A stretch of 16,319 bases of DNA from Thermostichus sp. DRC_bins_24 (GTDB lineage Bacteria; Cyanobacteriota; Cyanobacteriia; Thermostichales; Thermostichaceae), in contig JAUQVK010000025.1 in the NCBI GenBank assembly GCA_039794845.1, forward strand, positions 125,330 through 141,648, in the 5' to 3' direction. Each line of letters begins with the position of its first letter. Within the stretch, counting starts at the first letter, position 1. The translations under genes were made by a program, and so were the position numbers. Below are positions 1 through 16,319 of this stretch, piece after piece. Below the pieces are notes generated by a model. That model searched no databases, was not told the origin of the DNA, and saw only the letters and a program-made list of their open reading frames with translations.

Positions 1-1940
1 AGGTCATAGTCAAAACTCTGATTAAATCCAAGTTGCCCACCTCTAACTTTTACAGAAGCCGAAGGCTCAGTCGCTAACTTAGAGCCTATTTTGATCTGTA
101 CCCATGATGGCACTGGTCCGATCAAAAATGGTATTGTCTTTACTGGAATTTCGAATAACTGTATCTCAAAAGATATATCTAATTTCAGAATTCCATCGAA
201 AGCAATCCCTAACAATGCATTCTGTTCACCTTTGAGTGTGAAATCGAAGTGATTGAGACCAAAGTTGGGACTGAATGGATCCATTCCAAAATCCAAGTCT
301 CCAGATACCACTGGCGTAAAGTTAAAGCCTCCATAAACTTGAGCAAGAAGTTCCCGTTGAGTCCTTAATCCTGAACGCTTGAAGCGACCTTTATCACGCC
401 TAAATAGGCCCAACTCAACTCGACTGGTTGGTGTCGCAATTAATGTCCTTACAAACTGAGTGTTTCCCGGTATGGCTTGAGAATATTTTGCCTTGAGAAG
501 ACTTTCGGAAACGGGATCAACTAGAAAATAAGATAATGGACTGAATGCCAGTTTTTGAGGATCCAATTGGAAGTCAAGTTGTGAACGATTCTGAGAAGTC
601 AGATTGAGGCTGAGATCCACCTGCTGACTAAAGCTTGCTGATCCTTCCAGAATGAGATTTGAGAAAGGTGTTAGTTCAACCGTCATCCTCAAAGTGTTTC
701 CCTCCCTCTGAAGGGTCTTGATCCTCATCGGAGGGACACGCATGTCGGCTCCCACGATCACGTCATTGGGCAGTAGCGTAGGCAGGTTCTCACTATCTAC
801 CAAAATCAGGGAAAACTCATTAAGGGTTCTTGTTTCATCCTCAGGATCAAAATCAAATGCTAAAATCTGAGTCCTCTGATCCGGTAAGACCTTGACATTG
901 GGTGCAACACGTATATCTGGAGTGCTCAATGTGAAACTGACTCGATCAAAACTTGTGCGCCCATCCGAAAGCCGCACTCTAGCAGTGATCGTCTCCATCA
1001 AAGGAAGGGATCCACTGTTGTAAGTGAAGTTGGGGCCGGATCCCATGGGTCTTCCCTGATGATCTAGCCACTCAATCAAACTCGACCAATCTCTACCTTG
1101 CTCATCTACAGCTGTTGCCCGGAGTGCGACAGAAGCTCCTGTCGTTTGGGGCTGACCATCCACTTGATCTCGATCGATAATCGTTACTACTAAACCATTC
1201 GCTGGGGGCAATCCGCCTATGCCTTCGCCGCCGGTGGGTGTTGAAGTTGGAGTAGGGGGTGAGATGGGTTGTGTACCCCCGCCTTCTCCTGAAGTTGGTG
1301 GAGAGGGTGAAACGATAGGAGATGGGCTTTGTATTGGGAAAGAAGGTGCTGGAGAATCCAGCCGAGGCAGCTCAATTCCGGGAGATAAGTTACACGAGAT
1401 TTGTAAAACCCCTAGGCAAACTTGTTCTATGCTTTCAGGAGCTTCTGAGCCGAAGAGTATTCCCAAGACAATCCCAAAATCTTCAAGAGTTCCAGATATT
1501 CCGTCTCCATTAAAGTCAAAAAGGGCAACAGGAACAGGTTGAGCTGTATTGATGTCTTCTTCAGAAAGTCTGATCCCGAAAATATCGAAGATGATTCTTT
1601 GGATTTCCAATGGCGTCGCATTTGGGTTAATGATTCGTGCCAACGCAACCATGAAGTCTCTGATATTAAAAGTAATGGATTCTCCGCCGAAGGATATGGT
1701 GGCCGTATTCGTGGTTGCACCAGGAACGGTTTCAGCACTTGGCTGACCGGGAGTAGGCTGAATGGTGGGAACCCCACTCGGTAGGGAGGGGTTTGATACC
1801 GTTGGCGCTTGCGTTGCAGAAGGAGTCGAAAGAGATAGTGTAGAAGGGGATCCTCCGCCGCACCCGATTGCCAGTCCCAAAACTGAGGTCAGCGTGGGAA
1901 TCAGAATAAGCTTCTTAACAAAAAGAGCCTTGCTGCTCAC
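1..1940 (-). CDS. Large putative surface/secreted lipoprotein (>646 aa, 3' end outside the window), with Pro/Ser/Thr linkers, a DFNGDG Ca-binding-like motif, an Ig/PKD-like segment and a beta-rich C-terminal region
   Basis: My hand translation is open from GTG at 1940 to the window edge (MSSKALFVKKLILIPTLTSVLGLAIGCGGGSPSTLSLSTPS...FNQSFDYD). There is an in-frame TGA just upstream and AAGGTG 4 nt before the start. A basic N-region, a hydrophobic stretch and a lipobox-like LAIG|C are present. The ORF track misses it because there is no stop in the window. Confidence 0.85.
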   Translation of the reverse strand, partial: MSSKALFVKKLILIPTLTSVLGLAIGCGGGSPSTLSLSTPSATQAPTVSNPSLPSGVPTIQPTPGQPSAETVPGATTNTATISFGGESITFNIRDFMVALARIINPNATPLEIQRIIFDIFGIRLSEEDINTAQPVPVALFDFNGDGISGTLEDFGIVLGILFGSEAPESIEQVCLGVLQISCNLSPGIELPRLDSPAPSFPIQSPSPIVSPSPPTSGEGGGTQPISPPTPTSTPTGGEGIGGLPPANGLVVTIIDRDQVDGQPQTTGASVALRATAVDEQGRDWSSLIEWLDHQGRPMGSGPNFTYNSGSLPLMETITARVRLSDGRTSFDRVSFTLSTPDIRVAPNVKVLPDQRTQILAFDFDPEDETRTLNEFSLILVDSENLPTLLPNDVIVGADMRVPPMRIKTLQREGNTLRMTVELTPFSNLILEGSASFSQQVDLSLNLTSQNRSQLDFQLDPQKLAFSPLSYFLVDPVSESLLKAKYSQAIPGNTQFVRTLIATPTSRVELGLFRRDKGRFKRSGLRTQRELLAQVYGGFNFTPVVSGDLDFGMDPFSPNFGLNHFDFTLKGEQNALLGIAFDGILKLDISFEIQLFEIPVKTIPFLIGPVPSWVQIKIGSKLATEPSASVKVRGGQLGFNQSFDYD

Positions 1941-1978
1941 GGTACACCTTGAATAATCGAAAAGTAATCAAACAGCTT

Positions 1979-2100
1979 GCTCGCGGTTAGGCTTTGCCGG
2001 TTAAAGGTCGAAGAGCGCCCGGCTTCACACTGTCACCGAGTGGAAGCAACCGGATATGTGCCCCGACCCATCCAGATAAGGCTGTTGCATAAGCAGGAGC
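1979..2100 (-). ncRNA. Structured RNA element (candidate cis-regulatory leader or sRNA) upstream of the lipoprotein gene
   Basis: Nested pairings on the minus strand: GCTC/GAGC, CTGG/CCGG, GGTCGGGG/CTTCGACC, TCCGG/CCGGG, GCTTC/GAAGC, CACT/AGTG. It starts just after a -10-like TATAAG and ends ~39 nt before the GTG. The family is not identified. Confidence 0.5.
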
Positions 2101-2104
2101 GAGG

Positions 2105-2163
2105 CTTATATTGACATCACATTGTTAAGGCCATATGTGGCTAAGGGTTAAGCATGGGTTAAC
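2105..2163 (-). promoter_or_regulatory. Pho-box-like (SphR/PhoB) direct repeats plus a -10-like hexamer
   Basis: The minus strand reads GTTAACCC-atg-CTTAACCC (11-nt period), then a third CTTAACAA at 2129-2122, 11 nt, and TATAAG (2110-2105). This resembles the cyanobacterial PyTTAAPyPy(T/A) Pho box. Confidence 0.5.
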
Positions 2164-2165
2164 CC

Positions 2166-2185
2166 CTCAAATTGACTCAAATTGA
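2166..2185. repeat. Tandem 10-bp direct repeat CTCAAATTGA x2, each unit quasi-palindromic (TCAA-A-TTGA)
   Basis: Exact duplication at 2166-2175 and 2176-2185, directly adjacent to the Pho-box-like repeats. Confidence 0.8.
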
Positions 2186-2387
2186 TCTTGGTGGTCTTAC
2201 CTCACAAGGCCCTCCCCATCTCAGGGGTTCAGGGATCCTCTACCCGGTGAACCGCTTCGGAGTTGAGGACTTCCCCTTCAACGGCTGAGGGTTTTACCCC
2301 ATTCAGGATTCAGTCCTCCCGCTTATGTATCCAGATCCTGTTCACCGCAGGCTTAGCAACAACAAGGATTCCTCTCCGGGATTCCGT

Positions 2388-3047
2388 CTATTGCCTTAGC
2401 CAATCGAGAAGGGTTGTTCCCCCCAGCCATAGCCCCACCAAAATCGAGGTCGTCAGCAGCCCCCCCGCCACACAGATCAGGGATCCCACACCGCACAGGA
2501 TCCCATCTTCTTCCATGAGACCAAAGGCAGTGACGAAAACCCCAATTGCCGGCAGGGTGTTGGTGCCCGGAATCGGGAGGATCATCGACAGGCCCATCAA
2601 ACCAATCAACGTGCCCAGCAAACCCTGTCCCAATCGAGTCGTACACAACTGCGTCCAACGGGGGCGAGAGATTTTTTCAATGCGCCGCAACCACGGGATC
2701 CCTGCCTGCACCAGTTTCTGAAATCGATTCAATTGAACCCTTTTCTGTAGGATTCCTTCGGGCAACCAGGGGGTGGTTCGCCCCGCCGCCAGTTGAACTG
2801 CCAACAGGAGGATGAAAAAGCCAAACGGGGTGGAATAGCCGGGGGCAGGCAACGGCAACGCCGAGGGCAGAGAAAGAACCACCAGAAACAAACCAAAGCT
2901 GCGCTCACCCACCAATTTCAGAATTTGTTCAATGCAGATTGTTTCCTGGGGATCCCGAGATCCGGTTGCTTCGGGATTGGATTCCGGTTGCTCCGGGCTG
3001 TTGTGAAGGTGAGAAAACTGCGCCAGCTCTTGGGACAGACGAGCCAT
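2388..3047 (-). CDS. exoD: Exopolysaccharide synthesis ExoD-family membrane protein
   Basis: Motifs GERSFGLFLVVLSLPSALPLPAPGYSTPFG, PWLP and LPIPGTNTLPAIGVFVTAFGLMEEDG. The start is placed at MARLSQEL (3047) rather than the ORF-track start at 3152. Confidence 0.9.
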   Translation of the reverse strand: MARLSQELAQFSHLHNSPEQPESNPEATGSRDPQETICIEQILKLVGERSFGLFLVVLSLPSALPLPAPGYSTPFGFFILLLAVQLAAGRTTPWLPEGILQKRVQLNRFQKLVQAGIPWLRRIEKISRPRWTQLCTTRLGQGLLGTLIGLMGLSMILPIPGTNTLPAIGVFVTAFGLMEEDGILCGVGSLICVAGGLLTTSILVGLWLGGTTLLDWLRQ

Positions 3048-3244
3048 AAAAGGATGCAGGGTGTTGAGAGGGAGAATACCAGCAGACGGGCTCCGCACGA
3101 CCCGGAGGGCCAACGTTAGCCTACTGCAAATTCTGTTGGATATTCTGAACAAAGGGGTGGTTTTGGAGAGGTGACATGCGCAATAAGGTTGTGGCCATCA
3201 ACGGGTCTGAGATATCGAACAATCCGTATCGGCCTTTCCGAAGA

Positions 3245-3589
3245 ATGTGGGAGGTTGGCTGGGCCCTGCTGCTGGGATCCCTGCTGGTCTTCAGCGATCA
3301 GGGGGTGGTGGTTGCCGAGTTGGAGCTAGAGACGGGCACTTCCACCACCCTGCCCCCCGATGAAGCGCCACCGGTGTTGCCGCCGCCCCCCCTGGGAGTT
3401 CGACAAATTTCCGTGGATACCGACCCTGATCAAACGGCAGATATGCCCCTTTCCCTCATGGGGGAACATGTGCTGGAGGCAGTGTGTGAGGCGCAAATTG
3501 ATGCCCAGCGGGCCTTGGCTCTGATGCCGGATTTGAGTGAATCCCATATCCGCGCTGCCTGCCCGAAGCGGCTGATCCCCAAAAGCTGA
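3245..3589 (+). CDS. Hypothetical secreted/periplasmic protein
   Basis: Hydrophobic N-terminus (WALLLGSLLVF), a Pro-rich linker and two C-terminal Cys. It fills the gap between exoD and the BMP gene. An alternative start lies at 3176. Confidence 0.6.
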   Translation: MWEVGWALLLGSLLVFSDQGVVVAELELETGTSTTLPPDEAPPVLPPPPLGVRQISVDTDPDQTADMPLSLMGEHVLEAVCEAQIDAQRALALMPDLSESHIRAACPKRLIPKS

Positions 3590-3602
3590 GACCCAGGAAA
3601 AG

Positions 3603-3644
3603 GTAGCAGAGAATACGTTTAGTCCTGAGGGTGGGTGGTACTCA
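3603..3644 (+). promoter_or_regulatory. NtcA-box-like site (class II NtcA promoter geometry)
   Basis: GTA-GCAGAGAA-TAC at 3603-3616, then exactly 22 nt, then TACTCA (imperfect TAN3T). It lies upstream of the BMP start at 3679. Confidence 0.55.
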
Positions 3645-3678
3645 ATGTGTGTACCGATTTCTTCAGGGATCCCCTTAC

Positions 3679-4707
3679 ATGTCTAGGCTGCGTTTTTCTG
3701 AGCTGGGTTGGAGTCGGGAATGGCTTGCACGAGTAGCCTTCGCAATTGCCATGCTCAGCCTCTTGGTTTTGGGACGGACGACCCAAGCGCAGTCGGGCAG
3801 TGATATCAGCGGCATGAGGCTGGCCATCATTCTGGGAGGAACTGCCAACGACGGCTCTTGGAACCAAGCGGCTGCCGATGCAGGCAAAGCGCTACAGGCT
3901 AAGGGGGTAGAGGTGGCAATCGTGGAACAGATCCCGGATCCCGATGTGGAGCGGGTACTGCGCCAATATGCCGAACAAGAGTTTGACCTGATCATCGGCC
4001 ACTCTTTTAATCATCAGGATGCCGTATTCGCGGTGGCGGAAGACTTTCCGGAGGTGAATTTTTCCTGGGGTGGGGCAATCGGCCGGGTTAGCGAAAATGT
4101 CTCGGATTACGACCAGCCTTTTCACGAGGGGGCCTACCTGGTCGGGATCCTGGCGGGGGAACTGAGCCGAACAGGCCGGCTGGGGGCGCTCTACGGATTT
4201 GAAATTCCGGTTTGTAAAGCGATGGGCAATGCCCTTCTGGCAGGGGCGCAGTTGGTGAACCCAGAGGCCACCCTCACGGATGTGGCGGTGGGGGATTGGT
4301 ACGATGTCGGGCGGGCCAAAGAGGCAGCCTTGGCCCAGGCGGAAACCGGCGTGGATTTCTGGATTGGCTGCGGGCAAGGCCCCACCTGGGGATCCATCGA
4401 AGCGGCCAAGGAGGTGGAAGGCTTCAGCACAGGCTATGTGGGCAACATGACGGAACTGGGGCCCGAGGTGGTGGTCACCAACATCGTCTGGAACCTAGAG
4501 CCCACCTTCAAGCAAATGTTGATCGACACGAAAGCGGGCACCTACGCCGAGCAGTACTACTCCCTGGGGGTGGCAGAAGATGCGGTGCGGTTGGAGTTTA
4601 ACCCCGCCTTTGAAGAACGCATTAGCCCTGAAACCCTGGCCCTCTACGAAGCCACCAAAGCCAAGATCCAGAGTGGCGAATTTGAGGTGCCCTTCCAGCC
4701 CAACTAA
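3679..4707 (+). CDS. BMP-family (PnrA/NupN-like) ABC substrate-binding protein, probably for purines/nucleosides
   Basis: Motifs NDGSWNQAA, FDLIIGHSF, VAEDFPEVNF, EGAYLVGILAG and VGDWYD. The signal peptide ends in AQA with no lipobox Cys. The ORF-track start at 3631 is probably too early. Confidence 0.9.
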   Translation: MSRLRFSELGWSREWLARVAFAIAMLSLLVLGRTTQAQSGSDISGMRLAIILGGTANDGSWNQAAADAGKALQAKGVEVAIVEQIPDPDVERVLRQYAEQEFDLIIGHSFNHQDAVFAVAEDFPEVNFSWGGAIGRVSENVSDYDQPFHEGAYLVGILAGELSRTGRLGALYGFEIPVCKAMGNALLAGAQLVNPEATLTDVAVGDWYDVGRAKEAALAQAETGVDFWIGCGQGPTWGSIEAAKEVEGFSTGYVGNMTELGPEVVVTNIVWNLEPTFKQMLIDTKAGTYAEQYYSLGVAEDAVRLEFNPAFEERISPETLALYEATKAKIQSGEFEVPFQPN

Positions 4708-4803
4708 GCCAAATCCCAGGGGCCACTCTTATAAAGATCTCTTATCCTAAAAGATCAAAGATCCAGTGGCCAGGGATCCCCGAGCAACCCAAAGGTGCTG
4801 GCC

Positions 4804-5826
4804 ATGAGCGAACGGTTTCAGGATTCCAACTCTGTCCTTTTAGGGCGCGAAGCAACACTGGATCCGCTAATCCGAGGGGATTGGCATGCGGTGGTGCGGC
4901 TACAGGATTTAGAAACCCATCCTCAGCCCTTCTCCGTACGGCTGCTGGAAGAAGATCTGGTCATCTGGAAAGCGCAAGGGGAGTGGCGCTGCTGGCAGGA
5001 TCGCTGTGTGCACCGGGGTACGGCTCTGTCGTTGGGCACCGTCAAGGACTCCACCCTGATCTGCCCCTACCACGGCTGGGTATTCGATGCCGAAGGGCGC
5101 TGCATTCACATCCCGGCTCACCCGGAACAAACTCCCCCGAAGCGGGCTTGTATTCCCACCTACGCGGTGCAGGAGCGCTACGGGCTGCTTTGGGTGTGTT
5201 TAAGTAAGCCGCAACAGCCCATTCCCCCTTTTCCCGAGTGGGGGGATCCCAACTTTCGGCCTTTGTCTTCTCGGGGGTATCGCATTCGTGCCTGTGGCAC
5301 CCGCGCCATCGAAAACTTTCTGGATGTCAGCCATTTTCCCTTTGTGCACAAAGCGATTCTGGGGGATCCCGCCCATCCGGTTATTCCCGACTACCGGGTG
5401 CAGATCACCCCGGATGGGGTGCTGGCGGAAAACGTGCGGGTGTATCAGCCGGATCCCTATGGTACAGGGGTAGGAGATACGGTTTCCTATACCTACCGCG
5501 CCCTACGCCCCCTGACAGCCTATTTGCGCAAAGACTCGACGGAGCGATGTGTGGCCATTTTGCTGACCGTCACCCCCCACTCGGAGCAGGAGAGCACCCT
5601 GTGGATGTTGATGGCCATGAACTACGGCTTCGAGATCCCCGCCCAGGATCTGTTGGACTGGCAGGAGGCGATCGTGTTGCAGGATATCCCAATTGTGGAA
5701 TCGCAACGGCCCTACCTCTTGCCCCTGGATCCCCATACGGAGCTGCACTTGGCTTCCGATCAATCGGCGATCCTGTACCGGCGCTGGCTCAAGGACATGG
5801 GCCTACAATTTGGCGTTTTGCCCTGA
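4804..5826 (+). CDS. Rieske non-heme iron oxygenase alpha subunit, VanA/NdmA demethylase-like
   Basis: Rieske ligands DRCVHRG...CPYHGW, mononuclear-iron motif ENFLDVSHFPFVH, and C-terminal QDIPIVESQRP...SDQSAILYRRWL. Confidence 0.92.
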   Translation: MSERFQDSNSVLLGREATLDPLIRGDWHAVVRLQDLETHPQPFSVRLLEEDLVIWKAQGEWRCWQDRCVHRGTALSLGTVKDSTLICPYHGWVFDAEGRCIHIPAHPEQTPPKRACIPTYAVQERYGLLWVCLSKPQQPIPPFPEWGDPNFRPLSSRGYRIRACGTRAIENFLDVSHFPFVHKAILGDPAHPVIPDYRVQITPDGVLAENVRVYQPDPYGTGVGDTVSYTYRALRPLTAYLRKDSTERCVAILLTVTPHSEQESTLWMLMAMNYGFEIPAQDLLDWQEAIVLQDIPIVESQRPYLLPLDPHTELHLASDQSAILYRRWLKDMGLQFGVLP

Positions 5827-5856
5827 TTTGTTTTGTTGTTCACCCCTTCCCTACCG

Positions 5857-7434
5857 ATGCAAGTTTCCCAACGCTCTTCTACCCACACCGGCATCTCAAC
5901 AGATGCGCCCTTGGTGCAGATGCAAGGGATCCGCAAAAGTTTCGCGGGGGTACTGGCCAATGATGGGGTGGACTTTGAGCTGCAACCGGGGGAGATTCAC
6001 GCCCTTTTGGGGGAAAATGGTGCCGGGAAGACCACCCTCATGAACATTCTGGCGGGCCTCTACCAACCGGATGGCGGAGAAATTTGCTTGCGTGGCCAGC
6101 GGGTACAAATCAAATCCCCGCGCCAGGCCATTCAGCTGGGCATTGGCATGGTGCATCAGCACTTTATGTTGGTGCAGAGCTTTACGGTTGCCGATAACAT
6201 CGTTTTGGGGCAAGGCTCGTCAAGATCCGGCGAGGGAGGATCCGGCTGGCTCCGGGAGGATCCCGTACGTCTACACGAGCAGTTGCGGCAGCTGGCGGAA
6301 CAGTACGGATTGCAGGTGGATCCGGCGGCTCAAGTGGCCCAGCTCTCGGTAGGGGAACAACAGCGGGTAGAGATCCTCAAGGCCATTTATCGCGGCTCGG
6401 ATATTTTGATCCTGGATGAGCCAACAGCGGTACTGACGCCCCAGGAAGTGGAGGAACTGCTGCAAACGCTGCGGGCCTTGGCAGCTCAGGGCACAGGCAT
6501 TGTTTTTATTTCCCACAAGCTGAAGGAGGTGCTGGCTCTGTGTCATCGGGTAACGGTGCTGCGGGATGGCCGGCGGGTGGGCACGATCGCGGTGGCAGAA
6601 CACCTGCAAGCCCTGGGATCCGAGGGATGCGAACGGCTCCTGGCCCAGATGATGGTGGGTCGAGAGGTGAACTTTGAGCGGCAACCCGGACGGGAGGCCC
6701 CGCAAAGGCTGGGAGAGCCGCTCCTCACCCTCAAGCAGGTGGTGGCGCTGAGCGACCGTGACCGTCTTCCGGCTTTGCGGGGGATTGATTTGCAGGTGCA
6801 CCCGGGGGAGATCGTCGGGGTTGCCGGGGTAGATGGCAACGGCCAGCGGGAGTTGGAGGAGGTGATCGCGGGGTTACGGCCCATCCAAAGTGGTTCGGTG
6901 CAGTTCGCCGGATCGGGAGCCGTGAACCTGGCCCATATTCCGTCGGATCGCTACAGTATGGGGTTGCTCTCGGAGTTCAGCGTCGCGGAAAATGCCGTGT
7001 TACGGGATGTGGATCGGGATCCCTACTGTCGGCGCGGCTGGTTGGACTTGCGGGCAATTGCCCGCTTTGCTCAACAGTTGGTGCTGCAATTTACGGTGAA
7101 AACTCCCTCGATTCAAACGCGGGCCGGAAAACTCTCGGGGGGCAATGCCCAAAAACTGGTCTTGGGACGGGAGCTGGCGCGACAACCCCGGCTGATCCTA
7201 GCGGCCCAACCGACGCGGGGGCTGGATATTAATGCCATTGAGTATGTGCATCATCAACTGTTGCAACAACGGCAGGCGGGGGCAGGGATCCTGCTCATTT
7301 CCACGGAACTGGAGGAAATCCTGCGGCTGAGCGACCGGATCGTGGTGCTCTACGAGGGACAAATTCGCGGCGAAACCTCGGCAGAGGCGGTGGATATTCA
7401 TCAGTTGGGCCTGTGGATGGCGGGGAGAGACTAG
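5857..7434 (+). CDS. CUT2/nucleoside ABC transporter ATP-binding protein (two fused ABC domains; NupA/YufO-like)
   Basis: Walker A GENGAGKT, GMVHQHFMLV, LSVGEQQRVEI, LILDEPTAVL; second domain GVDGNGQ, LSGGNAQK, QPTRGLD. The start is ATG 5857 or TTG 5833. Confidence 0.95.
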   Translation: MQVSQRSSTHTGISTDAPLVQMQGIRKSFAGVLANDGVDFELQPGEIHALLGENGAGKTTLMNILAGLYQPDGGEICLRGQRVQIKSPRQAIQLGIGMVHQHFMLVQSFTVADNIVLGQGSSRSGEGGSGWLREDPVRLHEQLRQLAEQYGLQVDPAAQVAQLSVGEQQRVEILKAIYRGSDILILDEPTAVLTPQEVEELLQTLRALAAQGTGIVFISHKLKEVLALCHRVTVLRDGRRVGTIAVAEHLQALGSEGCERLLAQMMVGREVNFERQPGREAPQRLGEPLLTLKQVVALSDRDRLPALRGIDLQVHPGEIVGVAGVDGNGQRELEEVIAGLRPIQSGSVQFAGSGAVNLAHIPSDRYSMGLLSEFSVAENAVLRDVDRDPYCRRGWLDLRAIARFAQQLVLQFTVKTPSIQTRAGKLSGGNAQKLVLGRELARQPRLILAAQPTRGLDINAIEYVHHQLLQQRQAGAGILLISTELEEILRLSDRIVVLYEGQIRGETSAEAVDIHQLGLWMAGRD

Positions 7435-7438
7435 CTAG

Positions 7439-8509
7439 GTGCAGAGTCGGCTTCTGGGTTGGGCTGGATTGGGCAAGAGTGGGCCGGGCTCCGGCTCATG
7501 GGGATCCCGAATGGCTATGCCGCTGCTGGGGGCGGGGGTGGCGCTGTTGTTGGGGGCGCTGTTGATCGCCCTGGCGGGGCATAACCCGTTTTTGGCCTAT
7601 GGGGTGATGGTGCAGGGGGCGCTGGGTAGCCAACGATCCCTTACGGAAACGGCCCTGCGGGCCACTCCGCTGCTCATCATAGGGTTGGGTCTGACGATTG
7701 CCTTTCGCTGCAAGGTGTGGAATATCGGGGCGGAGGGGCAGTATCACCTTGGGGCCTTGGCGGGGGCGGTGGTGGCCCTGAATATGGGGGATCAACCCGC
7801 CGGGTTGGTGTTGCCACTGATGTTGCTGGCGGGGATGGCTGGGGGGTTGTTGTGGAGCGGTTTGGCGGGTTGGCTGCACCTGAAACGGGGCATGAATTTA
7901 ATCATCGTCACCCTGATGCTGAACTACATCGGCATTTTGCTGGTGCGCTACATGGCCCGTAGCCCCTTGCGGGATCCGAAGGGGTTTTTGCCGGAATCGG
8001 CCCAGTTTGCGGCGGTGGCGCGCCTGCCGCGGCTGCTCAATACGCGGCTGCACCTGGGGGTGGTGTTGGCGGTGCTCTTGGTAGGGATCCTCTATGTACT
8101 GCTGTGGCGCACTCCTTTGGGGTTTCAGTTGCGGGCGGTGGGAGCCCGCGCCAGCGTGGCCCGGACGATGGGGATCCCGGTGGGAAGAACGATTGTGATC
8201 GCCCTGTTGATCAGCGGTGGACTGGCAGGCTTGGCGGGCATCATTGAAGTCAGTACCACCATTACCCGTTTAAGGGGCACCATCTCCGACAATTACGGTT
8301 TTAGTGCCATTTTGGTAGCCTTGTTGGGGCAGCTACAGCCACTGGGGGTGTTGGTGGCAGCCTTCTTGTTCTCAGCTTTGAGTATTGGGGCAGAGGCGTT
8401 GCAGGTGCGGATGCAGATCCCGGCGGCGGTGGCTCAGGTGATTCAGGCATTGGTGGTGCTGCTGGTGTTGGCGGGAGATGCCTTGGCAAGAAATCGGGGC
8501 AACGAGTGA
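7439..8509 (+). CDS. Nucleoside ABC transporter permease (NupB/YufP-like)
   Basis: Multi-pass hydrophobic protein with WNIGAEGQ, TLMLNYI, TPLGFQLRAVG, SGGLAGLAG and YGFSAILVALLG. The start could instead be ATG 7511. Confidence 0.93.
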   Translation: MQSRLLGWAGLGKSGPGSGSWGSRMAMPLLGAGVALLLGALLIALAGHNPFLAYGVMVQGALGSQRSLTETALRATPLLIIGLGLTIAFRCKVWNIGAEGQYHLGALAGAVVALNMGDQPAGLVLPLMLLAGMAGGLLWSGLAGWLHLKRGMNLIIVTLMLNYIGILLVRYMARSPLRDPKGFLPESAQFAAVARLPRLLNTRLHLGVVLAVLLVGILYVLLWRTPLGFQLRAVGARASVARTMGIPVGRTIVIALLISGGLAGLAGIIEVSTTITRLRGTISDNYGFSAILVALLGQLQPLGVLVAAFLFSALSIGAEALQVRMQIPAAVAQVIQALVVLLVLAGDALARNRGNE

Positions 8510-8574
8510 GGCTCAGTCAAGGGATAACCTCAGACGCAGCCCTAGCCTCTGCCTGCTTGTGGGAGTAAAGGGGA

Positions 8575-8602
8575 ACAAAAAGCCGAGGACGAGTCCCTCG
8601 GC
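8575..8602 (-). terminator. Rho-independent terminator of the ndh operon
   Basis: The minus strand reads GCCGAGG-gactcgt-CCTCGGC followed by TTTTTGT, ~25 nt after the ndhI stop. Confidence 0.75.
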
Positions 8603-8627
8603 CAGGCTTGCACAGCGCCCCAGAGGT

Positions 8628-9254
8628 TTACTCAGCAGCAGCAGGCTCGGCCGCTTTTGCTTTTGCCGCTTTGGCGGCCCGCATTTCCGCCAAAATCTCC
8701 TCCGGTCGTTTTCCGGCCCGCTGGGATCCCGCAGGCAACTCGTGGGGATCAATCACCCCTTTGGGCAAATAGGCAAACTCGCGCAGGGGGGTCACCATCG
8801 GGTCTTCCGTCACCTTGGAGGGCAACCGCCCCATCGCCACTTGGTGGTAGTTAAGGTCGTGACGGTCGTAGGCCGCCAGCTCGTAATCTTCCGTCACCGA
8901 TAGGCAGTTGGTGGGGCAAAACTCCACACAGTTGGCGCAGAAAATGCACACCCCGAAATCGATGCTGTAGCTGTAGAGCTCCTTCTTTTTCAACTCCGGG
9001 TTATAGGCCCAGTCGACGACAGGCAGATCGATCGGGCACACCCGCACACAAATCTCACAGGCGATGCACTTGTCAAACTCGAAGTGAATGCGCCCCCGGA
9101 AGCGCTCAGAGGGGATCAACTTTTCAAAAGGATACTGTACGGCCACCGGGCGCCGACCCATGTGGTCGAAAACCACCCCCATCCCCTGACCGATGTACTT
9201 GGCGGCACTCACCGCATCGCCCACGTATTCACTAACCCGCTTCAAAAAAGTCAT
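8628..9254 (-). CDS. ndhI: NAD(P)H-quinone oxidoreductase (NDH-1) subunit I
   Basis: Two 4Fe-4S motifs ([12 protein letters not shown] and [12 protein letters not shown]) plus [14 protein letters not shown]. The start is placed at MTFLKRV (9254). Confidence 0.97.
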
Positions 9255-9315
9255 AGTGCTTACCCTACTCTCTCTTGCCTTGTTCTGGTTCCTTCGGATC
9301 CCTCTCACCCTTCAT

Positions 9316-10437
9316 TCAACCACCGAAAAAGGCCGGAAACGCCAGCTTCAATCCTGCCGTTAACAGCAGATTCACGAACGAAACGGGCAGCAAAAACTTC
9401 CAACCCAAATCCAGCAGCTGGTCAATGCGCACTCGTGGCAGGGTCCAGCGCACCAAGATGGCCAAGAACACGAAGACAAATGCCTTCACCATCGTCATGA
9501 CAATGCCCAGCGCTGCCGCCCCAATTTGCAGGAAGGGGTTGTCCAAGGGGATGTCCAAAGCACCGGCAATGGTCTCCACCGGCACCACAAATGACCAGCC
9601 CCCCAAGTACAACACGGCCGCAATTAAAGATGCCAGCAGCAAATTGGCGTAGGATCCCAGATAAAACAGAGCGAATTTCATGCCGGAATATTCGGTCTGA
9701 TAGCCTGCCACCAATTCCTCTTCGGCCTCCGGCAAATCAAAGGGGATCCGCTCGGTTTCCGCCAGGGCGGAGATCAGGAAAATCACAAAGCCGATGGGCT
9801 GCCGCCACACATTCCAGCTGAGAATACCCAGCCCACTCTGCTGCTCAACAATCCCTACCGTATCGAGGCCATTGCTCATCAGCACCACCGCCAGCACCGA
9901 CAGGGCCAAGGGCAGCTCGTAGCTGATGGATTGCGCTGCCGCCCGCAGTCCCCCCAGCAAGGAGTACTTGTTGTTGGAGCCATAACCCGACATCAACAGG
10001 CCAATCGGCTGCACGCTGGAGGTGGCAATCAGGAAAAACACGCCGATGGCAATGTTGGAGATCAACAGATTCTGGCCGAAAGGAACGACCAGATAACACA
10101 AAAAGACTGGCAGGAACACCAACACCGGCCCTAGGGTGAACAAAATGGGATCCGCCAAAATCGGCAAAACATCCTCTTTGGTGAGCAGCTTCAGGCCGTC
10201 GGCAATCGGGATCAATACCCCTTGAGGACCCGCCATGTTCGGGCCAATGCGTTGCTGGGCTGCCGCCGAGATTTTTCGCTCCAGCCAGGTCATCACCATC
10301 ACCCCCAACGTGGCGGCGATGATCAGCAGCAACATCGGCAAGGGCATCCAGAGGGCATGGGCCGCACCGGCTCCCAAGCCCAAGTTTCGGAGGGCGGTCT
10401 CAAAGCCAAGCTGTAGGTCGATGCCGGTGGTGATCAT
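9316..10437 (-). CDS. ndhA: NDH-1 subunit 1 (NuoH homologue)
   Basis: Motifs [30 protein letters not shown] and [23 protein letters not shown]. Confidence 0.98.
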
Positions 10438-10493
10438 GGGGTTGAGTAGCTCCCTAGAAAATGACGGTTACGGAGGTTCGGGCTCCCTGCAGG

Positions 10494-10697
10494 CTAGGTC
10501 TTTCCATTGGGATCCGACTTAGGGGGACGATTTTGGCGGCGTAGCTCTTGCTGAATGATGGCCTTAAGGCGGGCATCGGAAAGCTGCTCGGCACGACGAC
10601 GCTTCTCCTCTCGGTACTTAGCCCATTGCTTTGGGCCGAGAATTGCTGCTGCTGAAGCCACAATTAACAGCGGTAAAACCAAGATCGCCCAGGCCAT
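10494..10697 (-). CDS. Small hypothetical single-pass membrane protein (67 aa) inside the ndh operon
   Basis: Co-directional ORF filling the ndhH-ndhA gap, with AAGGA upstream. It has an N-terminal TM helix followed by a charged helical tail. Confidence 0.7.
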   Translation of the reverse strand: MAWAILVLPLLIVASAAAILGPKQWAKYREEKRRRAEQLSDARLKAIIQQELRRQNRPPKSDPNGKT

Positions 10698-10727
10698 TGC
10701 ATTTATCCTTGCTGTCCTAGACCGATC

Positions 10728-11918
10728 TTAGCGATCCACCTCGCCCATAATGATGTCGATGCTGCCCAGAATCGCGATCATATCCGCCACCTTCATGCCG
10801 CGAATCAGCTGCGGCAACACCTGCAAATTGACAAAGCCGGGGGGGCGAATTTTCCAGCGCCAAGGACAAACATTGTCATCCCCCACTACATAAATGCCCA
10901 GTTCCCCTTTGGCACTCTCTACCCGCACATAGGCCTCTCCTTTGGGGATCTTGAAGTTGGCAGAGGGCTTTTTGCTGATGAATTGGTAGTCGCCCTTGTT
11001 CCACTCGGATTTAGGTCCCTCCATCATCCGTTTCGCCTCTAGGTTCTCAAACGGGCCACCCGGCAAAGACTGCACCGCCTGCTTCACGATCTTGCAAGAC
11101 TCGCGCATCTCTTTCATGCGTACCCGGTAGCGGGAAAGGCAATCCCCTTCCGGCGAAACCGCCACCTCCCAGTCGAAGTCGTCGTAGCACTCGTAGTGAT
11201 CCACCTTGCGCAGATCCCAGTTCACGCCGGATCCCCGCAGCATCGGGCCCGACAGCCCCCAGTTGATTGCATCTTGCTTCGAAATCACCCCCACCCCTTC
11301 CAAGCGCTTGCGGAAGATCGGGTTGTTGGTGACCAGCCGCTCATACTCATCCACCTTGGGCAGGAAATACTCGCAAAAATCCAGGCATTTTTCCGTCCAG
11401 CCGTAGGGCAGATCCACCGCCACGCCACCGACTCGGAAATAGTTGTTGTTGATCAGGCGCATGCCGGTGACGGCTTCAAACAGGTCGAGAATCCACTCCC
11501 GTTCCCGCATGGCGTAGAGAAAGGGCGTTTGTGCGCCCAAGTCGGCCAAAAAGGGACCAAACCAGAGCAGGTGGTTGGTGATGCGAGTCAGTTCCAACAG
11601 GATGACCCGCAGGTAGCTGGCCCGCTTCGGCACACTGATTCCGGCCAGTTTCTCGGTGGCATTGACGGTGATCGCTTCGTTGAACATGCCCGCGCCGTAA
11701 TCCCAGCGGGACACATAGGGCAGATATTGCACCACCGTTCGGTTCTCGGCGATTTTCTCCATGCCGCGGTGCAGGTAGCCGATGACGGGTTCACAATCGA
11801 CAATGTTTTCGCCATCCAGGGTGACCAGCAAGCGCAAGACCCCGTGCATGGAGGGATGATGAGGCCCAAAGTTGAGCAACATCCGGTCGGCACGAGTCTC
11901 GATCATGGGCATGGGCAT
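10728..11918 (-). CDS. ndhH: NDH-1 subunit H (49-kDa/NuoD homologue)
   Basis: Motifs [25 protein letters not shown] and C-terminal [19 protein letters not shown] lies 8 nt before ATG 11918. Confidence 0.98.
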
Positions 11919-11965
11919 AGCCACCGCCTCCGCAACTGAGAAAGTTCATGGTCTGCAACATTTGC

Positions 11966-11971
11966 AGTATA
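11966..11971 (-). promoter_or_regulatory. Probable -10 element (TATACT) for ndhH
   Basis: Near-consensus hexamer ~47 nt upstream of the ndhH start, in the divergent intergenic region. Confidence 0.4.
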
Positions 11972-12003
11972 GCGGCTTTGGCTTCACTCCACTGATACTT
12001 GCA

Positions 12004-12039
12004 GGCATCAGGGATCCCAATCTTTGGCATCAGGGATCC
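12004..12039. repeat. 14-bp direct repeat GGCATCAGGGATCC x2 (22-bp period)
   Basis: Exact copies at 12004-12017 and 12026-12039. Confidence 0.85.
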
Positions 12040-12086
12040 ACTGGGTGAGTTGGGCTAATGTGGTTGGGCAAATGGACGTTAGACCT

Positions 12087-12416
12087 ATGGCCGCATCCGG
12101 TTCTGCTTCGGGAAATAGCAGCACATCCCCACGAGACCAGCAACACCCGCAATACGCCACCGACCGCGATCTACTCAATCAAGTGATGGCCCGAGTGCAA
12201 GAGCAGCCCCGTTCCGATTGGGTGCTGGCAGAGGTGGCCCGTCTGCGCATCCGTTACCAAGGCTTTCCGGGGGCACGGGATCTGCAACGGGATCTGGATG
12301 AGATTTTGCAGCAATGGGGCCTGAGCGAAGAGGAACTCTTTGCCCAAACTCGCAAAATTCATGAGCGGGGCCAGGTGTACGACCGCAGCTTTAGCAAGCG
12401 GGATGACTGGGCTTGA
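12087..12416 (+). CDS. DUF3288-family cyanobacterial protein
   Basis: Motifs DQQHPQYATDR, LAEVARLRIRYQGFPGARD, WGLSEEELFAQTRKIH and terminal DDW. The start is placed at ATG 12087. Confidence 0.88.
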   Translation: MAASGSASGNSSTSPRDQQHPQYATDRDLLNQVMARVQEQPRSDWVLAEVARLRIRYQGFPGARDLQRDLDEILQQWGLSEEELFAQTRKIHERGQVYDRSFSKRDDWA

Positions 12417-12433
12417 GATGGGGATCCCTGCCC

Positions 12434-12991
12434 TCAAGAACTCTGCAACTGCTGGGCGAAAACCGGATCTAAGGGGATATCCAGGGCGGCGATCACCTTC
12501 GTCCAAAAGTTCATGAACCCGATCAGCGCCGACAACTCCACCAGATCCGCCTCTGACCAAATGGCCTTGAGCTGGGCAAAGAAGCTGTCTGTGACGACCA
12601 TGCTGGGCACGGTCATGCGCTCGGCGTATTCAATCGCCAGTTTTTCCGCCTCGCTGTAGAGGGTGCTGGTGCGGGACTGGGCAACCGCCGCAATTTTGGC
12701 AGGGGTGGCACCGTATTTTTGCGCCTGCAGCGTGTGGTAGGGCAGGCAGTAGTGGCGACAGCCGTTGATTTGGGAGATGCGAATGCTGACCAGCTCTTTG
12801 AGTTCTTCGGGTAGGTTCGGGTTTTCGGTATGGAGCGCTCCATACAGGGTCATGACCGCACGCATCAGTTGGGGCTTGTGGGCCATCACCTGCAGGGGGT
12901 TCAAGGCCGTGCCATAGGCTTTTTCCAGGCTTTCGTAAACCTTCTGGAGTTGCTTGTCAGCGTCTGCTGGGGTGACAGGAGGGATCCGCAT
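12434..12991 (-). CDS. AhpD-like / carboxymuconolactone decarboxylase family protein
   Basis: Motifs LKELVSIRISQINGCRHYCLPYH, YSEAEKLAIEYAERMT and LVELSALIGFMNFW. Confidence 0.85.
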   Translation of the reverse strand: MRIPPVTPADADKQLQKVYESLEKAYGTALNPLQVMAHKPQLMRAVMTLYGALHTENPNLPEELKELVSIRISQINGCRHYCLPYHTLQAQKYGATPAKIAAVAQSRTSTLYSEAEKLAIEYAERMTVPSMVVTDSFFAQLKAIWSEADLVELSALIGFMNFWTKVIAALDIPLDPVFAQQLQSS

Positions 12992-13184
12992 GAGAGTTCA
13001 ATACAGTGGATTCAGGCATCCTTGACTTTAGCGCGTTTGGGGGATCCACCCAAGCCTTTACCCCACGGCCCCGCTGGGTCAAAATCATTGCCCTACCCGT
13101 TTCCCGCACCTGCTTAACGAAAGCTGCCACACTGGTCCGAAACTCAGATAAGGGGCGAATATCTCGCTCAACTCGAATTTTCAT
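12957..13184 (-). pseudogene. Truncated Phd/YefM-family antitoxin
   Basis: MKIRVERDIRPLSEFRTSVAAFVKQVRETGRAMILTQRGRGV matches the Phd DNA-binding N-terminus. Similarity stops near 13060, and the remaining frame runs into the AhpD start. No toxin gene is adjacent. Confidence 0.7.
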
Positions 13185-13322
13185 GATGTCCTGGTGAACG
13201 TACGGTCTTATGCACACCTTAGGTGACAAACTCAGCTTTTCCCCAAAACCCCATATCGGATCCCAGCAATCACCAGCTTTTTCGATCTGACTATCCTGAG
13301 AGTGGAGCACCTTTCAGCATCC

Positions 13323-13985
13323 ATGCCCCTCAAGCCATCTGCCCATCCCAGCCTGGACATTCAGCCATTACAGAATGGTGATCATCTGACACGAGAGGAA
13401 TTTGAGCGCCGCTATCAGGCCATGCCCGATGTGAAAAAAGCAGAGTTGGTGGAAGGGGTCGTCTACATGCCCTCGCCCGTACGGCTAAATCGACATGCCT
13501 ATCCCCACGGGTTGGTGGTGGCTTGGTTGGGCGCTTATGCCGCCGGCAGGGTGGGGGTTCAGTTCGGCGTTGAGCCGACGGTTCGCTTGGATCTGGAAAA
13601 TGAACCGCAACCGGATGCTATTTTGCGCATTGAAGGGGGATCCTCCCGCATCAGTGAGGATGATTACATCGAAGGGCCACCGGAGTTGATCGTGGAGATC
13701 GCAGCCAGCAGTGTCTCGATGGATCTCCACAGCAAGCTGAAAGTGTATCGGCGCAACGGGGTGCAAGAGTATCTGGTCTGGCGAGTGGAAGAAACCCTAT
13801 TGACTTGGTTCAGCCTACAGTTAGGGGAATACTTGCCCCTAGAGCCGGATTCTGACGGCATTCTCAAATCAAGGATCTTTCCAGGTTTGTGGTTGAACTC
13901 CTCGGCCTTGCTGCAAGGGCACTTAGGAGAAGTGCTGGCTACAGTCCAGTGGGGGCTGAGCCAAGAGGGATCCGAAGCTCGATAA
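13323..13985 (+). CDS. Uma2 (DUF820) family PD-(D/E)xK putative endonuclease
   Basis: Motifs LQNGDHLTREEFERRY, KAELVEGVVYMPSP, NEPQPDA, PELIVEIAASS, YRRNGVQEYLVW and SRIFPGLWL. The start is ATG 13323 or GTG 13302. Confidence 0.93.
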   Translation: MPLKPSAHPSLDIQPLQNGDHLTREEFERRYQAMPDVKKAELVEGVVYMPSPVRLNRHAYPHGLVVAWLGAYAAGRVGVQFGVEPTVRLDLENEPQPDAILRIEGGSSRISEDDYIEGPPELIVEIAASSVSMDLHSKLKVYRRNGVQEYLVWRVEETLLTWFSLQLGEYLPLEPDSDGILKSRIFPGLWLNSSALLQGHLGEVLATVQWGLSQEGSEAR

Positions 13986-13995
13986 AGGCTAGGGG

Positions 13996-14250
13996 TCAAG
14001 GATTGCCCAGAGATTGCTCGATTGCCTCCACCTGCTGCTGAGTGCCGGTAACACTTTGGTTTAGGTTTTGCTGCAGGTGTTCACGAGATTGGTAGATCTC
14101 CAGCGGCGTCCCCTGGGGGATCCCTTGCTGAGCCGCTTCCGGGCTGGTTTGCTCTGGCCTCGGCTCGGAACCCAGGGGATTGCGGTAGAGGCGATTCACC
14201 ACCAAAAAACCCACCAATACCACTGCGGTTGCCACCAAAAGTCTGACCAT
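13996..14250 (-). CDS. Small hypothetical membrane-anchored protein (84 aa)
   Basis: N-terminal TM helix and Gln-rich tail. It fills the gap between uma2 and ureG without overlap. Confidence 0.65.
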   Translation of the reverse strand: MVRLLVATAVVLVGFLVVNRLYRNPLGSEPRPEQTSPEAAQQGIPQGTPLEIYQSREHLQQNLNQSVTGTQQQVEAIEQSLGNP

Positions 14251-14310
14251 ACCGGGGATCCCTTGCGACCGTCTGGTTCTAGAATGCCCTGAAAGAGCTT
14301 CAGGTGTCAG

Positions 14311-14973
14311 ATGTCGGGTGGAATTGTACAGTCCTCCCTCCAGCAGCCGGTGCGGGTGGGTATCGGAGGGCCGGTGGGATCCGGGAAAACCGCCCTGGTG
14401 GAAAAGCTCTGTGTGGCCCTGCGGGATCCCTTATCTTTGGCGGTGGTGACCAACGATATTTACACCCGCGAAGATGCCGAGTTTTTGGTGCGGGCCAAGG
14501 CCCTCGAGGCAGAGCGGATCATCGGTGTCGAGACCGGCGGCTGCCCCCATACCGCCATTCGCGAAGATGCCTCTTTGAACCTCGATGCCATTCAGGAGCT
14601 GGAGCGGCGGTTTTTCGGGCTGGATCTGATCCTGGTGGAATCGGGGGGAGACAACCTGGCAGCCACCTTTAGCCCAGAGTTGGTGGATGCCTGCATTTAC
14701 GTCATCGATGTGGCAGAGGGGGACAAGATCCCCCGCAAGGGCGGGCCAGGAATTACCCGCTCGGATCTGCTGGTGATCAACAAAATTGATTTGGCCCCCT
14801 ACGTGGGGGCGGATTTGGGGGTGATGGAACGGGATGCACGCCGCATGCGGGGAGAAAAGCCCTTTGTCTTCACCAATTTGCGCACCGGGGAGGGGTTGGA
14901 TCAAATCTTGAATTGGCTGGAGCAAGAGGTGTTGTTTCGCTCCCTTGGATCCCCTTCTTTGAGCCTGCTGTGA
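14311..14973 (+). CDS. ureG: Urease accessory GTPase UreG
   Basis: Motifs [31 protein letters not shown] and NKID. Confidence 0.97.
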
Positions 14974-15767
14974 ACCGGGGCAGTGCTACCTTGAAAATCG
15001 CTCGGCAGGGCAAGTACATCCGAGTCTGGGAATATTCTCAGGCCCCGTTGCAGTGGCTGGGCGGATCAGTCGCGCCTACGGGACGGAGTCCTGCCTTGGG
15101 TTCGTGGAGCGCCCCCGGGGAAGCGCCAGTCTATTATCTGCGCAACCCCAATGGGGGACTGCTGGGAGGGGATCAACACCAGATTCACATCGAAGTCGGA
15201 ACTGCCTCAGCCCTGGAAATTCGCACCCAAGGGGCAACACGCCTGCACCCCGGCTTGATTCAGCAGCAGGTAAGCGTAGACTTGGCCCCGGAAAGTGAGC
15301 TGATCTGGATCCCCCACCCGATCATCCCCGGTGCTGGGGCCGATTTTCGCCAGCAAGTCCAGATTCACCTAGCCCCAAGTGCCCGTTTGGCCTATGCCGA
15401 AATTTGGACCGCCGGACGACTGGCCATGGGCGAGTGCTGGCAATTCGAGCGGCTGCACAGCCATCTGCAAGTTTGGGTTACCTCCCTTTCTCCCCAACCA
15501 GACAAAGTGCTTTGGCTAGAGGAACAGATGGATTTGCGCTTTCCCCACGAGCAGATCACCTCCGGAGCCGTGCTCGGATCCCATACCTGCTGGGGATCCC
15601 TATATTTGCTGGGGGATTGGCCGGAGCCGGATTGGCCCACCGATGCAGAGCACTGGCGGGTGGCATCGCCGGATCCGATTTGTCAAGGATGGATTCTGCG
15701 CCAAGTTGGTCAGCGAGCAGAAGCCCTCTGGCGGAATTTTCAGCGGATGGGATCCACTCCTCGCTGA
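14970..15767 (+). CDS. ureD: Urease accessory protein UreD (divergent)
   Basis: The GTG start overlaps the ureG TGA (GTGA). Motifs [25 protein letters not shown] and GRLAMGE.W.F are present. Confidence 0.85.
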
Positions 15768-15897
15768 AGCAGCAGAGAAGCCAAAGGCCTGGGCGCTTCG
15801 CAGGGGGTGCTAGGGACTGTTCTCGACTCCGCCTCAAGGCTTCTTCCAATAGTTCCAAGCTTAGACCTGGCAAAACTTGAGAATCCTCCACTCTTGT
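15766..15897 (-). pseudogene. C-terminal fragment of a second Uma2-family gene
   Basis: TRVEDSQVLPGLSLELLEEALRRSREQS...GLWLL..F resembles the C-terminus of a cyanobacterial Uma2 subfamily (recalled from memory). No catalytic N-terminal part is present upstream. Confidence 0.5.
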
Positions 15898-16045
15898 CCC
15901 TGGGGGATGCGTTGAGCTCGATCGCCCAGGTAGGAGGAAACGTCCGGCTGGCATTCCCCAATCCCTGTTTTGCACAGAGTTGTGGTGTCTAGTCCAGTGG
16001 CCGGGCTCCCTCTTAGGGCCACAAACAGATTCACAGCAAAAATAA

Positions 16046-16319
16046 TCACCCCATTACGACGCTCGGATTTTCTCGTTTTGGGAAAAAGACCGGACGGCTC
16101 GCCGGGCTCCGGCGAGCACAGTCTCACTCACCACCGTTGATGGGCGTGAGCGGTTTGGGTTGGCCATCGGCAATTACCAACGGGGAATGCTGAACAGTTG
16201 GGCGTTCCACCGGTTGAGGGGGTTCATTGAGTACAAGGCTTTGAGGGCGGGTGTGAAGGTTGTTGCGGTCAATCCGGCCTACACCGGTCAAACGTGCCAC
16301 CGATGTCTGCCCATTCACC
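16046..16319 (+). mobile_element. tnpB: Degenerate, internally deleted IS200/IS605-family tnpB remnant (continues beyond the window)
   Basis: The frame reads YDARIFSFWEKD...TVSLTTVDGRERFGLAIGNYQRGML (N-terminal TnpB region) fused directly to NSWAFHRLRGFIEYKALRAGVKVVAVNPAYTGQTCHRC (C-terminal region with Zn-finger CxxC). An in-frame TAA lies at 16043. Confidence 0.85.

Follow-up and report, generated by a model that had tools for sequence, protein, structure and literature searches.

The stretch from 1979 to 2100 is very probably part of the 5' leader of a VWD/LRR lipoprotein gene that stands behind an activator-dependent Pho promoter, and this leader appears to work without a dedicated RNA switch. 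The stretch lies on the minus strand of the window (the whole stretch of DNA that was analysed, 16,319 nt from Thermostichus sp. DRC_bins_24). The new element is the predicted Pho-regulon promoter before this particular lipoprotein gene, together with what seems to be a plain, fast-evolving 5' UTR; promoters of this kind are already known. The first-pass annotation had placed the stretch between a -10-like hexamer and the start of a lipoprotein gene, and this position was confirmed. In the following, G000 denotes the window's own genome (3.5 Mb), and G004, G010 and G008 are relatives with orthologous loci. G000 has 16 matches to the phycobilisome family, which marks it as cyanobacterial. In minus-strand order the locus contains the following features:

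2388 to 3152: ExoD-family gene (Pfam PF06055), the stop of which opens the minus-strand order of the locus
about 220 nt, in minus-strand reading: spacer between the exoD stop and the first TTAAC box
2156 to 2163, minus strand: Pho box 1, GTTAACCC, agreeing at 6 of 8 positions with the cyanobacterial consensus CTTAACCT (as given in PMC1906773)
2145 to 2152, minus strand: Pho box 2, CTTAACCC, starting 11 nt past the start of box 1, with a 3-nt linker
2141 to 2134, minus strand: degenerate box, GCCACATA, between box 2 and the third strong box
2122 to 2129, minus strand: third strong Pho box, CTTAACAA, starting 23 nt past the start of box 2
2105 to 2110, minus strand: -10-like hexamer TATAAG, inside the invariant string TGTCAATATA
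1941 to 2100, minus strand: predicted 5' UTR of about 160 nt, which includes 1979 to 2100 and the 5' end of which is placed from the -10
1979 to 2100, minus strand: the stretch under study, between the -10-like TATAAG and the GTG start of the lipoprotein ORF
1991 to 2072, minus strand: hairpin-forming core of the leader, present in G000 and G004, with 9 nt in its place in G010
1945 to 1950, minus strand: Shine-Dalgarno-like AAGGTG, 4 nt 5' of the GTG start
3 to 1940, minus strand: first 646 codons of the lipoprotein gene, with the GTG at 1940; the ORF runs beyond the window

The lipoprotein ORF has 1681 codons in the genome contig (3 to 1940 in the window, and on to G000:C25:122224), and its product begins with a lipoprotein-type signal that ends in LAIGC. 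No Pfam or NCBIfam family matched the first 646 residues. The C-terminal part, which lies beyond the window, contains a VWD domain (PF00094, 47.7 bits) and leucine-rich repeats (PF12799, 58.9 bits); after residue 646 the translation has 45 X that stem from an N stretch, and that part of the lipoprotein is unread. In a protein search of 23 genomes of the family, full-length orthologs were found in G004, G010 and G008, with amino-acid identities of 84, 84 and 57 %, respectively. The AGGT of the Shine-Dalgarno-like site is kept in all four orthologous loci. The N-terminal region of the protein (approximately residues 60-450), which has no Pfam family, is matched by numerous separate, large ORFs from the family's other genera, in as many as 11 places in a single genome. 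When metagenomes were scanned with the lipoprotein, 150 pattern matches were obtained, of which none was confirmed as a relative.

The claim of a Pho-box-like promoter and of membership in the phosphate regulon, made in the first-pass annotation from the letters alone, was strengthened by the comparisons. The boxes form the string GTTAACCC-atg-CTTAACCC-tta-(GCCACATA)-tgg-c-CTTAACAA, i.e. two strong boxes in tandem, one degenerate box and one strong box that is 1 nt out of phase. The third strong box ends 11 nt before TATAAG, i.e. at the -35 position. A -35 consensus is absent, and a sigma-70 two-hexamer scan of 1850-2450 gave no site, as is expected of an activator-dependent promoter. The promoter leaves a phylogenetic footprint in all four orthologous loci (G000, G004, G010 and G008): TTAACC, TTAA-CC, CCTTAA and TGTCAATATA are invariant, while the spacers between them vary. 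According to PMC1906773, the SphR Pho box of Synechocystis consists of at least three 8-bp direct repeats with the consensus CTTAACCT and 3-bp linkers; such boxes were defined for pst1, pst2 and phoA-nucH and predicted across cyanobacteria. The repeats found here agree with that published definition.

The layout of the boxes is also rare in the genome. The pattern TTAAYY-N5-TTAAYY-N15-18-TTAAY has two matches in the 3.5 Mb, one being the window locus and the other lying upstream of pstS, and it did not occur in any of 10 simulated first-order Markov genomes. The second match (G000:C101:58865) is followed, after 85 nt, by the ORF of a PstS equivalog (TIGR00975, 301.9 bits; cut-off 205), and the two loci have a common strong-strong-weak-strong arrangement of boxes. 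The sole triple tandem of the form TTAAY-N6-TTAAY-N6-TTAAY (G000:C33:21059) precedes a phnS2 equivalog (TIGR03261, 472.5 bits; cut-off 392.75), which is of the 2-aminoethylphosphonate binding-protein type. The shorter pattern TTAAYY-N5-TTAAYY had 11 matches in the genome, compared to a mean of 2.7 (maximum 5) in the 10 Markov genomes. With one overlapping pair merged, these 11 matches make 10 two-box loci, and for 6 of the 10 no phosphate gene could be tied to the motif: four have short unannotated downstream frames or none, one precedes a TPR protein and one a ribosome hibernation factor. The motif marks phosphate-acquisition genes (pstS and phnS2) in G000 and exceeds the simulated counts. 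That a phosphate-starvation Pho-box promoter precedes the lipoprotein gene is a well-supported prediction from these comparisons. By analogy with the known system, binding of SphR and induction on phosphate limitation would be expected. The strong Pho boxes at the pstS and phnS2 loci provide a starting set for describing the Pho regulon of G000.

The surroundings of the promoter differ between the species. Synteny with G004 breaks at 2180-2386: positions 1-2179 of the window correspond to G004:C1:789566-791741 and positions 2387-8509 to G004:C1:359210-365303. For the approximately 207 nt that separate the two syntenic blocks there is neither a counterpart in G004 nor another copy in G000. In G004, G010 and G008 the place of exoD upstream of the Pho box is taken by a gene in divergent orientation, the start of which is conserved. 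Abutting Pho box 1, the 10-nt unit CTCAAATTGA is exactly duplicated in tandem (2166-2185, plus strand), and judged by eye it is present as a single copy at the same place in G004. Further along the window, a PnrA/Bmp-type ABC transporter operon with genes for a binding protein, an ATPase and a permease occupies 3631-8509 on the plus strand, with a gene for a Rieske/VanA_C-type oxygenase (4795-5826) interposed between those for the binding protein and the ATPase.

The leader itself had been described in the first-pass annotation as an irregular rod of nested helices with internal loops. The pairs do exist, and at minimum free energy 2100-1979 folds into a rod of nested helices in which CACATA lies in an internal loop and CAAAG is partly unpaired. 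The stability of the rod is, however, at chance level. The 122 nt of G000 folded with -37.8 kcal/mol, compared to a shuffle mean of -37.7 kcal/mol (sd 3.66; z = -0.03), and 97 of the 200 shuffles were as good. The number of shuffles, among 200, that folded at least equally well was 146 for the whole G000 leader (2100-1938; z = +0.65), 51 for its 78-nt core (z = -0.60) and 59 for the opposite strand (z = -0.46). For the leaders of G004, G008 and G010 the numbers were 102 (z = +0.05), 100 (z = +0.05) and 86 (z = -0.11), respectively, and for the G004 core 18 (z = -1.34). The base-pairing potential of the leader is that of any sequence of like composition. A terminator-like site was not found in 1850-2450.

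When Rfam 15 was searched with the whole window on both strands, a check that had been proposed in the first-pass annotation, there was no match at gathering score. In E-value mode, the sole match in 1800-2450 was to SIB_RNA with 15.8 bits (gathering score 56; E = 2.2), on the plus strand at 2111-2222 and outside the region. A likeness to an intergenic element of other cyanobacteria, which had been suggested in the first-pass annotation, was not borne out by the searches. When 2200-1941 was compared by blastn with 60 relatives, only G004 gave a full-length match (72 % over window 2179-1961, E = 1.7e-31). G010 was matched over 2165-2098 only, i.e. the promoter (82 %, E = 1e-11), and beyond these two genomes there were just short words (E at least 0.05). 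A covariance model trained on G000 and G004 was applied to an even sample of the class, 151 genomes from 80 genera with the window's own among them, and it matched its two training sequences and nothing else. A strict pattern of the core occurred at 26 places in genome_contigs, none of them titled cyanobacterium, a number that chance could give as well; G000 and G004 themselves were not among the places, as near records may be omitted by such a scan, and the result speaks only against near-identical copies in the records searched. A metagenome scan with the conserved promoter string led to one locus, which was AT-rich and unrelated, and to no further orthologous leaders. All genomes searched are samples of their groups. 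Within G000 the leader is single-copy, the best other match being 21 nt long (E = 0.41), and a repeated or mobile element was rejected on this ground. The DNA runs that contain the stretch are labelled hot-springs metagenome. None of the RNA runs was listed as containing it, and the single metatranscriptome run from the study in question had no contigs on it, a result that is uninformative about expression either way.

Between G000 and G004, 91 of the 122 aligned columns of 1979-2100 are identical and 16 are gap columns; over the whole leader 112 of 149 are identical (75 %), with 28 gap columns. G010 has the promoter, the ribosome-binding site and the gene as in G000, but the centre of its leader is absent. 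With the filters off, the model aligned the two ends of the G010 leader, with 9 nt replacing 85 model positions (12.9 bits, E = 0.099). The leader of G008 has roughly the length of the G000 leader, is unalignable and gave no model match at E of 10 or below. At 4-fold sites G004 and G010 are 69.8 % identical, compared to 66.2 % for G000 and G004 and 65.5 % for G000 and G010. With G004 and G010 slightly nearer to one another than to G000 by these identities, one deletion in the G010 line would be the simplest history of the core, and an insertion is unneeded.

The block-like absence of the core could suggest that it acts at the DNA level, as the remnant of a palindromic element or as a site for a second regulator that is gained or lost as a block. 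The core does form one indel block, flanked by the inverted repeat GGTCG...CGACC, and a contig of a related strain in run X2 leaves the window exactly at 2098, just past the -10, and is G010-like by eye. We nevertheless consider an action at the DNA level highly improbable. The core has a single copy in G000, no copies of it were found elsewhere (60 relatives, genome_contigs and the 151 class genomes), and the 4-fold-site identities favour the single G010 deletion, with no insertion required. The X2 contig is 247 nt long, derives from another sample of the same study, and matches 2098-2130 of the window, comprising the -10 and the last Pho box, before it differs; by eye its continuation resembles the short leader of G010. 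Long- and short-leader alleles may coexist in the sampled hot springs.

On neither strand does the leader contain an open frame that is conserved between G000 and G004. An antisense ORF at 1977-2114 (plus strand) was rejected as a candidate, as it is not conserved in G004, where it has stops and frame-breaking indels. A 21-codon sense frame of G000 was also rejected, being without an ATG and having an early stop in G004.

The structure of the leader was compared between the two sequences that can be aligned. With the G000 structure placed on G004, 22 of the 40 pairs were unchanged, 4 had a change on one side, 4 were compensated and 10 were broken. Differences fell on 22 of the 80 positions in paired columns and on 9 of the 42 in unpaired ones, so that pairing confers no protection. 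In the alignment 87.5 % of the cells were paired, compared to 85.1 % in shuffles, and all five measures were attained by 39 of 500 shuffles. Controls with slid partners had 0 or 1 compensated pairs compared to the 4 observed, a difference which is sufficiently explained by the structure having been derived from one of the two rows. The best-kept helix, GGUCG/CGACC, is identical in G000 and G004 and is therefore uninformative on structure. Of the inner helices, helix 6 loses 2 of its 4 pairs in G004 and helix 8 loses 2 of 5. RNAalifold, when applied to G000 and G004 together, gave a different and weaker consensus of 31 pairs, 3 of them compensated. An alternative pairing, AACAGC (2086-2081) with GCTGTT (1976-1971), had been suggested to compete with the outer stem in the manner of a switch. 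The complementarity itself is present in G000; in G004, judged by eye, one pair of it is compensated and one is broken. Homologues and covariation had been named in the first-pass annotation as the way to examine the structure; one homologue (G004) was found, and the covariation was not significant. A comparison of two sequences has almost no power; it lends the structure no support and is compatible with a lineage-specific structure.

The first-pass reading of the stretch as a riboswitch-like leader or sRNA has to be weighed against these results. According to this reading, either a ligand-sensing riboswitch or a separate small RNA, Pho-induced in the manner of PsiR1, would be transcribed from the promoter. 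The leader does lie directly behind a Pho-box promoter, and PsiR1 of Synechocystis provides a precedent, since according to PMC6596454 it has a pho-box promoter, shares one unit with the gene downstream of it and is absent in a sister strain. The reading is nevertheless exceedingly improbable. There is no Rfam family match for the leader, its homologue occurs in one sister genome only (among the 60 relatives and the 151 class genomes), its stability equals that of shuffles, its covariation is reached by 39 of 500 shuffles, and its core is absent in G010. No terminator-like site is available to end a small RNA, and the 21-codon frame, without an ATG in G000 and stopped early in G004, speaks against a PsiR1-like peptide. 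Riboswitch aptamers are conserved across wide taxa. The leader is not, and of the generic marks of a riboswitch, wide conservation and covarying helices, the searches showed one homologue and 10 of 40 pairs broken, the latter in a comparison of two sequences with low power.

A further alternative concerns the core alone. The hairpin at 2072-1991 might be a lineage-specific cis-acting RNA that tunes how the lipoprotein mRNA is translated or how stable it is, for example through alternative pairing of ACCUU, within the invariant TCTTCGACCTTTAACC, with AAGGU of the ribosome-binding site. This pairing is possible in both G000 and G004, and the stretch in question is absent from G010 (by eye). In the core, G000 and G004 agree at 68 of 82 positions (83 %), compared to 61 % (17 of 28) in the 5' part of the leader and 69 % (27 of 39) in the 3' part. 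A run of 16 invariant nucleotides includes the possible anti-Shine-Dalgarno sequence (pairing judged by eye), and both genomes retain the central GGUCG/CGACC helix. Against a plain leader in general speak the four compensated pairs of the fold. The GGUCG/CGACC helix never varies, however, and is hence silent either way, and the inner core helices are broken in G004, in 2 of the 4 pairs of helix 6 and 2 of the 5 pairs of helix 8. The stability of the core is at chance level (z = -0.60 in G000 and -1.34 in G004). G010 lacks the core and yet has the same promoter, ribosome-binding site and gene, and in the G008 leader the model found no match for it. Moreover, the conservation of the core is not above that of other G000-G004 spacers, for which the remainder of the window, in synteny with two further regions of G004, served as calibration:

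spacer of 290 aligned nt: 78 % identity between G000 and G004
spacer of 99 aligned nt: 90 % identity
spacer of 65 aligned nt, covered in part: 91 % identity
spacer of 325 aligned nt: 88 % identity
spacer of 40 aligned nt: 65 % identity
spacer of 48 aligned nt: 67 % identity

Compared to the 66 % identity at 4-fold sites of the adjoining gene (n = 275), the 83 % of the core corresponds to a binomial P of 0.0006, with the segment chosen after alignment. Pooled over nine genes of the window, G000 and G004 agree at 830 of 1232 4-fold sites (67 %). As a rule, the spacers of these two genomes also exceed the 4-fold sites, and the P value of the core thereby loses its meaning. Spacers with at least 65 aligned nt are 78-91 % identical, and the leader, with 75 % and its 28 gap columns, is at the low end. 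The identity of the core shows some constraint, which is matched by all the larger spacers of this pair of genomes. In these genomes, an identity that exceeds the 4-fold sites is no sign of a functional RNA. In view of the evidence on both sides, a lineage-specific cis-acting hairpin seems unlikely. The more specific proposal, that the core of about 80 nt is a young, clade-restricted cis-regulatory RNA which adds a second, post-transcriptional layer (e.g. masking of the ribosome-binding site) to Pho-dependent expression, is quite improbable. Should the core be cis-regulatory after all, G010 would offer a natural loss-of-element variant.

The preferred reading remains that of a Pho-dependent promoter followed by an ordinary leader. 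In the absence of a conserved fold or sequence in the leader, regulation is to be sought at the promoter and not in the RNA. When phosphate is scarce, a phosphorylated regulator of the SphR/PhoB type would, as in the known system, bind the TTAAC boxes at 2163-2122. The boxes would stand in for a -35 element, and the bound regulator would recruit RNA polymerase to the -10. Transcription from about 2100, a start predicted from the position of the -10, would yield a leader of about 160 nt, and the lipoprotein would be translated from AAGGTG/GTG without a dedicated RNA switch. The leader would evolve like ordinary intergenic DNA, and its central approximately 80 nt would have been lost in one sister species (G010). 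The leader can be set aside as a candidate for a new RNA class. The Pho box places a VWD/LRR lipoprotein of 1681 aa, present in four species of the genus, in the predicted phosphate-starvation regulon of a hot-spring cyanobacterium. This provides a testable hint of the condition under which an uncharacterised surface lipoprotein is made.

With riboswitches and the leaders collected in Rfam, the stretch shares its 5' UTR position, a potential for nested helices and one alternative pairing of 6 bp. It differs from them in having no Rfam match, a homologue in one sister genome, shuffle-level stability and no terminator-like site. PsiR1 of Synechocystis PCC 6803, as described in PMC6596454, is an RNA of about 500 nt that is induced by phosphate stress, accumulates separately and contains two similar short frames. 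Like PsiR1 in that description, the leader lies behind a pho-box promoter, is upstream of and in a unit with a protein gene, and is poorly conserved even among close relatives. Unlike PsiR1, it is only about 160 nt long, and conserved short reading frames of the PsiR1 type were not found in G000 and G004. The closest comparison is with the cyanobacterial Pho-box promoters of the SphR/PhoB type, as presented in PMC1906773. The promoter here differs from them in preceding the gene of a giant VWD/LRR lipoprotein for which no part in phosphate uptake is apparent, and in having its third strong box 23 rather than 22 nt past box 2, with a degenerate box between. It resembles them in its 8-bp direct repeats near CTTAACCT, with a start-to-start distance of 11 nt, and in the position of the boxes at -35: these lie approximately 11 nt upstream of the -10 here and, in the same source, about 10 bp upstream of it in E. 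coli.

What the first reader, a model, noticed from the sequence alone, without database searches (positions are those of the whole stretch)
3603..8509. Candidate methylated-purine scavenging system: NdmA-like Rieske oxygenase embedded in a nucleoside ABC operon
Seen: a Rieske mono-iron oxygenase sits between the BMP binding protein and the CUT2 ATPase, all co-directional with short gaps. Known: BMP/NupABC-type transporters import purines and nucleosides, and motifs such as LSLGTV..CPYHGW, ENF.D.SHF.F.H and D..(I/V).ESQ.P...YR.WL resemble the methylxanthine N-demethylases NdmA/B. Inference: the cell imports methylated purines or nucleosides (e.g. from RNA/DNA turnover in a mat community) and oxidatively N-demethylates them for salvage or as a nitrogen source. 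No reductase is encoded here, so photosynthetic ferredoxin may supply the electrons. I know of no characterised cyanobacterial example.
Basis: partly seen in the sequence, partly recalled or inferred. Interest (0 to 1): 0.75.

Follow-up and report, generated by a model that had tools for sequence, protein, structure and literature searches.

The report
Purine-type importer with built-in Rieske oxygenase
A hot-spring cyanobacterium carries an uptake operon for a purine-like base with an uncharacterised iron oxygenase built into it; relatives of that enzyme sit beside purine-handling genes in many bacteria and archaea, so it probably reworks scavenged purines, though the exact substrate is unknown.

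Summary
Four co-directional genes, 4-96 nt apart, encode a BMP binding protein, a Rieske/VanA_C oxygenase, a tandem ABC ATPase and one permease.

The oxygenase belongs to a large unnamed family. Its nearest solved relatives are the saxitoxin hydroxylases GxtA/SxtT, followed by the xanthine hydroxylase HpxD, then NdmA/B. The O-demethylases are far more distant.

In the 80 best related loci, 38 have a transporter directly beside the oxygenase: 26 BMP-type ABC, 9 APC, 2 MFS and 1 other ABC. Six loci have guanine deaminase immediately upstream, five of them also with hydroxyisourate hydrolase. Others carry adenosine deaminase or a nucleoside hydrolase. The purine link is therefore well supported.

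N-demethylation itself is neither shown nor excluded. It fits best because 38 of 50 carrier genomes, and this one, show no urate-degrading enzymes, while other carriers already have complete xanthine-to-allantoin pathways. I put oxidative dealkylation of modified purines at about 0.4, ring hydroxylation at about 0.2 and a non-purine heterocycle at about 0.15.

The operon occurs in 4 of 12 genomes of the genus, always with one permease. Verdict: a new variant of a known kind, moderately interesting.

The parts
3176..3589 (+). 137-aa ORF with no family match, 41 nt upstream of the binding-protein ORF. Whether it belongs to the operon is uncertain.
   Evidence: No Pfam or NCBIfam hit. Conserved in the same position (190-200 bits) in all three other genomes of the genus that carry the operon.
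3631..4707 (+). BMP-family periplasmic substrate-binding protein. The true start is probably the internal Met at about 3679, ahead of a hydrophobic signal or anchor segment.
   Evidence: PF02608, 126.8 bits. Best solved relatives are 4p98, AtzT (binds guanine) and 3s99 (adenine modelled) (PMC6834077 passages). The stacking residues and Ser-Phe of AtzT are kept (W77, S125-F126, W223), but its polar specificity residues differ.
4795..5826 (+). Rieske [2Fe-2S] / mononuclear-iron monooxygenase of the alpha-only VanA_C type. The likely start is ATG 4804.
   Evidence: PF00355 plus PF19112. PDB phmmer: GxtA 3.5e-74, SxtT 9e-74, NdmA 2e-42, NdmB 2e-32, DdmC 1e-17. AlphaFold model pLDDT 79.3; Foldseek TM 0.78-0.81 to GxtA/SxtT.
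5005..5079 (+). Rieske cluster-binding motif C71-x-H73 ... C90-x-x-H93.
   Evidence: Seen in the translation. All four ligands are invariant in 84 of 84 aligned relatives and paralogues.
5311..5349 (+). ENFLDVSHFPFVH: iron ligands H180 and H185, plus the Phe that aligns with the purine-stacking Phe168 of NdmA.
   Evidence: NdmA contact residues were taken from passages of bioRxiv 10.1101/2021.12.17.472166.
5683..5685 (+). Asp297, the third iron ligand. It aligns with SxtT Asp280.
   Evidence: Alignment. Invariant in 84 of 84 rows.
5833..7434 (+). CUT2-type ABC ATPase with two fused nucleotide-binding domains.
   Evidence: Two ABC_tran stretches. The nearest curated family is the 'putative B6 ABC transporter' ATPase, 505.9 bits against a cut-off of 670, so it is not a member.
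7439..8509 (+). The single BPD_transp_2 permease, presumably working as a homodimer.
   Evidence: PF02653, 144 bits. It is the only permease in the operon in all 4 genomes of the genus that carry it. Relatives in other phyla have two.
8581..8603 (-). GC-rich hairpin with a T-run, lying between the convergent permease and ndhI genes. It is a likely terminator.
   Evidence: 9-bp stem with 6 GC pairs. It was scored on the minus strand. Any role in ending the + strand operon is inferred.

Best explanation
The four genes form an uptake-plus-oxidation module for a purine-type base.

Proposed mechanism:
1. The BMP protein binds a planar purine-like base outside the cell.
2. The tandem ATPase and a single, presumably homodimeric, permease import it.
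3. The Rieske/mononuclear-iron monooxygenase hydroxylates it in the cytoplasm. Electrons most likely come directly from ferredoxin.

The chemistry I think most likely is hydroxylation of an N- (or O-) alkyl group on a modified purine, such as a methylated guanine, adenine or xanthine from nucleic-acid turnover. The hemiaminal then collapses, releasing an aldehyde and an ordinary purine. This organism would salvage that purine. Relatives would deaminate it (guanine or adenosine deaminase next door) or feed it into full purine breakdown.

Shown: the gene content, the intact metal sites, the family relationships and the conserved neighbourhoods.
Inferred: the substrate, the dealkylation chemistry, the electron donor, co-transcription and the homodimeric permease.

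The confidence of 0.4 is for the whole statement including dealkylation. For the more general claim, a purine-type uptake-plus-oxidation module, I would give about 0.75.
For: (1) The metal sites are intact. The Rieske Cys/His ligands and the His-His-Asp iron ligands are kept in 84 of 84 aligned rows.

(2) The enzyme sits in the purine-acting corner of the superfamily. Scores are GxtA/SxtT 252 bits, HpxD 193, NdmA 148, NdmB 116 and DdmC 67. Foldseek gives the same order for the solved ones.

(3) The seven NdmA residues that contact caffeine align with F, F, Y, L, Q, I, V here. Three are identical, Q matches NdmB, and the rest are conservative. F172, Y229 and K243 are invariant in 73 of 73 family members. 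By contrast, SxtT's toxin-binding R204, Q226, S230 and D239 align with P, A, K and I. GxtA/SxtT have Ser where this family keeps the stacking Phe.

(4) Positions that vary between context groups (L253, M268, A289, V291) are those aligned with the regioselectivity residues of NdmA/B (F286) and SxtT/GxtA (M255, T276).

(5) Neighbourhoods in the 80 best loci:
- 26 have BMP-type ABC parts.
- 9 have an APC permease directly upstream; all 9 are archaeal.
- 2 have an MFS directly upstream.
- 1 has a different ABC system.
- 6 have guanine deaminase directly upstream (NF006679, 658 bits against a cut-off of 351). Five of these also have a divergent hydroxyisourate hydrolase.
- 1 has adenosine deaminase.
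- 2 have a nucleoside hydrolase plus a deaminase-like gene.

(6) The window clade is sister (SH-aLRT 96) to the guanine-deaminase-linked clade.

(7) In carriers with full purine catabolism the oxygenase is surplus to the canonical route:
- One gammaproteobacterial carrier has XdhABC, PuuD, HIUase, PuuE, allantoicase and ureidoglycolate lyase in the same cluster.
- The two guanine-deaminase-type cyanobacterial genomes examined have XdhA and XdhB.
- All five guanine-deaminase-type genomes have HpxO over its cut-off.

(8) 38 of 50 carrier genomes show no uricase, PuuD, HpxO or HIUase. This genome has none of them either. A product that can be salvaged makes sense in such genomes; urate does not.

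(9) The binding protein keeps AtzT's stacking residues but replaces Glu165, which hydrogen-bonds guanine in AtzT, with Val. This signature is shared by 14 of 14 short Rieske-linked BMPs apart from minor changes.
Against: - No substrate was tested, and nothing in sequence separates N-dealkylation from ring hydroxylation.
- HpxD, a ring hydroxylase, scores higher against this protein than NdmA does (193 against 148 bits).
- The operon guanine deaminase - oxygenase with a divergent HIUase can equally be read as consecutive steps guanine -> xanthine -> urate. It resembles the hpxD/hpxO/uraH/uraD cluster of Erwinia.
- No formaldehyde-handling gene or dedicated reductase is linked.
- The residue mapping onto NdmA crosses indels in a roughly 30%-identical alignment, and the ENF Phe is also present in HpxD.
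- Most carrier genomes are metagenome bins, so 'no urate enzymes' may partly reflect incompleteness.
- Co-transcription is unproven.
Confidence: 0.4

Rival explanations
1. Molybdenum-independent ring hydroxylase. The enzyme hydroxylates imported hypoxanthine/xanthine (or guanine at C8) to urate-type products, as HpxD does, giving a ferredoxin-driven alternative to xanthine dehydrogenase.
For: - HpxD is a real relative: 36% identity over 91% of the protein by tblastn, and 193 bits by phmmer.
- The sister clade has guanine deaminase - oxygenase beside HIUase.
- The binding protein resembles purine-base binders.
- This genome has no XdhAB-type enzyme over the curated cut-offs. It has only a fused 938-aa relative scoring 631.7 bits against a cut-off of 780.
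- It does have a PuuE allantoinase (548.9 bits, cut-off 424.6).
- Within the genus, PuuE is found only in the operon carriers: 3 intact plus 1 broken among the 4, and 0 of the other 8.
Against: - Urate would be a dead end in 38 of 50 carrier genomes and in this one. No uricase, PuuD, HpxO, HIUase or OHCU decarboxylase was found.
- Carriers with full pathways already have XdhAB.
- HpxD differs at family-invariant pocket positions: K243 is Ile, Y229 is Phe, N171 is Gly.
- HpxD has an adjacent PDR/VanB reductase, which is absent here.
- The PuuE co-occurrence involves close kin and is not independent evidence.
Confidence: 0.22
2. The substrate is a different N-heterocycle that BMP-type systems can carry, such as a pterin, flavin or lumichrome, a B6 vitamer, or a triazine-like compound. 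On this reading the purine genes in relatives reflect a neighbouring pathway rather than the same one.
For: - The nearest curated families for all three transporter parts are the 'putative B6 ABC transporter' models.
- AtzT shows that such binders can accept triazines.
- The polar binding-site residues differ from those of the guanine binder.
- Some Chloroflexota operons add an SDR and a sulfatase and use an unrelated 'long' BMP of 18-25% identity.
Against: - All B6-model scores are far below their cut-offs: 120 against 400, 506 against 670, 189 against 400.
- The neighbour in the sister clade is an unambiguous guanine deaminase.
- Adenosine deaminase and nucleoside hydrolase neighbours occur in two further lineages.
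- Core pocket residues are invariant across all context groups.
Confidence: 0.15
3. Urate 5-hydroxylase. The enzyme would replace uricase, HpxO or PuuD and feed hydroxyisourate hydrolase or spontaneous allantoin formation.
For: HIUase lies next to the gene in 5 loci. Those genomes lack uricase and PuuD. This genome has PuuE but no known urate oxidase.
Against: - All 5 of those genomes have HpxO over its cut-off, at 621-630 bits against 500.
- The gammaproteobacterial carrier has PuuD in the same cluster.
- Most carriers have no allantoinase: PuuE is over its cut-off in only 9 of 50.
Confidence: 0.05
4. The enzyme is a tailoring oxygenase of a natural-product pathway, like SxtT/GxtA, and the transporter exports or re-imports the product.
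For: GxtA/SxtT are the nearest solved relatives. A 45%-identical Mycetohabitans homologue sits in a biosynthetic-looking cluster.
Against: No biosynthetic genes lie in the window or in the 80 loci. The toxin-binding residues are not kept. A binding-protein-dependent ABC system is an importer.
Confidence: 0.03
5. The oxygenase is a passenger inserted into a transporter operon and has no functional tie to it.
For: The gene order differs between lineages, and the operon is patchy within the genus, present in 4 of 12 genomes.
Against: Adjacency to BMP-type ABC parts recurs in 26 of 80 loci in three gene orders, and again at 45% identity in L. boryana. Three other transporter families take the same place in other lineages.
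Confidence: 0.03

Closest known systems
GxtA (SxtDIOX) and SxtT, the saxitoxin C11/C12 hydroxylases of cyanobacteria (PDB 6wnc, 6wn3)
   Same: They are the best solved match (E 3.5e-74, 252 bits; TM 0.78-0.81). They share the alpha-only Rieske/VanA_C fold and the metal ligands, have about the same length, and have no dedicated reductase next to the gene. Their substrate is a perhydropurine skeleton.
   Different: Identity is only about 39% (125 of 321 aligned residues by my count of the alignment; Foldseek gives 36-38%). The residues that hold the toxin's guanidinium and carbamate groups (R204, Q226, S230, D239) are P, A, K and I here. The stacking Phe of this family is Ser in GxtA/SxtT. No sxt-type genes lie nearby. 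The context here is uptake and catabolism, not biosynthesis.
HpxD, the molybdenum-independent xanthine hydroxylase subunit of Klebsiella/Erwinia. The name is from the plasmid record NZ_CP046581. The function comes from the genetics cited in PMC7373994 and PMC13751858, of which I read passages only.
   Same: It is a Rieske/VanA_C oxygenase acting on purine bases, at 34-36% identity and 193 bits. It lies in a purine-catabolic cluster with HIUase, as the sister clade of the window protein does.
   Different: HpxD has an adjacent PDR/VanB reductase (HpxE), and its cluster includes hpxO and uraD. It lacks the family-invariant K243, Y229 and N171. In my tree it falls outside the family, with this genome's other paralogues, on a long branch whose placement is unsure.
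NdmA / NdmB, the methylxanthine N1- and N3-demethylases of Pseudomonas putida CBB5 (PDB 6ick, 6icl)
   Same: They have the same fold and a purine substrate. The seven caffeine-contact residues align with identical or conservative residues here, and Gln287 matches NdmB Gln289.
   Different: Identity is about 30% (148 and 116 bits), further away than GxtA/SxtT and HpxD. NdmA/B need the dedicated reductase NdmD. No methylxanthine pathway genes are linked here. The enzyme here is embedded in a transporter operon.
BMP/PnrA-family CUT2 ABC importers. The purine-base binders AtzT (6pi5) and Brucella 3s99 are the nearest characterised binding proteins.
   Same: The binding-protein fold family is the same, with a tandem-domain ATPase and a BPD_transp_2 permease. 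The aromatic stacking pair and the Ser-Phe of the AtzT site are conserved.
   Different: There is one permease instead of two. Three of AtzT's hydrogen-bonding residues are replaced (E165 to V, N218 to C, N220 to Q). An oxygenase gene sits inside the operon.

Membership tests
Rieske non-heme iron oxygenase, alpha-only VanA_C type | Rieske domain with CxH...CxxH cluster ligands | tested here: met
   PF00355, 80.5 bits (cut-off 20.3). C71, H73, C90 and H93 are present and invariant in 84 of 84 rows.
Rieske non-heme iron oxygenase, alpha-only VanA_C type | C-terminal catalytic domain with a 2-His-1-carboxylate iron site | tested here: met
   PF19112, 76.9 bits (cut-off 23.5). H180, H185 and D297 align with the iron ligands of SxtT.
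Rieske non-heme iron oxygenase, alpha-only VanA_C type | Fold like solved members | tested here: met
   Model pLDDT 79.3 and pTM 0.80. TM 0.78-0.81 to GxtA/SxtT and 0.69-0.71 to NdmA.
Rieske non-heme iron oxygenase, alpha-only VanA_C type | Oxygen- and reductant-dependent substrate oxidation | not testable with these tools
   Needs an enzyme assay.
NdmA/NdmB methylxanthine N-demethylases | Closest characterised relatives by sequence | tested here: not met
   NdmA scores 148 bits and NdmB 116, against 252 for GxtA/SxtT and 193 for HpxD.
NdmA/NdmB methylxanthine N-demethylases | Caffeine-contact residues F168, F174, F223, L248, N282, V285, F286 | tested here: inconclusive
   They align with F, F, Y, L, Q, I, V. 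The similarity is real, but the alignment is at about 30% identity and crosses indels, and HpxD shares several of these residues.
NdmA/NdmB methylxanthine N-demethylases | Dedicated NdmD-type reductase partner | tested here: not met
   None in the window. A PDR/VanB-type query (HpxE) finds only ferredoxin-sized ORFs in the genome, at 28.5 bits or less. NdmD itself was not used as a query.
NdmA/NdmB methylxanthine N-demethylases | N-demethylation with formaldehyde release | not testable with these tools
   Needs an assay.
HpxD molybdenum-independent xanthine hydroxylase | Adjacent HpxE (PDR/VanB) reductase | tested here: not met
   Present next to hpxD in Erwinia. Absent from the window, and no recurrent reductase cluster appears among the 80 loci.
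HpxD molybdenum-independent xanthine hydroxylase | Clustered with urate-catabolic genes (hpxO, uraH, uraD) | tested here: not met
   None in the window. This genome lacks HpxO, HIUase and OHCU decarboxylase. HIUase is adjacent only in the sister clade.
HpxD molybdenum-independent xanthine hydroxylase | Orthology-level sequence similarity | tested here: inconclusive
   34-36% identity. It falls outside the family in the tree, but on a long branch.
SxtT/GxtA saxitoxin hydroxylases | Residues that bind the toxin (Q226, D239, R/K204, S/T230) | tested here: not met
   They align with A242, I255, P221 and K246.
SxtT/GxtA saxitoxin hydroxylases | Location in an sxt biosynthetic cluster | tested here: not met
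   The window neighbours are ExoD, ABC parts, ndhI/A/H and ureG/D. The rest of the genome was not searched for sxt genes.
BMP-family CUT2 ABC importer | PF02608 binding protein, tandem ABC ATPase and BPD_transp_2 permease in one operon | tested here: met
BMP-family CUT2 ABC importer | Two different permease subunits | tested here: not met
   One permease here and in the 3 other carriers of the genus. The genome has 16 BPD_transp_2 matches elsewhere, but none is linked.
NCBIfam 'putative B6 ABC transporter' equivalogs | Score over the curated cut-offs | tested here: not met
   Binding protein 120.3 against 400, ATPase 505.9 against 670, permease 189.3 against 400.

The most novel reading that the evidence does not exclude
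This unnamed oxygenase family would be a widespread ferredoxin-driven 'purine repair-for-salvage' enzyme. It would oxidatively strip methyl or other alkyl groups from modified purine bases released by nucleic-acid turnover. That would let cyanobacteria and Chloroflexota salvage them, and let soil ammonia-oxidising archaea (permease - oxygenase - adenosine deaminase) turn them into ammonia. The same stock would have given rise to the saxitoxin hydroxylases.
Probability: 0.3. Interest if true: 0.75.

Novelty: new variant of a known kind. Interest (0 to 1): 0.6.

Why it matters
Modified purines are a constant by-product of DNA and RNA turnover. No general microbial route for reusing them is described in the papers my searches reached.

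This family is large. At least 588 genome hits were found, and 5754 related proteins passed E 0.001 among the candidates scored. If it does this job, it would add a step to purine salvage and to nitrogen cycling in mats and soils, including in ammonia-oxidising archaea.

Even if the chemistry turns out to be ring hydroxylation, it would be a molybdenum-free, ferredoxin-linked purine oxidase coupled to its own importer.

The family also gives an evolutionary context for the saxitoxin hydroxylases, and a set of natural variants at the positions known to steer regioselectivity in NdmA/B and SxtT/GxtA.

Tried and rejected
- Urate-hydroxylase idea. It looked attractive when the five guanine-deaminase-type genomes showed no uricase or PuuD. 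It fell when all five proved to have HpxO over its cut-off.
- 'Replaces xanthine dehydrogenase' as a general reading. It is weakened by XdhAB in carriers and by the lack of urate enzymes in most carriers.
- Xanthine (NMT1-motif) riboswitch or any other Rfam family. There were 0 matches at gathering score in the window, 8 proteobacterial loci, the adjoining cluster L111 and the C38 locus, 146,180 bases in all.
- RNA evidence for co-transcription. No RNA holder was listed.
- Promoter and terminator scan inside the operon. Nothing exceeded the shuffle expectation: 6 terminator-like sites against 8.0 expected, and 1 promoter-like site against 2.3.
- Earlier findings of this scan. Nothing to show.
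- AllC in this genome. Two M20 hydrolases score far below the cut-off (249 and 204 bits against 598), so an allantoate route is neither shown nor excluded.
- Literature. Searches for Rieske+SxtT+homolog, HpxD+Rieske, hpxDE+hypoxanthine, Rieske+xanthine+uric acid+purine catabolism+oxygenase, Rieske+7-methylguanine+demethylase+bacteria, and Rieske+guanine deaminase+BMP family+purine+gene cluster found no description of this family or of a Rieske-BMP operon. The library lacks most subscription-journal papers.
Their position rests on PDB scores only.

Full report
**What is in the window**

The + strand between 3631 and 8509 carries four ORFs separated by 87-96, 6 and 4 nt:
- a BMP/PnrA-like substrate-binding protein (PF02608, 126.8 bits);
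- a protein with a Rieske domain (PF00355, 80.5 bits) and a VanA_C catalytic domain (PF19112, 76.9 bits);
- an ATPase with two ABC_tran stretches;
- one BPD_transp_2 permease.

The database copy of the oxygenase has 340 residues, so the start is probably the ATG at 4804.

The nearest curated transporter families are NCBI's 'putative B6 ABC transporter' models. All three parts score far below the cut-offs: 120 against 400, 506 against 670, and 189 against 400.

There is a single permease, followed by a hairpin and the convergent ndhI gene. A 137-aa ORF with no family match lies 41 nt upstream.

No internal terminator or promoter signal exceeds the shuffle expectation. No RNA run was listed. Co-transcription is therefore inferred from the gaps alone.

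**What the oxygenase is related to**

Against the PDB, the best matches by sequence are:

| Match | E-value | Bits |
|---|---|---|
| GxtA (SxtDIOX) | 3.5e-74 | 253 |
| SxtT | 9.4e-74 | 252 |
| NdmA | 2e-42 | 148 |
| NdmB | 2e-32 | 116 |
| a phthalate dioxygenase | - | 78 |
| DdmC | - | 67 |

An AlphaFold model built on 15 sequences (pLDDT 79.3, pTM 0.80) gives the same order by Foldseek: GxtA/SxtT TM 0.78-0.81, NdmA 0.69-0.71, NdmB 0.71, DdmC 0.67-0.72.

Identity to GxtA is about 39% by my count of the alignment (125 of 321 aligned residues). Foldseek gives 36-38%.

A plasmid search turned up an Erwinia gene annotated as hpxD, 'molybdenum cofactor-independent xanthine hydroxylase subunit'. It is 36% identical over 91% of the query. 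It lies beside a PDR/VanB reductase, hpxO, uraD and uraH. Used as a phmmer query against this genome, it hits the window protein at 193 bits, above NdmA's score.

The enzyme therefore groups with the three known purine-skeleton Rieske oxygenases, not with the O-demethylases or pigment oxygenases. NdmA is the most distant of the three.

**The family**

The protein search found 5754 proteins at E <= 0.001 among 7688 candidates scored. Of the 120 listed, one is the window's own protein and one is 82% identical (named Thermostichus vulcanus by NCBI). The rest are 54-62% identical proteins of about 322 aa. The named ones are mostly Chloroflexota, and all carry generic names.

The best 80 loci (48-59% identity) come from Chloroflexota, Cyanobacteria, Sericytochromatia, Proteobacteria, Acidobacteriota and Thaumarchaeota/Bathyarchaeia.

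**Neighbourhoods in those 80 loci**

I called ORFs, searched them with the window's proteins and clustered all neighbours. I then named cluster representatives with Pfam and NCBIfam and recounted with phmmer.

Transporters:
- BMP-type ABC parts lie within 3.5 kb of the oxygenase in 26 of 80 loci, in three orders: oxygenase-BMP-ATPase-permease-permease; BMP-oxygenase-ATPase-permease-permease with an unrelated 'long' BMP; and transporter-then-oxygenase.
- An APC-family permease lies directly upstream and co-directional in 9 loci, all archaeal. A tenth has one 5 kb away.
- An MFS transporter is directly upstream in 2 loci.
- A branched-chain-type ABC system is directly downstream in 1 locus.
- In total, 38 of 80 loci have a transporter beside the gene, drawn from four unrelated transporter families.

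Enzymes:
- Six loci, from five genomes of filamentous cyanobacteria and one Sericytochromatia bin, have guanine deaminase 30 nt upstream (NF006679 658 bits against cut-off 351; TIGR02967 581 against 375). Five of these also have a divergent hydroxyisourate hydrolase.
- One archaeal locus has a convergent adenosine deaminase (NF006850 465 against 419).
- Two gammaproteobacterial loci have a nucleoside hydrolase, an MFS transporter and a long adenosine-deaminase-like gene alongside.
- SDR genes occur in 13 loci and sulfatases in 5. These may be incidental.
- The other loci, many of them on short contigs, showed nothing recurrent.

A 45%-identical oxygenase on Leptolyngbya boryana plasmid pLBX is the last gene of a BMP-ATPase-permease-permease operon. 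A 45%-identical Mycetohabitans homologue sits in a biosynthetic-looking cluster.

**Position of the window protein**

I built a quick IQ-TREE tree of 84 rows:
- 69 of the 73 family members recovered from the 80 loci;
- the window protein and the three orthologues from its genus;
- four more distant homologues;
- 7 paralogues from this genome.

Rows shorter than 300 aa or longer than 380 aa were dropped.

The window and its three genus orthologues form a clade (SH-aLRT 100). That clade is sister (96) to the guanine-deaminase-linked clade. Both are nested in a mostly Chloroflexota group that holds most of the BMP-linked members. HpxD and the paralogues served as outgroup. HpxD sits on a long branch, so its placement is unsure.

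Within the genus, orthologues of 82-87% identity occur in 4 of 12 genomes. No other of the 41 sampled relatives has one above 43%.

All four carriers share the order ExoD(-) | 137-aa ORF - BMP - oxygenase - ATPase - one permease. The patchy distribution suggests lateral acquisition. The direction of transfer is not established.

**Does the enzyme fill a gap in purine breakdown?**

Mostly not.

In one gammaproteobacterial carrier, the adjoining DNA encodes PuuE, allantoicase, ureidoglycolate lyase, PuuD urate oxidase, XdhC/B/A and HIUase.

The guanine-deaminase-type genomes lack uricase and PuuD (0 of 5 each). But all five have HpxO over its cut-off (621-630 bits against 500). That model also recognises a cyanobacterial gene sitting in an HpxO-HIUase-OHCU decarboxylase-PuuE cluster. 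The two genomes I examined have XdhA and XdhB. Four of the five have OHCU decarboxylase and PuuE.

At the other extreme, I tested 50 carrier genomes: the five above plus 45 chosen for long contigs.
- 12 have HIUase.
- 6 have HpxO, 5 have PuuD and 1 has uricase. These are the same 12 genomes.
- The remaining 38 show none of these enzymes.
- PuuE passes its cut-off in 9 of 50.
- Bin incompleteness is a caveat, although several of the genomes are megabase-scale contigs.

The window's own genome is 99.9% complete. It has no uricase, HIUase, PuuD, HpxO, OHCU decarboxylase, allantoicase or guanine deaminase over the cut-off. It has one fused XDH-family molybdoenzyme below the curated cut-offs and a clear PuuE allantoinase.

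In the genus, PuuE occurs only in the four operon carriers: three intact and one broken by a stop. It occurs in none of the other eight. These genomes are close kin, and PuuE passes its cut-off in 21 of the 41 genomes sampled, which include the four carriers. I treat this only as a lead.

**Pocket comparisons**

I mapped published ligand contacts through the HMMER alignments.

SxtT's toxin-binding residues R204, Q226, S230 and D239 (PMC7293229 passages) correspond to P, A, K and I here. The saxitoxin site is not kept.

NdmA's caffeine contacts F168, F174, F223, L248, N282, V285 and F286 (bioRxiv 10.1101/2021.12.17.472166 passages) correspond to F, F, Y, L, Q, I and V. NdmB has Gln at the N282 position. 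HpxD has Asn and Phe, like NdmA.

Across the 73 family members:
- F172, Y229 and K243 are invariant.
- Q287 is kept in 68 of 73.
- The variable positions are those aligned with the selectivity residues of NdmA/B and SxtT/GxtA.

This argues for one planar aromatic scaffold presented in different registers. It does not tell N-methyl hydroxylation from ring hydroxylation.

**The binding protein**

Its best solved relatives are 4p98, AtzT and Brucella 3s99. AtzT binds guanine at 110 nM and adenine at 2.5 uM. 3s99 was modelled with adenine (PMC6834077 passages).

The stacking residues Tyr45 and Trp194 and the Ser97-Phe98 pair of AtzT are kept here as W77, W223 and S125-F126. E165, N218 and N220 become V, C and Q.

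The same signature, with minor changes, is shared by 14 of 14 'short' oxygenase-linked BMPs from cyanobacteria and Chloroflexota that I aligned, including the L. boryana protein. The ligand is thus probably a purine-like base, but not plain guanine.

A 75%-identical orphan paralogue on contig C38 lies next to a divergent DIOX_N-type 2OG oxygenase and an NMT1-like binding protein. This is the gene set that Yu and Breaker found under xanthine riboswitches in Proteobacteria (PMC7373994 passages). No such riboswitch was detected here.

**Reading**

That this is a purine-type uptake-plus-oxidation module seems well supported; I put it at about 0.75.

Within that, oxidative dealkylation of modified purines is the only reading that makes sense in all three kinds of carrier:
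- genomes with complete purine catabolism;
- genomes with only a deaminase;
- genomes with neither, this one included.

I rank it first at about 0.4. HpxD-like ring hydroxylation follows at about 0.22, a non-purine heterocycle at about 0.15, and urate hydroxylation at about 0.05.

The electron donor (ferredoxin) and the homodimeric permease are inferences from absence. There is no reductase in the window. No full-length match to a PDR/VanB query was found in the genome. There is no second permease in any of the four carriers of the genus.

**Novelty**

Six full-text searches found no description of this family or of a Rieske-BMP operon. The library omits most subscription-journal papers.

Purine-acting Rieske oxygenases and BMP purine importers are both known. 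I therefore call this a new variant of a known kind, with real but moderate interest.

Noticed in passing
own genome contig C38, locus L097:7443-11080: An orphan BMP paralogue (75% identical to the window's) lies next to a divergent DIOX_N/2OG-Fe(II) oxygenase and a convergent NMT1/THI5-like binding protein. This is the same gene set that is reported under xanthine riboswitches in Proteobacteria. No riboswitch was detected here.
   Followed up: partly
window 7439-8627: The operon has one permease where relatives in other phyla have two. The single-permease form is shared by all four carriers in the genus, so it is probably functional rather than a recent loss.
   Followed up: partly
own genome C107:576-1490 (L117) and genus genomes G004, G008, G010: PuuE allantoinase passes its cut-off only in the operon-carrying members of the genus (intact in 3, broken by a TGA in G008) and in none of the other 8. 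This genome shows no urate oxidase, HIUase or OHCU decarboxylase. Where its allantoin would come from is unexplained.
   Followed up: partly
own genome contigs C31, C37, C44, C69, C86, C97, C103: There are seven further full-length VanA_C-type Rieske oxygenase paralogues (31-35% identical to the window's) plus a fragment on C101. They lack the family's invariant F172, Y229 and K243. This is an unusually large set for a 3.5 Mb genome.
   Followed up: partly
L119:7587-11695 (genome G035, same class): A truncated 247-aa Rieske/VanA_C gene sits beside HpxO (595 bits, cut-off 500), HIUase, OHCU decarboxylase and PuuE. It may be a decayed HpxD-like partner of a cyanobacterial urate cluster.
   Followed up: partly
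L031, L033, L035, L042, L045, L049, L059, L063, L080: In archaea (mostly Thaumarchaeota/Nitrososphaerales bins) the oxygenase always follows an APC-family permease, with gaps of 56 nt or less. One locus adds a convergent adenosine deaminase. This may be a route from organic nitrogen to ammonia in ammonia oxidisers.
   Followed up: no
L064, L069, L079 (Phototrophicaceae): A variant operon reads SDR - 'long' BMP - oxygenase - ATPase - two permeases - sulfatase. This suggests a different, perhaps sulfated, substrate in this subgroup.
   Followed up: no
L116:5403-10888 (Mycetohabitans rhizoxinica plasmid pBRH01): A 45%-identical homologue lies between an HpaB-like hydroxylase, a diaminobutyrate transaminase-family gene and a SidA-type N-monooxygenase. 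This looks like a natural-product cluster, parallel to the recruitment of SxtT/GxtA.
   Followed up: no
window 3-1940 (- strand): A 646-aa open-ended ORF rich in Pro, Ser and Thr has no Pfam match. It lies in DNA of 44% GC (bases 1-1000), against 57% for the genome.
   Followed up: no
window 3176-3589: A 137-aa ORF with no family match, containing a hydrophobic segment and a Pro-rich stretch. It is conserved directly upstream of the operon in all four carriers of the genus.
   Followed up: partly
window 14311-15767: The urease accessory genes ureG and ureD lie 6 kb downstream of the operon, beyond ndhI/A/H, a DUF3288 gene, a CMD-family gene and a Uma2 nuclease gene. No functional link to the operon was established.
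   Followed up: no
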